Assembly: GCA_022749895.1 (NCBI GenBank)
Contig: JAKIWS010000007.1
Coordinates: 3,089-67,088 of the forward strand
Direction of reading: 5' to 3'
Length of the DNA: 64,000 bases
Source of the DNA: Thermoplasmata archaeon
GTDB taxonomy: Archaea; Thermoplasmatota; Thermoplasmata; Lutacidiplasmatales; UBA184
Part shown: one piece after another, positions 1-64,000 of the stretch
Layout of the letters: each line of letters opens with the position of its first letter
Position numbering within the stretch: the first letter of the stretch is position 1
Translations under genes and position numbers: made by a program
The notes under the pieces: model-generated
Told to the model about the DNA's origin: nothing
Databases searched by the model: none
What the model saw: only the letters and a program-made list of their open reading frames with translations

Positions 1-153
1 CCGATCTGGTCGGCCGCCGAGGTCGCGGCCCAACGTCGCCGCCGCCTCGAGCGGGTGCCCCCCGAGACGAGCGAGCGCGACGATGCGCCGCGCCACTCCG
101 CGAAACCTGATTAGGCGGGGCCGGGCTCGGTCGGCATCCGACTTTCGAAGACC

Positions 154-1281
154 GTGGCCGATCTCACCGTCCAGCGGGGTCTGGAAGACGTCGTCGCGCT
201 GGAATCGAGCCTCACGTTCATCGACGGCAAGGGCGGTCGCCTCATTTACCGGGGGTACGACATCCGCGACCTCGCGGCCCACTCGACGTTCGAGGAGGTC
301 GCGTATCTGCTCTGGTACGGTCGATTGCCGACGCGCGCCCAGCTCGACGAGCTCCGTCACCGTCTCGCCGCGTTGCGCGCTCTTCCCCCGGGCCTCCTCC
401 AGATCCTCGACGAGCTGCCCCCGGATAGCTCCCCGATGGACGTCCTCCGCACGGCCGTCTCGGCGCTGGCCCTGCTCGAACCCGCCGAATCGCAACCCGG
501 GGCGAGCTCGATCGGCGGGGCGCTCCGCCTGACCGCCGTCCTCCCCTCGATCCTGGGGTACATTCAACGCCGTCGCTCCTCGAAGTTGCTGCCGTCGATC
601 CCGCCGGAGCTCTCGCATGCGGCGTACGTCCTGGCCGCGCTGAGCGACCGGCCGATCGACCCGCTCGACGAGGGGGCGCTCGACGTCGCGCTCATCCTCC
701 ACGCGGACCACGAGCTCAACGCCTCGACGTTCGCGGCGCGGGTCACCGCGTCGACCTTGAGCGACCTCTACAGCGCGATCACGAGCGCGGTCGGTACGCT
801 CAAGGGGCCGCTCCACGGCGGCGCCAACGAGCGCGTGATGGAGCTCCTGGACGAGATCCGGACCCCCGACCGCGCGGAAGAGGTCGTCAAGGCGCGGCTC
901 GCCCGCCACGAACGGATCATGGGTTTCGGCCACCGCGTCTACAAGGTCGAGGACCCCCGGGCGACGATCCTGCGGGACTGGGCGCATCGCGTCGGCACCG
1001 CGAAAGGCGACCTCAGCTACTTCGAGCGGCTCCGCAAGGTCGAGGAGGTGGTCCACCGCGAGAAGGGACTGTACCCGAACGTCGACCTCTACTCGGGCGC
1101 CGTCTACACCTTGCTCGGCATCCCGAAAGACCTGTTCACGCCGATCTTCGCGGTGAGCCGCGTCGCCGGCTGGACCGCGCACGTCCTCGAGGAGTACCAG
1201 GACCTCCGGCTGATCCGGCCGATGGCGAACTACGTCGGGCCGACCGACCTTTCGTACGTGCCGATCGACGCGCGGGCGTAG
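154..1281 (+). CDS. gltA: Citrate synthase
   Basis: Motifs LHADHELNASTF, GPLHGGAN, MGFGHRVYK, YPNVD. Confidence 0.95.
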   Translation: MADLTVQRGLEDVVALESSLTFIDGKGGRLIYRGYDIRDLAAHSTFEEVAYLLWYGRLPTRAQLDELRHRLAALRALPPGLLQILDELPPDSSPMDVLRTAVSALALLEPAESQPGASSIGGALRLTAVLPSILGYIQRRRSSKLLPSIPPELSHAAYVLAALSDRPIDPLDEGALDVALILHADHELNASTFAARVTASTLSDLYSAITSAVGTLKGPLHGGANERVMELLDEIRTPDRAEEVVKARLARHERIMGFGHRVYKVEDPRATILRDWAHRVGTAKGDLSYFERLRKVEEVVHREKGLYPNVDLYSGAVYTLLGIPKDLFTPIFAVSRVAGWTAHVLEEYQDLRLIRPMANYVGPTDLSYVPIDARA

Positions 1282-1678
1282 TCCGTCCCCGACGGCCTCG
1301 GATCCGGTCGACGCTCATGAGCGGGTAGCGCAGATCGGGTCGGTGCTCCAGCCGGGCCACCACGTGGACCCGACCGTCGGTCAGGACGATCCGCACGCGC
1401 AGCATCTCGGCGGTGAGGTACCGGTATCCGAACGCCCCGGGACCCGTGGCGCCACCCTTCGCGGGGAGGATCCGGACCTCCACCCGCTCGACGTACGGCT
1501 GAAGCCCGACCGCGCGCTCGATCGTCCGGGAGAGACCGGGGGCGGTCCGGCGGTCGAGAGGCGTCCCGAGGTACTGGTGGAACAATCCGCCGAGCTTGAT
1601 CCCGGCCTCGAAGAGCAGGGCCTCGGTCGCCGAGAGGTCGGCCCGATGGTGCGAGGAAGGCTGGGCGGCCCTCCTCAC
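1136..1678 (-). CDS. mptD: Archaeal dihydroneopterin aldolase (MptD/DUF381 family)
   Basis: FEAGIKLGGLFHQYLGTP and YPLM motifs; start overlaps pssA stop; tail overlaps gltA 3' end. Confidence 0.75.
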   Translation of the reverse strand: MRRAAQPSSHHRADLSATEALLFEAGIKLGGLFHQYLGTPLDRRTAPGLSRTIERAVGLQPYVERVEVRILPAKGGATGPGAFGYRYLTAEMLRVRIVLTDGRVHVVARLEHRPDLRYPLMSVDRIRGRRGRTTPARRSARTKGRSARRSSPSAGSAGGPGTPRGRARSSRRRGSPRRSA

Positions 1679-2439
1679 GACGCCTCGGGGGGTGCGGTCG
1701 AGGGTGGGGGCGCCCGGACGGTGAACGGCCCGATCAGATAGTAGGCGAGAATGCCCACAGCGGACGCCACGGTCCCGCCGAAGCCGATCCGGTACAGGAT
1801 CGACCCTTCAGAGGGAGCGAACTGCAGGGGAAGGAGGGCGAGCACGAGCGCGATCCCGGTGAGGATCATCGCCGGTCGCAGCGGCGAACTCCGGCGGATC
1901 TTCGGGAACGGTAGCGGCACGACCATGGTGAGCGCGACCAACAAGCTGCCGACGAGGACCAGCGGCGGATTGGTGCCCACGAACGCCGGGACATCCGCCA
2001 CGAGGACGAGGACGATGATCGCGAGCGCGGCCTGCGGTGTCGGTGCGCCGAGGAACGAGTCGCGCTGGTAGCCGCGCGCCGTGAAGTAGACCAGCCGCGC
2101 GATGGCGAGCCCCGCGACCGCGACGCCTACGAGGAGCGACGCCGACGCGAACGGCGCCCAGAGTACCGGCCGGTCGGAGTGCACGAGGAGGAGAGTTCCG
2201 GGCGCGAGTCCGAACGTCACCGCGTCGGCGATCGAGTCGGCGTACCGCCCGAAGGCGGACGTGGGAGCTCCGGCCCGCCGGGAGAGCCAGCCATCGAGCC
2301 CGTCGAACCCGATCCCGCAGACGATGAGGAGCATCGCCCAGAGCTTGTTCCCGGCGAGGATGTAGAGGATCGCCCCGACGCCGACCGCACCGTTCGCGAG
2401 CGTCGCCAGGTTCGCGCCGTACCGTGCTCGCCCGGTCAC
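1675..2439 (-). CDS. pssA: CDP-alcohol phosphatidyltransferase (archaetidylserine synthase)
   Basis: DGLDGWLSR...FGRYADSIAD signature; next to psd. Confidence 0.85.
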   Translation of the reverse strand: MTGRARYGANLATLANGAVGVGAILYILAGNKLWAMLLIVCGIGFDGLDGWLSRRAGAPTSAFGRYADSIADAVTFGLAPGTLLLVHSDRPVLWAPFASASLLVGVAVAGLAIARLVYFTARGYQRDSFLGAPTPQAALAIIVLVLVADVPAFVGTNPPLVLVGSLLVALTMVVPLPFPKIRRSSPLRPAMILTGIALVLALLPLQFAPSEGSILYRIGFGGTVASAVGILAYYLIGPFTVRAPPPSTAPPEAS

Positions 2440-3062
2440 GGCTTCATCCGGGCGATGGTCGTGACCCCGGCGACGACGCGCTGGCCGGGAGCGACCACGG
2501 GATAGGTCCGGTCCGCTGGAAGGTTCAGGTCGACACGCGAGCCGAGGACGATCATCCCGAGGCGCTCACCCTTCTTCCCATCGTACCCGGCGTTGACGAA
2601 TGAGACGAGGCGACGGGCGAGGACACCGGTCATCTGCGTCAACTCGACGGCACCGACCGCCGTGGTGAGCTGGTAGGACCGCCGGAGGTTGTGCGAGGCG
2701 TCGGAGCGGTACGCCGGCCGGAAGCCCTTCCCGGCCTCCTCGACGCGTTCGATGTGGGCGTCGAGCGGGAAGCGGTTGACGTGGACGTTCGTGACGTTCA
2801 TGAACGTCGAGATGACGAGCCGGCCTTCGGCGATGCCGACCTCCCGGATGCGCCCGTCGGCCGGCGCGACGATGTCCACGCCGGGCATCCGCTCCGGGTC
2901 CCGGAAGAACGTCGCGAGGAACAGCCACACCGCCCACGACGCGGCGAGCAGCACCGCGAGCGCGGGCGTGCGGGGCACCACGGCCGTCGCGGTGAGCGCG
3001 GAGAGGACCGCGAGCAGGAGGCCCCCGACCAGAAGGGGTCGGCCCGTTCCCGGGGCGAACAC
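2436..3062 (-). CDS. psd: Archaetidylserine/phosphatidylserine decarboxylase proenzyme
   Basis: FFRDPER, APADG, HVNRFP, LGSRVD self-cleavage site; GTG at 3062 chosen just after the rps10 stop. Confidence 0.88.
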   Translation of the reverse strand: MFAPGTGRPLLVGGLLLAVLSALTATAVVPRTPALAVLLAASWAVWLFLATFFRDPERMPGVDIVAPADGRIREVGIAEGRLVISTFMNVTNVHVNRFPLDAHIERVEEAGKGFRPAYRSDASHNLRRSYQLTTAVGAVELTQMTGVLARRLVSFVNAGYDGKKGERLGMIVLGSRVDLNLPADRTYPVVAPGQRVVAGVTTIARMKP

Positions 3063-3070
3063 GGGCCCCG

Positions 3071-3382
3071 CTACGACTTGAGGACGATCTCGATGTTCAC
3101 GCCGTCGGGCACCTGGATGCGCATCACCTGGCGCAGGGCCCGTTCGTCGGCGTCGAGGTCGATGAGACGTTTGTGGATCCGCATCTCCCAATGGTCGATG
3201 GTGCTCGTGCCGCCGCCGTCGGGTCCCTTACGGACCGAGACCTTGAGGCGCTTCGTGGGCAACGGGATCGGGCCGGCAATCGCGACGCCGGTGCGCTGGG
3301 AAATCTCCCGGATCTGCCGGCAGACCGTGTCGACCTTCTTCGCGTCGACGCCGCTCAGCGCGATCCGGGCCTTCTGCGGCAT
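3071..3382 (-). CDS. rps10: 30S ribosomal protein S10 (uS10)
   Basis: [25 protein letters not shown]. Confidence 0.97.
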
Positions 3383-3418
3383 CGACCTTACCCGGGCCCC
3401 GACCGCACGACGGGCGGT

Positions 3419-4699
3419 CTAGCCCTCGCGCTTCTTGAGATCGACGACGACCCCGGCCGCGACGGTCTGACCCATGTCGCGCACGGCGAACCGGCCCAGC
3501 TGAGGGTACTCTTTGTACTTCTCGATCACGAGGGGCCGCTTTGGCGTGATCTTGACGACGGCCGCGTCGCCGGTCTTCAGCGTCTGCGGGTTCTCTTCCG
3601 CCGTCTGCCCGGTCTTCGGGTCGAGGCGCTTCAAAAGTTCGGTGAATTCACAAGCGACTTGCGCGGTGTGGCAGTGGAACACCGGCGTGTAGCCCGCCGT
3701 GATGACGGACGGGTGGTTGAGCACCTGGATATTGGCGGTGAAGCTCTCGACGACCGTCGGGGGGTTCGAGGTCGGCCCGGCGACGTCGCCGCGCCGGATG
3801 TCGTTCTTGTCGATCCCGCGCACGTTGAACCCGATGTTGTCGCCGGGGATCGCCTCGGTGACTTGCTCGTGGTGCATCTCGATCGACTTCACTTCGCCCG
3901 ATTTGCCGCTCGGGAGGAAGATGATCTTGTCGCCGATCTTGAGCTTCCCGGTCTCGACGCGACCGACCGGCACCGTACCGATCCCCGTGATCGTGTAGAC
4001 GTCCTGGACCGGGAGCCGGAGCGGCTTATCGGTCGGCTTCTCCGGGACCTTCAGGTTGTCGAGGGCCGCAAGGAGGTTAGGCCCCTTGAACCACGGCATG
4101 TTCGGGCTCGCCTTGTTGATGTTGTCGTCCTTGAACGCCGAGATCGGAAGGAAGACGACCTGGGTATCGACCTTGAAGCCGACGTTCTTGAGGAGCTTCG
4201 TCAGCTCCTCCTTGACGGTGTTGTACTTCGCCTCGGCGTAGTTGACTTCCTGGCGGTCCATCTTGTTGATCGCACAGATGAGCTGGGCGACGCCGAGCGT
4301 CCGCGCGAGGAAGATGTGTTCGCGCGTCTGTTCCTGCACGCCCTCGGCGGCGGAACAGACGAGCACGGCCGCGTCGGCCTGGCTCGTCCCCGTGATCATG
4401 TTCTTGACGAAATCACGGTGACCGGGCGCGTCGATGATGGTGAAGTAGTACTTCTGGGTGTCAAACCGGCGGTGGGCGATGTCGATGGTGACCCCGCGCT
4501 CGCGCTCCTCCTTGAGGTCGTCCATCACCCACGCGAACTCGAACGTCGCCTTCCCCTTCGCCTCGGCCTCGATACGGAACTTGTCGATCTCCTCCTGCCG
4601 GATGACGCCGGTGTCGACGAGGAGTCGGCCGACGGTCGTCGACTTCCCGTGGTCGACGTGACCGATGAAGACGATGTTGAGGTGCGGTTTGTTGGCCAT
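3419..4699 (-). CDS. tuf: Translation elongation factor EF-1alpha
   Basis: [38 protein letters not shown]; ATG at 4699 with TTATAGA box upstream. Confidence 0.98.
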
Positions 4700-4763
4700 G
4701 CTGTGGGGCTCCGGGCGCGCCGAAAAGGTCCCTCTATAATACAGGTTCGGAAACTCGCTCGCC

Positions 4764-5381
4764 GTGAGCGACCTCGACGCGGTGGTGCGGGAGACCCACC
4801 GGCCCTCCTCGCGCGACCGACGCACGCGACGCCTCCCGTCGATGCGTTGGCCCCCCCCGCTTCCCTCGCGCGTGGAGTACGGGTGGCTCCTCCGACTGCC
4901 ACTCCGGCGGCTTCGAGTTCGTCGTCGACTCGCCCGGATCGCGGACGTGATCGGCACCCCCGACGTTATCGTGGACGTCGGATCGGGCACCGGCGTGACG
5001 GCGGAGGCTCTCGCGGCCCGCTTCAAACGCGACCCCCGCCCACGGTTCGTCCTCGTCGATCCTCAACGTGGATTCCTCACGCGCGCGCGACGTCGGCCGA
5101 AGTCTCGGTTCGACCTTGTCGAGGGTGACGCGACCCGGGTCCCGTTGGGAACGCATTCGGTCGGGGTCGTCGTGAGCTTCGGCGTCCTCTGCTGTCTTAC
5201 GGAAGAGGCCCTACCCCACGCGATCCGAGAGGCCTGGAGGATCCTTCGCCCGGGCGGCTACCTGCTCGTGAGCGTCCCCCGCTGGCAGGGCCCAGGTCTC
5301 GAATCGCAGCTGATGGTCGAAGGGTTCGTGCGGTTGGCGTCGGAGCGACCCGGCGTCTCCGCGCTCCAGAAACCCTCATAG
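4764..5381 (+). CDS. Class I SAM-dependent methyltransferase
   Basis: IVDVGSGTG motif I, EGDA, RILRPGG. Confidence 0.8.
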
Positions 5382-5423
5382 TTCGCTGCCGCTCCCGTCC
5401 GCCACGGCCCGACCTCCGGTGCG

Positions 5424-5936
5424 GTGCCGAGTACGAGGAGACGCGTGGACGACGCTGCGCCGCGGAGTGCCGCGGAAAGCCGGTCGAACGTGGTCCGGCT
5501 CACGTTGCCGACCGACGCGAATTTCATGGGGAACGTCTTCGGGGGCGTGATCTTGGGCGAGATCGACCGCGTGGCGTACGTCACCGCGAGCCGGCACGCC
5601 CGGCAGAACTGTGTCACCGCGTCGTTCGACCGGGTCGACTTCCTGGAGCCGGTCCACGTCGGGCAGCTCCTCGATTTCGAAGGTCTGCTCACGTATGTCG
5701 GGCGGAGCTCGATGGAGGTATCCGTCGACGTTCATTCCGAAGAGCTCACCGGGGGCAATCGCCATCGGGTCGGGCACGCCTACGTGACCATGGTGGCCGT
5801 GGGAAGTGACGGCAAACCCACCCGCGTCCCACCCCTCGCCCAGCCGACGTCCGAAGACCAGCAACGGTTCCGCGAGGGCCGGAAACGGATGGAAGAACGG
5901 GCGCGGACGCGCCCCCCTCCCACGGGCGCCGGCTGA
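5424..5936 (+). CDS. Acyl-CoA thioesterase (HotDog, YciA-like)
   Basis: DANFMGNVFGG, VTASFDRVDFLEPV, GRSSMEV. Confidence 0.9.
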   Translation: MPSTRRRVDDAAPRSAAESRSNVVRLTLPTDANFMGNVFGGVILGEIDRVAYVTASRHARQNCVTASFDRVDFLEPVHVGQLLDFEGLLTYVGRSSMEVSVDVHSEELTGGNRHRVGHAYVTMVAVGSDGKPTRVPPLAQPTSEDQQRFREGRKRMEERARTRPPPTGAG

Positions 5937-5960
5937 CGCATTCAGGTACAGAGAAGAACC

Positions 5961-6407
5961 ATGTTGTGCGAAATGTGCGGGAAGGACGTCGAGGGGCTCA
6001 ACCGCGTCGAGATCGAAGGTTCCGTGCTCTCCCTCTGTGCGGAGTGCAGCCGATTTGGGAAGATCGTGGTGCCGGCGCCCGTGCCGCCGTCCGAACGACG
6101 GGCTCCGTCGCTTCCCGCCGGTACGATCGACGCCCGCCTCGGACAACGCACGCAACGGATGACGGAACGCGACCTGTTCCGCGAGCTCCCGGAGATGGAG
6201 CTCGCCGAGGACTGGTCGAAGCGGGTCCGGCTCGCGCGCGAGAAGCTCGCGTGGAGCCCCGAGGATCTCGCGAAGAAGCTCAACGAAAAGAAATCCGTCG
6301 TGCTCAAGATCGAGGCCGGCAGCTTCCGGCCGCCGGACGGGCAGATCCGCAAGATCGAGCAGATGCTCAAGATCCGCTTGCGGGCGTCCCCGAGCGACGC
6401 CACGTAG
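5961..6407 (+). CDS. mbf1: Archaeal multiprotein bridging factor 1
   Basis: CEMCG...CAEC Zn ribbon plus C-terminal HTH (LAKKLNEKKSVVLKIEAG). Confidence 0.9.
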   Translation: MLCEMCGKDVEGLNRVEIEGSVLSLCAECSRFGKIVVPAPVPPSERRAPSLPAGTIDARLGQRTQRMTERDLFRELPEMELAEDWSKRVRLAREKLAWSPEDLAKKLNEKKSVVLKIEAGSFRPPDGQIRKIEQMLKIRLRASPSDAT

Positions 6408-6418
6408 CGGGCGATTGT

Positions 6419-7378
6419 CTAGGCCCGGGGGTCGCGCGGGTGCGCCGGGAGTAGAGCTTCCAGGATCGCCTTCTGGGCGTGGAGGCGGTTCTCCGCCTGG
6501 TCCCAGATCGCCGCCCGAGGTCCGTCCATGACCTCGTCGGAGATCTCCAGGCCCCGGTGGGCCGGAAGATCGTGCAGGACCCACACGTCGGGTTTGGCGA
6601 GGCGAAGAAGCTCGGCGTCGATCCGGTAGCCGCGGAAGTCCTGCTCGCGCTTCTCCCGTTGGGCCTCGTCGCCCATCGAGACCCATACGTCGGTGTAGAG
6701 CGCGTCGGCGCCGACCGCGGCCCGCTTCGGGTCGGTCTCGAACTGGATCGATGAGCCCGAGGCGGCGGCCAACCGGTTGGCCGATTCGACGATCGCGTCC
6801 GGCGGTCGGTACTTCTCCGGGATCGCAGCGACGACGTTGAGGCCGACGATCGCGGCCCCCTGCACAAGCGAGTTGAACACGTTGTTGCCGTCCCCGATGT
6901 AGGCGAGGGTCCGGTTCCGGAATCCCGCGCTCCAACGCTCCTTGAGCGTCAGAAGGTCGGCGACGACCTGGCAGGGGTGCTCCCGGTCGTCGAGGGCGTT
7001 GATCACCGGCACGCTCGCGTGGCGCGCGAGCGCCTGCATGTCCGCCGAGTGGAACGCTCGATAGGCGATCACGTCCACGTAGCGCGAGAGTACGCGCGCG
7101 GTGTCCGCGATCGTCTCGCCCCGCCCGAGCTGGAGGTCGTGTTTCGAGAGGTACAGCGCGTGGCCGCCGAGATCGTTCATGGCGACCTCGAAAGAGACCC
7201 GGGTCCGGGTCGATGGCTTCTCAAAGATGAGCGCCGCGTTTCGGCCCGGCCGAGTGGGTGAAAGGTTTCCCGACGAGCGATGAGCCCGCATCTCTCCGGC
7301 CCGCGCTAGGATCTGACCGAGGTCGGCCGCAAGATCGACGATGGACAGGAGGTCGCGCTTCCTCGGCGACCCTGGCAT
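6419..7378 (-). CDS. argF: Ornithine carbamoyltransferase
   Basis: STRTR, HPCQ, YTDVWVSMG, HDLP, QAENR. Confidence 0.95.
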   Translation of the reverse strand: MPGSPRKRDLLSIVDLAADLGQILARAGEMRAHRSSGNLSPTRPGRNAALIFEKPSTRTRVSFEVAMNDLGGHALYLSKHDLQLGRGETIADTARVLSRYVDVIAYRAFHSADMQALARHASVPVINALDDREHPCQVVADLLTLKERWSAGFRNRTLAYIGDGNNVFNSLVQGAAIVGLNVVAAIPEKYRPPDAIVESANRLAAASGSSIQFETDPKRAAVGADALYTDVWVSMGDEAQREKREQDFRGYRIDAELLRLAKPDVWVLHDLPAHRGLEISDEVMDGPRAAIWDQAENRLHAQKAILEALLPAHPRDPRA

Positions 7379-7442
7379 GGTCTCGGCGGCGTCTTACCCT
7401 TCAAAAGGTTAGCTTCTTCGTCCAGCCCGCCCTCCGCCCGAG

Positions 7443-7736
7443 GTGCGGCCGTTCTGGCTTCCCGTCGGGCGATGGGTGGTACCTCTCTTCCTCACCGTCG
7501 TGGGCCTACTCCTGATCTGGAATGCGACCGTCCAGCTTGCGGATGCAAAGATCGTCCTTGCCGACGCGCGGGCCCGCGCCTGCGCGGGGGGCGTCCCCTG
7601 TGTCGCTCCCTCTGGCAGCGTTGAAGAGGTACTAGCGCGGACGACCGGGATCCTCGGCGCCGTAACGCTCCTTGCCGGAATGGTGATGTCGTTTGTTCGA
7701 TGGCACCGATCGCGGGGCCCGGGCGGAGAGACCTAA
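7443..7736 (+). CDS. Small hypothetical membrane protein
   Basis: Two hydrophobic segments; fills the intergenic gap. Confidence 0.45.
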   Translation: MRPFWLPVGRWVVPLFLTVVGLLLIWNATVQLADAKIVLADARARACAGGVPCVAPSGSVEEVLARTTGILGAVTLLAGMVMSFVRWHRSRGPGGET

Positions 7737-7765
7737 CGTCAACGGGCCCGGCATGACGGCGCTAG

Positions 7766-9286
7766 ATGGCCGGGCCGTCGCGAGTCCGGAATAGCATCGA
7801 CCCGTTCGGCAAGATTATCAAGGACGCCCCGCTCGCGCGGGCCGAGGGAACAACTTTGGCCCGATCGAAGACAAAGACAGGGGTGCGCGAACGGAAGGTA
7901 GTTCGCTCGAGCCGATCGAGGAGCCAGAGTTCCGGACGCCGGGTCTACATGGTCACGGGCGGCGTGACGAAGTTCGCGAAGGCCCATCCCGCGATGGATT
8001 TCCGGTTGATGGTTCGCCGCGCCTACGACTACGCTCTCAAAGGTATCCCGAACCTCACCAAGGACAGGATCGACGGAACCCGAATCTCGTACTTCTCCGA
8101 CCACTTCACCCGGCAGCTGAAGGCCGCGAGCATGGTCCAGGACTACCTCGGGATGAATCCGAAAGGGTCGATCCGCCTCGAGTGGGGTGGGGCGACAGGT
8201 GGCGAGTGCTTCCAGGCCGGGTACGAAGCCGTCGCGAGTGGTCGGATGGACGTCTGCCTGGCCGCCGGCTTCGAAACGATGAGCCGGGTCGCTACGTGGA
8301 AGGGGAACGAGTTCATCGCGCTCGCCTCCGACACCAACTTCGACTTCCCGCTCGGGGGCTTCTATACCGGCTACTATGCGCTCATGGTCGTCCGCCACAT
8401 CTACGAGTACATCCGGCGGACGAAGTTCGCGCACATCACCGACGAGCGGGAGGCCCAGCGGCAGGCGGTCGCCGAGGGAAGCCGGATCATGAGCCTCGTC
8501 TCGGTGAAGAACCACCTCAACGCTCTCCACAACCCGTACGCCCAGTACCCGAAGTCGCTCTCGGTCCAGGACGTGCTCAACTCGGAGATGATCTCTTACC
8601 CGCTCACCCGAGAACAGATCTGCACGATGAGCGATGGGGCCGCCGTCGCGGTCCTCTGCTCGGAATCGGTCGCCCGCGAGTTCACCGACAAGCCGATCCG
8701 GATTATCGGGGTGGGCACCGGCACCGACACCATGCGGCTCGCGGACCGCCCGTTCGGGAAGGTCCCCCTGATGCCGAAGGAGAAGGCGTCCGACTATACC
8801 CACCTGGAGTACCCGGGCGTCCACTCGTTCCGGGCCGGCCGCGCGGCCGGACTGGAGGCGTACCGGATGGCCGGCATCACGGACCCGAACCGGGAGCTCA
8901 ACTTCATCGAGCTGCACGACGCGTACGCGTCGAGCGAGATCCAGACCTACGAAGACCTCGGACTCTGCAAGTACGGCGAAGGCTACGATTTCACCGAGCG
9001 GGGGGACCCGTTCCTGACCTCCGTCCGGTACCCGTTCCCCACTCCGAACGCCGGGGCGATCCCGGTGAATCCGTCCGGCGGGCTCATCGCTTGCGGCCAC
9101 CCGGTCGGCGCGACCGGCCTCATGCAGGCGGTCTTTGCCTTCTGGCAGCTCCAAGGGAGTGTGAAGAAGCACTTCGGGGACGGAACGCTCCAGGTCAAGA
9201 ACGCGCACCGCGGCGCGATCCACAGCCATGCCGGGACGGGTTCGGCCGTGACGGTGTCGATCCTCGAGCGGGGGTACCGCCCGTGA
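7766..9286 (+). CDS. Thiolase-domain protein (SCP2-thiolase-like); start uncertain
   Basis: SDGAAVAVL, IELHDAY, NPSGGL..CGHPVGATG; coupled to DUF35. Confidence 0.85.
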   Translation: MAGPSRVRNSIDPFGKIIKDAPLARAEGTTLARSKTKTGVRERKVVRSSRSRSQSSGRRVYMVTGGVTKFAKAHPAMDFRLMVRRAYDYALKGIPNLTKDRIDGTRISYFSDHFTRQLKAASMVQDYLGMNPKGSIRLEWGGATGGECFQAGYEAVASGRMDVCLAAGFETMSRVATWKGNEFIALASDTNFDFPLGGFYTGYYALMVVRHIYEYIRRTKFAHITDEREAQRQAVAEGSRIMSLVSVKNHLNALHNPYAQYPKSLSVQDVLNSEMISYPLTREQICTMSDGAAVAVLCSESVAREFTDKPIRIIGVGTGTDTMRLADRPFGKVPLMPKEKASDYTHLEYPGVHSFRAGRAAGLEAYRMAGITDPNRELNFIELHDAYASSEIQTYEDLGLCKYGEGYDFTERGDPFLTSVRYPFPTPNAGAIPVNPSGGLIACGHPVGATGLMQAVFAFWQLQGSVKKHFGDGTLQVKNAHRGAIHSHAGTGSAVTVSILERGYRP

Positions 9287-9804
9287 CCCCCCCCAAGTTC
9301 ACGTCGTTCCGCGACGTGATGGAGGAGCTCGACCGGGGCGGCAACGCGATCTTCATCGACAAGTCCGGAGTCGAGAGCCTAATCATCCGATCCCCGTACG
9401 CGATCCAGTACATCCACAGCTACGCCGAGGATTCCCCGTTCTTCCTCGGCTTGGCCGAGGGGAGGCTTCGGGGCTCGAAGTGCACGAAGAAGAGCTGCGC
9501 CACCGTCTACGCGACGCCGCGGGGCCACTGCATGGAGTGCGGGTCCCCGACGGTCTGGGTCGACCTGCCGACGCGCGGCCGCCTCCATTCGTGGACGACC
9601 TGCCACTTCGGCAGCGAGGCGTTCCTCAAGGAGACCCCGTACAACCTCGCGCTCGTCGAGTTCGAGGGCGCCGACAGTCTTCTCCTCGTACGCCTGAAGG
9701 ATTGCACCGAGTCCGACTGCTACGTCGGAATGCCGGTCACGGCGAAGTTCGACCCGAACCCGAAGTACTCGATCACCGACGTCTGGTTCGTCCCCGTGCC
9801 CTAG
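9283..9804 (+). CDS. DUF35 Zn-ribbon/OB-fold protein
   Basis: GSKC..C...P...CMECG; GTGA overlap with thiolase stop. Confidence 0.88.
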   Translation: MTPPKFTSFRDVMEELDRGGNAIFIDKSGVESLIIRSPYAIQYIHSYAEDSPFFLGLAEGRLRGSKCTKKSCATVYATPRGHCMECGSPTVWVDLPTRGRLHSWTTCHFGSEAFLKETPYNLALVEFEGADSLLLVRLKDCTESDCYVGMPVTAKFDPNPKYSITDVWFVPVP

Positions 9805-9939
9805 CGGGACTCGGAATCGCTCGTCGCTGGACCAACTGGGACCCGGCCGCCGGGGGAGGCGAGCTCCGCACACCCGTGTACCGGCATTCGATTGTATGTT
9901 CCAAGGTTTTATGGGGCGCCCGACGTGAAGCGGCTCCCG

Positions 9940-10347
9940 ATGTCGAGGCTGAAAGTCCGCACCATTCGACAGACGGTGGTTCTCCCGGGGACGCCGAGGC
10001 AGGTCTATAACGCGTTGATGACAACGCGAGGCCACATGGGTTTCACCGGCGCCGACGCCCGCATCAGCCCCAAGGTCGGGGGGAAGTTCATGGCGTGGGG
10101 CGGATACATTCACGGCACGAACATCAAGCTCGTCCCCGGCAAGACGATCGTCCAGAAGTGGGTCCCGAGCGAAGCGACGTGGCCGAGCGGTCACGAATCC
10201 ACGGTCACGTACAGCTTGACCCCGAGCCCGCGGGGTACCCGCCTTTCGTTCACCCACTCCGGGGTCCCCGCCGAGCACGCGGGCCATCTGACGACCGGGT
10301 GGAAGAAGTCGTACTGGGACCCGCTGCGCCAGTACCTCGCGGAGTGA
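9940..10347 (+). CDS. SRPBCC/AHSA1-like domain protein
   Basis: VYNALM, GGKF, ST VT, GTRLSFTH, GW..YW pattern. Confidence 0.8.
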   Translation: MSRLKVRTIRQTVVLPGTPRQVYNALMTTRGHMGFTGADARISPKVGGKFMAWGGYIHGTNIKLVPGKTIVQKWVPSEATWPSGHESTVTYSLTPSPRGTRLSFTHSGVPAEHAGHLTTGWKKSYWDPLRQYLAE

Positions 10348-10354
10348 GCCTCCG

Positions 10355-10582
10355 ATGCACCCTACCCATCCTACGTGCGAGTGGGTCGAAGTCGCTGAGG
10401 ACGACGAGCACGTCATCATCTGTGGCGAGCCCGCGAAGGGGTTCGTTACCGACGCCAACGGTACGCACCACTATGCGTGCCTCGAGCACGCGGCGTCGGT
10501 GAAGGCGCACATCGGCACCGGTGAGTGGGAGTTACTCCCGGCCCACCCCCCGGCTCGGCCCTATCCGGAATCGATGCCGTAG
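10355..10582 (+). CDS. Small Cys/His protein, paralog of 49111-49341
   Basis: HP.CEWV, CG.PA.G, AC..H, RPYPE shared with the second copy. Confidence 0.7.
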   Translation: MHPTHPTCEWVEVAEDDEHVIICGEPAKGFVTDANGTHHYACLEHAASVKAHIGTGEWELLPAHPPARPYPESMP

Positions 10583-10682
10583 GCCGACCCGGGGCGCCGG
10601 ATCCGCCATCGCCCGCGGGATGAGGAACGGTGGGGCATTCCCCCGAGGAACGGGGTCCGCCCTACTCGCATGCCAGGGGAGG

Positions 10683-10756
10683 TGCCGCGGGCCGGGCTTG
10701 AACCGGCGGCTTCAAGATCTTCAGTCTTGCACTCTCCCAAACTGAGTTACCGCGGC
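10683..10756 (-). tRNA. tRNA-Phe(GAA)
   Basis: Cloverleaf GCCGCGG...CCGCGGC-A, anticodon loop CTGAAGA, T-loop TTCAAGC; TTTATA box about 27 nt upstream. Confidence 0.95.
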
Positions 10757-10946
10757 GCCAAACGGAGCGACCCCCTCCCCGGTATAAAGTCACCGGCGGG
10801 GCCCGGCACGACGATTTCGACCCGCTCGTCGGGGCCGGGCCGTGATCCCGAACTGCGAACGCGCGCGCGCCCACGTTCTTCGGCGAGAAATGCCCTCGAC
10901 GACCCCTTGAGTTTATGTAATCCACATCGCCTTTCACGCGTTCGCC

Positions 10947-13436
10947 GTGGTGCGCAGCCTCGTCGTCACCGAGAAGTTCAACACCGCGCTCCGGATCGCC
11001 ATCGTTCTCTCCGACGGGAGGATGAAACGTTCCCGGATCGCCGGGACGAACGTCTTTCAGTTCGAGCGCCCGGACGGACCGTACGCGGTCGTGGGGCTCC
11101 GGGGCCACATCGTCGAACTCGACTACCCTAAGGAGTTCGCCAATTGGAGCCTGGAAGCGATCCCCAAGCTCATCGATACGCCCCCCGAGAAGCGCGTTAC
11201 CGAGACGGGGATCGTCGACGCGCTCAGCCGGATCGTCCGGGAGTTCGACCGCGTCGTCATCGCGACCGATTTCGACCGGGAAGGGGAGCTCATCGGCGCC
11301 GAGATCCTCGAGATCCTGCTCCGGCTGAACCCGAAGCTCGAGGTCAAGCGGGCCCATTACAGCGCCCTCACGCGCGAAGAGATCGAGAGCAGCTTCACGC
11401 ACCTGGTCGGCCTCGACCAGGCGCTCGCGGAGGCGGCGGAGTCGCGCCAGGAGATCGACCTCGTTTGGGGCGCGGTCCTGACCCGATTCCTCTCGCTGAC
11501 CGCGCAACAGCGCGGGCAGTCGTTCCTGTCCGCGGGACGGGTGCAGACCCCGACGCTGGCGCTCCTCGTCGAGCGGGACCAGGCGATCAAGGAGTTCGTC
11601 CCGGAACCGTTCTGGCAGCTCGAAGCCGACGCCGAGCACGCGGGCGAGAAGTTCCTCCTCCGCCACGCCCACGGCGTCTACCAGGATCACGCCGAGGCGG
11701 AGCGCGTCTTCGCCAAGGTGAACGGGGCCACGGAGGGCACGGTCACCGCCTTCGAAGAGAAGGAGACGAAGCGCCGGCCCCCGATCCCGTTCAACACGAC
11801 CCTGTTCGTCGCGGAGGCGACGCGCATGGGGCTCGGGGCGGCCCTGGTGATGCGGATCGGCGAGGACCTGTACACCCAGGGGTTGATCAGCTATCCCCGG
11901 ACGGACAACACGGTCTACCCGCGAGGTCTCGGGCTTCGCTCGCTCGTCGAGAAGTTCCAAGGCGGCCCGTTCGGCGAGGCGGCGGGGTTCGTGCTCCAGC
12001 AGCCGTCGTTCCATCCGACGCGCGGGCGGAGCGAGACGACCGACCATCCGCCGATCTATCCGACGCAGGCGACCGACCCCCGAAAGCTCAAGCCGGACCA
12101 CGCGCGGGTCTACGAACTGATCGTCCGCCGGTTCCTCGCGACGCTGGCCCCGGACGCCCTCGGGGTCGCCCGGGACGCGAAGGTCGAGATCCGCCACGAA
12201 CCCTTCGAGGGTCACGGCCAGCACCTGACCGACCCTGGATGGTACCGGATCTATCCTTACTCCAATCCGGAGGAGATCCCGTTCCCGGTCCTCGCCCCCG
12301 GTCAGTCGGTCGCGATCCTCGCCGTCCGTCTCGCCGAGGACAAGACCAAGCCGCCGCGCCGCTTCACGCAAGGCACGCTGATCCAGGAGATGGAACGGCT
12401 CGGGCTCGGCACGAAGAGTACCCGGCACGACGTCCTCCAGAAGCTGTTCGACCGCCGGTACGTCGTCGCGAAGTCGCTCGAACCGACGAGCACCGGCATC
12501 GCCGTCACGGAGGCCCTCAAGGCCCACGCACCGGTGATCACCCGCCCCGAGATGACCCACCGACTCGAAGAGGAGATGGAGCTCGTTGCGGAATCGAAGA
12601 AGCCGAAGAGCGAGGTGATCGCGGACTCCCGCGAGATGCTGCGCGAAGCCCACGAGCTGCTCGCGCGGAACGCGGCGGGGGTCGCGAAGACCCTGACCGG
12701 CGCGCTCGACCGGCAGCGGTTTGTGGGGCCGTGCGCGAAGTGCGGGGGCGCGCTCCGTCTTACGCGGAGCCCGCGCGGGTCGCGGTGGGTCCAGTGCGTC
12801 AATAACCCCGCGACGTGCACCGCGAGCTACCCGCTCCCGTCCGCCGGATTCATCGAACCCGCTCCCGAATTCCTGTGCGCGACGTGCCAGGTCCCGCGCG
12901 TCAAGATCGTCTTCCGCGGCCAACGGCCGCAGCTCTACTGCATCAATCCGGAGTGCGCCGTCCACCGCGCGGCGTTCCAGTTCGGCGACTGCCCGAACTG
13001 CCAATCGCCGCTCGGACTGCGCTATTCGTTCGCGGGCAAGCGATTCCTGGGGTGCACCGCGTACCCGAAGTGCACCGTCACGTACCCCCTCCCGCAACGC
13101 GGGCGGCTCGACAAGAGCGAAACTCCCTGCCCCACCTGCCATGCCCCGATCGTGACCGCCATCGAGGCGGGACGTCCTCCCTGGACGCTCTGCGTGAACC
13201 CGTCGTGCCCGGCGAAGGCGGAGGCGGCGGAGAAGAAGGCCGCCGCGAAAGTCGATGCCGCCGAGAAGAAGGCCGCCGCGACGGCGAAACCGAAAGCCAA
13301 GTCCGCCAAGAGCGCGGCGCGTCCGCGGGCGAAGAGCCCCGCGCGCCCTCAGGCGGGACGAGCCCGAACCCCCGCGGCCGGCCCGGCCGCTCCAACGCCG
13401 AGCATTCCACCCGCGACCGATGCCCCGGCCGTCTGA
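10947..13436 (+). CDS. topA: DNA topoisomerase I (type IA) with C-terminal Zn ribbons
   Basis: TOPRIM EK, ATDFDREGE, SAGRVQTPTL, ISYPRTD, GLGTKSTR. Confidence 0.95.
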   Translation: MVRSLVVTEKFNTALRIAIVLSDGRMKRSRIAGTNVFQFERPDGPYAVVGLRGHIVELDYPKEFANWSLEAIPKLIDTPPEKRVTETGIVDALSRIVREFDRVVIATDFDREGELIGAEILEILLRLNPKLEVKRAHYSALTREEIESSFTHLVGLDQALAEAAESRQEIDLVWGAVLTRFLSLTAQQRGQSFLSAGRVQTPTLALLVERDQAIKEFVPEPFWQLEADAEHAGEKFLLRHAHGVYQDHAEAERVFAKVNGATEGTVTAFEEKETKRRPPIPFNTTLFVAEATRMGLGAALVMRIGEDLYTQGLISYPRTDNTVYPRGLGLRSLVEKFQGGPFGEAAGFVLQQPSFHPTRGRSETTDHPPIYPTQATDPRKLKPDHARVYELIVRRFLATLAPDALGVARDAKVEIRHEPFEGHGQHLTDPGWYRIYPYSNPEEIPFPVLAPGQSVAILAVRLAEDKTKPPRRFTQGTLIQEMERLGLGTKSTRHDVLQKLFDRRYVVAKSLEPTSTGIAVTEALKAHAPVITRPEMTHRLEEEMELVAESKKPKSEVIADSREMLREAHELLARNAAGVAKTLTGALDRQRFVGPCAKCGGALRLTRSPRGSRWVQCVNNPATCTASYPLPSAGFIEPAPEFLCATCQVPRVKIVFRGQRPQLYCINPECAVHRAAFQFGDCPNCQSPLGLRYSFAGKRFLGCTAYPKCTVTYPLPQRGRLDKSETPCPTCHAPIVTAIEAGRPPWTLCVNPSCPAKAEAAEKKAAAKVDAAEKKAAATAKPKAKSAKSAARPRAKSPARPQAGRARTPAAGPAAPTPSIPPATDAPAV

Positions 13437-13559
13437 TCGACGGACGACGACCGGCCAAAACCTTTCGTGAGACGTTCTGGAGCTATGACGCTGCGGGCCG
13501 CCCCGAGCGTTTCCCCACCTCCGACCTCGCGTTAAATACGCTCTCCCGGTGGCAGCCTC

Positions 13560-14285
13560 GTGAATTCCACCGGTCGAGCGATCGACCGCTTGGATTCTCG
13601 CAGCTTCGAGCGGCAGCTGGCCACCGGCAAGCTGCTGATCGTCCCGGTCGGAGCGTTGGAGGCCCACGGACCTCACCTCCCGTTGGGGGCCGACGAGATC
13701 CAGGCGACGCGTACCGCAGAAGCCCTAGCGGAGGAGCTCGGTGCGCTGATCGCCCCGGCGATACCGTATGGAGCCTGCTTGGCGGCGCGGCCGTTCCCGG
13801 GGACAGCCTCCCTCTCGCTCGCGACGCTCTCGGCGCTCCTTCGCGAGGTGCTGAGCGCGTTCGTCGGCATGGGGGCGCGCCGGATCCTGGTCCTCTCCGG
13901 CCACGCCGAGCGCGGGCACATGGCCGCGCTTCGGGACGCCGCAACGGCGACCATGGACGCGCACCCGGCGGCCCGGATCGCGGTGATCTCCGACTACGAC
14001 TTCGTGTACGAGCTCCGGGGCGAGCTCGCGCCGCCGACCGACGGGCACGGGGGACTTCTCGAGACCTCCCGGCTTCTCGCGCTGGCGCCCGCAACGGTCG
14101 GCCCCGAGCGACCGAACATTACGCCGCACTTCTCCCCGCTCCTCCCGGCGCCTCCGACGACCACCGAATGGCCCGAGAGCGTGCAGGGGGACACCCGGGC
14201 GGCCTCGGCCGAGCTCGGGGCGAAGGTACAGGCCCACGTGCTGCGCCGACTTCGCGAGGTCGTCGTCGAGCTGCTGCCCGCGTAA
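13560..14285 (+). CDS. Creatininase-family amidohydrolase
   Basis: PVGALEAHGPHLPLGAD, FPGT, DGHGG..ETS. Confidence 0.85.
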   Translation: MNSTGRAIDRLDSRSFERQLATGKLLIVPVGALEAHGPHLPLGADEIQATRTAEALAEELGALIAPAIPYGACLAARPFPGTASLSLATLSALLREVLSAFVGMGARRILVLSGHAERGHMAALRDAATATMDAHPAARIAVISDYDFVYELRGELAPPTDGHGGLLETSRLLALAPATVGPERPNITPHFSPLLPAPPTTTEWPESVQGDTRAASAELGAKVQAHVLRRLREVVVELLPA

Positions 14286-14299
14286 CGGTAGGTCCGACG

Positions 14300-17143
14300 A
14301 TGGCGGTCCCCTCCAGCAGCATCCGCATCCGCGGGGCGCGCCAGCACAACCTGAAGAACCTCGACATCGACCTCCCTCGGAACCGGCTTATCGTTATCAC
14401 CGGCGTCAGCGGATCGGGCAAATCGTCGCTCGCGTTCGACACGCTCTACGCGGAGGGCCAACGGCGCTACATCGAGAGCCTGTCGTCGTACGCCCGGCAG
14501 TTCCTCGGCCAGATGGACAAGCCCGATGTCGACGGGATCGAGGGGCTCTCCCCGGCGATCGCCATCGAGCAGCGGGCCGGCAGCCGCAACCCGAGGTCGA
14601 CCGTCGGCACCGTGACGGAGATCTACGACTACCTCAGGTTGCTGTACGCCCGGATCGGAATTCCCCACTGCCCGAACGACGGGCACGAGATCGCCCCGCA
14701 ATCGGTCGACAAGGTCAGCGAGGCGGTGCGCCGGGATTCCGCCGGCGAGAAGGTCGACATCCTCGCTCCGGTCGTCCGCGGTCAGAAGGGCGAGCAGCGC
14801 GACGTGATCGACAAACTGCGCAAGCTCGGGTACCGCCGCTTCACCGTCGACGGCGTCGAGGTTCGGCTCCCGGGGACCGAGCTCCGGCTCGAGAAGAACA
14901 AGAAGCACACGATCGAGGTCGTCGTCGACTCCTTCACCGTGAGCGACGCCGAAGCGAGCCGCCTCGCGGAGGCGATCACGGTCGCGCGCGATCTCGCGGA
15001 GGGACTCGTCATCGTGCGCGGACCGAAGGGCGCCCGCGCCACGTATTCGGGGCGGCGGGCGTGCCCGGAGTGCGGGTTTTCGATGGAGGAGCTGACGCCG
15101 CGGATGTTCTCGTTCAACTCTCCGTTCGGGGCCTGTCCCGAGTGTCTCGGCATCGGCGCGACGCTGCATGCCGACCCCAACCTGATCGTCCCCGACAAAT
15201 CGAAGACGCTGAAGAAGGGGGTGGCGGTCTTCGGGCTCACCCCCGAGGACGACGCGCTCGAGCGGTTCGGGCGGATGTTCGATTTCGACCCGAAGCGGCC
15301 GATCTCGGAGCTCAACGAGAAGGGATGGAAGGCGCTGTTCTACGGCACGGAGAAGCCGCTCAGCGCGAACGCGCATTGGAACCATCACTGGTGGGGCGGC
15401 GGATGGCTCCGGGAAGGTCTCGCCACCGCCGTCGAGCGTCGCTGGAAGGCGGCGAAGAGCGACGGCCTCAAGGAGTACTACCTCGGCTTCATGACGTTCA
15501 CGCCGTGCCGCTCCTGCCACGGCAAGCGGCTTCGCCCGGCGAGCCTCGCCGTCACGGTCCTCGACCAGTCGATCGCGGACGTCGCCGCGATGACCGTCGA
15601 GAAGGGGGCGCGCCTCTTCGAGAAGCTCACGCTGACGGACCGCGACGAGCTGATCGTCGGCCAGGTCGTCCGCGAGATCCGGGCCCGGTTGGGGTTCCTC
15701 CAGAACGTGGGCCTGACGTACCTGACCCTCGACCGCGCCTCGGCCTCCCTTTCCGGGGGCGAGGCCGAACGGATCGCCCTCGCGACGCAGATCGGCTCCG
15801 GGCTCGTCGGCGTTCTCTACATCCTCGACGAGCCGTCGATCGGACTCCACCCGCGCGACCACGAGCGGCTCCTCGCGACGCTGAAGACGCTCCGCGACCT
15901 CGGCAACACGCTCCTCGTGGTCGAACACGACGAGATGACCATGCGCGCCTCCGACTGGCTGGTCGACTTGGGCCCCGGCGCGGGCGTGAAGGGCGGGGAG
16001 CTCCTCTTCGCGGGGCCGCCGGAGAAGATCGGGAGCGCCCGGCGCTCGATCACCGGCGACTACCTGACCGGCCGGCGGAGGATCGAACTTCCGGCGCAGC
16101 GTCAAGCACCGGGGGACCGTTGGCTCACCATCCACGCACCTCGGGAGAACAATCTCAAGGGCGAGACGGTGCGCCTCCCGCTCGGGACCTTGACGGCGCT
16201 CTCCGGGGTGTCGGGGAGCGGCAAATCGACGCTCCTCCAGGAGATCGTCTACAAGGCCGTCCGCCGGCATCTCGGGCTCGGGAAGGATGCGCCGGGCAAG
16301 CACGAGTACATCGACGGGATCGACCAGATCGACCGCGTCCTCCTGATCGACCAAGCGCCGATCGGCCGAACGCCCCGGAGCAATCCGGCGACGTACACGG
16401 GATTGATGACGCCGATCCGCGACCTGTACGCGGGCCTCCCGGAGGCGAAGGCGCGCGGGTTCGGACCCGGCCGGTTCAGCTTCAACGTCGAGGGCGGTCG
16501 GTGCGAGACGTGCGAGGGCGACGGCGTGATCCGGTACGAGATGCACTTTCTCCCCGACGTCTACGTCGCCTGCGAGGCCTGCGGCGGGAAGCGGTTCAAC
16601 GCGGAGACGCTCGAGGTCCGCTTCAAGGGAAAGACGATCGCCGACGTCCTCGACATGACGGTCGATGAGGCGCTCGCCTTCTTCGTGAACCACCGACGGA
16701 TCGCTTCCCGGCTCGCGCTGCTCACCGAGGTGGGGTTGGGGTACATCCGGCTCGGCCAGAGCGCGACGACCCTCTCCGGCGGCGAGGCGCAGCGGGTGAA
16801 GATCGCCTTCGAGCTCGCGAAGGTGCCGACCGGAAAGACGCTCTACCTGCTCGACGAGCCGACCACGGGGCTCCATTTCGAGGACGTGCGCCACCTGCTC
16901 GACGTGCTGTACCGCCTCCGCGCCGGCGGGAACACGGTCGTGGTGATCGAGCACAACCTCGACGTGCTGAAATGCGCCGACTGGCTGATCGACCTCGGTC
17001 CCGAGGGCGGCGATGCCGGGGGCCACGTCGTCGCCGCCGGGCCTCCGGAAGCGATCACAACGGCGAAGCGCTCCTACACCGGGAGGTTCCTCCTCCCCCT
17101 CATGGGCGCCGCGCCGATGCCCCTCCCGGTCCCCTCGCGATGA
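14300..17143 (+). CDS. uvrA: Excinuclease ABC subunit A
   Basis: GARQHNLK, two GVSGSGKS Walker A motifs, LSGGEA, Zn fingers. Confidence 0.97.
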   Translation: MAVPSSSIRIRGARQHNLKNLDIDLPRNRLIVITGVSGSGKSSLAFDTLYAEGQRRYIESLSSYARQFLGQMDKPDVDGIEGLSPAIAIEQRAGSRNPRSTVGTVTEIYDYLRLLYARIGIPHCPNDGHEIAPQSVDKVSEAVRRDSAGEKVDILAPVVRGQKGEQRDVIDKLRKLGYRRFTVDGVEVRLPGTELRLEKNKKHTIEVVVDSFTVSDAEASRLAEAITVARDLAEGLVIVRGPKGARATYSGRRACPECGFSMEELTPRMFSFNSPFGACPECLGIGATLHADPNLIVPDKSKTLKKGVAVFGLTPEDDALERFGRMFDFDPKRPISELNEKGWKALFYGTEKPLSANAHWNHHWWGGGWLREGLATAVERRWKAAKSDGLKEYYLGFMTFTPCRSCHGKRLRPASLAVTVLDQSIADVAAMTVEKGARLFEKLTLTDRDELIVGQVVREIRARLGFLQNVGLTYLTLDRASASLSGGEAERIALATQIGSGLVGVLYILDEPSIGLHPRDHERLLATLKTLRDLGNTLLVVEHDEMTMRASDWLVDLGPGAGVKGGELLFAGPPEKIGSARRSITGDYLTGRRRIELPAQRQAPGDRWLTIHAPRENNLKGETVRLPLGTLTALSGVSGSGKSTLLQEIVYKAVRRHLGLGKDAPGKHEYIDGIDQIDRVLLIDQAPIGRTPRSNPATYTGLMTPIRDLYAGLPEAKARGFGPGRFSFNVEGGRCETCEGDGVIRYEMHFLPDVYVACEACGGKRFNAETLEVRFKGKTIADVLDMTVDEALAFFVNHRRIASRLALLTEVGLGYIRLGQSATTLSGGEAQRVKIAFELAKVPTGKTLYLLDEPTTGLHFEDVRHLLDVLYRLRAGGNTVVVIEHNLDVLKCADWLIDLGPEGGDAGGHVVAAGPPEAITTAKRSYTGRFLLPLMGAAPMPLPVPSR

Positions 17144-18897
17144 CCGACCCCGTTCCGGCGCTCCCGGGGTTCGTCCCGGCGAGCCAGCTGGGGGCGGCCG
17201 CGGGCGACGGCTTCCGGCGGGGGCCGAACGTCGCCGGCGTCTACCTGTTCCGGTCGGCGCGGGGCGAGGTCGTCTACGTGGGCAAGGCGCGCAGCCTCCG
17301 GCACCGGGTCCTGGACCACCTGAACGCCCGCATCGAGAAGGATGGGACGATCCTGGCCGACAGCGCGACCGTCGAGTTCGTTCCCACGACGACCGAGCGC
17401 GAGGCGCTGTTGCTCGAAGCGAACCTGATCAAGCAGTACCAGCCCCGGCACAACGCGCTCCTCAAGGACGACCGGAGCTTCCCGTACCTGGCGGTCACCG
17501 AGGACGAAACGTTTCCGCGCATCCTCCTCGTGCGCCGGCCGAGGAAAGGCTCGGCCAGCACGCTCGTCGGCCCGTACACGAGCGCGCGCGAGGCCCGGAG
17601 CGTCGCCCGCCTCCTCTCGGAAGCGTTCCAGCTCCGCCGGTGCATCCGGCTCCCGAAGCGTGCGTGCCTCTACTACTACCTCAACACGTGCAGCGCGCCG
17701 TGCATCGGTGCGATCGGCGCCGCGGCGTACCGCGCGAGGACCGACCAGGCCCTCCAGATGCTGCGCGGGCACGGAGCGAGCGTGCGCCCCGCGCTCGAGA
17801 AGGAGATGCACGAGGCGGCGGAACGTCGGGAGTTCGAACGGGCCGCGTTGCTGCGCGACACGATGGCGGGGTTCGCCGCGCTCAAGCAGCCCCAGCACGT
17901 GGTCGGCCGCGGGCGCGGTCGGGTCGACGTCGTCGCGCTCGCGTTCCCCACCGATGCGAGCACGCTGCGCGTCGCGGTCGGCCTCCTCCGCGTGGAGGAC
18001 GGCGAGGTGCGTCGCACCGAGCCGCACCTCCTCGCCATCCCCGCGGACGACCTCCCCGACGCGGGGGAGCTCCTCCGCCAGTTCCTCGTCCAGTACTACG
18101 CCCCTCTGATCGACCGGCCCGAGCGGATCTATGTCCACGGGGCCCGACCGCCGGGGATCGACGAGACCGTCGACTGGCTCGAGGGGGAGCAGGGCATCGA
18201 GGTCCGCTTCCGCCCCACCGGCCAAGCCGCCTCGTGGGGTCGTCTCGCCGAGCGCCTCGCCCGGGCGCACGTCGAACAGGTCGTGGTCCGGAAGCCCCCG
18301 CGCGAGGTCCTGATCGCGCTCCAGAACCTGCTGCAGCTTCCGACGATCCCGAACCGGATCGAGGGCGTCGACATCTCGCTGTTCCAGGGCGCGGAGGCGG
18401 TCGGCTCGGTCGTCGTCTTCCAAGGGGGCGTGCCGGACAAGGACGAGTACCGGCGCTTCCGCATCCGGACGGTCGAGGGGACGAACGACTTCGCGATGAT
18501 CGCGGAGGTCGTCCGGCGACGATACTTCCGGCGGTTGAGCGAGCAGGAGATCCTCCCCGACCTCCTCCTGATCGATGGCGGCCGGGGTCAGGTCGCCGCG
18601 GCGATGGCGTCGCTCACGGAGCTCGGGTTGGCCGACCAGATCCCCGTCGTCGGACTCGCGAAGCGGGAAGAGGAGCTCTACCTCCCCGACGCGGCCGAAC
18701 CCCGCACGCCGAACAAGAACGCGCCTCCGATGCTGCTGCTCCGCGCCGTCCGGGACGAAGCGCACCGATTCGCCGTGACGTACCACCGGACCCGAAGGCG
18801 GATCCGCCTCCGGGAGGAGGTCGACGAGGTCGTCGCGCGCGACCGGGCGAGGGCGTCTACTTCGCCGCCGAGCCCTTCCGCTCGGCCGGCCCGATGA
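17140..18897 (+). CDS. uvrC: Excinuclease ABC subunit C, lacking C-terminal HhH
   Basis: GVY..YVGKA GIY-YIG, IEGVDIS, DLLLIDGG, RDEAHRFA. Confidence 0.92.
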   Translation: MTDPVPALPGFVPASQLGAAAGDGFRRGPNVAGVYLFRSARGEVVYVGKARSLRHRVLDHLNARIEKDGTILADSATVEFVPTTTEREALLLEANLIKQYQPRHNALLKDDRSFPYLAVTEDETFPRILLVRRPRKGSASTLVGPYTSAREARSVARLLSEAFQLRRCIRLPKRACLYYYLNTCSAPCIGAIGAAAYRARTDQALQMLRGHGASVRPALEKEMHEAAERREFERAALLRDTMAGFAALKQPQHVVGRGRGRVDVVALAFPTDASTLRVAVGLLRVEDGEVRRTEPHLLAIPADDLPDAGELLRQFLVQYYAPLIDRPERIYVHGARPPGIDETVDWLEGEQGIEVRFRPTGQAASWGRLAERLARAHVEQVVVRKPPREVLIALQNLLQLPTIPNRIEGVDISLFQGAEAVGSVVVFQGGVPDKDEYRRFRIRTVEGTNDFAMIAEVVRRRYFRRLSEQEILPDLLLIDGGRGQVAAAMASLTELGLADQIPVVGLAKREEELYLPDAAEPRTPNKNAPPMLLLRAVRDEAHRFAVTYHRTRRRIRLREEVDEVVARDRARASTSPPSPSARPAR

Positions 18898-19618
18898 ACG
18901 CGAGTCCCGTGACGCGCCGGGTGACTTCGGCCGCGGTGAGGTGACGGAGCTCCTTGTCGGGCTCCAGGATCGCCACGTCGAGCGCCTCGGCCGGGAAGGG
19001 GGTGGGCGAGCCTTCCGCGACGGCGTTGACCGCGAGCTTGAAGGCGGTCTCCTCGGTCCGGCTCTCGCCGATCTTCTCTTCGAGGTAGTCGGCGACCGCG
19101 CGGCGGTTCCGCCCGATCGCGTAGGCGCGCCAGCCGATCGTCGCGCCGCTCGGGTCGAGCTCGACGAGCCCCGGTGCGCCATCGGCGAAGCCGCCCAGGA
19201 GGAGCGAGACCGCGAACGGTCGTGTCCCGCCGAACTGCGTGAACTGTTGGAGGAGCGCGCCGAGCGAGTGGCCGAGGAGTCCGTACGGGGCGGGCTCTCC
19301 GTAGAGGATCCGGTGGCGCTGGGCTTCCACGCGCAGGAATTCGACGAGCACCCGGGAATCGGCGATGAGGCCGGCCGTGACGCACCCGAGACCTAGGTCG
19401 AGGGCGAAGGTCTTCTCGATCGATCCGGCCTCGGCGAGGCTGCTGACCGGCAGGTTGCGGTACGCGACGAAGACGATGCCGCCCTCGTACGTGACGGCGA
19501 CCGCCGTCCCGCCCATCTGGATCGCCTGGAGGGCGTACTCGACCTGGAAAAGGCGCCCATCGGGGGAGAAGACGGTGCTCGCTCGGTCGTATGCCATCTG
19601 GCCCGGCTGCATCTCCAT
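18857..19618 (-). CDS. psmA: Proteasome alpha-type subunit (divergent)
   Basis: YDRASTVFSPDGRLFQVEYA, TQFGGTRPFAVSLL, DPSG, AIG. Confidence 0.8.
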   Translation of the reverse strand: MEMQPGQMAYDRASTVFSPDGRLFQVEYALQAIQMGGTAVAVTYEGGIVFVAYRNLPVSSLAEAGSIEKTFALDLGLGCVTAGLIADSRVLVEFLRVEAQRHRILYGEPAPYGLLGHSLGALLQQFTQFGGTRPFAVSLLLGGFADGAPGLVELDPSGATIGWRAYAIGRNRRAVADYLEEKIGESRTEETAFKLAVNAVAEGSPTPFPAEALDVAILEPDKELRHLTAAEVTRRVTGLAFIGPAERKGSAAK

Positions 19619-19768
19619 CGAAATTGACTCCCTGGAATCGGGCGGCCCAGCAAGGTAGGGGATTTAGCGGCACCGCCCGGCCGGCCGTCGGAGCCAGTTG
19701 GTTACCGAACGCCACGGGGACGGACGCACCGCGCCAAACTCTTACCCGCGACCGGCTCCGCTCCGTGG

Positions 19769-20905
19769 ATGGCCGCCCATCCCCTCACGCTCCTCCCGAT
19801 GGCGTCGAGCCATCGCGGCGCCCTATCCCCCGCGTGCACCCAGTGTGCCGAGGGAAGGAAGATGGTGCTGTTCGTGACCGGCCTGTGCCGGTTCCGTTGC
19901 TTCTACTGTCCGGTCTCGGAGAAGCGGAACCAGAAGGACGATACGTACGCCAACGAGCGGCTCGTCCGCTGCGACGACGACGTCCTCGATGAGGCCCGGG
20001 CGATCGGCGCCGCCGGAACCGGGATCACGGGCGGCGATCCGCTCGGTGTGATCGACCGGACCGAGCACTACGTCCGGCTGCTCAAGTCGACGTTCGGTCC
20101 GGAGCACCACATCCACCTCTACACCCACGAACCGAATGCCGAGAAGCTCGAGCGCCTCGCCCGGGCGGGGCTCGATGAATTCCGCCTCCACATCCCGCAC
20201 TACCTGTGGGGTCCGCTCGCCGCGGACGGCGGCGCCTACCGCAAGGTCCTCGAGGACGCCCCGAAGTGGGGGATCCAGCGGGGGGTGGAGATCCCCGTGC
20301 TCCCCGAGAAGGAGCCCGAGCTGCGGCGTTTGCTCGAGGCCGTCGACGCGATGGGCGTCGACTTCGTGAACCTGAACGAGCTCGAGTTCTCCGAGACGAA
20401 TGACGCGAAGATGCGCGTCCGGGGCTACGACACGTCCCCCAACGCGGCGTGGAGCGTGGACGGGAGCCGGGAGGTCGCCCAGCGCGTGGTCCGCGAGATG
20501 CGCCTTCGGACGCCGGTGCACTACTGCTCCTCCCGGTTCAAGGACGGCGTCCAGCTGCGCCAACGATTGATCCGCCGGGCGGAGCGGACGTCGCCCGGAT
20601 TCGTCGAGCGGACGCCGGACGGGACCGTCGTGTTCGGCGTCGTCGAGGCGCGGGGGAACCGCTCGGTCCGACGGCTCGGCGCGACCGTGGTGGCCCTCGC
20701 GGGCGTGCGCCCGGGCGACTATCGCCTCGACTTCGCGCGCCGGCGGGTCGAGCTCGCGGCCGAGCCGCTGCGGCGGGTCGCCGAGCGTTTGCGAGCCCCG
20801 GCCTTCGTCGTCGAGGAGTACCCCACCGCCGATGCGCTCGAGGTGGAGCGCGAGCCGCTCAACACCGCCGCGTTCCCCGGCCACGCCCGGGTGGGCGGGA
20901 CGTAA
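19769..20905 (+). CDS. Radical SAM protein (archaeal COG2108-like)
   Basis: CRFRCFYC motif, GITGGDP, FVNLNELEFSE. Confidence 0.85.
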   Translation: MAAHPLTLLPMASSHRGALSPACTQCAEGRKMVLFVTGLCRFRCFYCPVSEKRNQKDDTYANERLVRCDDDVLDEARAIGAAGTGITGGDPLGVIDRTEHYVRLLKSTFGPEHHIHLYTHEPNAEKLERLARAGLDEFRLHIPHYLWGPLAADGGAYRKVLEDAPKWGIQRGVEIPVLPEKEPELRRLLEAVDAMGVDFVNLNELEFSETNDAKMRVRGYDTSPNAAWSVDGSREVAQRVVREMRLRTPVHYCSSRFKDGVQLRQRLIRRAERTSPGFVERTPDGTVVFGVVEARGNRSVRRLGATVVALAGVRPGDYRLDFARRRVELAAEPLRRVAERLRAPAFVVEEYPTADALEVEREPLNTAAFPGHARVGGT

Positions 20906-21081
20906 CCTTCGTCGCACGGGTGCGACCCGTGCGTGAGGTACCGATCGTCGCCGCGACGATGCTTGATCGAGCAGGGGCCCCATCCGGCATCCTCGGCGCC
21001 GTACCACATCGGGCAGTCCTTGCAATGCAGGTCGATAGGGGAGCGCGTCGGAGGCTCGTCGGGTTCCGCCGGATCGCTCAT
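20719..21081 (-). CDS. Small Cys-rich hypothetical protein
   Basis: ATG overlaps the folD stop (ATGA); CKDC...C...H.C pattern. Confidence 0.5.
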   Translation of the reverse strand: MSDPAEPDEPPTRSPIDLHCKDCPMWYGAEDAGWGPCSIKHRRGDDRYLTHGSHPCDEGYVPPTRAWPGNAAVLSGSRSTSSASAVGYSSTTKAGARKRSATRRSGSAASSTRRRAKSRR

Positions 21082-21980
21082 GGATACTCGGCCCGCTCCA
21101 GGAGCTCCCAGCCACGGACGACGTTGGCCATCAGTTGAGCGACCGTCACCGGTCCGACCCCGCCGGGCACCGGTGTGAGGGCCGACGCCCACCCGTCGAG
21201 CGATTCCGGGTTCGCGTCGCCGGCGGCCCGGTGGCCCGAAGGGCGCGTGGGATCCTCGACGGAGCTGAGCCCGATGTCGACGACCACCGCGCCCTTGGGC
21301 ACCACCGAGCGGTCGAGAAACCCGGGTCGACCGATGCACGGGAAGATGATCACCTGGTCCGCGAGGACCTTGCGGAGATCCGGACTCTTCGAGTGGACCA
21401 CCGTGACGGTCGCGTTGCCCCATTCCCCCTTCGACGCGAGGAGGATCGCGAGCGGGAGCCCGACGGTCGTCGAGCGCCCGACGACCGCGACGCGCTCTCC
21501 GTCCGTGCGAATCCCATAGTGGCGAAGGATCTTGACCGCAGCCAAGGCCACCGCGGGGATTTGGACGGGGCGCTGGATCGCGAGCTGGCCGAGGTTGGCC
21601 ATGCCGACCCCGTCCGTGTCCTTCGCGGTACCCAGTTCCGCGATCGCCGAATCGAAGTCGAGCTCCGGCGGAAGAGGATGTTCGACCAAGACGCCGTGGA
21701 CGGTCGGATCGTGCTCGAGCTCCCGGAGCCTCGATCGAAGTCCCGGGGCGTCGAGACCGGGGGCGATCAGCTCCTCCCGAAATGCGAGGCCCACGTCCCG
21801 CGCGGCGCGCTCCTGCTGACGGGCGTAAAAGGTGAAGGGGGAACCTGGGATACGTCGGTAGAGGCTCGCGAGGCACGGTGCCGGGCGACCCCGCGCTCGA
21901 CCCGCGGCGACTCTCTGGCGTACATCGTCGAGGATGCGGGCGGCGATCGGCGCCCCAAGCAACGAGCGGGTGACGACCAT
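21078..21980 (-). CDS. folD: Methylenetetrahydrofolate dehydrogenase/cyclohydrolase
   Basis: HGVLV..PLP, KDTDG, VGRS..VG.P, TPVPGGVGPVT. Confidence 0.92.
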   Translation of the reverse strand: MVVTRSLLGAPIAARILDDVRQRVAAGRARGRPAPCLASLYRRIPGSPFTFYARQQERAARDVGLAFREELIAPGLDAPGLRSRLRELEHDPTVHGVLVEHPLPPELDFDSAIAELGTAKDTDGVGMANLGQLAIQRPVQIPAVALAAVKILRHYGIRTDGERVAVVGRSTTVGLPLAILLASKGEWGNATVTVVHSKSPDLRKVLADQVIIFPCIGRPGFLDRSVVPKGAVVVDIGLSSVEDPTRPSGHRAAGDANPESLDGWASALTPVPGGVGPVTVAQLMANVVRGWELLERAEYP

Positions 21981-22267
21981 CGACCCGCCGTGTAGTCAGG
22001 AGGCCAACTTAAGGGGACGGAGCCACGGCCTCTCGATCGGGCGGCGTCGTGCGAAATTGGCGCACGGGTGACGTTGTGTTTTGGAGGAAACCAGACTAAA
22101 GGTTAAAAGCGGGGGACCCCTCTGAATTCGATAAGGAGCGGTCGCCGGTCGAACGGGATACGGCACCTATCCGAGAGGCAGTTACGGAAACCCCAGCCGA
22201 CAGTGCCGAGGTCCCCTCCGACCTCGACAGCTGGAGCAAGACTCTCCCCTACGAGACCACGGCGAAC

Positions 22268-24181
22268 GTGGAGGTCCCTCCGCGCATCATCGACCAGGTC
22301 ATCGGCCAGGACGACGCGGTCGAGGTCGCGAAGAAGGCGGCGACGCAGAAACGCCACATGATCCTCATCGGAGAACCGGGCACCGGGAAGAGCATGCTCG
22401 CGCGCGCGATGGTCGACTTCCTGCCCCGCGAGCAGCTGCAGGACATCCTCGCCTACCCGAACACCGAGGACCCGAACGAGCCGAAGATCCGTGTCGTGCC
22501 GTCGGGGAAGGGCAAAGAGATCGTCGCGGCCCAGAAGCTCGAGGCCGCGCAGAAGAAAGAGCAACGCATGATCTTCCTCGTCGTCGCCGTGTTCATCATC
22601 ATCGCGCTGACGGCCTACATCATCATCATCAGCCAGGGGCACGACCTGACCGCCGCCCTCTTCGCGCTCCTGATCATCATCATCCTCTACGGACTGTTCC
22701 GGCTCAGTTCCGGCCGCTCCGAGGGCGGCGCCGGCGTCGCGAAACTGCTCGTCTCCCATTCGCTGGACGAGCGACCGCCGTTCATCGACGCGACCGGCGC
22801 GCACGCCGGCGCGCTGCTCGGCGACGTGAAGCATGACCCGTTCCAGTCGGGGGGGCTCGAGACACCGCCGCACGAGCGGGTGGAGGTCGGAGCGATCCAC
22901 AAGGCGAACGGCGGCGTGCTGTTCGTGGACGAGATCAACCTCCTCAAGATCGAGAGCCAGCACTCGCTCCTGACCGCGCTCCAGGAGCGGAAGTTCCCGA
23001 TCGTGGGCCAGTCGGAGCGCTCGGCCGGCGCGATGGTCAAGACCGAGCCGGTCCCTGCCGACTTCGTCCTCGTGGCCGCCGGGAACGTCGACAGCGTTCA
23101 GGCGATGCACCCGGCGCTCCGGTCGCGGATCCGGGGCTACGGCTACGAGCTGTATGTCAAGACGACGATGCCGGACACCGTCGACAACCGCCTCAAGATC
23201 GTCCGTTTCGTGGCGCAAGAGGTCGTCAAGGACAAGAAGATCTCGCACTTCGACATGGGCGCGGTCCTCGAGGTCGTGCGCGAGGCGCAGCGGCGCGCGG
23301 GCCGGAGCGGGCAACTCACCCTCCGCCTGCGCGAGCTCGGCGGGCTGGTGCGGGTCTCCGGCGACATCGCCAACGCGGAAGGCGCGCGGCTCGTGACCGC
23401 CGCGCATGTCGTTCGCGGCAAGCGGTCGAGCCGCTCGCTCGAGCAGCAGATCGCCGACCGGTACATCGAGCGCCGCAAGGAGTACCGGATGTTCAGCACC
23501 GAAGGCTCGGCGGTGGGGATCGTCAACGGACTGGCGGCGATCAACGCGCAGACCGGCATGTCCGAGTTCTCCGGCATCGTTCTGCCGATCGTCGCGGAAG
23601 TGACTCCCGCCCAGACGAAGGACGGCGGGGTTGTCGTAGCGACCGGCAAGCTGGGCGAGATCGCGCGCGAGGCCGTCCAGAACGTGAGCGCGCTCATCAA
23701 GAAGTACACCGGCGAGGACATCTCCCGCTACGATATCCACATCCAGTTCGTCGGCACGTCGGACGGCGTCGAGGGGGACAGCGCCTCCGTCTCGATCGCC
23801 ACCGCCGTGATCAGCGCCCTCGAGGGCGTCGCCGTCGACCAGGGCCTCGCGATGACCGGTTCGCTCTCGGTCCGCGGACAGGTGCTCCCCGTCGGGGGCG
23901 TGACCGCGAAGGTCGAAGCCGCGGCCGATTCGGGCCTGAAGCGGGTCCTCGTCCCCGAAGATAATCTGGAAGACCTCGTCCTCGAGTCCCGCTACCGCGG
24001 GATGATCGAGGTGATCCCGGTGCGGACGCTGCGGGACGTGCTGAAGTACGCGCTCGTCGGGCAGGGCACCAACAAGGAGACGCTGCTCGGACGCCTGGCG
24101 GCGATGGTCCATGCGACCAGCCGGACCGACGGTCCGGACGGTCCGGCGAAGGTTCCCCCGCTCCGCCCGGCCGGATCGTGA
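22268..24181 (+). CDS. lonB: ATP-dependent protease LonB (membrane-anchored); true start probably further upstream
   Basis: [16 protein letters not shown] insertion, [25 protein letters not shown]. Confidence 0.95.
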
Positions 24182-24414
24182 GGAGCACCGCTCGCGCGCC
24201 CGCGCACCGGCCCGAGCCCACCTTCGAGACCCATCACGACCGGGGCGAGCACGATGACGACCGGTTCGTCGGCCGCTCGTGCTACGTGTTCAACCCGTCG
24301 CTCCGCTCCAATCTCAACGACACGCACTGCAGCCATTGCCGCCACTACCTCACCGCCCGCTGCCCGCACATCGACGAGTTTCTCGACGACGTCGAGGAAC
24401 TGATGCCCGACTGA
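24178..24414 (+). CDS. Small Cys/His-rich hypothetical protein
   Basis: GTGA overlap with lonB; C...[14 protein letters not shown]. Confidence 0.6.
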
Positions 24415-24435
24415 GCGTCCGCCGGGGCGGTCGGC

Positions 24436-24978
24436 GTGGCTCGGACGCTTCTCATCGGCCGCTTCCAACCGTTCCACCGCGGCCATCTCGCCGTGGTCGA
24501 AACGACCCGCCGCGCCCGGCCGAAGGCCACCGTCCTCCTCGGGGTGGGGAGCGCGCAGGCGTCGTTCACCTCGGTGGATCCGTTCACGGCGGGCGAGCGG
24601 ATCGAGATGATCGGGCTCGCGCTCGACGAGGCGAAGATCCGGAACTACGCGGCGATCCCGATCCCCGACATCCACCGGCACAGTCTCTGGGTCGCCCACG
24701 TCGTGTCGCTGGTGCCGAAGTTCGAGCGGGTGGTCACCAACAATCCCCTCACCCGACTCCTGTTCGAACGGGCCGGCTATGAGGTCGACGGGGTCGAGTG
24801 GGTCGAGCGGGACCGTTTCCAGGGCAGCGTGATCCGCGCGGCGCTGCGGGAGGGAGCCCCGTGGGAGTCGCTCGTCCCGCCGGCGGTGGCGAAGTACCTG
24901 GTCGACCTCGATGCGGCCGGCCGCCTCCATCAGCTCGCGCGCGATGAAGGGCGTTCGGCTCCGGTCGGGGAACCGTGA
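24436..24978 (+). CDS. nadM: Nicotinamide-nucleotide adenylyltransferase
   Basis: IGRFQPFHRGH, GSAQ, PFTAGER. Confidence 0.92.
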   Translation: MARTLLIGRFQPFHRGHLAVVETTRRARPKATVLLGVGSAQASFTSVDPFTAGERIEMIGLALDEAKIRNYAAIPIPDIHRHSLWVAHVVSLVPKFERVVTNNPLTRLLFERAGYEVDGVEWVERDRFQGSVIRAALREGAPWESLVPPAVAKYLVDLDAAGRLHQLARDEGRSAPVGEP

Positions 24979-26201
24979 GCGACGAGCGACCCCCGGGCGA
25001 GGTGGGGGCGAAGCGCGGGCGCGGCCGTTTCGACGCGCTTCCGCCGTGGATCGGGCTCGGTACCCGCCTCATCCACGCCGGACGACGGCCGGAGCTCAAC
25101 GCCGGCGCGGTGGTCCCTCCGATCTACCAGACCTCAACGTACCACTACCCCCCGCCGTTCTCCGAGGCGGCGGCGGGCGGCGACGTCCATCTCTACACCC
25201 GCACCGACAATCCGACCCACGAGGTCGCCGAGGAGCTGATCCGCCAAGCGGAGGGCGGCGAGGCGGCGCGTGTCTTCGCGTCCGGCATGGGGGCGATCAG
25301 CGCGACGATCCTTTCCTTCGTCCGGACGGGGGATACGGTGGTCGCGCTCGAAGACCTCTACGGGGGGAGTCTCCAGCTTTTTTCGGATCTCCTCCCTCGG
25401 CTCGGCGTCAAGGTCCGGTGGGTGACCGCCGCGGAGGCGCAAGTTCCCGCCTCGGCGCTCCACGCCCCGGCGCGGGTTGTGTACCTGGAAACCCCGAGCA
25501 ATCCTCTCGGACGTGTCCACGACCTCACCGCTTGGTCGGAAGCCGCCGACACGGCTGGGGCGCTCCTAGTCGTCGACAACACCTTCGCGACGCCGGTCAA
25601 TCAGAATCCGCTGGAGTTCGGCGCGGACCTCGTCGTTCACAGCGGGACCAAGTACCTGGGGGGGCACAGCGACCTCCTGGCGGGGGCGGTCGTCGGCGCC
25701 GCCGACCTGATGGACCGGATCGACGTCACCACGTCGTACCTCGGCGCCGTCCTGGACCCGTTTGCCGCGTTCCTTCTGGCGCGCGGTATGCGCACGCTCG
25801 CGCTTCGGGTCGCGCGCCAGAACGAGAACGGACGACGAGTCGCGGAAGCGCTGTCCCGCCATCCTAGAGTCCTCCGCGTGGACTATCCCGGTCGGGCGAG
25901 TCCACGCGAAGAGGCGCTCGCGGTGCGCCAGATGCGGGGGCGAGGCGGGGTGGTGGCTCTCACCCTCGAGGGGGGCGAGGCCGCTGCGACCCGGTTCCTG
26001 AAGAAGCTCCGGCTCGTCCACGTCGCCTCGAGCCTCGGAGGAGTCGAAAGCCTCGCGAGCGCTCCGACCGCCACCTCGCACGTGCATCTCGCGCCCGAGG
26101 AGAGGGCGCGACGAGGGATCGCCCCCGGTACGGTGCGCCTCGCGCTGGGGGTCGAGGAGCCCGACGATCTGATCCGCGACCTGAGCGAAGCTCTCGATTA
26201 G
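24975..26201 (+). CDS. Cys/Met metabolism PLP enzyme (cystathionine gamma-synthase/lyase family)
   Basis: PPIYQTSTY, FASGM, ETPSNP, DNTFATP, HSGTKYLGGHSD, SLGGVESL. Confidence 0.9.
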   Translation: MSDERPPGEVGAKRGRGRFDALPPWIGLGTRLIHAGRRPELNAGAVVPPIYQTSTYHYPPPFSEAAAGGDVHLYTRTDNPTHEVAEELIRQAEGGEAARVFASGMGAISATILSFVRTGDTVVALEDLYGGSLQLFSDLLPRLGVKVRWVTAAEAQVPASALHAPARVVYLETPSNPLGRVHDLTAWSEAADTAGALLVVDNTFATPVNQNPLEFGADLVVHSGTKYLGGHSDLLAGAVVGAADLMDRIDVTTSYLGAVLDPFAAFLLARGMRTLALRVARQNENGRRVAEALSRHPRVLRVDYPGRASPREEALAVRQMRGRGGVVALTLEGGEAAATRFLKKLRLVHVASSLGGVESLASAPTATSHVHLAPEERARRGIAPGTVRLALGVEEPDDLIRDLSEALD

Positions 26202-26264
26202 GTGAGGTCGAGGGAGCGTGCCGGGCGCAGGCATTATACCTCGGTCCCCGTCGCACGGGCCAGC

Positions 26265-26337
26265 GCCACTGTAGCTCAGTTGGCAGAGCGGCTGATTCGT
26301 AATCAGCAGGTCGGGGGTTCAAGTCCCTCCAGTGGCT
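26265..26337 (+). tRNA. tRNA-Thr(CGT)
   Basis: GCCACTG...CAGTGGC-T, anticodon loop TTCGTAA, T-loop TTCAAGT. Confidence 0.95.
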
Positions 26338-26480
26338 GACGGTGCCTCTGTCCTCGTCTTGGCCAGGGAGGCGCGCTCGGCCGGTCCGCTGAGAAGCCCC
26401 GGTGAGAAGCTCACATCGATGCGGGCCGCGGAGTAAGCGCGAGATATCGATAGGGGCATCGTAACCCGGAGGTCAGGTCG

Positions 26481-26690
26481 ATGAACACGGTGACGGTTTC
26501 CCCGAAGTACCAGGTGAATCTCCCGAAGCGAGGTCGGGAGGAGCTTCACATTCGGAGGGGGGACAAGTTGGCCGTCATCGTGAAGCACGGGATCCTGAAC
26601 TTCGTCCCTGTCCGGCCGTTCGACCGGACGAAGGGCATGACTCCGGGCTTGGGCACGGCGGACGTTCGAGACAAACACGATCGTGTGTAG
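26481..26690 (+). CDS. vapB: AbrB/MazE-type antitoxin (VapB)
   Basis: VTVSPKYQVNLPK..RE.L.I..GD AbrB pattern. Confidence 0.85.
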   Translation: MNTVTVSPKYQVNLPKRGREELHIRRGDKLAVIVKHGILNFVPVRPFDRTKGMTPGLGTADVRDKHDRV

Positions 26691-26693
26691 GGA

Positions 26694-27077
26694 CTGCTAG
26701 GCGCCGCGATCGCCATCGACAGCCACGGCTGGATTGAGAGGTTTGGCGAGGGGCCGAAGCAATCCCAGTACAATCGTGGGATCGATGCCGCAGCACCGAA
26801 CCAAATACTGACCTCGGTGGCAACGGTCTATGAGGTCTACAAGAAAGTCAAAGCTCTGCGCGGAGAACACGCCGCGTTGGAGGTCGTCGCCGCAATCGGG
26901 CAAACGGTGATCGTCCCCGTCGACCAGGATATCGCTCTCGCAACCGCCGATCTCAGTCTCGAGCATGGCCTTCATTTTTCGGATGCCCTGAGCTACGCAA
27001 CCTCTCGGCGGCACCACGCCGAGCTCGACACCAGCGATCCGGCTCTGAGGCGGCGTCCCGGCGTCCGATTCGTCTGA
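26694..27077 (+). CDS. vapC: PIN-domain toxin VapC (no canonical start before the conserved N-terminus)
   Basis: In-frame IAIDSHGWIE, YEVYK, LHFSDAL.YA, TSD PIN motifs. Confidence 0.75.
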   Translation: MLGAAIAIDSHGWIERFGEGPKQSQYNRGIDAAAPNQILTSVATVYEVYKKVKALRGEHAALEVVAAIGQTVIVPVDQDIALATADLSLEHGLHFSDALSYATSRRHHAELDTSDPALRRRPGVRFV

Positions 27078-27159
27078 CGAACCTGCACCGACCGTCCCGG
27101 ACCCGCCGCTCCCTCCGTAAGCTAGATGTCCGAGGACCTCTCGCTGGAGCGATGTGACT

Positions 27160-27726
27160 ATGGACGACGCGGAAGTGCTGCCCGAACTGGTCTTGCCCAT
27201 GGAGTCTCGCGATCACTGCCTCGGATCGGAGTCGGCGAAGCACTCGCTCGTGGAGTACGGTGACTACACCTCGCCGCACTGCCGACACGTGCTGGGTGCC
27301 GTCAGCGAGCTCGTCCGCGAGCTAGGGGATGACCTCTGCTTTGTGTTTCGCAACTACCCTCAACCGCACCTCCACCCCGCGTCGCGATCCGCGGCGGAGG
27401 CGGCCGAAGCCGCCGGCCTGCAGGGGAAGTTCTGGCTGATGCACGACCGGCTGTTCGCTCGCCAGGACGAGCTCTCGGAGAAAGCGATCCGTGAGATCGC
27501 GGGCTCGCTGCCCGTCGACATGCATCATTTCGAGAAGGACCTCTCCACGGGGGACGCCGCCCGCCGCGTCGACGACGACCTCGAGAGCGGGAAAGAGGCC
27601 GGGGTCGGCGACACGCCGACGTTCTTCGTCAACGGTCGTCTCCATGTGGGGCTGTACGAATTCGTGCCGCTCCTGACGGCCCTCCAGCGATCCGGAGGGG
27701 CCGGTAGCTCGGGAGCCATTCCCTAG
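27160..27726 (+). CDS. DsbA-like thioredoxin-domain protein
   Basis: EYGDY.SPHC, FRNYP, AAEAAEAA..QGKFW.MHD, TPTFFVNG. Confidence 0.85.
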   Translation: MDDAEVLPELVLPMESRDHCLGSESAKHSLVEYGDYTSPHCRHVLGAVSELVRELGDDLCFVFRNYPQPHLHPASRSAAEAAEAAGLQGKFWLMHDRLFARQDELSEKAIREIAGSLPVDMHHFEKDLSTGDAARRVDDDLESGKEAGVGDTPTFFVNGRLHVGLYEFVPLLTALQRSGGAGSSGAIP

Positions 27727-27906
27727 GCCCGTTCCGGCCCCGACGCCGCCTCCTGGGCCCGACCGATCGGCCCGAATCGGCAACGGACGTTCGACCGGTA
27801 AGCGACGGCGGCGATTCTTCGACGGTCGAGATTACGGCATCTCGTGCGATACGAACCGTGAAAGGGAGCTTCGAGGGGTCCGGCGCGGGGTGCGGTGGGA
27901 TTCGCC

Positions 27907-28602
27907 GTGAACGAAGCCGACGCGATGAAGATCGTCGTGATGCAGCGGGGACCTTACCGGGTCGTTGGGAAGGTCCCCCTCGGGGTCCAGGTCATCACGC
28001 CCAACGACCGCGGAGAATCGTGGGATTGGACGCCGGGTCGATCGTTCAAGGCCGCCGAGGAATACTTTCTCTGCCGATGCGGGCAATCGAAGAACAAGCC
28101 GCACTGCGACAACACCCACCTGTCCGTCGGCTTCGAGGGGGAAGAGACGGCGTCCCGTCGTCCCCTCGAACGCCAGTCGGAGCATTTCGACGGACCCGCG
28201 ATCCTGCTGAGCGATGCCGAGAAGTACGGCGCCTTCGCCCGGTTCTGCGACCCAGGGGGGAAGATCTGGGCGCTCATCGAGCGGACCGACGACTCCAAGG
28301 TCCGCGAATTGGTGACCCGGGAGGCGAACCACTGCCCGGCCGGTCGCCTCGTGGTGCGCGACAAGGCCACCGGGAAGACCATCGAGCACCCGCTCCCGCC
28401 CTCGCTCGGGCTCGTTGAGGATCCGGCGCTGCAGTGCAGCGGCCCCCTCTGGGTGCGCGGGGGTGTGCGCGTCGACTCCCAGGACGGCAAGGCGTACGAG
28501 CAGCGAAATCGCATGACCCTCTGCCGGTGCGGTGCGTCGGACAACATGCCGTTCTGCAACGGCTCGCACGCGTCGATCCGTTTCCAAGACGGGCTCGTCT
28601 GA
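27907..28602 (+). CDS. CDGSH iron-sulfur domain protein (two CDGSH-like domains)
   Basis: LCRCGQSKNKPHCDNTH and LCRCGASDNMPFCNGSH, central CPAG. Confidence 0.88.
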   Translation: MNEADAMKIVVMQRGPYRVVGKVPLGVQVITPNDRGESWDWTPGRSFKAAEEYFLCRCGQSKNKPHCDNTHLSVGFEGEETASRRPLERQSEHFDGPAILLSDAEKYGAFARFCDPGGKIWALIERTDDSKVRELVTREANHCPAGRLVVRDKATGKTIEHPLPPSLGLVEDPALQCSGPLWVRGGVRVDSQDGKAYEQRNRMTLCRCGASDNMPFCNGSHASIRFQDGLV

Positions 28603-28737
28603 ACCGAGGCGTCGGAGTCCGGCGGGCCGGGCAGGATCCGATCCCACCCGACGGGTCCGGTACCCAAACCTCGACCGGTCCGGAACGTCCAAGTAGCCCC
28701 GGCGGTCGCCGTTCCGCCGGTGGGCTCGCTCGGGATC

Positions 28738-29412
28738 ATGAACGCCGACCGTTCCTCGGGTCATCGCCCTACGCATCGACCGCGTCGGCCGGCGAAGCGC
28801 CCGAGTTCCCGCCCTCTCCGAAGGGCGGCGCGATCGCGGGACCGCCCGTCCGGGGCGATCGAAACGGAGATTCGTATCGAGCCGCTCCTCGACCACCTCG
28901 CCACGGTCGCCACCGTGATCGGGTGGCACTGGACCGAATTCGGGTACGAGGATCCGGGCGGATCGGCGGCGTCGTGGCGGGCGGACCTCCTCGCCACGCT
29001 GCAGCGCGATCGGGTGCCGCTGGCCCTTGTCGCCCTCGACGGCCCGAAACCCGTCGGGTCCGCGGAGCTCATCGAGCACGACCTGGACTCCCGCCGCGAT
29101 CTGAGCCCGTGGCTCGCCGGTGTCTACGTCGCACCGGCCTATCGAAGGGCGGGACTGGGTCGCCGCCTCGTCCGCACCATCGAGGGCAGGGCCGCCGATC
29201 TCGGCTTCAGTTGTCTCTTCTGCTTCACGGAGGACGCGGCCGAGTTCTACGTGGCGATCGGGTGGCAGCGCTACGCCGAGGCGGTCCTCCAGGGCCGGGC
29301 CGTGACCATTCTCCGGCGCGAGCTGAGCCCCTCGGCCCGGGGTTCGTCGCGCGTCGGTCGAGTCGAACCCGAGTGGCCCCCCGGGGCCGACGGCACGGCC
29401 AACGCCGAATGA
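28738..29412 (+). CDS. GNAT N-acetyltransferase
   Basis: PWLAGVYVAPAYRRAGLGRRL, FY...GW. Confidence 0.82.
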   Translation: MNADRSSGHRPTHRPRRPAKRPSSRPLRRAARSRDRPSGAIETEIRIEPLLDHLATVATVIGWHWTEFGYEDPGGSAASWRADLLATLQRDRVPLALVALDGPKPVGSAELIEHDLDSRRDLSPWLAGVYVAPAYRRAGLGRRLVRTIEGRAADLGFSCLFCFTEDAAEFYVAIGWQRYAEAVLQGRAVTILRRELSPSARGSSRVGRVEPEWPPGADGTANAE

Positions 29413-29453
29413 GAAGGCGGATCGTCGCGGGCCGCCGGAAAGCCCCAGCCCGT

Positions 29454-31859
29454 CTATCCGTCCGGAGCGCGCCGCAGACGGCGCAGTAGCCCCGCCCGCT
29501 CGAACCCCTCCTCGATCGCTCGCTTGGCTTCCGGGAACGAGTTCTGTGCGAAGTACGCCCGCAGCTCCGGCTCGCGTTCGATTCCGAGCACCGCGATCAG
29601 GTCGGTGAGGAGCAGCCCGAGTAACCCGGTCCCGGTCCACTTCGATTCCAGGTCGCGGAGGCGGCCCTGCGCCCACGCCCAGAGCCCGTCGTGGATGGGG
29701 GTGAAGGGCGTCGCGGACCGGAGGACATCCCACACCCGGGACGAGGAGAGGCTGCCCGAATCGAGGAGCTCGAGGGTCTGGCGTAACTCCGCCGCGCCGG
29801 GGGCGCGGACGAGCGCGCATGCGATGGTCTCGGCCTCTTCATCGGTCGCGGCGAGGGGGAGGCGCGCGCGGAGCTCCGCGTAGCCCGCCGCCCCGCCCGA
29901 TCGAGCTCGCCCCTCCGCGACGGCGGAGCGCAGCCCGCCGGGGACGCTCTCAAACCGATCCAGGCGTTGGCCGATCTCACGGGCGAACGCATCATCCCAC
30001 AGCACGAGGAACTGGCTCGCGAACGATCGTATCACATCGGACGTCGCCGCCTCCCCGGGGCGCGGGTCGAGTCCGACCCGGTCGAGATGGGCCCGAAGAA
30101 TTCGTATCGCGGCCGAGCGCCATTGCGGGTCGTTCCCAAAGACCGGGTAGAGATCCCGACCGTAGCCGACCGCCGCGCGTGCGGGCAGGTAGTGGGAGAT
30201 GGAGGCGGCCTCCTGCCAGAGCGCGCGGAACTGCCTGGGCGCCAAGCTGCCGCCGAGGAGGAAGAGGTAGGCATCCACCAAGAACCCCCACTGGTCGATC
30301 GCGGGGAGGTGGGGAAGCTCGCGTTCCATTCTCTCCAACAGTCGGGCGTCGTACCGGACGTGGTAGAACCCGGTCCGCCCCGGGTTGACCAGGAGCCGCT
30401 CCGGGGTCGCGAGGGGAAGCGAGGTCGATCGGCCGTCGAGGAGGAGACTCCGGCGATCGTCGCCGCTATGGAAGGTGACCGGCACTGGCCAGAGCGTGTC
30501 GTCCGGTGGTTGGCCGAGCGTGAACCGCTCCTGACGCAGCGTGAGCGAGCCGTTGTCCCACGCCACGTCCAGCACCGGGTGGCCGGGCGTCTGGATCCAA
30601 CGGGCCATGATGGCGGCCACGGGCTTCTGGCTCGCGTTCTGCAACGAGTCCCAGAGGTCGACGCCCGAGGCGTTGGCGTACTGGTAGCGGGTCAAGTACT
30701 CCGTGACGCCCCGACGGAACGGCTCCGTGCCCAGGTACTCCTCGATCATCCGGAGGATGCTCGCCCCTTTCCCGTAGGAGATGTCGTCGGCGATCTCCGC
30801 GATCTCCGACGGGTCGCCGATCGACACCTGGATCGGGTGGGTCGTCGCGAGCGCGTCGCGCAGGAGGCCGCGCCCCGTCTCCCGGGTGAGGAAATCCCCC
30901 CAGTAGTCGTCGTTCGGGTAGAGGCGGTCGACGAGGGCGTAGCTGACGAACGTCGCGAAGCTTTCGTTCAACCAGAAGTCGTCCCACCACTTCATCGTGA
31001 CGAGATTGCCGAACCACTGGTGGGCGATCTCGTGCGCGATCGTCACGATGATGTAACGGCGTAGGAACGGGTCGGTTGTGGAATCGACGAGTAGAGCGGT
31101 CTCGCGGAACGCGATCGCGCCCCAGTTCTCCATCGCCCCGGCCCAGAACGCCGGCACGGCGACCAGGTGGAGCTTGGGAAGCGGGTACGGGAGCCCGTAG
31201 TACTCTTGGTACGCCGCGAGACACCGTCCGCCGAGTTCGAGCGCCAGCTCGCCCGCCGCGGAGCGTCCGGCGGGAGTGGCGACCGTGAGGGCGACCCCGT
31301 TCGATTCGATCGACCGCGTCTCGAACTCGCCCACGCCGAGGTAGACCAGGTAGCTGGACATCTTCGGAGTGGGCGCGAAGGTGATCGTCTTCCGACCCTC
31401 GTGCAGCGCTTCGTGGAGCGCGGGCGTGTTGAAGATGACCTGCGTCCCCGCGTCGACCTCGACCCGGACGCGGAAGACCGCCTTCGCCGTGGGTTCGTCG
31501 ACGCACGGGAACAGCCGACGGCACCCGGTGGGGTACATCTGCGACGTCAAGATCGTCCGACCCGGACCGTAGGGGGAGCGGTACACGCCGGTCAACCCGG
31601 CCGCCAACGGTTGACCGCGGAACTCGAGGTGGACCGTGTGAGGTCCGGGCGTCGCGACCGGGATGTCGACCGCTTCGGAAGCCGGTACTTCGGCGAGGGT
31701 GACGGCCTCCCCGTCGAGGCGGGGCTTCGTGAGTTGCAGGTCGCGGGCGTTCAGCCGGAACCGGGGGGCTTCATCGACGAACTCGACGTCGACAGAACCT
31801 TCGATAACCGCGTCGCTCTCCGAGATCGAGAGCCAGACGTCGTACGAACGGACCGGCAC
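29454..31859 (-). CDS. M1 aminopeptidase (tricorn interacting factor-like)
   Basis: GAMENWG, HEIAHQWFGN...WLNESFA, SYGKG. Confidence 0.93.
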   Translation of the reverse strand: MPVRSYDVWLSISESDAVIEGSVDVEFVDEAPRFRLNARDLQLTKPRLDGEAVTLAEVPASEAVDIPVATPGPHTVHLEFRGQPLAAGLTGVYRSPYGPGRTILTSQMYPTGCRRLFPCVDEPTAKAVFRVRVEVDAGTQVIFNTPALHEALHEGRKTITFAPTPKMSSYLVYLGVGEFETRSIESNGVALTVATPAGRSAAGELALELGGRCLAAYQEYYGLPYPLPKLHLVAVPAFWAGAMENWGAIAFRETALLVDSTTDPFLRRYIIVTIAHEIAHQWFGNLVTMKWWDDFWLNESFATFVSYALVDRLYPNDDYWGDFLTRETGRGLLRDALATTHPIQVSIGDPSEIAEIADDISYGKGASILRMIEEYLGTEPFRRGVTEYLTRYQYANASGVDLWDSLQNASQKPVAAIMARWIQTPGHPVLDVAWDNGSLTLRQERFTLGQPPDDTLWPVPVTFHSGDDRRSLLLDGRSTSLPLATPERLLVNPGRTGFYHVRYDARLLERMERELPHLPAIDQWGFLVDAYLFLLGGSLAPRQFRALWQEAASISHYLPARAAVGYGRDLYPVFGNDPQWRSAAIRILRAHLDRVGLDPRPGEAATSDVIRSFASQFLVLWDDAFAREIGQRLDRFESVPGGLRSAVAEGRARSGGAAGYAELRARLPLAATDEEAETIACALVRAPGAAELRQTLELLDSGSLSSSRVWDVLRSATPFTPIHDGLWAWAQGRLRDLESKWTGTGLLGLLLTDLIAVLGIEREPELRAYFAQNSFPEAKRAIEEGFERAGLLRRLRRAPDG

Positions 31860-31967
31860 TGCACGCGCGGGACCGACGGATGTACTTCACGATTCGTGCT
31901 TCCGGGAAGGCGACCCGTGGGGTCGGTCCGGAATCGGTAAGACCGAGCGGCCGCTCCCGCGGCCGCT

Positions 31968-32867
31968 ATGCTGAACCTCTGTCGAACCCGGGAGATCAAG
32001 CTCGCCCGCCATCTCCAGCGTGTGGCGCCCGACCTCGTGCCCGCGGAGGAGCCCGCCGAGGGGTTCGGTAGCCTCCTCCAGAGCGGCGACCCCATGCTGA
32101 GGTTCCAGCTCCGCGACCTCGAGTCTCGGGGCCGACTGCCGCCGACCCGGTCCGCGGCCTCGGCCCCCCTCTTCACCGGGGCCCTCAAGTTCGTGACGCT
32201 CAACTATCCCGGGCCGGGCGGAGGGCTTGCGATCCTTCCCGCCGATATCGCCACGTGTCTCGCGTACGCCGCGCGGGCCGTCCCTCCCATCGTTCGGTAC
32301 GCGAACCAGTATGGACGGGCCGCCGCGAGCGTGGACCCGATTGCCGCCACGTTGGCTCCTCCGAGAGCCGCACGTCGATTCAACGATACTTCCGTGAAGA
32401 CATGGGTCGACGCGTTCGTCCGAGCGAACGGACTCCCCCCAAACGCTTCGGCTGTCGTCCTGCTCAATCCTCCCGGGGCCGTAAACACCGACGCGGACCC
32501 CGCCCAGGGCGTACTCGGCTACCACGGCCTCGCGTCGGTGCCCTACTCGTTCGTCAACGTCGTGGGGAGTGGGTTCGCACTTGACGACCCGAGCGACCAG
32601 TTCGCCCTCGCCCTGAGTCACGAAATTGCCGAGATGGTCGTCGACCCCCGCGCGGACCTCTCCAACCCGGAGGTCTGCGACCCCTGCGGTCCGAACTGCC
32701 AGACGGTCTGGCGCGGCTACTTTGACGCGGGGGGAGCGTACCTGGCGACGGAGACCGCGTTTCCACCCGCCCTACCGTTCGCCTTCTTCATCAACGGTAT
32801 CGTCCAGCCACCGGACTCTACAGCCTGCCCCGCACCCCGTTCGGCGTGCGCGTACGGTCCTCCGTAG
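31968..32867 (+). CDS. Hypothetical protein with HEIAE...DP motif
   Basis: Long ORF with GYH, SHEIAEMVVDP, EVCDPC. Confidence 0.65.
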   Translation: MLNLCRTREIKLARHLQRVAPDLVPAEEPAEGFGSLLQSGDPMLRFQLRDLESRGRLPPTRSAASAPLFTGALKFVTLNYPGPGGGLAILPADIATCLAYAARAVPPIVRYANQYGRAAASVDPIAATLAPPRAARRFNDTSVKTWVDAFVRANGLPPNASAVVLLNPPGAVNTDADPAQGVLGYHGLASVPYSFVNVVGSGFALDDPSDQFALALSHEIAEMVVDPRADLSNPEVCDPCGPNCQTVWRGYFDAGGAYLATETAFPPALPFAFFINGIVQPPDSTACPAPRSACAYGPP

Positions 32868-32870
32868 GAC

Positions 32871-35816
32871 GTGCCGGGAATCCTCCCATGGAGCCCTCGC
32901 CGTCGCCGTTTGGCCGAAGTTCGGAGCCTAAAGGTTCTTAACGAGAATCTCGTCCGCAACGTCACTCCCTTGCGGGCCGGAAACATTGCCATCCCGGTCG
33001 GGCTCGCGGTCCTTCTCGTCTTCACATTCTCGCCGGGCGGGACCAGCGCGACGAGTACCGCTCCGCCGCGGACCATCCACTTCGGAGCGGTCGGGTCGTC
33101 CGCGTGCCTGCCCGGCCCTCGTTGCGGGGCCGGACCCGTCTCCGCCCGCCCAACCCCGTCGGCGAACCCATCCGGACCTGGTTGGGTGCAGCTCACCGGT
33201 CTCGCCACCGCACCCGGTGCCCGCACGCAACCGGAGATCGCCTACGATCCCTCGCTCCAAGAGGTGGTGATGTTCGGTGGTTACAGCGCTGGAACGGGTG
33301 GCGCGTTGGGCGACACGTGGGCATTCGTCAACAACAGCTGGAGCGACCTTACCGGCACCTTGTCGACCGCCCCCCCGGCCCGCTGGGGCGGGACGATGGT
33401 CTGGGACCCTAAGGATCAGTACCTCGTCATGTTCGGGGGGCGATCGTCCTCTCTGTTCTACAACGACACCTGGACGTTCAACGGGTCCGGTTGGGCCCTC
33501 GGGAGCCCCTCGTCGGCGCCGCAACCGCGAGCCCATTTCACAATGGCCTGGGACCCGGTCGACCGGTACGTCGTACTCGCGGCCGGCGATGTGCTGAACT
33601 CCGGAAACGGCTCCGCGGGCTGGAGTCAGTACGCGGACACTTGGACGTACGTCGGTGGGGCGTGGACCAATGTGACGAACTCCGTCGTTGGGTCGATCGG
33701 GCCCCGGATTTACGGGCCCGGCGTGTATGACCCGTGGAACCGGTCGGTGGTGGTCGTCGACGGCACGCCGACCGAAGGGTGCGGCAAGTCGAACCCGGTC
33801 GCGACGTACCGGACTGCGAAGGTCTGGAACTACCCGGCCTCGGTCGGTCCGACCGACAACACCAGCCAGGCGATGATGACGTACGACCCGCAAGGAGCGT
33901 TCCTGCTCAATTACGGTGGGGCCGTCGGGACCTCCGGCAACTGCGCCCAGACGAACGCCACGTGGGTCCGCTACAACGGCACCTGGTGGAACGTCTCGGC
34001 GTGGGTGGGACAACCACCGTCCACACGGTACCTCTCCGGCATCGCCTTCGACGCCGTGGACCAAGAGATCGTGCTGTTCGGAGGCAACTCGAACGGGGCG
34101 TACCTCGCCGACACGTGGACCTACCGTGCGACGCCGATCAGTTCGACCCTCAACGCGACGCCGCGGGAAGGCGGCGTGCCGCTCACGGTCAATCTCTCCT
34201 CGGACGCCTGGGGCGGGTTCGGCGGCTACGGGTACAACTGGAGCTTCGGGGACGGTGGGACCTCCTCGACCGGCGCGAACACATCGCACACGTACACCGC
34301 GCTCGGAACCTACCACATCTGGCTGAACTGGACCGACCGACTGGGACGGGCCGGCTCCGGCAACCTGACCGTGAGCCTGGTTCCGGGGCTCTTCGCGGTC
34401 GCTTCCGCGACACCGACGATCGGCTCGATCCCGCTCACGGTGAATTTCTCAGCGACGATCGGCGGAGGTGTCCAACCGTACAATACCACGTGGGCGTTCG
34501 GTGACGGGTCGATCGCCTACCGGGGGAATGTCACCCACGTCTACCTTCGGAGCGGTCCGTACCGGGCGACCCTCACCGTGCGCGACCAGTACGGACTCAT
34601 CAACCGGAGCTCGATCCTGTTCCAAGTCGCTCCTAGGTTGGTCGCCGGCGCTACCGCAACGCCCTCGGCCGGGATCGCTCCGTTCAACGTCAGCTTCGTC
34701 GCGGCTCCCGCGGGGGGGAACCCGCCCTACGCCTACGCGTGGGCCTTCGGCGACGGAGGGATTGCGATCACCGCAACGCCCACCCATCTGTACCGGGCCG
34801 TCGGCGCGTACAACGCCACGGTCGCCGTGCAAGACAGTCTGGGTCGGTCGGCGACGTACGCCGTTCCGATCCGGGCCTATCCGGCGCTGGTCCCGACCAT
34901 CAGCGCCAATCTCTCGGCGGGCGTCGGCCCGCTGTCGGTCGAGTTCACCGCCGGGGGATCCGGCGGCGACGGTCAATTCAATTTCTCCTGGAACTTCGGC
35001 GATCGGAGCGCGCCGGCGAGCGGTGGCGTCGTCGACCACGTCTTCACCTCGCCCGGCAATTACACTATTCAATTGACCCTCACCGACCTGAGCCGGGCGT
35101 CCACCGCCCAGCTCACGGTGACCGTCGTACGACCCCTCGCCGCGGTACTCTCCGCGACCTCCCTGACCGGAGAGACCGGAGCGCCGTTCCATTTCGTCGT
35201 GCAGGTGGACGGGGGTCTCGCCCCGCTAGCGTACACCTGGAACTTCGGGGACGGAACCTCCGGCCGGGGGACGGCGAGTCAAGACCACACGTACGCCCTC
35301 CCCGGATCCTTCACGGTCCGGCTGGCGGTGACGGACGCCGTCGGCGAGCGCGTGCTGGTGAGCGCTGGCGTCGGCGTGGTGCGAGCGCTGACCGTGGCGC
35401 TGATCGCGGAGAGTCCTGCGGTGACGGTGGGCGCGAGCGACAACCTTACGGCCACGGTGGGCGGCGGGCTCTCACCGGTCGCGGTACAATGGTCGGGTCT
35501 CCCACCGGGGTGCCCCGCGTCGACCGCCGCGTCGCTCGCCTGTTCGCCCTCGTCCGTGGGGAACTACACGATCACGATCAGCGTGGTGGACGCCCTTGGC
35601 TTCCACGCGGCCGCGAACGTCTCGATGACGGTCGACCGTCCGGTACCTCCCGCAGCTTCGGCCGGGCTCTCCGGTACGCTCGACCTGGCGGCCGCAGGAG
35701 GGGCCGTGGTGGCCGTGGGCCTCGGGACCGTCCTGCTCCTCTGGCGCCGCCGTAAACCGGGGGCCTCGTCCTCAGCGGTCGACGAGGTCGCGGACGAACC
35801 ACCGGAATCGACCTAG
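32871..35816 (+). CDS. Surface protein: kelch-like propeller plus about 5 PKD domains plus C-terminal TM anchor
   Basis: Repeats AYD...FGG...DTW; repeated W.FGDG; TM followed by RRRK. Confidence 0.88.
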   Translation: MPGILPWSPRRRRLAEVRSLKVLNENLVRNVTPLRAGNIAIPVGLAVLLVFTFSPGGTSATSTAPPRTIHFGAVGSSACLPGPRCGAGPVSARPTPSANPSGPGWVQLTGLATAPGARTQPEIAYDPSLQEVVMFGGYSAGTGGALGDTWAFVNNSWSDLTGTLSTAPPARWGGTMVWDPKDQYLVMFGGRSSSLFYNDTWTFNGSGWALGSPSSAPQPRAHFTMAWDPVDRYVVLAAGDVLNSGNGSAGWSQYADTWTYVGGAWTNVTNSVVGSIGPRIYGPGVYDPWNRSVVVVDGTPTEGCGKSNPVATYRTAKVWNYPASVGPTDNTSQAMMTYDPQGAFLLNYGGAVGTSGNCAQTNATWVRYNGTWWNVSAWVGQPPSTRYLSGIAFDAVDQEIVLFGGNSNGAYLADTWTYRATPISSTLNATPREGGVPLTVNLSSDAWGGFGGYGYNWSFGDGGTSSTGANTSHTYTALGTYHIWLNWTDRLGRAGSGNLTVSLVPGLFAVASATPTIGSIPLTVNFSATIGGGVQPYNTTWAFGDGSIAYRGNVTHVYLRSGPYRATLTVRDQYGLINRSSILFQVAPRLVAGATATPSAGIAPFNVSFVAAPAGGNPPYAYAWAFGDGGIAITATPTHLYRAVGAYNATVAVQDSLGRSATYAVPIRAYPALVPTISANLSAGVGPLSVEFTAGGSGGDGQFNFSWNFGDRSAPASGGVVDHVFTSPGNYTIQLTLTDLSRASTAQLTVTVVRPLAAVLSATSLTGETGAPFHFVVQVDGGLAPLAYTWNFGDGTSGRGTASQDHTYALPGSFTVRLAVTDAVGERVLVSAGVGVVRALTVALIAESPAVTVGASDNLTATVGGGLSPVAVQWSGLPPGCPASTAASLACSPSSVGNYTITISVVDALGFHAAANVSMTVDRPVPPAASAGLSGTLDLAAAGGAVVAVGLGTVLLLWRRRKPGASSSAVDEVADEPPEST

Positions 35817-35867
35817 GCGCACTCACGAGGATCCGACCCCCAAGGAAACCACCCCCGCAAGGGGAAC

Positions 35868-36548
35868 CTAACTGGCGACGAACTTGCCGTCGACCATCCG
35901 GAGCGTGCGGTCGCACTTCGCGGCCACCTCGGGGTCGTGCGTCACGACGACGATCGTCTGCTGGTAGGACTTGTTGAGGCTCCGCAGGAGCTCCGTCACC
36001 TGCAGCGAGCCCTCCTGGTCCAAGTTCCCGGTCGGCTCGTCCGCCCAGACGATGGCGGGGCGGCTCACGAGGGCGCGGGCCAGCGAGACGCGCTGTTGCT
36101 GGCCGCCGGAGAGCTCGGAGGGCCGGTGGTGGAGCCGGTCGCCGAGGCCCAACTCGGTCAGGATCGTCGTCGCCCGCGCCCGGGCCTCTTTCGCCGCGAC
36201 GCCGCCGATCAAGAGCGGCATCTCGACGTTCTCCACCGCCGAGAGCACCGGAAGAAGGTTGTACGACTGAAAAACGAAGCCGGTCCGACGCGCCCGATAC
36301 TCACTCTTTTTCTTGTCCGACATCTGGTGAATGTCGGTCCCTTCGAGCGTGACCTGGCCCTTGCTGATGTCGTCGAGTCCGGAGAAGCAGTTGAGGAGCG
36401 TCGTCTTGCCGCAGCCCGAGGGACCCATGATCGCGACCATCTCTCCGCGATTGATCTGGAGCTCAACCCCCTACAACGCGGCGACCTCCGTTTCCCCGGT
36501 TCCGTAGAGCTTCCAGACGTCGCGCGCGACGACGACTACCTCGACCAT
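35868..36548 (-). pseudogene. LolD/MacB-type ABC ATP-binding protein with in-frame TAG at codon 26
   Basis: [49 protein letters not shown]; [16 protein letters not shown]. Confidence 0.7.
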
Positions 36549-36681
36549 CGACCCTGCCCCGTGAAGGGTCGGACCACCTCGAGGGGGGGCTTAACTCTGA
36601 CCGTTCGGAGCGATTCTCGTCTCGGCGGACCCCCCGTCGCGTCGGAGGGGTATATATGCCATCACCGAGAGTCAAACACGT

Positions 36682-37488
36682 GTGGTGGGTCGTCCGCCTC
36701 CCCTGTATCGAGCGAGCCGCGCGGTGCAACGGCTCGCGACGGTCGCGCTCGTTCTCTTCGTGATCTTTGTCGGCGGCGCGGTCTACTCGGCCGCGTCGCT
36801 GCGACCGTCGTCCACCTCGGCCGGCAACGTGAGCTTCGCATCGATCGGCAACAACACGTTCCGGGTGACCGCGCTCGTGAACCTCTCCAACCCCGGCTTC
36901 TACCCGATCACGCACCTCCAGCTCGAGGCGCACGTCGACGACCCTCGCGGGGCCCTGCTCGCCGCGGGGTCGTCGCCGTATTCGGACATTGCGCCCGGGA
37001 CGACCGGGATGATCCTGCTCCAGTTCAATGTGGACATCTCGTCGGTCGCGGACGCGGTCTCCCTCCTCACGCACGACGCGAAGCTATCGGCGTACGTGCG
37101 CCTCCACGCTACGTACGCCTCCGTCTTCGATATCGCGGTCGACGCCCCGTCGAACCTCTCCTGGGGAGCCCCCCTGGCGGGATTGAACGTCACGCCGGCG
37201 ACCCCCGTCGCGCAGCCGAACGGCACGGTCAACGAATCGATCCGGATCTCCTTTGCGGACCACGCCCGGTTTCCCGTCACCGGGAGCTTCAACGTCCGCG
37301 TGACGAATCCGTCCGGGGTCGCCTGCGGGAGCGGCGCGTTGCCGGCCAACGTTCCTCCGGGCGGCGCGTTCAACCGGACGATGACGGTCGCGCTCGCCTT
37401 CGGCTGTAACGTGCAGGGCGGGGCGGTCGTCGGCTCGTTCGTGGGGCCCGACGTTTACGTCGTGCTGCCTCCGGAGCCGTTGCCGTGA
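36682..37488 (+). CDS. Membrane-anchored hypothetical protein (beta-rich)
   Basis: N-terminal TM; GTGA overlap with the next gene. Confidence 0.65.
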   Translation: MVGRPPPLYRASRAVQRLATVALVLFVIFVGGAVYSAASLRPSSTSAGNVSFASIGNNTFRVTALVNLSNPGFYPITHLQLEAHVDDPRGALLAAGSSPYSDIAPGTTGMILLQFNVDISSVADAVSLLTHDAKLSAYVRLHATYASVFDIAVDAPSNLSWGAPLAGLNVTPATPVAQPNGTVNESIRISFADHARFPVTGSFNVRVTNPSGVACGSGALPANVPPGGAFNRTMTVALAFGCNVQGGAVVGSFVGPDVYVVLPPEPLP

Positions 37489-37994
37489 GCGGCCGAATCC
37501 CCGCTCCGCCCCGCGACCCCTCCGAGCCCCCGTACCGGCCGCCGGTCCTCCGTCGGATCGTGGTCGGGTCGATGATCCTTGTTGGGCTGATCTTCGTCTT
37601 CGTGGTCCTGCCGACGATCGCCCTCCGTTCGCTGAGCGCCTACGGGGTGACGTCCGGGGTGCCCCTCCCGGCGATCACCGCCGGCGGATTCGTCCTGGCG
37701 GGCCTCTCCGCGATCCGGTATGTCGTGAAACCGACGCGCGCCTACGGACCGGTCGGCGTCGTGCGCGCCCTCGCGGCGGTCGGCTACCTGTTCTTGTTCG
37801 CCCCGTTCGGGACCGTAAGCGCCACGTTGATGGGGGCGCAGATCACGGTGACCTACGGCGACCTCTTGCTCGTCGCCTTGGCGATTCCTCTTCTCTCGCT
37901 CGCGGCGTCGGCCTTGACCACCGCGGAGGACCTGCGCCACCCCTACGAGCGGCTCCGCTACGACTTTCCGCCGCCCGGCGCCGGTTGGCGCTAG
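37485..37994 (+). CDS. Hypothetical 4-TM membrane protein
   Basis: Hydrophobic segments; coupled to the upstream gene. Confidence 0.65.
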   Translation: MSGRIPAPPRDPSEPPYRPPVLRRIVVGSMILVGLIFVFVVLPTIALRSLSAYGVTSGVPLPAITAGGFVLAGLSAIRYVVKPTRAYGPVGVVRALAAVGYLFLFAPFGTVSATLMGAQITVTYGDLLLVALAIPLLSLAASALTTAEDLRHPYERLRYDFPPPGAGWR

Positions 37995-38001
37995 TCGACG
38001 C

Positions 38002-38472
38002 TCAGGCGGAAGCGCGCGCCGTCGTCAGCCGGACCGGCGTCCTCGGACGGTCGCGAGCGTCCCGCGGGGTGGCCGCGATCTTGTCGACGACCGTCTGGCC
38101 GCCGACGACCTTGCCGAAGATCGCGTGCTTCCGGTCGAGCCACGGGGTCGCGGCGAGGGTGATGAAGAACTGGCTGCCGCCGGTGTTCGGACCGGCGTTC
38201 GCCATCGACAGGATGCCCGGCCCCGTGTGCCGGAGCTCCGGGTGGAACTCGTCGGGGATCTCGTAGCCGGGTCCCCCGGTTCCGTCCCCCTTGGGGCACC
38301 CGCCCTGGATCATGAAGCCCGGGATCACCCGATGGAAGGTGGTGTTGTTGTAGAACCCCTTCTTCACGAGGTCGAGGAAGTTCCCCACGGTCTTGGGCGC
38401 CCGATCGGCGAACAGTTCGACCTGGATCTCGCCCTCGCTCGTGGCGAGGGTCACCTGCGGATTCGCGGCCAC
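38002..38472 (-). CDS. Cyclophilin-type peptidyl-prolyl isomerase
   Basis: FHRVIPGFMIQGG, LSMANAGPNTGGSQFFIT, HAIFGKV. Confidence 0.95.
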   Translation of the reverse strand: MAANPQVTLATSEGEIQVELFADRAPKTVGNFLDLVKKGFYNNTTFHRVIPGFMIQGGCPKGDGTGGPGYEIPDEFHPELRHTGPGILSMANAGPNTGGSQFFITLAATPWLDRKHAIFGKVVGGQTVVDKIAATPRDARDRPRTPVRLTTARASA

Positions 38473-38522
38473 GCGCGAGCCGAGCCGGCGGGGTCCAAAA
38501 GGCCGTCGGTCCCGGGTCGGCC

Positions 38523-38894
38523 CTACCGGAAGTGGCGATTGACGGCGAGGAGGTAGATCAGCACGAGGAGCGACAGGATCGAGGCGAACAGGGCGCCGGA
38601 GAGGATGTAGCCCAGGAACAGCAGGCCGACCACGATGATCGAGAGAACGAGCGCCCACAGCTCGAGGTGCCAAAGGCCGGTCGCGACCACGAGCAGTACG
38701 ATCGCGAAGATCAGCAGGAGGATGGCGCCCAGGAGGCCGCCTCCGAACACTGCGAACCCGCCGGCGACCGCGACGCCGGTGAAGACTAGGAGCACGATCG
38801 ACGCGATGACCAGGATCGCGCCGACGATCCCGATCAGCACCGCCAGAATCGCGACCCCGATCGGCAGGCCACGGGAGGGCATGCTCACCGACAT
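38523..38894 (-). CDS. Hypothetical membrane protein
   Basis: Four hydrophobic helices, P.GVAILA motif. Confidence 0.7.
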   Translation of the reverse strand: MSVSMPSRGLPIGVAILAVLIGIVGAILVIASIVLLVFTGVAVAGGFAVFGGGLLGAILLLIFAIVLLVVATGLWHLELWALVLSIIVVGLLFLGYILSGALFASILSLLVLIYLLAVNRHFR

Positions 38895-39012
38895 GGCTCT
38901 CGGAAGTACCGAGATGGCCACCTCAACATGAATCTTCCGTGAGAACCACCTCGCGCCCACGACCTGTTTATACCTGACCACCGGTGGAATCGTCTAGGAC
39001 CCCTCCGCCGGG

Positions 39013-39537
39013 GTGCGTGGCCGGATGAACCGTTCCATCACATTCCTGGGCCTCGGCTTTCTGGTCCTCGCCGGGGGGTTGGTCGCGTACCCGGACCTGG
39101 TCTACGGCGCCGAGGTGCTCGATTTCGAGGTCGAGGTCGGCCTCCTGACGCTGCCCGCGGCCCTCTCGGTGATCCTCTGGGGTGCGGCGGCCCCCGACCC
39201 GCGCGTCACGACCGTGCGGGGGGTCTTCGGGAACCCGGAGGAGAACATCGTCGGCCGGAAGCTCGACAAGAGCGCGGCGATCGCCGACGCCCGGTACCGA
39301 CCGAGCCCGAAAGAACCGGTCAACTGTCGGCAGTGCTACACCTTGATCCCGCCGGAACTCGCCGACTGCCCGCGCTGCGGACGTCGCCGGGAGTGCCGCG
39401 GATGCGGCAAGCCGCTCTTCTTCCTCGCCGGCGCGGTCCGGTGCGCGCCCTGCCTGCACGACGAGGTCTACTGCAACTGCCCGCGGGTACGGCGCCCGAC
39501 CACGGGCACCGGGCCGGCCCGGGTGGGGACCCGATGA
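39013..39537 (+). CDS. Membrane protein with multiple CxxC zinc ribbons
   Basis: Two TMs plus CRQC, CPRC, CRGC, CAPC, CNC. Confidence 0.7.
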   Translation: MRGRMNRSITFLGLGFLVLAGGLVAYPDLVYGAEVLDFEVEVGLLTLPAALSVILWGAAAPDPRVTTVRGVFGNPEENIVGRKLDKSAAIADARYRPSPKEPVNCRQCYTLIPPELADCPRCGRRRECRGCGKPLFFLAGAVRCAPCLHDEVYCNCPRVRRPTTGTGPARVGTR

Positions 39538-40040
39538 CCGAGGCCCCGCTCGATTCCCACCTTCCCCGAGGCACGATCGTGAACGAGCCCGTCGCGCGCG
39601 TGCACTTCGACGGAGCGTGCCAGCCGCCCCGTGGCGGGGGGGTCGCGACGTTCGGTTTCGTGGTCGACGGGACGAACCTTTCCCACACCGACAAGGGCCT
39701 GGCGGTGCCCCCGTGGTCACCCAACGCGACCAACAACGTGGCGGAGTACGTCGCCGCGATCCGCGCGCTCGAGTGGCTGCGCGGACGGAGTTTTTCCGGA
39801 ATCGTCGTTGTGATCGGCGACAGCCAACTCGTCATCCGTCAGATGAACGGGGAGTATGACGTGAAGGCGGAGCATCTGAAGGCGTACCATGCTCACCTCC
39901 AGCGGCTCGTGCAGGAATTCAAGGAGGTTCGATTCGAGTGGGTGCCGCGCGAAGAGAATACGGAGGCCGACCGGCTCTCGAAGGAGGCGTTGATCGACGC
40001 TCTCCCCGCCGCCCGGAAGCTCCGCCCGAATCTCGACTGA
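39534..40040 (+). CDS. rnhA: Ribonuclease HI
   Basis: FDGAC, TNNVAEY, GDSQLV..Q..G, WVPREEN.EADRLS. Confidence 0.92.
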   Translation: MTEAPLDSHLPRGTIVNEPVARVHFDGACQPPRGGGVATFGFVVDGTNLSHTDKGLAVPPWSPNATNNVAEYVAAIRALEWLRGRSFSGIVVVIGDSQLVIRQMNGEYDVKAEHLKAYHAHLQRLVQEFKEVRFEWVPREENTEADRLSKEALIDALPAARKLRPNLD

Positions 40041-40605
40041 GTTCGCCCGACCCGGACGGCGGGGCTCGAGAACGAGTCCGCCGTCACCCGGCCCCCAGGT
40101 GGGGCCGGTCGGCGCTGGGCTAACCCCAGCGAACGGTGTATACGAGGGTCCGGCCTTCGAGGGCCGCGCGCGCACGCGCGGTGTCGACGAACGTTGCGAA
40201 CTCCGCGGCCGCTGCAGGACTCAAGCGCGGTCGGATCCCGACGCCGCGAGGGCTCCCGGTGCCGAGGATGGAGCGGGGGCGCGGAGGTCCGGGTGGGTTG
40301 ATGAACGAATCAGCGGGGGAGCGGTTCACCGGCGCCCCCAGTTGACCGCGCGTTCGATCAGTTGCTGGTACGAGGTCCCCTCCGGGATGCGCGGGATGTA
40401 GGCGAGAGGTGAGGACGTATCCAGGTCCGGTTCTTCCGGAGCGCCGAGAGCGGCGAGTGGGATCAACGACGACTTGGTCACGGCCACGTATATCCCCTCC
40501 AATTGTCAGACAGATGTCGTACATAAAGCCCAAAGCTCCTCAGGAAGGTAGGGGGTTGGGTTGGACTCCCTCTCGGAGATCCGCGGCCGACAAATGGCCG
40601 ACACA

Positions 40606-40632
40606 CCCCCCCATTTCCACTGGAAAAGGGGG
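40606..40632 (-). promoter_or_regulatory. ORB-like element (origin recognition box), near-palindromic
   Basis: Minus strand reads TTTTCCAGTGGAAATGGGGGGG; resembles the archaeal ORB TTCCAGTGGAAA + G-string. Confidence 0.65.
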
Positions 40633-40783
40633 CATCCCCCTCCCCCACCGACCGCCGGTTCTTCGAGGCGCTTCGGCTCCGATCCAGGGAGAGTGCGTTC
40701 CCCAACCACGGTAGGAAGTCGGAGAACGTTGAAGTAGCCGTGCCCCGTCGTCCGACTCCCCAGCTCCGGGGGCGGAAACAGGC

Positions 40784-42946
40784 ATGCGACGCGAAGAGTC
40801 CGAAGAGCGAAACCCCAGCCGGCAGCGTCGGCGAGCCTCGTTCTGGGTGCTGCTCGTCATGGTGGTCGAGATCGGATCGTTCATGGCCGTCGGTGGCACC
40901 TCGGCCAGCCTGTCGTCCCACCTCGCTGCCTCGCCACGCCAGTCGACCCATGCCGTGGGGGCGGCGGAGACGTCGGCCGCGGTCGGATCGCTAGCGGCCG
41001 GTGGCGGCCCCGCTGGGGGCGATCCCGCCGCCTGCAACGTCGGAACCGATGGGGTCTCGGGTCAGTGCAGCCTTGGGGCTCCGACGGTCCCCCGCCCCTC
41101 CGCGTCTCCGTTGATCGCGACGACCCCTTCGTGGAATCTGGTGCCGCCTCACATTCCGCCGGCGCGGGAACTCGCGGCCATGACGTTCGACGCCAAGGAT
41201 CACTACGACCTACTCTTCGGAGGCTACGTCTCCGCCACGAACACCTTCCTCAACGACACTTGGACGTACTCGTCCGGCACGTGGGTCCAGCGGCATCCCA
41301 CGGTTTCTCCCCCGGTGCGCGCCGGCGCCGCGATGGCCTACGACGCGTCGGATCACTACGTCCTTCTCTACGGGGGCGTGGGGACGACGGTCGCCCTGTC
41401 CGGAACGTGGAAGTACAGCGGCGGGAACTGGAAGTCTGTAGCCACCGGGACCAGCCCCGGCCCTCTCGCCTACGCGAGCATGGCCTACGACGCCAACGAC
41501 AGTGCGATCGTCCTGTTTGGAGGGTACAACGCGACCGGGGGCAGCTCGGGAGCCACCTGGAAGTTCCACGCCGGAGTCTGGACGAACGTGACTCCCAATC
41601 CCTCTCCCAGTGCCCGCTTTGGGTCGAGCATGGCGTACGACGCCAAGGACGGTTGGGTGGTCCTCTTCGGTGGAGTCTCCGGCCTAACGACGATGGGGGA
41701 CGGATGGAACTTCTCCCACGGCCACTGGAATTCCCTCCCGGCCTCCGGTGCACCGCCCGCCCGCGAGTTTGCCGCCTTGGCGTACAGCACCGCCGACGGC
41801 GTCTTGGTCCTGACGAGTGGGGTGAACATCAACAACCAGCACACACCGGACACATGGACGTTCGTGGCCCAAGTGTGGACCAAGATGGGACCCGCGTTTC
41901 ATCCTTCAACGCGATTCGCCGCATCGGCCGCCGACGGTCCGTCGGGTTCAACGCTCCTCCTCTTCGGCGGGCACCGCCCCACGGGGGCTGACATGAACGA
42001 TACATGGAGCTACACCACGAACTCCTGGCACCCCCTCATACCCCAGCTTCCCGCGGTTCGAAGCCGGGCTTCGATGGTCTACGATGAGGCGGACGGGTAC
42101 GTCCTCCTGTTCGGCGGGGTCCATGGCTCGGCCCCTGTTGCGTTGTACGGCGATACGTGGACGTTCGGTCACGGGATTTGGAAGCATCTGCACACCGCGG
42201 TCTCCCCGCCGCCCCGATACGGCGAGGTGATGGCGTACGATCCGGTCGATGGGTACGTCGTGCTCTTTGGCGGGAGCATCGCCTCCGCCAACGTCGAATT
42301 GTCGGACACGTGGACCTTTGTCGGAGGCGTGTGGAGCCAACTCATCCTCTCCCCGTCGGCCACGCCGCCCGGGCTCGTCGGGGCGTCGATGACCTACGAC
42401 GTGGCGGACGGCTACCTGCTACTTTTCGGCGGCAAGAACTTTACCGCGGCCCTCTACTCGAACCAGACCTGGACGTTCAGCAGCGGAGCGTGGACCGAGC
42501 TTTTTCCGGCCTCCGCCCCACCCTCGGTGAACGAGGGCAGCTCCATGGTCTACGATTCCTCCGACGGTCTTGTCGTGTGGTTCGGGTGGATCAACACGGG
42601 CGGTTTCACCGGAGTTCCCAAGACATGGGAATACTCTGCCGGGGTTTGGATTGACCGGACCGGCATCCAGACGTCGAGCCCTCTTGCTCGGTACGGGGCC
42701 GTCATGGTCGACGACAGTTTCGATGGCTATGTGCTGCTGTTCGGAGGTCGGTCGTCGGCGAATGCCTCCGTCTACAACGATACCTGGAGCTTCGGCCTCC
42801 ACCGATGGTCGCCGCTGACCCCCATGGTTCACCCGTCGGCGAGGTGGTTCGGGGAGGGCGTCTATGACGCGGCGGACAACAAGGTCGTCCTCCTCGGCGG
42901 AGTCACGGCTCCGACAACCTACCAGACCGACACCTGGACGTACTGA
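40784..42946 (+). CDS. Secreted kelch-like repeat beta-propeller protein
   Basis: Signal/TM segment then about 12 repeats of R...M.YD..DGYVLLFGG...DTW. Confidence 0.88.
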   Translation: MRREESEERNPSRQRRRASFWVLLVMVVEIGSFMAVGGTSASLSSHLAASPRQSTHAVGAAETSAAVGSLAAGGGPAGGDPAACNVGTDGVSGQCSLGAPTVPRPSASPLIATTPSWNLVPPHIPPARELAAMTFDAKDHYDLLFGGYVSATNTFLNDTWTYSSGTWVQRHPTVSPPVRAGAAMAYDASDHYVLLYGGVGTTVALSGTWKYSGGNWKSVATGTSPGPLAYASMAYDANDSAIVLFGGYNATGGSSGATWKFHAGVWTNVTPNPSPSARFGSSMAYDAKDGWVVLFGGVSGLTTMGDGWNFSHGHWNSLPASGAPPAREFAALAYSTADGVLVLTSGVNINNQHTPDTWTFVAQVWTKMGPAFHPSTRFAASAADGPSGSTLLLFGGHRPTGADMNDTWSYTTNSWHPLIPQLPAVRSRASMVYDEADGYVLLFGGVHGSAPVALYGDTWTFGHGIWKHLHTAVSPPPRYGEVMAYDPVDGYVVLFGGSIASANVELSDTWTFVGGVWSQLILSPSATPPGLVGASMTYDVADGYLLLFGGKNFTAALYSNQTWTFSSGAWTELFPASAPPSVNEGSSMVYDSSDGLVVWFGWINTGGFTGVPKTWEYSAGVWIDRTGIQTSSPLARYGAVMVDDSFDGYVLLFGGRSSANASVYNDTWSFGLHRWSPLTPMVHPSARWFGEGVYDAADNKVVLLGGVTAPTTYQTDTWTY

Positions 42947-43102
42947 TCATGGATCGGCGGCGAGGGTGAGGCGGACCGCGCGACCTTGGTCGCCTCTCTG
43001 AAGTTCGTTCGCCGACAACGGGACGGCCCCCTGGCTCGGCCCGTACCTGCCTGGAGCGCGCTCCGGAGGGTCGGCGCCTCGGGGTGGTGGGTGACGGGGG
43101 TG

Positions 43103-43122
43103 CCCCCATTTCCACTGGAAAA
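43103..43122 (-). promoter_or_regulatory. Second ORB-like element
   Basis: 20 bp identical to 40608-40627 (CCCCCATTTCCACTGGAAAA). Confidence 0.6.
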
Positions 43123-43295
43123 ATGATTTCCTGGCTTCCGGCGAAACGCTGGCGGGATGGCCCGACTCCCCGCTGCAAAGGCAACGCGAGCGCGCTCCCG
43201 GCCCTCTCCCCGCCGCGACGGGGCGCTTGCCGAGCCCTCGAAGCTGCCTGGGTCCAGTGGCGAACAAGGATAATCTAGGAAACGCTCGACCGCCG

Positions 43296-43916
43296 ATGGC
43301 CGGTTTGAGTCCGACGGCGCAGAACCTGGTTGAGGCACTTGCCAATCGTCCGTTGCTCCTCATGAAAATGAGGATACTTTCGCTCGGAAAGAACTACGAC
43401 GTCATGGACGAGCAGAAAAACGTTCTCTGCACAATCGGTCTGGACGCCGGCCAAAATGTCACCGGTTCCCTCGTGAAGGGCGCGGTCTCCTCGTTGGCGG
43501 GGGACTACGTTGGCCGGTGGGCCGCGCGGTCCATGAAGTACACGTACACGGTCAAGGACGCGGCGGGCCAGGTCGCGATGACCATCAACAAGGGCTCGGG
43601 GGGCAACAAGGCGCTCTTCGACCTCGTGGATACGGGCTCGAACGTCGCGATCGGGACTATTCAGATGAAACGCGGCCTCATCGGGGGCCTCAAGGCGACG
43701 TGGGTCGCCCCCGGGGGCCAGACCACCATGATGACCAAGGGGAACATCATCCGCCGCAAGTACCGGATCGTCGATCCGGCGGGACGGGAGATCGGGCACG
43801 TGCGGCACAAGATCCTGGCCATTCGCGATGTCTGGCAGCTCCAGCTCGAGGCCGGGATCAACCACCTGTACGGCGCGATCTTCGCGGCGATCCTCGATTT
43901 CGAAAAGAAGATGTAG
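43296..43916 (+). CDS. LURP-one/scramblase-like protein
   Basis: Tubby-like pattern: Y.V.D..G, KGNII.R.Y.I.D..G.EIG, IRD.W.L. Confidence 0.7.
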   Translation: MAGLSPTAQNLVEALANRPLLLMKMRILSLGKNYDVMDEQKNVLCTIGLDAGQNVTGSLVKGAVSSLAGDYVGRWAARSMKYTYTVKDAAGQVAMTINKGSGGNKALFDLVDTGSNVAIGTIQMKRGLIGGLKATWVAPGGQTTMMTKGNIIRRKYRIVDPAGREIGHVRHKILAIRDVWQLQLEAGINHLYGAIFAAILDFEKKM

Positions 43917-44099
43917 GTCGCTGGTCAAGGGGCGCCGACGGGCCCACGTTTCCACCTTCGCCGGCCCCCCTACGTCCATCGCCTCTCCCCATCTCGCCCC
44001 GCCCGCTGAGCCGGAAGAGTGCGGGCTCGAGCCTCGCCGGCCGAGCAGGTCATCTCGAATCCACTCCGGCCCCAAATACGCCCCCGCCGTTGATTGCGC

Positions 44100-44693
44100 A
44101 TGCATCCGAGCGCACGCGTCTCCGAGATCATGACCCAACCGGTGATTCGCGTCCGCCCCGACGTACGCTTGGCCGAGGCCGCCCGACTGATGCGGGAGCA
44201 CCACATTTCCGGCCTGCCCGTCACGGATAGCGACGACCGATTGGTCGGGATCATCAGCGAGATCGACATCCTGCGCACCCTCCACAAGGCCGCCGGTATC
44301 GCGAGCCCGCGGGGCATCCTCGGCCTCGTGCTGGAGGCATCTCCGGCCACCGGACCTGGCCTACTCGATGTCTGCCGACGTCGGCTCGAGAATGGCCTGG
44401 TAGCGGAATCGATGACCGAGCGCGTGACGACGATCGATCCCGAGACGAGCCTGGGGGAAGCGGCGCGGCTCATCCAACTCAACGGCGTGAATCGACTCCC
44501 CGTGATCGACGTCGAGCGGCGCGTGGTGGGTATCGTCACGCGCTTCAACCTGGTCGAGGCGATTTCGGGCAAGCCGCGTGCCTCCCGAGGGCGTCTCGCA
44601 CCCAAAGATCGGGCCCCGGCGCCGAAGGTGGGCAGCGCGGTGGCCGGTCGGCGTAGCGAGGAACGCCACCAACGAATCTGGGGCGGAGTCTGA
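44100..44693 (+). CDS. CBS-domain protein
   Basis: IMT.PV, ISGLPV.D, VNRLPV.D..VVGIVTR. Confidence 0.88.
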   Translation: MHPSARVSEIMTQPVIRVRPDVRLAEAARLMREHHISGLPVTDSDDRLVGIISEIDILRTLHKAAGIASPRGILGLVLEASPATGPGLLDVCRRRLENGLVAESMTERVTTIDPETSLGEAARLIQLNGVNRLPVIDVERRVVGIVTRFNLVEAISGKPRASRGRLAPKDRAPAPKVGSAVAGRRSEERHQRIWGGV

Positions 44694-45275
44694 GACCTCT
44701 CCCGGCCCGGCTTCCCGACGCCTCGACCTCGGCCATCGCCCTCCGCGACCCGGTCCGGCCGGACACGATTCGGGAATTCGAAGCTCGAAGGCTCCCGCTT
44801 TGGTGGACGGGAAGACGGGACGTTCCCACGCGCGGGTCGCGAAACCCAGGAGGTTAGCAGGTGGGTCCGGAGGGGCTGACGACCCTGCTACGGGGCCAAT
44901 TCGGGGGCAGATCTCGATGGAGCCACCGATAGTCAGCCGTGCCCTGATCGTGGTCGATGACCTCTCCGGTACGACGGCCGAGGTCGTCGAAGCCTCTGCG
45001 CGTGGAGCGCGTCGGGTCCCCTGGGTCGAGGCCCGGCGCGGGAGCCACGCGACGGTCCGGCGGGGTGTTGGCCCGTATCGTGCATAGTCGACGCCGGTTC
45101 GTCCGGGGCGATCGGGAGCGGTTCACCCGCACCGCCGAGTAGCTAGCCGGAGATCGCTCGCCCCCCTACCGGCGTTGCTCCCGCTGTCGTTGGTTCGGCG
45201 GCCGCCAGTGGGTCAACTCGTCTCGACCTGTGCATTATCTACCCGTCGAACGGGATGGGTGGCCGAGGGACCACC

Positions 45276-45869
45276 ATGGCTTCCGAAAGCGAAACGCCGA
45301 AAAGTTTGTGGGCAAGATACGCGTCGTCGATCAAGACACTGTTCCGGGTGCTGTTCGGAGCGGTGTGGCTGCTGGCGGGCTACTTCAAGTTCGTACCTGG
45401 CTTCGCGGCCAACTTCACGGTCGCGAACGGCAGCACGCAGCCGGTCTGGCTCCAGGGCTGGTTCGGCTGGTGGGCGGGGATCGTGAACCCCAACCCCGTT
45501 CCGTGGGTCTACCTGGTCGGGACGCTCGAGGTCCTCATCGGACTCGCGCTGATCTTCGGATTCATGCGCAAGCTCGCCTACGTGGGCGCTGGGCTCCTCG
45601 CGTTGTTCATCTGGGCGGTCCCCGAAGGATTCGGCGGGCCGTACGGCGGCGGCACGAACACCGACATCGGCACGGGATTCGTCTACTCGATGCTGGCGGT
45701 CTCGCTCCTGATCATCAACGGGGTCTATGGACCGAGCCGCTGGAGCCTCGACTACTACATCGAGCGCTACTGGCCGAAGTGGGCGAAGCTCGCCGAAGTG
45801 AACGCCAAGGCGGTCACCCCGAACGTCCCGCCCGCGGCCACCTCCGAACCCGCACGGAGCGCAGCCTGA
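45276..45869 (+). CDS. DoxX/DoxD (TQO small subunit)-like membrane protein
   Basis: RVLFG.VWL.AGYFK, EVLIGLALIFG, EGFGGPY..TDIG, SLD. Confidence 0.75.
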   Translation: MASESETPKSLWARYASSIKTLFRVLFGAVWLLAGYFKFVPGFAANFTVANGSTQPVWLQGWFGWWAGIVNPNPVPWVYLVGTLEVLIGLALIFGFMRKLAYVGAGLLALFIWAVPEGFGGPYGGGTNTDIGTGFVYSMLAVSLLIINGVYGPSRWSLDYYIERYWPKWAKLAEVNAKAVTPNVPPAATSEPARSAA

Positions 45870-45977
45870 ACAAGAACGCCAGCGGAGGCCGGGCGAGCCT
45901 ACCGCGCTCGGCCTCCCCCGCCCCCCCGGTTCTCGGAACGGTCCCCGGGGACCGGGGAAGCCATGTGCCTCAGGGGG

Positions 45978-47039
45978 CTAAGGCGAGGCCGGACCGGAAG
46001 CTTTCTCGGACGCCGGCGACATCGGGAGCGCCGCGCTCGCCGACGGTGCGGAGGCGGCGAGAGAGTCCCATCGTGCGAGCAGATGGAGCGTCTCCTCGCC
46101 CCGGTGGGAGATTCGATACTCGTCCCCGAGGTGCCCCAAGAGGCCTTCGTCGACCAGGCGACGCAGATGGAACGCGAGCTTCGGAGAGTCGTCCAGACCG
46201 GCAGCTTGCAGGGCCTGCGTGAAGGAGATCGGTCCCTCGCCGGCCCGCTGGAGGACGGAGCGCCGGATGGGGTTCGATAGCGCTTCCATCGTCGAGCGGG
46301 TGGCGGGCCCGGCCAGCGCCGCCTGCAACTCCTCCCCCTCGGCCGCGGAGATCTTCGCCGGGTCGAACGTCACGACGAGCGGTCCCCGCTCGCCCAGCGT
46401 TTCGCGGATGGAGCGGACGAACCGGACCAGCCCCGCGCGCGCGTCTCCGTCGAAATACCGGTCGACGCCCTCGATCAGGATGCCCGGCTTCGGATGGTTC
46501 GGGAGGAAGCTCTCCACGCCGTCCCGGACCAGCGACGCCTCCGCCGGCGAGTCGAAGACCGTTACGCCCTTCTGGGGGGGCGCCGGTCCGTGACGGACCC
46601 GAAGGACCTCGAGGCCCTCCTCAGTCCATCGTCGAACGATCGCTTCGAGGTGGGCCGACGGCTCACCCCGTCCCTGGAACCGGATCTCCCGGGCGGCCAG
46701 AGCGAGCGTCTTCTGGACCTGGTCGATTCGGAACGGCTTCTGGATGTAGTCGAAGGCGCCCATCTTCATCGCGTCGACCGCGGTGTCGACCGTCGCAAAG
46801 CCGGTGATCATGACGACGAGCGTCCGGGGCCAGCGGCCCCGCACTTCTCGCAGGAGCTCGAGCCCGCTGTGCCGCGGCATCTTAAGGTCGGTAAAGACGA
46901 GGTCGGGGGGGTCGACCGCGAGCGCCTCGAGCGCCCGAGGGACCGACGGCGCGATCCCGACCTCGTGGCCGTCTTGTTCCAGGAGGTCCGCGAGCTCCTG
47001 ACGGAACACCGCGTCGTCGTCGACCACGAGAAGGCGCAT
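45978..47039 (-). CDS. Response regulator (REC plus central domain plus winged HTH)
   Basis: VVDDD, TDLKMP, ITG, YIQKPF; C-terminal ALSNPIRR...FHLRRL..GL. Confidence 0.88.
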   Translation of the reverse strand: MRLLVVDDDAVFRQELADLLEQDGHEVGIAPSVPRALEALAVDPPDLVFTDLKMPRHSGLELLREVRGRWPRTLVVMITGFATVDTAVDAMKMGAFDYIQKPFRIDQVQKTLALAAREIRFQGRGEPSAHLEAIVRRWTEEGLEVLRVRHGPAPPQKGVTVFDSPAEASLVRDGVESFLPNHPKPGILIEGVDRYFDGDARAGLVRFVRSIRETLGERGPLVVTFDPAKISAAEGEELQAALAGPATRSTMEALSNPIRRSVLQRAGEGPISFTQALQAAGLDDSPKLAFHLRRLVDEGLLGHLGDEYRISHRGEETLHLLARWDSLAASAPSASAALPMSPASEKASGPASP

Positions 47040-47122
47040 CGCGCCCGACGATGGATGACACCCGTGATAGACGTTGCGTTAGCGGGGTTGAGCGAACCGC
47101 TCGGGCGGGCCCGGAGGAACTC

Positions 47123-48574
47123 TCACGTCGGCGCCGGATGGTCGGTGGCCGCCAGAGGGAGGACAACCAGGAAGCTCGCACCTCCCTCCGGACCATTGCG
47201 GGCGAGGATCGACCCGTGGTGCGTCTGGACGATCCCGTGGCAGATCGCGAGCCCGAGGCCGGTGCCCTGCCCCTCGGCCTTCGTCGTGTAGAACGGCTCG
47301 AAGATGTGCGGCAAGGCGTCGGACGAGATTCCCGGCCCACTATCGAGGACTTCGACCTCGGCGTCGTCGCCTTGCCGCCGCACCTCAAGGAGAACGCGTC
47401 CCTTGCCCTGGACGGCATCGCAGGCGTTGTTCAGGAGGTTCATGACCACCTGCATGAGCTGACCACGGTCACCGAAGACCAGGACCACTTCCCCGGGCAC
47501 GTGGACGACGAACTCCACGTTCTCCGACTGCTTACCCCGAAGGAACTCGACCGCTTGGCCGGCGACCTCGCGCAGGTCGAGCCGGACCATCTGAGGTTCG
47601 GAGCGCCGGGCGAAATCGAGAAGCCCGCGGACGATCTTGGCGGCGACCTCGACCTGGGAGGAGATCGTGTCGAGACGACCCCTCGTCCACGGGTCGTCGA
47701 GCTTGCGTCGGAGGCTCTCGGTGGCGAGCATGACGTTGGCGAGCGGAGTGTTGATCTCGTGCGCGACCCCCGCGGCGAGTTGGCCCACGGACGCGAGGCG
47801 CTCGGCGTGCCCTGCGACCCGTTCCCACGCCTTCTGTTCGAGTAGGTCGACCGCTACCCCGAGGTAGTGAGTCGTCACGCCGGCGTCGTCTTTGATGGCC
47901 GTGATGGTGAGGAACACCGGCCGCTCCCGACCCTTCCGGTCGCGGTTTTGGAGCTCGCCGGACCAGTAGCCCCGCTCGGGGTCGAGGAGGTCGGCCCACA
48001 TCCGAGCGAAGAACTCGGGGGGAGAGTTCCGACCGCGCACGAGGTTCGGCTTCCGGCCGACGCACTCGGCGCGCGAGTAGCCGTAGATCCGTTCGAAGGC
48101 GGGATTCACGTCGACCAGAATGCCGGCCGCGTCCGTGATTTCGATGGCGTTGGTGGAGGTCAGGAACGAGGAGTAGAACAGATGGACCTGGCGGTGCTCT
48201 TCGACCCGTTCGGTCGCGTCGTGAAGGACCACCACGGCGCGGGCAACCCCGTCGGCGGTCGGCACGAGCGCGCGGACATCGATGTCCAAGTAGACCCCAC
48301 CCGGGCGGCTCCGATGGCGGGCGCGGATCGAGCGGAACGTGGACGGCGAGCCGTCCGTCAACGCTCGGTCGATCGCGTCGCGTACCGTCGGCGCCAGGCT
48401 TCCCTCCTCCTCCCCGAGCTCGTGGACGTCGCGGCCGATGATGGTCGAATCGCGACCGGACGTCTCGAAGTACGCGGGGTTCGCGTACCGGATTCGTCCG
48501 GGGGCCTCGATCACGGCAATGCCCACGGGTGCCTGGGCGAGGATCGCCCCGGGGTCATGCAGCGGGTCGGACAT
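47123..48574 (-). CDS. PAS-PAS sensor histidine kinase (soluble)
   Basis: Two PAS domains, AHEINTPL H-box, NLLNNA, DSGPG, FEPF, GTGLGL. Confidence 0.92.
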   Translation of the reverse strand: MSDPLHDPGAILAQAPVGIAVIEAPGRIRYANPAYFETSGRDSTIIGRDVHELGEEEGSLAPTVRDAIDRALTDGSPSTFRSIRARHRSRPGGVYLDIDVRALVPTADGVARAVVVLHDATERVEEHRQVHLFYSSFLTSTNAIEITDAAGILVDVNPAFERIYGYSRAECVGRKPNLVRGRNSPPEFFARMWADLLDPERGYWSGELQNRDRKGRERPVFLTITAIKDDAGVTTHYLGVAVDLLEQKAWERVAGHAERLASVGQLAAGVAHEINTPLANVMLATESLRRKLDDPWTRGRLDTISSQVEVAAKIVRGLLDFARRSEPQMVRLDLREVAGQAVEFLRGKQSENVEFVVHVPGEVVLVFGDRGQLMQVVMNLLNNACDAVQGKGRVLLEVRRQGDDAEVEVLDSGPGISSDALPHIFEPFYTTKAEGQGTGLGLAICHGIVQTHHGSILARNGPEGGASFLVVLPLAATDHPAPT

Positions 48575-48676
48575 CGGTGCCCCGCAGCGCACCGCGGCGG
48601 AAAACACCGGGCCCGGGGTGAACCCGAGTTGACCCCGGATTCATCCCCGCTCCCCAGGTCGGTTCCCGCGTAGACG

Positions 48677-49054
48677 TTGCCCGATGTCCTTGTCGTCGCG
48701 GAGTCCCCGAGCCTCGGCTCGGCCATCTACGAGCTGGTCCGGGCCGGAGGGCTCGCGGCGACCGCGGTCGCCGACCTCGCCGACGCAATCCTAGCGTACG
48801 ATGGGTCGACCGTCGATCGGCCGCGTGTGCTTGTCTCGGCGTCGGCGAGCCGGAAATGCCAGACCGCGGCGGTTTGGAACGCCGGCCCGCTCTCGACGAC
48901 GCCGCTTATCGTGGTGGGGGACCGGGACTTGGACCTCCCGGGGGCCGATAGAATCCATTTCGTCACGTTTCCCCTGTCGCCCCCTCGGCTCCTCGATCTT
49001 GTCCGCCGACTCGTGAATCGAACCGAAGTCGAACCGGCGCCCCCGGAATCGTAA
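48677..49054 (+). CDS. Degenerate receiver-like protein
   Basis: REC-like beta/alpha spacing without the phospho-Asp; divergent from the kinase. Confidence 0.5.
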   Translation: MPDVLVVAESPSLGSAIYELVRAGGLAATAVADLADAILAYDGSTVDRPRVLVSASASRKCQTAAVWNAGPLSTTPLIVVGDRDLDLPGADRIHFVTFPLSPPRLLDLVRRLVNRTEVEPAPPES

Positions 49055-49110
49055 CCGCGGGGCACCGCCGGAGACCGGGCTCGCGAGGGCGTGAGCGACC
49101 GACCCCGAGA

Positions 49111-49341
49111 CTAGAGGACCGCTTCGGGGTAGGGACGGAAGGGGAGTTGACCCGGCCGAAAATGCCCCGCCCCGGTCGAGCACTTCGCCTTCACGGCCGA
49201 AAGGTGGTCGGCGCAGGCGAAATGGCGCTGGCCGTCCGCGTCGGCCACCACGCCTCGCGCCGGGCGGCCGCAGATCGCGACGGTCCAGGCCTCGTCCGCG
49301 AGACTGACCCACTCGCAGGCGGGGTGGTTCGACGGCCTCAT
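49111..49341 (-). CDS. Small Cys/His protein, paralog of 10355-10582
   Basis: HPACEWV, CGRPARG, ACADH, RPYPE. Confidence 0.7.
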   Translation of the reverse strand: MRPSNHPACEWVSLADEAWTVAICGRPARGVVADADGQRHFACADHLSAVKAKCSTGAGHFRPGQLPFRPYPEAVL

Positions 49342-49489
49342 CGTTGGGTCCACCGCATCCTTGCATGCTGCCTTGAGGTGGATAAGCGTCAGGTCAACCC
49401 CGGTAGACCTCGGAAGGTTCCGCGGGCGCTCCTTCCTCCATCGGTCGGCGGGCCAAGCCGCATAACCGCGCCGCACCTGCGGGCGATCG

Positions 49490-50002
49490 ATGGGGCCCGA
49501 GCCGCTCTACACGCTGCGCTTCGTCTACCCCGACAGCTGGCAGGTCGATCTCCGGGGCGAGGGCGGAACGGAGGAGGAGCACTTCTTGTTCGCCGAAGGC
49601 AGCTGCCAGGGCCGTATCACGGGGCGTTTCCGCGGCGCAAACCATCCGCGCCGGCGAACCGATCGTACGGCGGTCATGAACCTCCAGGGATTCATCGAGA
49701 CCCCGGACCCCGCGCTGATCCTCGTCGATCTCCAGGGGTATGGTCGCTCGTTCGCGCGCTCGCAAGAGCTGTACGCGGCGGCCGGGTTGTCGTCCGAGGC
49801 TACCGGATCGCGGCGACAGGTGGTCGGGTTCGCGCGGCATGTCAGCGAGCACGCGAAGTACCGATGGCTCAACGACGCGGTCTGCTCGATCGTTGGTGAG
49901 GTCCGCTCGCCGGTGGGAGTACCGTCCGACAAGATCAAACAGGCGGACGTTCGCTTGGTCTTCAGCGTCACGGAGATGATCTGGGAGCCGCCTCCCGAGT
50001 AG
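49490..50002 (+). CDS. DUF3237-like hypothetical protein
   Basis: EPLY, EG...GRI.G, R.D, ET.D.A.I, Y.WLN pattern. Confidence 0.55.
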   Translation: MGPEPLYTLRFVYPDSWQVDLRGEGGTEEEHFLFAEGSCQGRITGRFRGANHPRRRTDRTAVMNLQGFIETPDPALILVDLQGYGRSFARSQELYAAAGLSSEATGSRRQVVGFARHVSEHAKYRWLNDAVCSIVGEVRSPVGVPSDKIKQADVRLVFSVTEMIWEPPPE

Positions 50003-50124
50003 GCGCCACTCGGAGCGGACGCCCCCACGGATTCACCGGCAAGTTCCGCCGGCACGAACCCTCGTGTCACCCCCATGAGGAGCGAGGGCTCCGATCGAGC
50101 CATGGGGCAGGGCGAGGCAACCTG

Positions 50125-50640
50125 GTGGACCCGACGACCTTCATCCAAGTTCTCGGCGCCGCCCGCACCGTCTCGGTGATCCTGGGGGTCCCGTTCATCG
50201 TACTCCCGATGAAACAGAACGCCCGGTTGGTGGCGACGTCAAACCGGCAGGTCGAGGTGATGAACCAGGAGACGCGGTCGCAGGTGTTCCTCAACATCGC
50301 CGAGCGTCTCTCTACCCGGGACTACATCCTGCAACGCAAGACGGTCCGCGACCTCGTCGCGAAGCGCGAGGCGGGGAACTGGCCGGGTTTCCTCGACTCG
50401 ACGGACGCGTTCGAGATCCGCGCATTCGCGGCTACGTACGAAGCCAGCGCGACGATGGCGAAGCTCCGACTCATCGACGAGGGGACGCTCCCGGAGGCGC
50501 TCGGCTTCTGGGCCGTCTCCGATTGGAAGGCGATCCTTCCCGCCGTGAAGCAGCTCGAGGCATCGTGGGGGGTCCCGGCGTACCCCAACTTCCGTTGGCT
50601 GGGGGAGAGCGCGGAGAAGCAGCTGAGCGTCGGCGGGTAA
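50125..50640 (+). CDS. Hypothetical protein with N-terminal TM
   Basis: Coherent ORF ending Y.NF.WL. Confidence 0.55.
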   Translation: MDPTTFIQVLGAARTVSVILGVPFIVLPMKQNARLVATSNRQVEVMNQETRSQVFLNIAERLSTRDYILQRKTVRDLVAKREAGNWPGFLDSTDAFEIRAFAATYEASATMAKLRLIDEGTLPEALGFWAVSDWKAILPAVKQLEASWGVPAYPNFRWLGESAEKQLSVGG

Positions 50641-50746
50641 GGATCGTTCACGACCGAGTTCCGGCCGGCGGGGGAATCTCGGTCTCCCCCGAACTCGCGA
50701 CCGCCCGGCGGCAGACGGAGGGTGCGACCGATGGCCGTGGCGCCAG

Positions 50747-51718
50747 CTAGGTGCTGGGGTGGGGCAGGATGATGACCTTGCCTCGGGCGTGGCCCTCTTC
50801 GACGTAGCGAATCGCGGCCGGAACCTCGGCCAACGGGTAGCGGCGATCGATCACCGGACGGATCTTGCCGGCCTCCAAGAACTCCTTGAGCACGCCGAGA
50901 TCCTTCTTGTTGGGCTTCGCCACGAAGAACCGAATCCTCTTCCCGTGGGTCTTGGACGCCATCTTGCCCCGAAGGGCGACCGCCATCAGGCCGAGCATTC
51001 CGCCGAAGCCGATCGTCACACAGATCCCGTCCGGGTTCAAGGCGCGTTTGAACGCGGAGACCGAGTGCGTCGGATGCATGTCGAGGATCCGGTCGAACCG
51101 CGGCCCCCCCGCGGCGAAGTCCTCGCGAGTGTAATCTAGGACGTGGTCGGCGCCGATCGACCGAAGGAGCTCGAGATTGCCGGTGCTCGACACGGCAGTA
51201 ACCTCGGCGCCCAACGCCTTGGCGATCTGGACCGCGAACGTGCCCACACCGCCGCCCGCTCCGTTGACCAGGACCGAGTCGCCGGCCCGGACCTGGCCGA
51301 TGTCCCGCAGGCCTTGTAGGGCGGTGACACCCGCGATCGGAACGGCGGCGGCGGCCTCGAAGGAGACGTTCGCCGGCTTGAGCACGATCTCCCGCTCGGC
51401 CGCCGAGACGTACTCGCCGAAGGCCCCGTACGCAATCCCGAACACCTCGTCGCCGGGATGAAATTCGGTCGCGCCTCGGCCCTGCGCTTCGACCACTCCG
51501 GCGAAGTCGACGCCGAGTCGTGGCCGCTTCGGCTTGGTGAGACCCTCGACGAACCGGACGGCGAACGGAGCCCCGCGGACCTTTCGCCAATCGAGGGCGT
51601 TGACGGAGGCGGCACGGACCTGCACCAACACCTCGTTGTCCTCGGCCGCGGACGTCTCCATCTCCTGGAGCCGAAGGCCCTCCGGGGCCCCGTAGCGCGT
51701 CGTGAGAATCGCTTTCGT
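50747..51718 (-). CDS. MDR-family NAD(P)-dependent oxidoreductase (Qor-like); conserved start at ACG 51718
   Basis: xKAIL..RYG.PE.L, SVNALD, NGAGGGVG, RPVIDRRYPL, GKV. Confidence 0.88.
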   Translation of the reverse strand, partial: TKAILTTRYGAPEGLRLQEMETSAAEDNEVLVQVRAASVNALDWRKVRGAPFAVRFVEGLTKPKRPRLGVDFAGVVEAQGRGATEFHPGDEVFGIAYGAFGEYVSAAEREIVLKPANVSFEAAAAVPIAGVTALQGLRDIGQVRAGDSVLVNGAGGGVGTFAVQIAKALGAEVTAVSSTGNLELLRSIGADHVLDYTREDFAAGGPRFDRILDMHPTHSVSAFKRALNPDGICVTIGFGGMLGLMAVALRGKMASKTHGKRIRFFVAKPNKKDLGVLKEFLEAGKIRPVIDRRYPLAEVPAAIRYVEEGHARGKVIILPHPST

Positions 51719-51890
51719 GGGCCGTCGTCAGCGCCGACCTAAGTTAGGGATATCGCCCGAGGATAATGACGGCAGGACGCCGCCCCCGAGGGCGGTCGGG
51801 CGCGAGTACGCACGGGAGAGCTTCCACCGCCTTCGGTACGATTCCCCCCTCCCCTCAGGCGCCGGGACCCGACGGCCGCCGGAGGGCCGA

Positions 51891-52355
51891 TCAGGACCGC
51901 GGCCCGAGGCCAGCCGGGTGTTTCCGGACGAAGCGGCGCAAGTAGGGCACGTCCTCCGCATGGGAGCTCGCGTAGGTCCGCAATCGGTCCCGTTTGATCT
52001 CCGACGGAGTAAGCTCGGAGGATCGCATGTAGAAAAGTACGTCCGTGGCCGTTTTCGTCCCTCGGGGGGAGTAGATGTGGACCGTCTTCGACCCCGCGTA
52101 CGGTCCCTCGAGCTCTTCGAGGATTCTCACCGCCGGGCGTATGGTGGTGAGTCGTGCGACCATCTTCCTCCACCGGCCCCCGTTTCGCACCTCACAGCTC
52201 AGGAGGATGGTGACGTCCGAAAGTTGCTTGCTCTCGAAGTTCCGCAGCGTGGTGGCGTGCGCCTTGGGATGAAACTCCTCGTCCTTCTCCATGAAGTCCC
52301 ATACGACTTCGAGGGGCGCGTCGAGGACCGTGCCTCGATCCTCGAAGTAGGTCAT
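51891..52355 (-). CDS. SRPBCC-like hypothetical protein
   Basis: LDAPLEVVWDF, EGPYAGS. Confidence 0.55.
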   Translation of the reverse strand: MTYFEDRGTVLDAPLEVVWDFMEKDEEFHPKAHATTLRNFESKQLSDVTILLSCEVRNGGRWRKMVARLTTIRPAVRILEELEGPYAGSKTVHIYSPRGTKTATDVLFYMRSSELTPSEIKRDRLRTYASSHAEDVPYLRRFVRKHPAGLGPRS

Positions 52356-52882
52356 GCTCGGCGAGGGAGGTTCGCCCGGATTCTTCCCACGGTGGCGAGC
52401 TTTCACCATCACGAGAAGCAAGACATCAACATTATCTAACTACGCGGCTGAATCAACCAACCGTGCCGTTCGATCGAGCCAATCTTGAAGACGTTCGCCA
52501 CCCCGTCGAGAGGGCTGTGGGGAAGGAGGGCGTGGGCACCGTGTTCGGTTTAGGACGGCCGTCCCGAGGACGGCGCTTGAGAATCCGCGTCGATAGCCCC
52601 GACCGGGGCTCAGGCTCGGACCGCCCTCCGGGCGGCTCGGGAGTATGCGCATGACGGTCACCCCGCGCAAGCGACCGTCGCCCGCCGGCAAGAAGCGCCA
52701 CCGACTGCAGCGGCAACGGAGAATCGCCCGACGCCGACGTCAGGTTCCTCCCGGGGGGAACCGGCGCCGTCGCTCAGGATAGATTCGTCCATTCCAGAAT
52801 CCCGTCGCGTGGGCCGGCTCGCGGACCCCGACGCGAGCCGGGGCCGGGCCCCGAGCGTTTCCGAACGAGTTGAGAAACAAGC

Positions 52883-52904
52883 GGACACGGGGGTGATGGA
52901 ACCC
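52883..52904. repeat. Degenerate direct repeat of the tRNA-Ala 3' end (att-like)
   Basis: GGACACGGGGGTGATGGAACCC vs GGACACGGGGGGATTTGAACCC at 53544-53565 (18/22 identical). Confidence 0.6.
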
Positions 52905-53006
52905 GTTCGGGTTTGGACCCTCCTCTCCGCCGGCGAGCGGGGCGCGCACGGCGAAGGCTCGTTCCCATAGTTATCTATAAATGGCTATAGTATACTGGTC
53001 GTGACC

Positions 53007-53228
53007 ATGGCCACTACCACGATCCAGCTCACTTCGGCCTTGAAGGGGGAGCTATCAGCGATGAAGATTCACCCTCGAGAAACCTACCAGGAGGTGCTCG
53101 AGCGAGTTCTTGAGGATCTGCGAGAACTGGACTCGAAGACTCGGAAAGAGCTCGCCAAGGCGGAGGCCGAGATTCGGCATGGTCGGTTCGTGAAGCACCA
53201 TGAGCTCGGGGCCAAGCTGGGCGCCTGA
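53007..53228 (+). CDS. RelB-like antitoxin
   Basis: TTIQL...K.EL..MK.HPRETY.EVL; EAEI..G; stop overlaps toxin ATG. Confidence 0.8.
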   Translation: MATTTIQLTSALKGELSAMKIHPRETYQEVLERVLEDLRELDSKTRKELAKAEAEIRHGRFVKHHELGAKLGA

Positions 53229-53476
53229 TGCCCTTTGAGATCATTTGGTCCGATTCCGCGGCGCGCCAACTGCAAAAGCTTGACCGACACGTTGCGCGAC
53301 GTATCTTCGCCAAGGTGGGTGAACTCTCGCACGAACCGTTTCGAAATGTCCGTCGGCTCTCCGGTGAGCCGTACTACCGGCTTCGAGTCGGCGACTACCG
53401 GGTCATCCTCAGAATTCTGGAGTCGGAACTTCAGGTGCTGGTCCTGAAGGTGGGGCTTCGCGAATCGGTTTATTGA
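53228..53476 (+). CDS. relE: RelE/ParE family toxin
   Basis: A.RQL.KLD, YRLRVGDYRVI, VG.R.SVY. Confidence 0.92.
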   Translation: MPFEIIWSDSAARQLQKLDRHVARRIFAKVGELSHEPFRNVRRLSGEPYYRLRVGDYRVILRILESELQVLVLKVGLRESVY

Positions 53477-53542
53477 ATGGGGGGCCCCGCAAAGGGCCGG
53501 CAGTCCGATCGGTCGCACGCCCGATGGCTCAGAAGGGGTTTA

Positions 53543-53614
53543 TGGACACGGGGGGATTTGAACCCCCGGCCTCTGCTTTGCGAAAGCAGCGATCTTCCGC
53601 TGATCTACGTGCCC
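53543..53614 (-). tRNA. tRNA-Ala(CGC)
   Basis: GGGCACG...CGTGTCC-A with G3.U70, anticodon loop TTCGCAA, T-loop TTCAAAT. Confidence 0.95.
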
Positions 53615-53660
53615 TGGTCGGCGGGGAGGTAGGTTGGGGAAAAAGGCTTGCGCCGGCCAA

Positions 53661-54278
53661 TCACCCACCGGCGACCGCGGCGGTGTGCGACCCCTCGCCG
53701 CCGCGACCTTCCGTGGCCGGAGGGGACCGAATCGGGCTCGACGGGGGTGTCCCGACCCCAGGCGACGACGGCGGCTTGCTCGCGGGCCGGCTCGAGGCTC
53801 TCGTCCGCGGTGGCAACAGCAGCCGGAGGTCGGGGTCGTACCGGAATAGTTCGGCGTACCGCCCCCAGTTGATGATGTTCTGCACGAGCTCGTCCGCGGG
53901 AGCCGTCGTGAACTCGATGAGGCGATACATCTCGTCCTCCGTTAACCGGTGCTCGCGCGAGCTCTCGAGCGCCCGGAGGAGCGCCTTGAACAGCGTCGTC
54001 TTCCGCAGCTGCTCGCGCAGGATCGTCTTCCGCTCCCGGATCGAGCGGGCGAGGAGCTTGCGGCCGATGTCGGTCAGCGCGGCCCGCCCGTCCGCGACCT
54101 TGAGGAGCTGGAGCGCTTCCGCGAAGTCGACCGCGGGCAGGATCTCGTCGATCTCAAGGTCCAGGTCGGTCGCGAGGCGCGCGAGGTCCTCGACCCCCTT
54201 GTGCTCGTTCAGGAGCACGAGGAGGCCCATGACCTCGGTCGGAGTGGACTTGGGGTAGGTAGTGGGCACGAGATTCAC
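53661..54278 (-). CDS. Stand-alone AAA-associated domain of NitT/TauT ABC ATPases
   Basis: DL..LA..L.LEID.ILP, IINWGRYAELF.YD. Confidence 0.78.
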   Translation of the reverse strand: MNLVPTTYPKSTPTEVMGLLVLLNEHKGVEDLARLATDLDLEIDEILPAVDFAEALQLLKVADGRAALTDIGRKLLARSIRERKTILREQLRKTTLFKALLRALESSREHRLTEDEMYRLIEFTTAPADELVQNIINWGRYAELFRYDPDLRLLLPPRTRASSRPASKPPSSPGVGTPPSSPIRSPPATEGRGGEGSHTAAVAGG

Positions 54279-54363
54279 TCTCCGTCCGGAGAGGCTGCCC
54301 TCATAGCGGGGAGATGGGGTATAAGGATTTGCGAAACGGTGGGAAAAGCCGGCGGGAGGCGCG

Positions 54364-55173
54364 TCATGTCGAGGAGCCGGTCAGGGCCTTTGCCTCGGAC
54401 GGTCGGTCACTCGCCGAGCTGCCTTCGGTGATGAGCGAGTAGACGTAGTCGGTCAGGTCGTAGAACGCCTGGGACTTCCGGTCGCGCGGCCGGGGGAGGT
54501 TCACGATCACGCCCGCGAGGACGCGGCTCGGGCGGCGGGAGAGGACGATGATCCTATCCGCCATCTGCACGGCCTCTTCGATGTTGTGGGTGACGAGGAC
54601 GACGGCGTCGGGGGGGAGCTGCGGGTCCTGCCAGAGCTGACGGACCTCTTCCCGCAAGCTCTCCGCGGTCAACGGGTCGAGGGAGCTGAACGGTTCGTCC
54701 ATGAGGAGCGCGGTCGGCTCGACCGCGAGGGCCCGCGCGAGCCCGACCCGCTGACGCATGCCGCCGGAGAGCTCGCGCGGGTACGCTTCTTCGAACCCGA
54801 CCAGACCGGTCGCGGTGATGTACCGGTCGACCCGCGCCTCGATCTTCGACGCGTCGAGGCCCCGCGCCTCGAGGCCGATCCCGACATTGTCATGGACGGT
54901 GAGCCAAGGGTACAGCGCAAAGCTCTGGAACACCATCGCCATCTGTGGAATGACCCGATCGACCGGTTTCCCGCGAAAGCGGATCGTCCCGGCCGTCGGG
55001 CGGTCCAGGCCCATCATCAGGCGGAGCAGCGTCGACTTGCCGCAACCGGACGGGCCGACGATCGCAAGGAAATCGTTGTCGGCGACGCTGAAGGAGATCC
55101 CGTTCATGATCGAGATCGTCCCGTGCCGGGAAGCGTAGCTCTTGTCGACGTCGACGACTTCGATGATCGCCAT
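54364..55173 (-). CDS. NitT/TauT-family ABC ATP-binding protein
   Basis: GPSGCGKST, FQSFALYPW, LSGGMRQRVG, DEPFSSLD. Confidence 0.92.
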   Translation of the reverse strand: MAIIEVVDVDKSYASRHGTISIMNGISFSVADNDFLAIVGPSGCGKSTLLRLMMGLDRPTAGTIRFRGKPVDRVIPQMAMVFQSFALYPWLTVHDNVGIGLEARGLDASKIEARVDRYITATGLVGFEEAYPRELSGGMRQRVGLARALAVEPTALLMDEPFSSLDPLTAESLREEVRQLWQDPQLPPDAVVLVTHNIEEAVQMADRIIVLSRRPSRVLAGVIVNLPRPRDRKSQAFYDLTDYVYSLITEGSSASDRPSEAKALTGSST

Positions 55174-55203
55174 GCACTCCTCCCCCGCCGACCGCCCCGC
55201 CCG

Positions 55204-57030
55204 CTAGTCGTACCGGTATTTCTCGACCGCCTTGCGGTAGAGCGGTTTCCAGAGGAGTTCATTGAGCGCCACGACCACGATGATGAAGGTGAAGAGCGAC
55301 GCCACGACCAGCGCCTGGCCCCCTGGGGAGGTCGTGCCGATGTTGAGGAGCTCCCCGACGCCGAGCGTCCGGCAGCCGCTCGCGATCTTGCCGCAGGCGA
55401 ACGGTAGATATTCCGCGATGATCAACGTGTTCCACCCTCCTCCGAACGCCGTGATCGATCCCGTGAGCAGCGCTGGTAGGACCGCCGGAAGGAGCACCTT
55501 CCGGTAGTAGAGCCAGCGCGAGAGCCCGAAGGCTTGGGCCGCCTCGTCGAGGTCGGGGGGAATGCTTCGGAGGCCCGAGAGGATGTTGAAGAACAGGTAC
55601 CAGATCATCCCGGTCAACAGGACCAGGATCGCGACCCCTTCGAACCCGATGTACGCCAGGATGGTGATCACGAACAGCGGGAACAGCACCGTCGCCGGGA
55701 CCGACGCGACGACTTCGACGACGGGCAGGCCGACCTTGTAGAGCCCGGGTCGCCGCACGAGATAGACGGCGAGCGGCAGCGCGATCGCGAGAGAGAGCAG
55801 GTACGCCAGCACGACCCGTCCGAACGACAGCACCGCGGCGAGGGGGAGTAGCCGGATCTTGGCGAGGGTGTCCGGCGGGATCGGCGCCGCGAGCACGACG
55901 TAGATGGCGGCCCCGGCGGCGATGAGCATCAGCCACACCAGGACGAGCGCCCCCCCGAGGACGGAGTAGTTGAACGCGGTCTTGGCGAGCGGACGCTCCT
56001 TGGCGCGGATCGGGCGCATCGTGTACGACGCGAGGCCGACGAACGGCACCGAGACCCGGGTCACCCCGGTCCGGAATCCGCGGGCGACGAACCCGGCCGC
56101 CCGTCGCAGCGGCCTCGGCGTCGTTCGCGTTTGGAGGGCCTCGCCCGCCCCGCTGGGCGCGCTGTCGTAGCGGTACTTCTCGGCGCGCCGTCCGAGCGGC
56201 CTCCAGACGAACAGGTCGAGCGCCGCGATCAACATGATCAGGAGGAGGAGGCCCGCGTAGAGCGCGCCCGTCGCGTGGGCTTGGGCCGCGTAGAGGAGAA
56301 AGCTCCCGATCCCCGGGAGGGCGTGCGAGCCTTGCGACGTGGCGATGAACTCGGCGGCGACGAGGAAGTACCATCCGGCGGTCCAGGAAAGGACGGAATT
56401 GTAGACGAGACGGTTGATGGTCGCCGGAAACAGGACGCGGCGGACCCGGAGCAGACCACGCACCTGGAACGTGTCCGCCGCCTCCTTGAGCTCGGCCGGG
56501 AGCGACTTCAGCGATTCGTACACGCCGAAGGCCATGTTCCAGGACATCGACGTGAAGATCAGAAAGATCGAGGCGAGGTTCGGTCCCAGGACGGAGCCCG
56601 CGCCGGGAAAGCCGACGAAGAAGGTGATCGCAATGGGGAAGAATCCGAGGATCGGAACCGACTGGAGGATATCGAGAACCGGGACCAGAACCCGCTCCCC
56701 GGTCTTCCGGGTCGCGGCGAAGTAGCCGTAGCCGAAGGCGAACAGGAGCGAGAGTCCGTACGCGGCCAGCATGCGCACGAACGAGTAGAGGAGGTCGACG
56801 GCCGCCGTCGGGAGCGCGGATTCGGTCGCGCCGAGGGCCGTCGTTCCGGCGAGCGTCAGCAGCACCGGTGTTCCGAGCACCGCGGCCCACGCCCCGAGGC
56901 CGCGCGGGCGCAGTGCGAACGAGGGCCGGGCTTCGGCGGCCGGGGGGGTCGCTACCGTCGGGGGAGTTCCATCGTGGCGCCGAGCGGTCGCCGTCGTCCC
57001 GGTCGATTCGGCCCGGCGCTGCCGCCACAT
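55204..57030 (-). CDS. NitT/TauT-family ABC permease (two fused TM domains)
   Basis: DILQSVPILGF, EAA loops, GGGWN.LI.AE. Confidence 0.9.
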   Translation of the reverse strand: MWRQRRAESTGTTATARRHDGTPPTVATPPAAEARPSFALRPRGLGAWAAVLGTPVLLTLAGTTALGATESALPTAAVDLLYSFVRMLAAYGLSLLFAFGYGYFAATRKTGERVLVPVLDILQSVPILGFFPIAITFFVGFPGAGSVLGPNLASIFLIFTSMSWNMAFGVYESLKSLPAELKEAADTFQVRGLLRVRRVLFPATINRLVYNSVLSWTAGWYFLVAAEFIATSQGSHALPGIGSFLLYAAQAHATGALYAGLLLLIMLIAALDLFVWRPLGRRAEKYRYDSAPSGAGEALQTRTTPRPLRRAAGFVARGFRTGVTRVSVPFVGLASYTMRPIRAKERPLAKTAFNYSVLGGALVLVWLMLIAAGAAIYVVLAAPIPPDTLAKIRLLPLAAVLSFGRVVLAYLLSLAIALPLAVYLVRRPGLYKVGLPVVEVVASVPATVLFPLFVITILAYIGFEGVAILVLLTGMIWYLFFNILSGLRSIPPDLDEAAQAFGLSRWLYYRKVLLPAVLPALLTGSITAFGGGWNTLIIAEYLPFACGKIASGCRTLGVGELLNIGTTSPGGQALVVASLFTFIIVVVALNELLWKPLYRKAVEKYRYD

Positions 57031-57229
57031 TCCGCATCCCCCGGCATGGGTCGCAATCGGTAGGACCGCTTCGCGGTATATCGTCCTTGACCTCGATTCC
57101 GTTCCCGCGTCGCGTCCCTCGCCCGGCCCCCGTCGCCGCGGTTGCCCCGCGTCGAACCGTGCTCGGCGCGCGGTCGGGGCCGGCGTGCCGCGGCAGGTTT
57201 ATGTGTCCTGCAAAGCTCCCATCGACTGT

Positions 57230-57336
57230 AGCCCCGTAGTGTAGTGGCCAATCATGCGAGACTCTGGATCTCGCGACGCAGGTTCGAACGCTCCGAGGCC
57301 GCGCGACCTCGGTGGCCGGAACTCCTGCCGGGGCTA
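57230..57336 (+). tRNA. tRNA-Gln(CTG) with a 34-nt intron at position 59/60 (57289-57322)
   Basis: AGCCCCG/CGGGGCT-A acceptor (A1-U72), loop CTCTGGA; T-loop interrupted by a BHB (helix TTCG/CGGA, bulges AA^C and AC^T); TTTATG box about 27 nt upstream. Confidence 0.9.
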
Positions 57337-57369
57337 CTCGGGCTCAACCACAGCGCGACGGATCAAAGT

Positions 57370-57514
57370 GCGGGGGTGCTCCAGCTCGGCCAAGCCGCCC
57401 GGTCTCCCGGGCGGGGCCTCCGAGGCAGGGCTTAGAACCCTGTTGCTTAGGGCATGCGCCGGTTCAAAGGGAGCGCGGCCCGCCGCCGCGTTCCGGAGAC
57501 TCCGGCCCCCCGCA
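57370..57514 (+). tRNA. tRNA-Leu(TAG) with two introns (21/22: 57394-57420; 59/60: 57469-57500)
   Basis: GCGGGGG/CCCCCGC-A acceptor, CAGGG-CTTAGAA-CCCTG, long variable arm; both inserts form BHB-type motifs. Confidence 0.88.
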
Positions 57515-57531
57515 TCCGCCGCCCCCCCGCT

Positions 57532-58461
57532 ATGAACCGACCGGTGCGGTTGCCCGACGGGGCGTCGTGGGAGATTCTTCCTCCCTCGGCCATCCTCCGT
57601 CTGGAACCCGAGGGCGCCGACCAACTGCTCGACCGGCTCGAAGCTGGCGTTCCGATCGCTCCGGCACTTGCCGAGATACCCAAGGTTTCGGACGGCACCG
57701 CCTACGTCTTCGGCGACACCCACGGCGACTGGCGCTCGACCGAGGCCGCGGTCGCGCGGTTTTTGCCGGCGCCGCTCACCGACTTCTTGGTCGGACTCGG
57801 CGACTACGTCGACCGCGCCCCGGACGATTGCGCTCAGGGCTCGGTGGCGAACGCGCTCTTTCTCCTCCAGCTCGCGGCCCAATTCCCCGGTCGCGTCCTC
57901 TTAGTGAAGGGCAACCACGAAATGCATCGGATCCTGCCGGTACTTCCGCACGACCTCGACGAAGAGGTCGACACCCTCTGGGGCCCGGACATCCGGCGCT
58001 ACGCCCGGATCGCGGCTCTCCTCGAGCGGGGTCCGCTCGCCGCGGTCACCGACTCGGGGGCCTACCTCGCTCACGCCGGCTTTCCGCGGAACGGGAAGGG
58101 GGCCGACGTGCGGGCCGGCTTCGAGCGGTTGACCGAGGAACAGGTCGTGGACGTCGTGTGGGGCGAGAGTGGCGCCTCGCGTTCCCACCGGGGGGTGTCC
58201 GTCCCGTTCACCGAGCGCGAGCTCAAGGAGTTCCTCACACACGTCGGCGCGAGCGTCTTCGTGCGGGGCCACGACCCGGATCTGGCCGGACGCTCGGTCT
58301 TCGATGACCGCTGCCTGACCCTCCACACGAGCCGGATTCACGAACGGTTCGGAGGGGTCCTGCTGGCCCGGGTCCCGCTCGATACCCGGGTCCGGCATGT
58401 CGCGGACCTCACGATCGAGCACCTCGAGACCGAGGGAAGGGAGTACCCGGCCCCCGACTGA
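57532..58461 (+). CDS. PPP-family Ser/Thr protein phosphatase (metallophosphoesterase)
   Basis: GDTHG, GDYVDR, KGNHE, HAG, RGH; ATG just after tRNA-Leu. Confidence 0.85.
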   Translation: MNRPVRLPDGASWEILPPSAILRLEPEGADQLLDRLEAGVPIAPALAEIPKVSDGTAYVFGDTHGDWRSTEAAVARFLPAPLTDFLVGLGDYVDRAPDDCAQGSVANALFLLQLAAQFPGRVLLVKGNHEMHRILPVLPHDLDEEVDTLWGPDIRRYARIAALLERGPLAAVTDSGAYLAHAGFPRNGKGADVRAGFERLTEEQVVDVVWGESGASRSHRGVSVPFTERELKEFLTHVGASVFVRGHDPDLAGRSVFDDRCLTLHTSRIHERFGGVLLARVPLDTRVRHVADLTIEHLETEGREYPAPD

Positions 58462-58541
58462 ACGGCGGGCTCCGGCGCCGGGCGGGCGGCACCCGTTTCC
58501 GAGTGGTCCGTCGAGCCGAGGGGCGGGAGTCCGACGCCCGC

Positions 58542-59117
58542 TCAGTCCGGCGCGGGCGCGCCGAAACTCTTCCGCTCGGCGCGGAGGACATCGTCGGCCG
58601 TCGAGCAACCCGCGTAGTCGTTGAGCAGCTGCCGGTTCAATGTGAGGAACGAGGCCACGCCGTGTACGCGTTCGCCCAGTTCCGCGGCGCCGGCGAGATC
58701 GCCCACGATGTACCGCGCCCCCGCGAAGGCTTCCGCCGTGTTCAGTTGACCGAGGCGGCCGTAGTGCTGCGCGTTGCCGGCGAACAGCCACGGGAGACGA
58801 CGGCGGGGCGCTCGGGCAGCGCCGGCGTCGGCTTGGGTAGGGAATCCACCGCGGGCCCAAAGCCGGTTCCACGAACAGTCGATGGCCGCGAAGCCGCCCC
58901 GCCGCGCGATCCCGCCGTCGGCGGCGCTCAGCGGATCGTTCGCGTACGGGTCGAGCAGGATCGCCCGCCCCCGGGAGCCAGCGAGCGGCCGCGCGAGCCC
59001 GAGCCGCAGTAGCTGGCGCCCGGTGCACGCCTTGGGATGGTCTTCGCCCGCGACGATGAGGAGGAGGGGAATCCGACCGTCAGGCGAGGGGTTGCGCGTA
59101 CTCGCGGAAGAGGGCAT
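58542..59117 (-). CDS. tsr3: rRNA aminocarboxypropyltransferase Tsr3
   Basis: EDHPKACTG, IDCSWN, RRLP.L.A.N..HYG....LNTAEA, FL.LN..LL..Y. Confidence 0.88.
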   Translation of the reverse strand: MPSSASTRNPSPDGRIPLLLIVAGEDHPKACTGRQLLRLGLARPLAGSRGRAILLDPYANDPLSAADGGIARRGGFAAIDCSWNRLWARGGFPTQADAGAARAPRRRLPWLFAGNAQHYGRLGQLNTAEAFAGARYIVGDLAGAAELGERVHGVASFLTLNRQLLNDYAGCSTADDVLRAERKSFGAPAPD

Positions 59118-60060
59118 GGAGCTCCCGGGTCAGCGTCAGCGCCTCCAGGCGAGGCCGCTGCCAGAGGTTTCTCCCAAAGATGATCCCGGTCGCCCCCGCG
59201 TCCATCGAGTGCCGGACCTTGCCGAGCAGTTCGCCGTCGGCGACCTTTTCGCCGCCCGAAACGAGAACCAGCGCCCGACCCGCGCTCGCCACGACCTTGC
59301 GGAACGCCGCCTCCGGCGTGAGGTCCAACATGTTGTACGGCGGCGGGCTCTCCTTGTCCTTCTCGGAGCGCACCGGATAGTTCAGCTTCACAATGTCCGC
59401 ACCGAGCTCGAGCGCGACGCGGGCCGCATAGTCGATGGCGTACAGACTCTCTTTACCGCCTTTCTTTGCGACCGCCTCGCCCCGCGGGTACGCCCAAACG
59501 ATCACCGGCATCCCGAGCCGCTCGGCGTCCTGGCGCACGTCGAGGAACTGGCGGAAATCCCGGTCCTGAGCCGGGGATCCCACGTAGACGGTGTAGCCCA
59601 CAGCGTCGGCGCCCAGGCGTACCGCATCCTCGACCGTGCCCGTGAGCGAGCTGAACGACTGGGCATCGGACGGGATCGCGGTCTTGCCGTTCAACTTGAG
59701 GATCAGGGGGACGGTGCCGGCAAAGTCGTGGCCGTACTTCTCCGCGAGGCCGATGTGGAGCGCGATCGCCGAGAAGTGGCCGTCGTGGGCCAGCTGGTAC
59801 TGGTACTCCGGGTTCAACGCCTCCGGATTCTCGAAGAAATCGACGGGCCCGTGTTCCAGCCCCTGGTCGATCGGAAGCACCAGGAGCGTTCCGCCCCCCG
59901 GCCCGTAGTCGTAGAGAAGGCGCTTCAGTCGGGTCCGCTTACCGGGCGATAGTCCGAGGTCGCTCAAGCGGGGTCGCATCACCCGCGGACCGCGCGAGGG
60001 GGGGACCTCGGCCGCCAACGACGCGACGCTGGGGGACGTTCGCGCACCCGGTTCGGACAT
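59080..60060 (-). CDS. Class I fructose-bisphosphate aldolase (DhnA family)
   Basis: LPIDQGLEHGP, LGADAVGYT, WAYPRG, ELGADIVK, SGG, FGRN.WQ. Confidence 0.9.
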   Translation of the reverse strand: MSEPGARTSPSVASLAAEVPPSRGPRVMRPRLSDLGLSPGKRTRLKRLLYDYGPGGGTLLVLPIDQGLEHGPVDFFENPEALNPEYQYQLAHDGHFSAIALHIGLAEKYGHDFAGTVPLILKLNGKTAIPSDAQSFSSLTGTVEDAVRLGADAVGYTVYVGSPAQDRDFRQFLDVRQDAERLGMPVIVWAYPRGEAVAKKGGKESLYAIDYAARVALELGADIVKLNYPVRSEKDKESPPPYNMLDLTPEAAFRKVVASAGRALVLVSGGEKVADGELLGKVRHSMDAGATGIIFGRNLWQRPRLEALTLTRELHALFREYAQPLA

Positions 60061-60133
60061 CGAAAATCTCTCCTCGGCCAAGTAGCCGAGTTCGGCATTT
60101 AACGGTTGGTTTGCCTCCGAAGTTGGCCGTCAG

Positions 60134-60168
60134 AAAAAAAGGGGAGGGCGGGGGGGGCCGCCCTCCCC
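60134..60168 (-). terminator. Hairpin plus T7 terminator after the 60220-60684 gene
   Basis: GGGGAGGGCGG-C6-CCGCCCTCCCC-TTTTTTT. Confidence 0.7.
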
Positions 60169-60219
60169 AGAGGGGGTCGATGGGTGGTCGAAGGGTTTGG
60201 TCCTCGAAGCGCCGCTCCT

Positions 60220-60684
60220 TTACGGCGCGAGCACCGCCACCGAGGTCGTCGCGGTCATTTGGGTGCTGGGGAAGTACACGTGCACCGTCGTCGGGTAGAC
60301 GCCCGGACCCTGCGCCATGCAGCTGACCTGCGGGAGGGAGACGGTCATGCAGCCCGAGGGGAGCGCTGTGTAGAAGAACGCCACCGGGGTCATGCAGACC
60401 GCGCTCGGTCCGCTCTTGTGGAACAGCACCTGCGTCTGGAGCTGGATGTGCTGCCCCATGCGGAGCACGGGCGGGTTGGCGACCAGGGCGACCGTGACCG
60501 TGCAGGTCGCGCTCGGGCCGACCGAGTGCGAGCCGGAGATCGCCAGGTTCGACGGGAGGCCCTTGAGCGCCGCCGACTGGGAGACCGGGCTCGCGTGCGC
60601 CGCCGGGATCAAAGTCAACGAGACCCCGACCACCATCAGGAACGCGAGGCCGGTCGCGCCGCGGACGAGCAGGCGGGAGCTCAT
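60220..60684 (-). CDS. Small secreted Ig-like protein
   Basis: Signal peptide; YTALPSGC......SC.....GVY matches the last domain of the PKD protein. Confidence 0.7.
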   Translation of the reverse strand: MSSRLLVRGATGLAFLMVVGVSLTLIPAAHASPVSQSAALKGLPSNLAISGSHSVGPSATCTVTVALVANPPVLRMGQHIQLQTQVLFHKSGPSAVCMTPVAFFYTALPSGCMTVSLPQVSCMAQGPGVYPTTVHVYFPSTQMTATTSVAVLAP

Positions 60685-60941
60685 GCGCGGCCCCCGAACG
60701 GCAGCAGGGTCCGCTGGAGGAAGGTCAAGGGGCGGGGTCGGGAGCGGCCCGCGACCGCGTCCTCCGATCCCCGCTCCTGTAGCTCGAGCTGGCCCCGGGC
60801 TCCAAGGACTCCGTCGGCAAGGCTTTCACCCTCGTTGCAGAGGTTGTTGCCGGCGCGTAGGCAGGAGCGGCATCCACGGACGTGGATGTCCCAGCTGAGC
60901 ATGGCGTCCTCCACCGCGAAAGCCGCGAAGTCGGCGACCAT
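60681..60941 (-). CDS. Small hypothetical protein (H..GCRSC...C)
   Basis: ATGA overlap with the downstream gene; GAGGAG upstream. Confidence 0.45.
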   Translation of the reverse strand: MVADFAAFAVEDAMLSWDIHVRGCRSCLRAGNNLCNEGESLADGVLGARGQLELQERGSEDAVAGRSRPRPLTFLQRTLLPFGGRA

Positions 60942-61151
60942 CAGTCGCTCTCCTCGGCGCTCGCGGTCGGAATCGTTCGGCGACTGATCTGGCGCGCTTT
61001 TCGTTGGGGGTTCGAAGGCATGTTCGACCGACCTCGACCTATCATATGTCCGATGTTTCGGGGCCGGTGTCGCGCCCGGGGGCTCTCCCCGTCAGAGCGG
61101 AAGGTTCTTCCCCTGTCGGCGACATGTGCGACAACTGTCGGAGCGCTGACA

Positions 61152-61784
61152 GTGTCGCGACAAGCCCGCGAGGAGCTGGAGGAGGCGGTCCAGGCGCTGG
61201 AACGCGAGCACGCGGAGTGGACGGCGGCGCGGATCGAGGCCGAGCTGGCCGGGCGGAATCCCCTCGCCTACGGGAGCTGGATCGACGAGACTCCGGAGCT
61301 CCGATCGCGACTACGCGCCGTTCAGCGCTGGCGGATCGGTTCCCGAGGGCGGTCGGCGGGAATGGGAGCCCGTCACTTGTTCCCCTACGTGTGGCCCGTC
61401 GGGGAGCGGCAGCGCAAGGAGATGGAACCGACGTTCTCGACGTCGAACCTGCGGGTCTCGGGGAGCTGGCGACTGTTCCTCTACAATTGCAGCCCCGAGG
61501 TCGTGCGGGATGTTCGGGTCTTCCTCGACCGCACCGAGATCGACTACGCCCCGTCGGTCCTCGAAGGACGGTTCACGGAGATCCACTGGCAGAAGGTCGA
61601 TGAGATCCGCGCCCGCTGCCTGGCGCAAGCTCCTCCGGAGACCTCCCGGCACCCGTTCCGGGCCGAGTTCGTGATCGCGCGCGGGACACGGCAGGCGACC
61701 GTGGACGGCGACCTGATGCTGAACGTCCTTCAGGGGTGGGTCCACTTTGGGTCGAGGGACGGCCGCAATCGGGATCTCGAGTAG
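61152..61784 (+). CDS. Hypothetical protein
   Basis: Coherent ORF; helical N-terminus and beta-rich C-terminus. Confidence 0.6.
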   Translation: MSRQAREELEEAVQALEREHAEWTAARIEAELAGRNPLAYGSWIDETPELRSRLRAVQRWRIGSRGRSAGMGARHLFPYVWPVGERQRKEMEPTFSTSNLRVSGSWRLFLYNCSPEVVRDVRVFLDRTEIDYAPSVLEGRFTEIHWQKVDEIRARCLAQAPPETSRHPFRAEFVIARGTRQATVDGDLMLNVLQGWVHFGSRDGRNRDLE

Positions 61785-61896
61785 ACCCCTCGCCTCCGAG
61801 GGGGAAGGCCGAGGCACCCCCGATTCGCAACCGTCCGCGGGCACGAACCCTTAACCCCGCTCGGCGTTCCTCGACCAGGGAGTCCCCCGCGTCGCG

Positions 61897-62781
61897 ATGC
61901 GTCCGCAGGTGGTCATCGTCGGTACGATCCTCCTCGACGCGGTCCTCTTCGTCGTTAACCTGGTCGTAGCTATTCGAAGCGGCAGCCACGCCGTTCTCTC
62001 GCAGGCGGTCTACTCGATCACCGACCTGGTGGGCGGCGTGTTCCTCCTCGGAGGGTTCGTCGCCTCCCGGCGGCCCCCGACGAAGGAGCACCAGTTCGGC
62101 CACGGCAAGGAGCGGTTCTTCTGGGCGTTCTCGGCGTCGCTCGTCGCTTTCAGCCTCGCCGGCCTCCTCGTCCTGACGAGCGGCATCCAGCAGGTCATCT
62201 CGCCCGGGCCGGTCGCCCACCTGGATCAGGCGCTCTTCGTCGTCGGGGGAACGCTCGTCGTCAGCCTCGCGAGCATCGAGGTGACGCTCCGCGAGCTACG
62301 CCGGGACCGTACCACCGTCGCCTCCCTCTTGGAGTCCGCCCACCAGGGGCTCAAGTCGATCTTCTACCAGGACCTGGTCTCCGTCCTCGGCTCGGTCGTC
62401 GCGTTCGGCGGGATCGCTGTCGTCTACGTGACCCATGACGCGCGGATCGATGGCTGGACCGCGGGGGCCGTCGGCGTCATCCTGATCGCCATGGGGTTCG
62501 TCATGGCCGCGGAGAACCGCGAGTATCTCGTCGGCAAGGCGATCTCGCCCGAGGAGGCGGCCCCGATCGTCCTGGTCGCCGAAAAGGACGCGCGCGTGCG
62601 GAAGGTGCGGAGCGTCCAATCGATGATGCTCGGGCCGGACGACGTGCTGGTCGCGCTCCGGATCAACTTTCAGAACGGCCTCACCACCGACCAGATCGAG
62701 ACCGCCATCGACGAGCTCGGGCAGGCGATGCGCCAGAACTACCCGGCGCTCCGCCACCTGATCATCGAACCGGAGTCGTAG
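61897..62781 (+). CDS. Cation diffusion facilitator transporter
   Basis: SGS.AVLS.A.YS..D, H.FGHGKE, C-terminal IIEPE. Confidence 0.9.
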   Translation: MRPQVVIVGTILLDAVLFVVNLVVAIRSGSHAVLSQAVYSITDLVGGVFLLGGFVASRRPPTKEHQFGHGKERFFWAFSASLVAFSLAGLLVLTSGIQQVISPGPVAHLDQALFVVGGTLVVSLASIEVTLRELRRDRTTVASLLESAHQGLKSIFYQDLVSVLGSVVAFGGIAVVYVTHDARIDGWTAGAVGVILIAMGFVMAAENREYLVGKAISPEEAAPIVLVAEKDARVRKVRSVQSMMLGPDDVLVALRINFQNGLTTDQIETAIDELGQAMRQNYPALRHLIIEPES

Positions 62782-62805
62782 CGGGCGAAGGACCGGCGGG
62801 CGGAC

Positions 62806-64000
62806 TCACACCATCGCTGAGGCGACCTTCGCCCGTCGGAGATCGACGTACCGTAACCCCGTCAGGACGACCAGCGCAGCGGCGATCGAGCCAAAGAACA
62901 GGTCGAGCCCGACCGCTCCCAGCGCCGCGAAAAGCCCCGTCGAGGCGGCGAGACCGGTGATCATGCCAAGGCTGATCATCAGCGTGTACACGGCCATCGT
63001 CGTCGCGCGGGTCAGCTGTTCGCTGAGATCGGTGAGGGCGGCGAGCGCGGCCGGCCCGTAGGCGAGCGCCAGGAGGATGCTCACCCCGGCGGCGCCCAGG
63101 AGTACCGGGAGAGGGCCGTAGGTGCTCAGCAGGGCGGCGATCGCCATGAGGAGCACGAAGCCAACGGTCCCGACCGTCATGAGTCGGAAGCGGCCGTACC
63201 GGTCGGCGAGATGCCCCAAGTATGGCTGGGTGGCGAGGAGGACCAACCCGCCTCCGCCGATCACCGCGGCGAGATAGGTCGCCGGGATCCCGGCCCCGGT
63301 GGAGGCGGTCCCCAGGAAGACGAACGCGGTGCCGATCAGCATGTAGATCACGAGCCACGGGAGGACGACCAGGAGAACGTCGCGCCGCAAGATGGCGGCG
63401 CGCACGCGCGCGAGGTCGAACGTCGTGGGACGGCCTCGGGCGCCCTGACCGCCCACGGAGTATCGCGCGACGACGAGCCCCGCGAACAGCAGGGCGGCCC
63501 CGAGGCGGAACACCCACGGGAGGACATGGTTGGGGACGAGCCCGAGCAACCCGAAGCCGATCGCGAACCCGAGGATCCAACCCAGGAGATTCACCGCGTC
63601 GAACCGCCCCATCTCCCGACCGCGCTCCGTCGCCTTCGCGCGGTCGGCGACGACCGCGAGGCTCGGGGCCAGGATGGCGCCGCTCGCGACGCCGAAGACC
63701 AGGTTCAGGGGCGCCAGGGCCCACGCCGCGCGCGTGAACGAGACGACCGCGAGGACCGCCGCCGCCACGGCCATGCCGCCGAACAGAACCGGGAACCGGC
63801 CGTACCGGTCGGCCGCGAGCCCGGAAAGAACCACCGTCGAGAACTCCCCGATCGGCGAGAGGGCGGCGATGACGCCCACGAGACCGACCGTGTCGGCGTC
63901 GAGGCCGGAGGAACGTCCAAGGATGTACGCGGCGAAGACCGAGACCGTGAGGCCGAAGCCGAACCGAACGAAGAACGTCGCCCCGAGGACCGCCCGAAGT
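62806..64000 (-). CDS. MFS transporter (5' end outside the window)
   Basis: GLAADRYGR and GHLADRYGR motif A, about 12 TMs. Confidence 0.88.
   Translation of the reverse strand, partial: LRAVLGATFFVRFGFGLTVSVFAAYILGRSSGLDADTVGLVGVIAALSPIGEFSTVVLSGLAADRYGRFPVLFGGMAVAAAVLAVVSFTRAAWALAPLNLVFGVASGAILAPSLAVVADRAKATERGREMGRFDAVNLLGWILGFAIGFGLLGLVPNHVLPWVFRLGAALLFAGLVVARYSVGGQGARGRPTTFDLARVRAAILRRDVLLVVLPWLVIYMLIGTAFVFLGTASTGAGIPATYLAAVIGGGGLVLLATQPYLGHLADRYGRFRLMTVGTVGFVLLMAIAALLSTYGPLPVLLGAAGVSILLALAYGPAALAALTDLSEQLTRATTMAVYTLMISLGMITGLAASTGLFAALGAVGLDLFFGSIAAALVVLTGLRYVDLRRAKVASAMV

What the first reader, a model, noticed from the sequence alone, without database searches (positions are those of the whole stretch)
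57230..57336. tRNA-Gln(CTG) with a T-loop (59/60) intron, in tandem with tRNA-Leu
Seen: GCAGG-TTCG-AA^C-GC(T)CCGAGG-loop-CCTCGG(TG)GC-CGGA-AC^T-CCTGC has BHB geometry, and splicing restores the T-loop TTCGAAT. It lies 33 nt before the two-intron tRNA-Leu under one TATA box, so the precursor would need three splicing events. Both tRNAs use the 59/60 site but their intron bodies differ. The other three tRNAs in the window have no introns. Inference: local intron gain or spread, possibly protecting T-arm att sites from integrases, since the intron-less tRNA-Ala and tRNA-Thr both have TA modules at their 3' ends.
Basis: partly seen in the sequence, partly recalled or inferred. Interest (0 to 1): 0.8.

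Follow-up and report, generated by a model that had tools for sequence, protein, structure and literature searches.

The report
Split T-loop glutamine tRNA gene
This is a real glutamine tRNA gene of an uncultured acid-soil archaeon, interrupted in its T-loop by a short standard archaeal intron; it is an old trait shared with a third of the genome's tRNA genes, a known kind of intron in a lineage where none had been described.

Summary
Observation confirmed. Window 57230-57336 is tRNA-Gln(CUG) with a 34-nt intron (57289-57322) at 59/60 in a strict 3-4-3 bulge-helix-bulge. Removing it gives a perfect 73-nt cloverleaf. tRNA-Leu(UAG), with D-loop and 59/60 introns, follows after 33 nt.

The same Gln+Leu pair is in 22 of 22 full-length genus loci. 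Exons are nearly invariant, intron bodies vary and the BHB helices stay paired. A TATA-like box is conserved only upstream of Gln.

It is not a local gain. This 2.0-Mb genome (Thermoplasmata, Lutacidiplasmatales-like) has 14 tRNA genes with 59/60 introns among 43 found. The intron-bearing Gln occurs in 6 of 7 genera sampled in the family. The genome encodes one alpha'2-type splicing endonuclease, with no insert in its catalytic unit relative to A. fulgidus EndA, and RtcB.

The integrase-protection idea is the published Randau-Soll hypothesis. Repeats of tRNA 3' ends beside integrases start in the T-loop at intronless Gln(UUG), Thr(CGU) and Ala(CGC). None were seen at 8 intron-bearing tRNAs. 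However, most blindly picked intronless tRNAs also show none, and an intronless Gln(CUG) in a sister genus is unoccupied. The idea stays open.

Splicing is not shown. This scan reported the same Gln/Leu genes on four other genomes.

The parts
57198..57205 (+). TATA-like box (TTTATGTG), first T at -32 from the tRNA-Gln 5' end
   Evidence: Sequence. A TATA-like box (mostly TTTATCAA) sits at the same distance in 22 of 22 genus loci. Promoter activity is inferred.
57230..57288 (+). tRNA-Gln(CUG) 5' exon, nucleotides 1-59
   Evidence: nearly invariant in 21 aligned genus sequences.
57289..57322 (+). 34-nt BHB intron at 59/60 of tRNA-Gln(CUG)
   Evidence: MFE fold and in-silico splice; BHB recovered by my genome scan; helix counts and RNAalifold consensus.
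57323..57336 (+). tRNA-Gln(CUG) 3' exon, nucleotides 60-73; no CCA encoded
   Evidence: The exact 14-mer is present in 104 of 121 genus genomes.
57337..57369 (+). 33-nt spacer without a TATA-like element
   Evidence: Spacers of 27-36 nt, variable and C/T-rich, in 22 loci.
57370..57393 (+). tRNA-Leu(UAG) exon 1
57394..57420 (+). 27-nt D-loop BHB intron of tRNA-Leu(UAG) (central helix GGCC/GGCC, bulges AA|G and TC|C)
   Evidence: BHB scan hit with 4 central pairs, 3 outer and 8 inner; spliced product folds as tRNA-Leu.
57421..57468 (+). tRNA-Leu(UAG) exon 2
57469..57500 (+). 32-nt 59/60 intron of tRNA-Leu(UAG); central helix has 3 pairs plus an A57.G mismatch
57501..57514 (+). tRNA-Leu(UAG) exon 3
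26265..26337 (+). intron-less tRNA-Thr(CGU)
   Evidence: 71 bits.
26481..27077 (+). MazE/AbrB-like antitoxin ORF (26481-26690) and PIN-domain toxin reading frame (26697-27077) downstream of tRNA-Thr
   Evidence: Pfam PF04014 (21 bits, below its cut-off) and PF01850 (44 bits).
53001..53476 (+). DUF7557 ORF (53001-53228) and ParE/RelE-family toxin ORF (53228-53476) next to the 3' end of tRNA-Ala
   Evidence: Pfam PF24434 (19.6 bits, below its cut-off) and PF05016 (45.4 bits).
53543..53614 (-). intron-less tRNA-Ala(CGC)
   Evidence: 68 bits.

Best explanation
A functional archaeal tRNA-Gln(CUG) gene carries a 34-nt intron between T-loop nucleotides 59 and 60. The T-stem, the first four T-loop bases paired with the intron's CGGA, and an intron hairpin form a strict 3-4-3 bulge-helix-bulge. 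This mirrors the anticodon-arm structure of ordinary 37/38 introns. Most likely Gln and the neighbouring tRNA-Leu(UAG) are transcribed together from the one TATA-like box upstream of Gln. The genome's single homodimer-type (alpha'2) splicing endonuclease would cut in the two bulges of each of the three BHBs. RtcB would join the exons. RNase P, RNase Z and CCA addition would finish the tRNAs. The intron is an old, vertically inherited feature of this Lutacidiplasmatales-like family. It is one of at least 14 T-loop introns in this genome, not a local event. Its sequence is free to drift as long as the BHB forms. I think it most likely persists as a tolerated insertion that is hard to lose, with no proven benefit. 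Shown here: gene anatomy, conservation, retained pairing, presence of the enzymes. Inferred: co-transcription, cleavage sites, splicing in vivo, neutrality.
For: Anatomy and in-silico splice. Only one Gln(CUG) gene was found in the genome, so it should be needed. Conservation: Gln+Leu with all three introns in 22 of 22 full-length genus loci; a match at E <= 1e-5 in 115 of 120 genus genomes, most listed matches covering query 1-107. Alignment of 21 sequences (18 distinct; the locus of the unpublished genome was left out): exons nearly invariant, intron variable, length fixed at 34 nt. T-stem and central helix are paired in 100% of cells. The central helix keeps pairing through U-A/U-G changes on the intron side. 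Two of the three inner-helix pairs show changes on both sides. 98.8% of cells are paired against 20-49% when partners are slid. RNAalifold finds the same BHB unaided. Promoter: a TATA-like box at -33..-24 in 22 of 22 loci and none in the spacers. Enzymes: one 353-aa ORF with two N-terminal and two catalytic endonuclease domains. It aligns end to end with A. fulgidus EndA (1R0V, E 1e-26). Its catalytic Tyr-to-His stretch is 3 residues shorter than in A. fulgidus, so there is no insert there. RtcB scores 579 bits. Genome-wide: 13 T-loop introns by scan plus Ser(GGA) by anticodon search, 14 of 43 tRNA genes. Family-wide: intron-bearing Gln in genera g1, g15, g17, g18, g19 and g20.
Against: No RNA evidence of splicing or of a dicistronic precursor. 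Four metatranscriptome runs each gave one contig over relatives' Gln gene with the intron still in it. Three of these contigs run upstream through the TATA region, so they may be DNA or read-through. No joints were seen. The literature states that alpha4 and alpha'2 enzymes need a strict hBHBh' motif and links non-canonical introns to other enzyme types (PMC3239211 and PMC5829648, passages read). Gln fits the strict motif. But 6 of the 13 scanned T-loop introns, Leu's included, have an A.G mismatch in the 4-bp helix, and Ser(GGA) has a weak inner helix. Cleavage of these by this enzyme is untested. The genome is 83% complete, so a second endonuclease subunit could be unassembled. Neutrality is a default, not a result.
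Confidence: 0.85

Rival explanations
1. The T-loop introns are kept by selection because they break the sequence that tRNA-targeting integrases of this lineage use as attachment site (Randau-Soll hypothesis; the reader's idea).
For: In this genome the intron-less tRNA-Gln(UUG) (contig C85, outside the window) is followed by four direct repeats of its own 3' part. They start at T-loop positions 55-58 and run to nucleotide 73 or beyond. They enclose a tyrosine integrase, a PIN toxin and a methyltransferase in DNA of lower G+C (58-65% against 66-70%). Across 121 genus genomes the Gln(UUG) 3' 14-mer is present in 95. It has 2 or more copies in 37, 3 or more in 15, and same-contig same-strand arrays in at least 25; the reversed-pattern control gave 2 hits. 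Thr(CGU): 11 of 102 genomes with 2 or more copies, 7 with same-contig pairs (6 without the unpublished G109). Ala(CGC): 9 of 103, 4 with same-contig pairs. Identity blocks start at positions 56-60, so 59/60 lies inside most cores. Intron-bearing genes show no same-contig same-strand pair within 60 kb: Gln(CUG) 0 of 104, Leu(UAG) 0 of 105, Asp(GUC) 0 of 66, Arg(UCG) 0 of 8; and in a 5-genome panel Ala(GGC) 0 of 5, Arg(UCU) 0 of 1, Asn(GUU) 0 of 4, Gly(UCC) 0 of 3.
Against: Gln(UUG) was chosen after I saw its repeats. Intron-less tRNAs picked without prior evidence show nothing or little: Val(GAC) 0 of 64, Ala(UGC) 0 of 4, Cys(GCA) 0 of 3, Gly(CCC) 0 of 5. Arg(CCG) has one unresolved pair in 1 of 4 genomes. 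That makes 3-4 of 8 intron-less against 0 of 8 intron-bearing, which is not significant, and related genomes are not independent. In genus g16 the intron-less Gln(CUG) shares its last 23 nt with Gln(UUG). Repeats there sit at Gln(UUG) (2 of 4 genomes) and never at Gln(CUG) (0 of 4), so target choice is locus-specific. Two Ala cores and, less cleanly, two Thr cores start at position 60, so a 59/60 intron would leave them whole. tRNA-His, an intron-bearing gene, has a 15-nt direct repeat of its last intron base plus 3' exon 2.5 kb downstream (unexplained).
Confidence: 0.25
2. The 59/60 introns began as scars of integration. An element integrates with a core that starts at or near position 60. 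A later deletion leaves a short piece of element DNA between nucleotide 59 and the downstream copy of nucleotides 60-73. That piece survives only if it can form a BHB.
For: Identity blocks of the repeats begin at T-loop positions 55-60, in two Ala cases exactly at 60, the intron's 3' boundary. All 14 T-loop introns sit at the same site. Introns differ among genera: Leu is intron-less in g17 and carries two introns in g1.
Against: No intermediate was seen. Intron bodies show no likeness to each other (best pair score 9; 23 of 200 shuffles reach it). I did not compare them with element sequences. 59/60 is also the T-arm equivalent of 37/38, which explains the site by structure alone. The site is used in unrelated archaea such as ARMAN-2 (PMC3239211).
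Confidence: 0.08
3. The locus is a decaying or untranscribed pseudogene, or an assembly artefact.
For: No direct RNA evidence. ARAGORN and Rfam do not call it correctly.
Against: Exons are nearly invariant and the BHB is retained while the intron body diverges, in 21 independent assemblies. The 3' exon is present in 104 of 121 genus genomes. It is the only Gln(CUG) gene found in this genome.
Confidence: 0.02

Closest known systems
59/60 introns of Candidatus Micrarchaeum acidiphilum ARMAN-2: pre-tRNA-Cys(GCA) and pre-tRNA-Pro(GGG) (Fujishima et al. 2011, PMC3239211; passages read)
   Same: Same insertion site in the T-loop. Pro(GGG) there forms a strict hBHBh' as Gln does here. Removal is by the protein splicing endonuclease.
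   Different: ARMAN-2 has a three-unit epsilon2 enzyme with a specificity loop, and its Cys intron is a relaxed 13-nt motif. This genome has an alpha'2 enzyme with no insert in the catalytic unit relative to A. fulgidus EndA, and 14 genes use the one site. The 13-14-nt 59/60 inserts I saw in two A+T-rich relatives of the same order resemble the ARMAN-2 Cys case more closely.
Multi-intron and non-canonical-intron tRNA genes of Thermoproteales and other archaea with (alpha-beta)2 endonucleases (as summarised in PMC3239211 and PMC5829648, passages read; named genera and primary papers are recalled, not read)
   Same: Up to three BHB introns per gene, D-loop and T-loop positions, and a large share of interrupted genes.
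   Different: Those lineages have heterotetrameric enzymes with the crenarchaeal loop and many relaxed motifs. Intron spread by transposition was reported there (recalled). Here I found no sequence likeness among introns.
Canonical 37/38 BHB introns of Euryarchaeota (tRNA-Trp, tRNA-Met and others)
   Same: Identical 3-4-3 motif and enzyme type. This genome also has them in Met, Leu(UAA), Tyr and Trp.
   Different: The position: the T-arm stands in for the anticodon arm.
Randau and Soll 2008 hypothesis that tRNA gene disruption blocks integration of mobile elements (read only as cited in review PMC4090602, section 14)
   Same: Integrases here do use the T-loop-to-3'-end segment.
   Different: The published examples concern anticodon-loop introns and Sulfolobus SSV viruses. 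Here the site is 59/60, and the data neither confirm nor exclude an effect.

Membership tests
Archaeal BHB (hBHBh') tRNA intron | Two 3-nt bulges separated by a 4-bp helix | tested here: met
   TTCG/CGGA with bulges AA|C and AC|T. The helix is paired in 100% of cells in 18 distinct sequences.
Archaeal BHB (hBHBh') tRNA intron | Flanking helices on both sides of the bulges | tested here: met
   5-bp T-stem outside, 9-bp hairpin inside. First three inner pairs are 88.9% paired with two compensatory pairs.
Archaeal BHB (hBHBh') tRNA intron | Excision at the bulges restores a canonical tRNA | tested here: met
   73-nt tRNA-Gln(ctg) with T-loop TTCGAAT. This is in silico only.
Archaeal BHB (hBHBh') tRNA intron | Splicing endonuclease and RtcB ligase encoded by the organism | tested here: met
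   EndA PF01974 twice and PF02778 twice in one 353-aa ORF; RtcB 579 bits.
Archaeal BHB (hBHBh') tRNA intron | Intron removed in vivo | tested here: inconclusive
   Contigs of four RNA runs hold the unspliced form, possibly from DNA; no joints.
alpha'2 (homodimeric) splicing endonuclease | One polypeptide with two tandem endonuclease repeats and no separate beta subunit | tested here: met
   Domain order N-C-N-C and an end-to-end alignment to A. fulgidus EndA. It is the only PF01974 locus in an 83%-complete genome.
alpha'2 (homodimeric) splicing endonuclease | No specificity loop (L1/L2 near the catalytic His, L3 near the C-terminus) | tested here: met
   The Tyr-to-His stretch is 3 residues shorter than in A. 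fulgidus and the catalytic unit has no other gap. The N-terminal unit has about 14 extra residues of unknown meaning.
Dicistronic tRNA transcription unit | A promoter upstream of the first gene only | tested here: met
   TATA-like box in 22 of 22 loci and none in the 27-36-nt spacers. In genus g15 Leu lies about 115 nt away behind its own TTTATA.
Dicistronic tRNA transcription unit | A transcript spanning both genes | tested here: inconclusive
   No laid contig reaches from Gln into Leu.
Intron as anti-integration device (Randau-Soll) | Integrases of the lineage use a tRNA segment that the intron would split | tested here: met
   Repeats start at positions 55-58 (Gln UUG) and 56-60 (Thr, Ala). 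A few start at or about position 60 and would not be split.
Intron as anti-integration device (Randau-Soll) | Intron presence and occupancy anti-correlated across tRNA genes | tested here: inconclusive
   3-4 of 8 intron-less against 0 of 8 intron-bearing tRNAs, with biased picks and related genomes. The g16 control points the other way.
Intron as anti-integration device (Randau-Soll) | An intron lowers recombination at the site | not testable with these tools
   Needs an integrase assay.

The most novel reading that the evidence does not exclude
In this family of soil Thermoplasmata the 59/60 site became a lineage-wide intron hot spot (14 of 43 tRNA genes) because it coincides with the 5' edge of the attachment cores used by the family's tRNA-targeting integrases. 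Introns either arise from integration scars or are retained because they split those cores. All of them are handled by a plain alpha'2 endonuclease that was thought unsuited to non-canonical introns. With more than 100 genomes and genera that differ in intron state (g16 no Gln intron; g17 no Leu introns), this would make the Randau-Soll hypothesis directly testable.
Probability: 0.15. Interest if true: 0.75.

Novelty: new member of a known kind. Interest (0 to 1): 0.4.

Why it matters
The gene is ordinary biology for archaea, but the setting adds three things.

1. Standard finders fail here. ARAGORN mis-calls Gln and misses Leu, and Rfam scores Gln below threshold. tRNA inventories of these abundant acid-soil archaea made with such tools will look incomplete.

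2. A third of the tRNA genes carry an intron at one non-canonical site, in an organism with a homodimer-type endonuclease that has no insert in its catalytic unit relative to A. fulgidus EndA. Reviews tie non-canonical introns to other enzyme types. Most motifs here are strict, and about half have an A.G mismatch in the central helix. That gives a simple substrate set for testing how strict such enzymes really are.

3. The family holds both intron-bearing and intron-less versions of the same tRNAs, alongside clear integration arrays at tRNA 3' ends. This is the material needed to test the long-standing protection hypothesis properly.

Tried and rejected
- RNA evidence. No run held half or more of the stretch's sampled words. 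Six RNA runs held small shares. The four I laid each gave one contig over relatives' Gln gene, unspliced. Three of these contigs run upstream through the TATA region. There were no joints. This says nothing for or against splicing or co-transcription.
- Intron copying. Pairwise alignment of the 13 scanned intron bodies gave a best score of 9, against a shuffled maximum of 6.5 +/- 1.6. 23 of 200 shuffles reach 9. Gln against Leu scores 3. There is no sign of recent transposition, but bodies diverge so fast within the genus that old events would be erased.
- Generic T-arm covariance model for a class-wide census. MAFFT put the two T-loop classes (TTCG and TTCA) one column out of register at the 3' helix strand (alignment A2). 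I built no model, so no class-wide count exists.
- 14-mer copy counts alone. The extra copies of the Asp(GUC) 3' exon (13 of 66 genomes with 2 or more copies) proved to be unrelated coding-like DNA sharing only the 14-mer; this held for 7 of 13 places examined, the other 6 being the tRNA genes themselves. I therefore counted only same-contig, same-strand pairs within 60 kb.
- Arg(UCG) and Arg(UCU) 3' exons are poorly conserved (8 of 121 and 1 of 5 genomes), so they carry little information.
- 16S rRNA was not found in this assembly. The lineage is named from record titles of the closest EndA loci: 'Thermoplasmata archaeon AcS5-107' at 90% identity and 'Candidatus Lutacidiplasmatales archaeon GcC5-34' at 66%.
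- ARAGORN with unlimited intron length gave many false tRNAs with introns of hundreds of bases. I ignored these.
- Prior reports. Sheridan et al. 2022 (PMC9287336) has no occurrence of 'intron' in its main text. Its supplements, which may list tRNA counts, were not seen. A search for Thermoplasmata + tRNA intron + non-canonical found 6 papers, none on this lineage by title or abstract.
Full report
**1. The observation.**

- Nucleotides 1-59 of a tRNA-Gln(CUG) end in GCAGG-TTCGAA.
- A 34-nt insert follows (57289-57322).
- Then comes T-CCTGC-CGGGGCT-A.

Removing the insert in a script gives a 73-nt sequence. ARAGORN folds it as tRNA-Gln(ctg) with a 7-bp acceptor stem (A1-U72), a 5-bp T-stem and T-loop TTCGAAT.

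The minimum-energy fold of the T-arm plus insert is the textbook archaeal splice motif:
- outer helix: the T-stem;
- central helix: 4 bp, TTCG/CGGA;
- two 3-nt bulges, AA|C and AC|U;
- inner hairpin: 9 bp with one bulged U.

It is the T-arm copy of the structure that 37/38 introns form with the anticodon arm.

Unaided tools fail on it:
- ARAGORN calls a wrong 77-nt gene at 57228-57304.
- Rfam's tRNA model reaches 26.9 bits, below its 29-bit threshold.

**2. The neighbour.**

tRNA-Leu(UAG) starts 33 nt downstream and runs 57370-57514. It has two introns:
- a 27-nt D-loop intron (57394-57420; central helix GGCC/GGCC);
- a 32-nt 59/60 intron (57469-57500), whose central helix has three pairs and an A57.G mismatch.

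Removing both gives an 86-nt tRNA-Leu(tag) with a long variable arm. Neither ARAGORN nor Rfam reports this gene.

The three other tRNAs of the window are intact:
- Phe, 10681-10756 (-);
- Thr, 26265-26337 (+);
- Ala, 53543-53614 (-).

**3. Whose genome.**

The assembly holds 2.02 Mb in 106 contigs at 68.7% G+C, and is 83% complete. No 16S gene was found.

The public loci closest to its splicing endonuclease are titled:
- 'Thermoplasmata archaeon AcS5-107', 90% identity;
- 'Candidatus Lutacidiplasmatales archaeon GcC5-34', 66% identity.

The paper that named that order gives about 69% G+C and about 2.1 Mb for its genomes. It does not use the word 'intron' in its main text (PMC9287336, passages read; supplements not seen).

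**4. Conservation.**

Genus level, loci read:
- A DNA search of 40 relatives found the whole Gln-spacer-Leu stretch at 77-83% identity in 21 further genus genomes.
- All 22 loci, this genome's included, have the Gln gene with a 34-nt intron.
- All 22 have the Leu gene with a D-loop intron and a 32- or 35-nt T-loop intron.
- One of these loci (L007) belongs to a genome flagged unpublished. I left it out of the alignment.

Alignment of the other 21 sequences (107 ungapped columns, 18 distinct):
- Exons are nearly invariant; the intron varies.
- T-stem and central helix are paired in every sequence.
- The central helix keeps pairing through A/G changes on the intron side.
- Two of the first three inner-helix pairs show compensatory changes.
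- 98.8% of cells pair, against 20-49% when partners are slid by 1-3 columns.
- RNAalifold, given no structure, returns the same BHB.

Family level (151 genomes):
- 115 of 120 genus genomes match at E <= 1e-5.
- Most of the listed matches cover query positions 1-107.

**5. One promoter.**
- In 22 of 22 loci a TATA-like box lies 24-33 nt upstream of Gln. It is mostly TTTATCAA and is TTTATGTG in the window at 57198-57205.
- A conserved purine-rich stretch precedes it.
- The 27-36-nt spacers are variable, C/T-rich and hold no such box.
- A spacer this short cannot carry a promoter at the usual distance. Co-transcription is therefore the likely reading, but it remains inferred.

**6. Not local.**

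How I scanned the genome:
- I listed BHB motifs across the genome (138,747 candidates).
- I removed every set of up to three neighbouring candidates in silico: 1,249,168 sets, of which 66,912 kept a T-loop motif.
- I ran ARAGORN on the products.
- A second scan, anchored on T-stem and acceptor pairing, gave 13 genes with an insert right after TTCRAA (the same 13 under relaxed rules).

Genes with a 59/60 intron:
- The 13 from the scans are Arg(UCU), Ala(GGC), Ser(GCU), Lys(UUU), Asp(GUC), His(GUG), Glu(CUC), Gly(UCC), Ser(CGA), Arg(UCG), Asn(GUU), Gln(CUG) and Leu(UAG).
- Their introns are 26-38 nt long.
- Lys(UUU), like Leu, also has a D-loop intron.
- An anticodon search found a fourteenth, Ser(GGA), with a weaker inner helix.

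Census of 43 tRNA genes:

| Class | Genes |
|---|---|
| Intron-less | 23 |
| 59/60 intron (two also with a D-loop intron) | 14 |
| Canonical 37/38 intron: Met, Leu(UAA), Tyr, Trp | 4 |
| D-loop intron candidates: Arg(GCG), Pro(UGG) | 2 |

Fourteen of 43 are split at 59/60, and 20 of 43 are interrupted.

The 13 scanned intron bodies are not alike beyond composition.

**7. How old.**

Within the family (seven genera sampled):

| Genus | tRNA-Gln(CUG) | tRNA-Leu(UAG) |
|---|---|---|
| g1 | 34-nt 59/60 intron | adjacent, D-loop + 59/60 introns |
| g15 (1 locus read) | 31-nt 59/60 intron | about 115 nt away, behind its own TTTATA, with a D-loop intron |
| g16 (4 of 4 genomes) | intron-less, 73 nt | not adjacent |
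| g17 (3 loci read) | 33-35-nt 59/60 intron | follows after 6-9 nt, intron-less |
| g18, g19, g20 | full-length intron-bearing match | not examined |

Elsewhere:
- Another family of the same order (three A+T-richer genomes) has Gln(CUG) with a 159-384-nt intron in the anticodon loop and an intact T-loop.
- A third family (two genomes of about 31% G+C) has a 16-22-nt anticodon-loop intron plus a 13-14-nt A-rich insert at 59/60.
- Two genomes of other orders have an intron-less gene.

Intron state therefore changes between genera. The Gln 59/60 intron predates the genus of this window.

**8. The enzymes.**
- The genome has one endonuclease locus, a 353-aa ORF with two N-terminal and two catalytic domains.
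- It aligns end to end with the homodimeric A. fulgidus enzyme (1R0V, E 1e-26).
- Between the catalytic Tyr and His it is three residues shorter than that enzyme. It therefore has no insert at the place where the specificity loops L1/L2 lie, and no other gap in the catalytic unit (loop positions from PMC5829648, section 16, read).
- RtcB is present.

Published work holds that alpha4 and alpha'2 enzymes need the strict 3-4-3 motif. It links non-canonical introns to (alpha-beta)2, epsilon2 or loop-bearing enzymes (PMC3239211 and PMC5829648, passages read).

How the introns here compare:
- Gln and six others of the 13 are strict, so they raise no conflict.
- The six genes with a TTCAAA T-loop place A57 opposite G.

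Whether this enzyme cuts those six is an open, easily tested question.

**9. The protection idea.**

This is the hypothesis of Randau and Soll (2008), which I read only as cited in the review PMC4090602.

- They hold: tRNA-Thr is followed by a MazE-like/PIN pair, and tRNA-Ala by a DUF7557/ParE pair.
- Neither tRNA has a repeat of its own sequence (13 nt or more) elsewhere on this 68.5-kb contig.

A clear integration site outside the window:
- On contig C85 the intron-less tRNA-Gln(UUG) is followed by four direct repeats of its 3' part.
- The repeats start at T-loop positions 55-58.
- They enclose a tyrosine integrase, a PIN protein and a methyltransferase, in DNA of lower G+C.

Copies of each tRNA's last 14 nt in genus genomes. 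I counted only same-contig, same-strand pairs within 60 kb, because single extra copies proved to be chance matches.

| tRNA | Intron at 59/60 | How picked | Genomes with the 14-mer | With such a pair |
|---|---|---|---|---|
| Gln(UUG) | no | after seeing its repeats | 95 | at least 25 |
| Thr(CGU) | no | reader flagged cargo | 102 | 7 (6 without unpublished G109) |
| Ala(CGC) | no | reader flagged cargo | 103 | 4 |
| Val(GAC) | no | blind | 64 | 0 |
| Ala(UGC) | no | blind, 5-genome panel | 4 | 0 |
| Cys(GCA) | no | blind, 5-genome panel | 3 | 0 |
| Gly(CCC) | no | blind, 5-genome panel | 5 | 0 |
| Arg(CCG) | no | blind, 5-genome panel | 4 | 1, unresolved |
| Gln(CUG) | yes | the finding | 104 | 0 |
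| Leu(UAG) | yes | its neighbour | 105 | 0 |
| Asp(GUC) | yes | my choice | 66 | 0 |
| Arg(UCG) | yes | my choice | 8 | 0 |
| Ala(GGC) | yes | blind, 5-genome panel | 5 | 0 |
| Arg(UCU) | yes | blind, 5-genome panel | 1 | 0 |
| Asn(GUU) | yes | blind, 5-genome panel | 4 | 0 |
| Gly(UCC) | yes | blind, 5-genome panel | 3 | 0 |

Where the repeats start:
- The identity blocks start at positions 55-60.
- An intron at 59/60 would split most of them.
- It would not split the few that start at or about position 60.

**10. Why this does not settle it.**
- Three of the four positive tRNAs were not chosen blindly.
- Among blind picks there is no difference between the two classes.
- Related genomes share inherited arrays, so genome counts overstate the evidence.
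- Genus g16 gives a natural control. Its intron-less Gln(CUG) has the same last 23 nt as its Gln(UUG). Repeats lie next to Gln(UUG) in 2 of 4 genomes and never next to Gln(CUG). Target choice depends on more than the core.
- The intron-bearing tRNA-His of this genome has a 15-nt direct repeat of its last intron base plus 3' exon 2.5 kb downstream. I could not explain it.

I rate protection at about one in four. An origin of the introns as integration scars is much less likely.

**11. RNA data.**
- No public run held half or more of the stretch's sampled words.
- The four metatranscriptome runs I laid each gave one contig over relatives' Gln gene, with the intron in place.
- Three of these contigs run into the upstream TATA region.
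- No joint was seen.
- Contigs from RNA libraries can come from DNA, and mature tRNAs are poorly captured. This is no evidence either way.

**12. Verdict.**

- It is a known kind of archaeal intron (59/60, strict BHB).
- It sits in a lineage for which my searches found no report.
- This scan has already reported the same Gln and Leu genes on four other genomes, and a T-loop-split tRNA-Ser on this one.

Its protection idea is published and stays open.

- the genome-wide count of 14 of 43;
- the plain alpha'2 endonuclease;
- the differences between genera;
- the integration arrays whose cores begin in the T-loop.

Noticed in passing
outside the window: G000 contig C85:15020-20544 (locus L130:1021-6545): Intron-less tRNA-Gln(UUG) is followed by four direct repeats of its 3' 14-18 nt. 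They enclose a tyrosine integrase (367 aa), a PIN toxin, a SAM methyltransferase and several ORFs without Pfam hits, at lower G+C. This looks like a stack of small integrated elements. The same tRNA carries such arrays in at least 25 of 95 genus genomes.
   Followed up: yes
loci L113, L116, L117 (genomes G025, G030, G027; another family of the same order): tRNA-Gln(CUG) there has a 159-384-nt intron in the anticodon loop, built of repeated structured units (GGAACCC..TTTTCAGGG and GGGTACCGTAAGG-like hairpins). Its content and function are unknown.
   Followed up: no
loci L114 and L118 (genomes G026, G028; about 31% G+C, same order): tRNA-Gln(CUG) has a 16-22-nt anticodon-loop intron plus a 13-14-nt A-rich insert at 59/60 that is too short for an inner helix, like the relaxed ARMAN-2 tRNA-Cys intron. 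I did not check which endonuclease type these genomes have.
   Followed up: no
loci L165, L167, L168 (genus g17) and L161-L164 (genus g16): Intron state differs between genera of one family. g17 has the Gln T-loop intron but an intron-less tRNA-Leu 6-9 nt downstream. g16 has an intron-less Gln(CUG) with no Leu beside it.
   Followed up: partly
G000 contig C41:2893-2907 and 5417-5522: A 15-nt direct repeat of the last intron base plus the 3' exon of the intron-bearing tRNA-His lies 2.5 kb downstream of the gene. No integrase hit lies on that contig. It may be chance (the 3' exon is itself an internal repeat) or an old attachment site.
   Followed up: partly
loci L185-L187, L189 (relatives G051, G071, G072, G011): The DNA just upstream of the second copy of the tRNA-Thr and tRNA-Ala 3' ends shares a GAACCCTT(T)A motif about 10 nt before the repeat. 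This suggests one family of integrative elements using different tRNAs.
   Followed up: no
window 57515-57535: A calcineurin-like phosphoesterase ORF (Pfam PF00149) has an ATG at 57533, 19 nt after the tRNA-Leu 3' end on the same strand, with no TATA-like box between. It may be transcribed with the tRNAs.
   Followed up: no
G000 contig C28 (locus L032:1158-2219): The N-terminal (structural) repeat of the EndA protein has about 14 residues more than A. fulgidus EndA (query residues about 98-125 in the alignment). Its meaning for substrate choice is unknown.
   Followed up: no
G000 contig C19:59128-59294 (-): tRNA-Trp(CCA) has a 91-nt intron at 37/38 by ARAGORN. My BHB criteria did not recover it. 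In haloarchaea the Trp intron carries a C/D-box guide RNA (recalled, and stated in review PMC4090602); I did not check this here.
   Followed up: no
G046:C1:613773-616135 (locus L191): Two same-strand copies of the tRNA-Arg(CCG) 3' 14-mer, with 3 matching bases before and 1 after, lie 2.35 kb apart near a contig end. Neither copy is the tRNA gene itself.
   Followed up: partly

What the first reader, a model, noticed from the sequence alone, without database searches (positions are those of the whole stretch)
57370..57514. Hidden tRNA-Leu(TAG) interrupted by two non-canonical BHB introns
Seen: removing 57394-57420 and 57469-57500 gives a normal class II tRNA-Leu. Intron 1 (D-loop, 21/22) is a strict BHB: CTC-GGCC-AA^G-CCGCCCGG-TCTC-CCGGGCGG-GGCC-TC^C-GAG. 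Intron 2 (T-loop, 59/60) has bulges AA^G and AC^T, a 10-bp inner stem and a central helix TTCA/GGAG with one A.G mismatch (relaxed BHB). Established: multiple and non-37/38 introns are typical of Thermoproteales and a few other lineages with broad-specificity (alpha-beta)2 or epsilon2 splicing endonucleases, whereas Thermoplasma has an alpha2 EndA. Inference: this Thermoplasmata-like lineage has an unexpected intron-rich tRNA system and possibly an unusual EndA.
Basis: partly seen in the sequence, partly recalled or inferred. Interest (0 to 1): 0.88.

Follow-up and report, generated by a model that had tools for sequence, protein, structure and literature searches.

The report
Doubly interrupted tRNA-Leu gene in Thermoplasmata
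This is a real leucine tRNA gene broken by two small introns in unusual places, and it belongs to a soil archaeal group in which about a third of all tRNA genes carry such introns although the cutting enzyme is of the kind thought to handle only ordinary ones.

Summary
Removing window 57394-57420 (D-loop, 21/22) and 57469-57500 (T-loop, 59/60) gives a class II tRNA-Leu(UAG). My BHB-splice-and-rescan pipeline found exactly these two introns (ARAGORN 117.1; best of about 819,000 reversed-genome pairs 108.3).

The locus is full length in 21 of 24 other same-genus genomes. Exons are 98.4% identical, introns 55-60%. Seven of 8 inner-helix pairs of intron 1 show compensatory changes. The spliced product is collinear with uninterrupted orthologues.

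The genome is Thermoplasmata (Lutacidiplasmatales-like). The neighbouring tRNA-Gln(CUG) and 10 more tRNAs also carry a 59/60 T-loop intron: 12 of about 39 tRNAs in all. The same intron type occurs in three other Thermoplasmata families.

The "unusual EndA" inference is not supported. EndA is an ordinary two-repeat alpha'2 enzyme with no specific-loop insertion. That is the interesting point: non-canonical-position introns are abundant where the EndA/intron co-evolution model does not predict them. No spliced RNA was seen. I found no paper describing this.

The parts
57198..57202 (+). TATA-like TTTAT about 30 nt upstream of tRNA-Gln; candidate promoter of a Gln-Leu precursor (inferred)
   Evidence: sequence. 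Contigs of relatives laid carry TTTAT at the same distance in their unaligned upstream ends. No similar element lies in the 33-nt Gln-Leu spacer.
57230..57336 (+). tRNA-Gln(CUG) gene: exon 1 57230-57288, T-loop (59/60) intron 57289-57322 (34 nt, strict BHB), exon 2 57323-57336
   Evidence: ARAGORN 125.2 after splicing, against 108.2 for its mis-folded unspliced call 57228-57304. Rfam 26.9 bits unspliced. Central helix 100% paired and 5 of 8 inner pairs with double changes in 19 distinct rows. Collinear with intact orthologues.
57370..57393 (+). tRNA-Leu(UAG) exon 1: acceptor 5' strand, D-stem 5' strand, D-loop up to A21
57394..57420 (+). Intron 1 (27 nt) in the D-loop at 21/22; strict hBHBh' motif
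   Evidence: outer helix (3 bp) and central helix (4 bp) 100% paired in 22 sequences; inner helix 7 of 8 pairs with changes on both sides, 89.8% of cells paired; recovered by the pipeline (no mismatch, inner 8, outer 3).
57421..57468 (+). Exon 2: D-stem 3' strand, anticodon arm (anticodon TAG at 57433-57435), 15-nt variable arm, T-stem 5' strand, T-loop positions 54-59
57469..57500 (+). Intron 2 (32 nt) in the T-loop at 59/60; BHB with an A57.G mismatch in the central helix
   Evidence: T-stem 100% paired; central helix 3 pairs kept, the fourth unpaired in 21 of 22 (A-U in one); inner helix 7 of 10 pairs with double changes; one mismatch, inner 10, outer 5.
57501..57514 (+). Exon 3: T60, T-stem 3' strand, acceptor 3' strand, discriminator A73; no encoded CCA

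Best explanation
Window 57370-57514 is a functional gene for tRNA-Leu(UAG). Its transcript carries two protein-spliced (EndA-type) introns. It is probably made together with the upstream tRNA-Gln(CUG) from one promoter.

In the precursor, each exon-intron boundary pair folds into a bulge-helix-bulge. Intron 1 uses a second CTC in the D-loop to pair with the D-stem 3' strand, then a GGCC/GGCC central helix and an 8-bp intron hairpin. Intron 2 uses the T-stem itself as the outer helix, T54-A57 with the intron 3' end as the central helix, and a 10-bp intron hairpin.

The homodimeric alpha'2 EndA encoded on contig C28 would cut after the second nucleotide of each 3-nt bulge. RtcB (contig C71) would join the three exons into an 86-nt class II tRNA. 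The CCA end is added afterwards.

Shown here: the gene, the motifs, their conservation and covariation, the junctions' collinearity with uninterrupted orthologues, and the presence of EndA and RtcB genes.

Inferred: transcription, cleavage by this EndA, ligation by RtcB, and co-transcription with Gln.
For: - Exact BHB geometry at the stated coordinates.
- ARAGORN 117.1 after in-silico splicing; 0 of 819,245 reversed-genome pairs reached 110.
- The locus is full length in 21 of 24 other same-genus genomes. The three misses are G004 (cut at a contig end), G009 (no match, 67% complete) and G014 (no match to this locus).
- Exons have 80 of 86 columns invariant and 98.4% mean identity. Introns are 55% and 60% identical, the spacer 40%.
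- Covariation score 0.184 against 0.093 for shuffles (0 of 500 shuffles reach it) and 0.080 or less for slid partners.
- First intron nucleotides and the two intron-side bulge nucleotides vary freely, while the exon-side nucleotides are fixed.
- The spliced product aligns to intact tRNA-Leu(tag) of four sister-family genomes at 71 of 86, with no gap at either junction. The T-arm is identical over 17 nt and the D-loop has the same 13-nt length.
- All five Leu isoacceptors are then present once each, and there is no second Leu(tag).
- EndA has its catalytic Tyr, His and Lys aligned with those recalled for M. jannaschii alpha. RtcB scores 579 bits.
- Twelve tRNAs in the genome share the same T-loop boundary architecture.
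Against: - No RNA evidence. The four metatranscriptome contig sets laid showed no joint and did not cover tRNA-Leu. They covered only the intron-containing Gln locus of relatives, which could be precursor RNA or DNA.
- Intron 2's central helix has a conserved A.G mismatch, so it is not a textbook strict BHB.
- Wild-type A. fulgidus alpha'2 EndA 'hardly cleaved' a BHB intron placed in a D-loop (PMC3241643, passage read), so cleavage of intron 1 by an alpha'2 enzyme is not assured.
- The genome is 83% complete, so a second EndA subunit or an intact Leu(tag) copy could lie in the missing part.
- The 22 sequences are from one genus and are not independent. One of them (L009 from G019) is from an unpublished genome.
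Confidence: 0.9

Rival explanations
1. A decaying tRNA pseudogene: the two insertions are not removed, and the locus is no longer used.
For: Standard tools do not call it. No spliced RNA was observed.
Against: - 80 of 86 exon columns are invariant across 22 genomes, while introns and flanks diverge to 40-60% identity.
- Compensatory changes keep the intron hairpins and BHB helices.
- There is no other Leu(tag) gene in the genome.
- Eleven other tRNAs, several of them the only gene found for their anticodon, have the same T-loop interruption.
Confidence: 0.03
2. The introns are real, but this alpha'2 EndA alone does not remove them. A second, undetected subunit or factor would supply the specificity, for example one encoded in the missing 17% of the genome or too diverged to detect. 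Alternatively, the mature-domain context supplies it.
For: - The literature links non-canonical introns to loop-bearing (alpha-beta)2 or epsilon2 enzymes (PMC5829648).
- A. fulgidus alpha'2 EndA performs poorly on a D-loop BHB (PMC3241643).
- Family f3 of the same order has 10-14 nt T-loop insertions without an inner helix, which is a relaxed bulge-helix-loop form.
- This genome is 83% complete.
Against: - Only one EndA-domain gene was found in this genome (2 domain matches, both in one reading frame).
- Exactly one EndA match was found in each of 9 relatives that are 88-99% complete; the tenth (G039) had two matches in a single 395-aa open frame.
- The introns in this genus keep both 3-nt bulges and both flanking helices, which is the form that narrow-specificity enzymes accept.
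- A Thermoplasmatales alpha'2 enzyme (Ferroplasma) is reported to cut minimal BHB substrates (PMC8707768, abstract only).
Confidence: 0.12
3. Chance: a GC-rich region that happens to give a tRNA-like sequence after two arbitrary deletions.
For: A 69% GC genome yields about 278,000 BHB-like candidates. Low-scoring pseudo-tRNAs do arise in the control: 70 hits, maximum 108.3.
Against: The score of 117.1 is above every control hit. There is also conservation in 22 genomes, covariation and collinearity with intact orthologues.
Confidence: 0.01

Closest known systems
Multiple-intron and non-canonical-position tRNA genes of Thermoproteales (Crenarchaeota), found with SPLITS and tRNAscan-SE 2.0
   Same: Short protein-spliced introns bounded by BHB motifs in the D-loop and T-loop, with more than one intron per gene. 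A large share of tRNA genes is interrupted: an average of 0.84 introns per tRNA gene in Thermoproteales (PMC8450103, passage read).
   Different: - There the enzyme is a heterotetrameric (alpha-beta)2 EndA with the Crenarchaea-specific loop. Here it is a single-chain alpha'2 EndA without it.
- There the positions are many. Here one position (59/60) accounts for 12 of 13 non-canonical introns, or 12 of 14 if the Arg-gcg candidate is counted.
- Similar intron sequences are reported among Thermoproteales tRNAs (PMC4033280). Here the intron interiors are no more alike than shuffles.
ARMAN-2 (Ca. Micrarchaeum) pre-tRNA-Cys with a 59/60 intron and pre-tRNA-Pro with 53/54 plus 59/60 introns (PMC3239211, passages read)
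   Same: The same T-loop site (59/60), and two introns in one tRNA.
   Different: ARMAN-2 has the three-unit epsilon2 EndA with its own specific loop. Its Cys intron is a relaxed hBH form. The lineage is DPANN, not Thermoplasmata.
Archaeal alpha'2 EndA of Archaeoglobus fulgidus (1r0v, 2gjw) and Thermoplasma acidophilum (2ohc)
   Same: One polypeptide with two tandem EndA repeats, of which the C-terminal one is catalytic. Phmmer E 1e-26 to 1r0v over residues 28-336.
   Different: - These enzymes are classed as narrow specificity, and their hosts are described with canonical introns (PMC6379350 Table 1; PMC5829648).
- The T. acidophilum chain matches only the C-terminal 86 residues (E 2.4e-12).
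- The protein here keeps a fuller C-terminal domain in its N-terminal repeat than A. fulgidus does (alignment).

Membership tests
Archaeal BHB (hBHBh') tRNA intron | Two 3-nt bulges on opposite strands separated by a 4-bp helix | tested here: met
   Intron 1: GGCC with GGCC/GGCY, 100% paired in 22 of 22; both bulges are 3 nt. Intron 2: both bulges are 3 nt, but the helix has 3 pairs plus an A.G mismatch in 21 of 22, so it is met in a slightly relaxed form.
Archaeal BHB (hBHBh') tRNA intron | Flanking outer and inner helices | tested here: met
   Intron 1: outer 3 bp, inner 8 bp. Intron 2: outer 5 bp (the T-stem), inner 10 bp. Both inner helices have 7 pairs with compensatory changes.
Archaeal BHB (hBHBh') tRNA intron | Removal at the bulge sites restores a canonical tRNA | tested here: met
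   ARAGORN 117.1 as tRNA-Leu(tag). No gap at either junction against intact orthologues.
Archaeal BHB (hBHBh') tRNA intron | Cleaved by EndA and ligated in vivo (spliced RNA exists) | not testable with these tools
   The RNA-library contigs laid gave no joint and no cover of tRNA-Leu.
Class II tRNA-Leu | Long variable arm, anticodon for Leu, discriminator A73 (identity elements recalled from general knowledge) | tested here: met
   15-nt variable region with a 4-bp stem (helix 6, 100% paired); anticodon TAG at 57433-57435; A at 57514; ARAGORN isotype Leu.
alpha'2 (homodimeric) EndA | A single polypeptide with two tandem EndA repeats | tested here: met
   Pfam PF02778 and PF01974 each match in two stretches of the 353-aa protein. 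NCBIfam NF006795 matches residues 20-352 at 249.7 bits, below its equivalog cut-off of 501. Full-length alignment to 1r0v.
alpha'2 (homodimeric) EndA | Catalytic Tyr-His-Lys in the C-terminal repeat | tested here: met
   In the alignment to 1a79, Y, H and K stand in the aligned motifs FRAY, HARYL and VRKEF. The identity of the triad positions in M. jannaschii is recalled, not from a call.
alpha'2 (homodimeric) EndA | Forms a homodimer | not tested
   No complex prediction or experiment was run.
Broad-specificity EndA ((alpha-beta)2 with CSL/L1, or epsilon2 with ASL/L2) | Separate alpha and beta genes, or a three-unit epsilon protomer | tested here: not met
   One gene with two repeats. The ARMAN-2 chain 4fz2 matches only residues 247-338.
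Broad-specificity EndA ((alpha-beta)2 with CSL/L1, or epsilon2 with ASL/L2) | An inserted specific loop with a conserved Lys between beta3 and beta4 of the catalytic unit (the site of EKGDL 174-178 in A. fulgidus; PMC3241643) | tested here: not met
   The query reads YGS-RVGAR-LELS opposite A. fulgidus YGS-EKGDL-VTLS with no gap, and aligns there with M. jannaschii alpha without a gap. The turn has the same length in 11 Thermoplasmata EndAs.

The most novel reading that the evidence does not exclude
Several Thermoplasmata families have filled a fixed site in the T-loop (59/60) of a quarter to a third of their tRNA genes with introns. They have occasionally added more, such as the D-loop intron of this tRNA-Leu. 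All the while they keep a plain alpha'2 EndA with no specific loop.

In family f3 of the same order these T-loop introns have shrunk to 10-14 nt bulge-helix-loop forms with no inner helix.

If the alpha'2 enzyme alone removes all of these, then the accepted rule is wrong for a whole class of Euryarchaeota. That rule says non-canonical introns and tRNA gene disruption require an (alpha-beta)2 or epsilon2 enzyme with an inserted loop. Standard pipelines would also be under-counting tRNA genes in these MAGs.
Probability: 0.5. Interest if true: 0.72.

Novelty: new member of a known kind. Interest (0 to 1): 0.6.

Why it matters
Three reasons.

1. Annotation. In this genome the Rfam tRNA model finds only 26 tRNAs at E of 1e-6 or better. 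ARAGORN mis-folds or misses at least 12 genes. Near-complete genomes of the genus show 26-28 strong hits where related families show 37-42. tRNA counts are used to grade MAG quality, so these genomes are penalised for genes they do have.

2. Enzyme-substrate co-evolution. The literature holds that alpha'2 lineages carry canonical introns and that tRNA gene disruption follows the acquisition of a specific loop in EndA (PMC5829648, PMC3241643, PMC4033280). Here is a lineage with abundant T-loop introns, a D-loop intron and a two-intron tRNA, but with an ordinary alpha'2 EndA. That gives a direct test: express this EndA and assay it on its own D-loop, T-loop and (from family f3) micro-intron substrates.

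3. Intron dynamics. tRNA-Leu(UAG) is uninterrupted in family f2 and in G032. It carries only a 10-13 nt T-loop intron in f3. It carries a 32-nt T-loop intron plus a 27-nt D-loop intron in this genus. That is a compact series for studying intron gain, loss and size change at a fixed site.

Tried and rejected
- ARAGORN intron mode on the whole genome gave 43 calls, many with odd intron positions. I re-examined 15 such loci with up to three permissive BHB deletions. Only the C30 locus improved (Arg-gcg, 115.5, weak BHB). The rest stayed at 109 or below, or gave no call, and I treat them as noise. Tyr and Trp did not pass my BHB criteria. I count them as intron-bearing only from ARAGORN intron mode and from Rfam hits of 54.9 and 45.7 bits.

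- A strict BHB (inner 8, outer 4) just upstream of tRNA-Gly(tcc) looked like an acceptor-stem intron. The sequence shows it lies in the 5' leader, and removing it lowers the score from 114.5 to 109.7. Rejected.

- RNA evidence. The look-up of sequencing runs returned only small shares (0.15 or less). There was one contig per run and no joints. Two contigs cover 57228-57339 with intron-region differences, so they come from relatives. Two stop at 57295 and 57288. Nothing covers tRNA-Leu. This neither supports nor contradicts splicing.

- Intron transposition. Pairwise local alignment of the 12 T-loop intron interiors gave mean 11.86 against 11.83 for shuffles (88 of 200 shuffles as high) and maximum 23 (39 of 200 as high). 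No signal.

- EndA features tracking intron load. An alignment of EndA from G000, 5 low-count relatives and 5 normal-count relatives showed no insertion or consistent residue difference at the CSL turn or elsewhere. The groups were defined by the tRNA counts, and 11 sequences cannot exclude subtle differences.

- Low strong-tRNA counts as a proxy for disruption outside the order. G032, G038 and G040 have 24-25. Re-searched as a pair with laxer filters, G038 and G040 have about 28-30 strong hits and only 6 and 2 weak ones. Of those 8 weak loci, 4 resolved into T-loop-intron tRNAs. L146 and L151 gave nothing at 108 or more; L147 (108.9) and L148 (112.4, one mismatch, junction after nt 31) are doubtful. 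So most of the shortfall in those genomes is unexplained.

- Literature. Searches found no paper describing T-loop or multiple tRNA introns in Thermoplasmata. The Lutacidiplasmatales paper has 0 occurrences of 'intron'. Supplementary tables could hold such cases, for example Table S7 of PMC8450103 and the per-species data behind Figure 7 of PMC5829648. I could not see them. Papers outside the held library were not searched.

Full report
OBSERVATION

Deleting 57394-57420 and 57469-57500 leaves 86 nt that read as follows:
- acceptor stem GCGGGGG with CCCCCGC
- a 3-bp D-stem (CTC with GAG) and a 13-nt D-loop
- anticodon stem CAGGG with CCCTG and loop CTTAGAA (anticodon TAG at 57433-57435)
- a 15-nt variable arm
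- T-arm GCCGG-TTCAAAT-CCGGC
- discriminator A

No CCA is encoded. ARAGORN and Rfam, both at gathering threshold and at E up to 10, do not see the gene. An RNA fold of the 145 nt forms the acceptor stem, the T-stem and both intron hairpins (z = -2.78).

IS IT MORE THAN CHANCE?

I built a SPLITS-like census. It enumerates every BHB-like site on both strands: a 4-bp central helix with at most one mismatch, two 3-nt bulges, and flanking helices. It cuts the candidate intron out in silico and rescans with ARAGORN. The reversed genome serves as a control.
- Candidates numbered 277,958 in the real genome and 277,187 in the reversed one.
- For single introns, 76 real and 28 control hits spanned the junction, and no control hit exceeded 106.8.
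- For pairs of introns (819,809 real, 819,245 control), 16 real and 0 control hits reached 110, with a control maximum of 108.3.
- The pair 57394-57420 plus 57469-57500 gave tRNA-Leu(tag) at 117.1.

It is the only true two-intron tRNA the pipeline found. The other 15 high-scoring pairs were a single real intron plus a spurious deletion at a gene end, or a near-duplicate of the Leu pair.

CONSERVATION AND COVARIATION

A DNA search of 40 relatives found the whole Gln-Leu region in 21 of 24 other genomes of the same genus, at 77-83% identity. The three misses were G004 (cut at a contig end), G009 (67% complete, no match) and G014 (no match to this locus).

In the 22-sequence alignment:
- 80 of 86 exon columns are invariant, with mean pairwise identity 98.4%.
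- Intron 1 is 55% identical, intron 2 is 60%, and the Gln-Leu spacer 40%.

Pair counts on the BHB model:
- Intron 1: outer and central helices 100% paired; 7 of 8 inner pairs changed on both sides.
- Intron 2: the T-stem is invariant; three central pairs are kept, with U-A to U-G exchanges; the fourth position is A.G in 21 of 22; 7 of 10 inner pairs changed on both sides.
- Whole-structure covariation is 0.184 against 0.093 for shuffles (0 of 500 reach it) and 0.080 or less for slid partners.

The sequences are close kin, so these figures overstate independence. The slid-partner control keeps relatedness and still separates clearly. One row (L009, from G019) comes from an unpublished genome; nothing depends on it alone.

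ARE THE JUNCTIONS RIGHT?

tRNA-Leu(tag) is uninterrupted in four genomes of sister family f2 and in G032. The predicted spliced product aligns to the f2 genes at 71 of 86, with one gap in the variable loop and none at either junction. The T-arm is identical over 17 nt and the D-loop is 13 nt in both.

WHAT LINEAGE?

The genome is 2.02 Mb in 106 contigs, 68.7% GC and 83% complete. Its EndA is 90% identical to that of a MAG titled 'Thermoplasmata archaeon isolate AcS5-107', a name that appears in Table 1 of the Lutacidiplasmatales paper. It is 66% identical to one titled 'Candidatus Lutacidiplasmatales archaeon'.

THE NEIGHBOUR AND THE REST OF THE GENOME

ARAGORN's tRNA-Gln(ctg) at 57228-57304 is a mis-fold. 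The real gene is 57230-57336, with a 34-nt strict-BHB intron at 57289-57322 in the T-loop. It scores 125.2 spliced against 108.2 unspliced, and Rfam gives only 26.9 bits.

Genome-wide:
- Eleven tRNAs carry a single T-loop intron of 26-37 nt at the same site: Arg-tct, Ala-ggc, Ser-gct, Asp-gtc, His-gtg, Glu-ctc, Gly-tcc, Ser-cga, Arg-tcg, Asn-gtt and Gln-ctg. Spliced scores are 114.5-126.1. Leu-tag makes twelve.
- All twelve read T-stem, TTC(A/G), AA^N, hairpin, NGRR, NN^(T/C), T-stem.
- Where position 57 is G, the central helix is fully paired. Where it is A, the opposite base is G in six and U in one.
- Two tRNAs (Met-cat on C2, Leu-taa) have anticodon-loop introns by my pipeline.
- Tyr and Trp have them by ARAGORN intron mode and Rfam.
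- Twenty-three tRNAs are uninterrupted by ARAGORN at 114 or more. One of them, Pro-ggg, has no Rfam hit.

That gives about 39 tRNAs, of which 12 have a 59/60 intron. Rfam independently flags 8 of the 11 single-intron genes as weak hits of 24.9-37.5 bits.

BEYOND THE GENUS

Strong Rfam tRNA hits (E of 1e-6 or better):
- 26-28 in most same-genus genomes of about 90% completeness or more (G004 has 24 and G017 has 20)
- 29-31 in family f2 genomes of 93-95% completeness (28 in G030, 80% complete)
- 23-27 in family f3
- 37-42 in five other Thermoplasmata families
- 24-25 in G032, G038 and G040

Direct checks:
- In f3, Gln-ctg has an anticodon-loop intron plus a 13-14 nt T-loop insertion (123.6 and 123.9 after removal).
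- In f3, Leu-tag has a 10 or 13 nt T-loop insertion and an intact D-loop (113.2 and 115.1). These insertions have no inner helix, so the motif is bulge-helix-loop.
- In f2, the T-loops of Gln-ctg and Leu-tag are intact, but Gln-ctg has an insertion of more than 165 nt after the anticodon.
- G038 has T-loop introns in Ser-cga, Arg-cct and Lys-ctt, and G040 in Lys-ctt (4 of 8 weak loci fetched).

The D-loop intron of Leu-tag was seen only in this genus.

THE ENZYME

A Pfam EndA-domain search of the genome gives two domain matches, both in one reading frame on contig C28. The 353-aa protein has the N-terminal and catalytic domains twice.
- It matches NCBIfam NF006795 end to end, at 249.7 bits, which is below that model's equivalog cut-off.
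- It aligns over its whole length with A. fulgidus alpha'2 EndA (E 1e-26).
- It aligns with Thermoplasma acidophilum EndA only over the last 86 residues.

The Crenarchaea-specific loop lies between beta3 and beta4 of the catalytic unit, where A. fulgidus has the turn EKGDL 174-178 (PMC3241643, passages read). At that place this protein reads RVGAR with no extra residues. Its catalytic repeat aligns with M. jannaschii alpha over 169 residues with only two small gaps. EndA from five low-count and five normal-count Thermoplasmata relatives has the same architecture. RtcB is present.

So the enzyme is ordinary. What is unusual is its substrate set.

COMPARISON WITH WHAT IS KNOWN

BHB introns at 21/22-like and 59/60 positions and multi-intron tRNAs are well known in Thermoproteales, and 59/60 introns in ARMAN-2 (PMC3239211, PMC4033280, PMC8450103; passages read). 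The 2014 review lists multi-intron tRNAs for Crenarchaeota, N. equitans, M. kandleri, M. thermautotrophicus, Korarchaeum and ARMAN, not for Thermoplasmata. Kaneta et al. 2018 state three things: only (alpha-beta)2 and epsilon2 enzymes cleave non-canonical introns; 'Cluster II' Euryarchaeota have only alpha'2; and tRNA gene diversity tracks EndA inserts.

The introns in this genus keep both bulges and both flanking helices, so a narrow-specificity enzyme could in principle accept them. However, wild-type A. fulgidus EndA hardly cut a BHB placed in a D-loop (PMC3241643). The f3 micro-introns are relaxed forms. I found no paper on this. Supplements were closed, and tRNAscan-SE 2.0 may well detect these introns in routine annotation.

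VERDICT

The gene and both introns are real (confidence 0.9). As an object it is a new member of a known kind. Its context makes it moderately interesting and directly testable: a Thermoplasmata lineage in which about 30% of tRNA genes have a T-loop intron while EndA is a plain alpha'2. Splicing itself has not been observed. The one attempt with public RNA libraries was uninformative.

Noticed in passing
window 57228-57336: ARAGORN's tRNA-Gln(ctg) call 57228-57304 is a mis-fold. The real gene is 57230-57336, with a 34-nt strict-BHB T-loop intron at 57289-57322.
   Followed up: yes
G000 contigs C10, C15, C32, C41, C43, C50, C60, C63, C68 (outside the window): Ten further tRNAs carry a single 26-37 nt intron at T-loop position 59/60 with one shared boundary architecture: Arg-tct, Ala-ggc, Ser-gct, Asp-gtc, His-gtg, Glu-ctc, Gly-tcc, Ser-cga, Arg-tcg and Asn-gtt. 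ARAGORN mis-calls or misses them, and Rfam scores them below 38 bits or not at all.
   Followed up: yes
L116, L119, L122, L125 (G028 and G026, family f3, same order): tRNA-Leu(tag) and tRNA-Gln(ctg) carry very short (10-14 nt) A-rich T-loop insertions at 59/60 with no inner helix (bulge-helix-loop form). Gln also has an anticodon-loop intron. EndA there is also alpha'2.
   Followed up: partly
L120, L121, L123, L124 (G030, G027, G025, G029, family f2): tRNA-Gln(ctg) has an insertion of more than 165 nt right after the anticodon. It contains repeated hairpin-like units (GGTACCGTAAGGG-like and CCCTTTTCAGG...CCCGAAAAGG-like). The T-loop is intact. Its nature (a long intron, possibly holding a small RNA or repeats) was not analysed.
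   Followed up: no
L144, L145, L149, L150 (G040 and G038, other Thermoplasmata families): T-loop 59/60 introns of 30-37 nt occur in Lys-ctt (both genomes) and in Ser-cga and Arg-cct (G038). Most of the tRNA shortfall in these genomes remains unexplained.
   Followed up: partly
G000 contig C30, 52463-52570 (minus strand): Candidate tRNA-Arg(gcg) with a 31-nt D-loop intron (52526-52556). ARAGORN gives 115.5 after removal, but the BHB is weak (inner 3, outer 2). Rfam gives 27.9 bits unspliced. Conservation was not checked.
   Followed up: partly
G000 contig C96, 31616-31693: tRNA-Pro(ggg) is called by ARAGORN at 117.2 but has no Rfam tRNA hit at E of 0.01 or better.
   Followed up: no
window 57198-57202 and 57337-57369: A TATA-like TTTAT lies about 30 nt upstream of tRNA-Gln and is also seen in contigs of relatives. 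The 33-nt Gln-Leu spacer has no such element, which suggests a dicistronic precursor.
   Followed up: partly
window 57454-58461 (+): The open frame of the downstream gene reaches back into tRNA-Leu (ATG at 57454). An in-frame ATG at 57532, 18 nt after the tRNA 3' end, is the more likely start. An automatic gene call from 57454 would overlap the tRNA.
   Followed up: no
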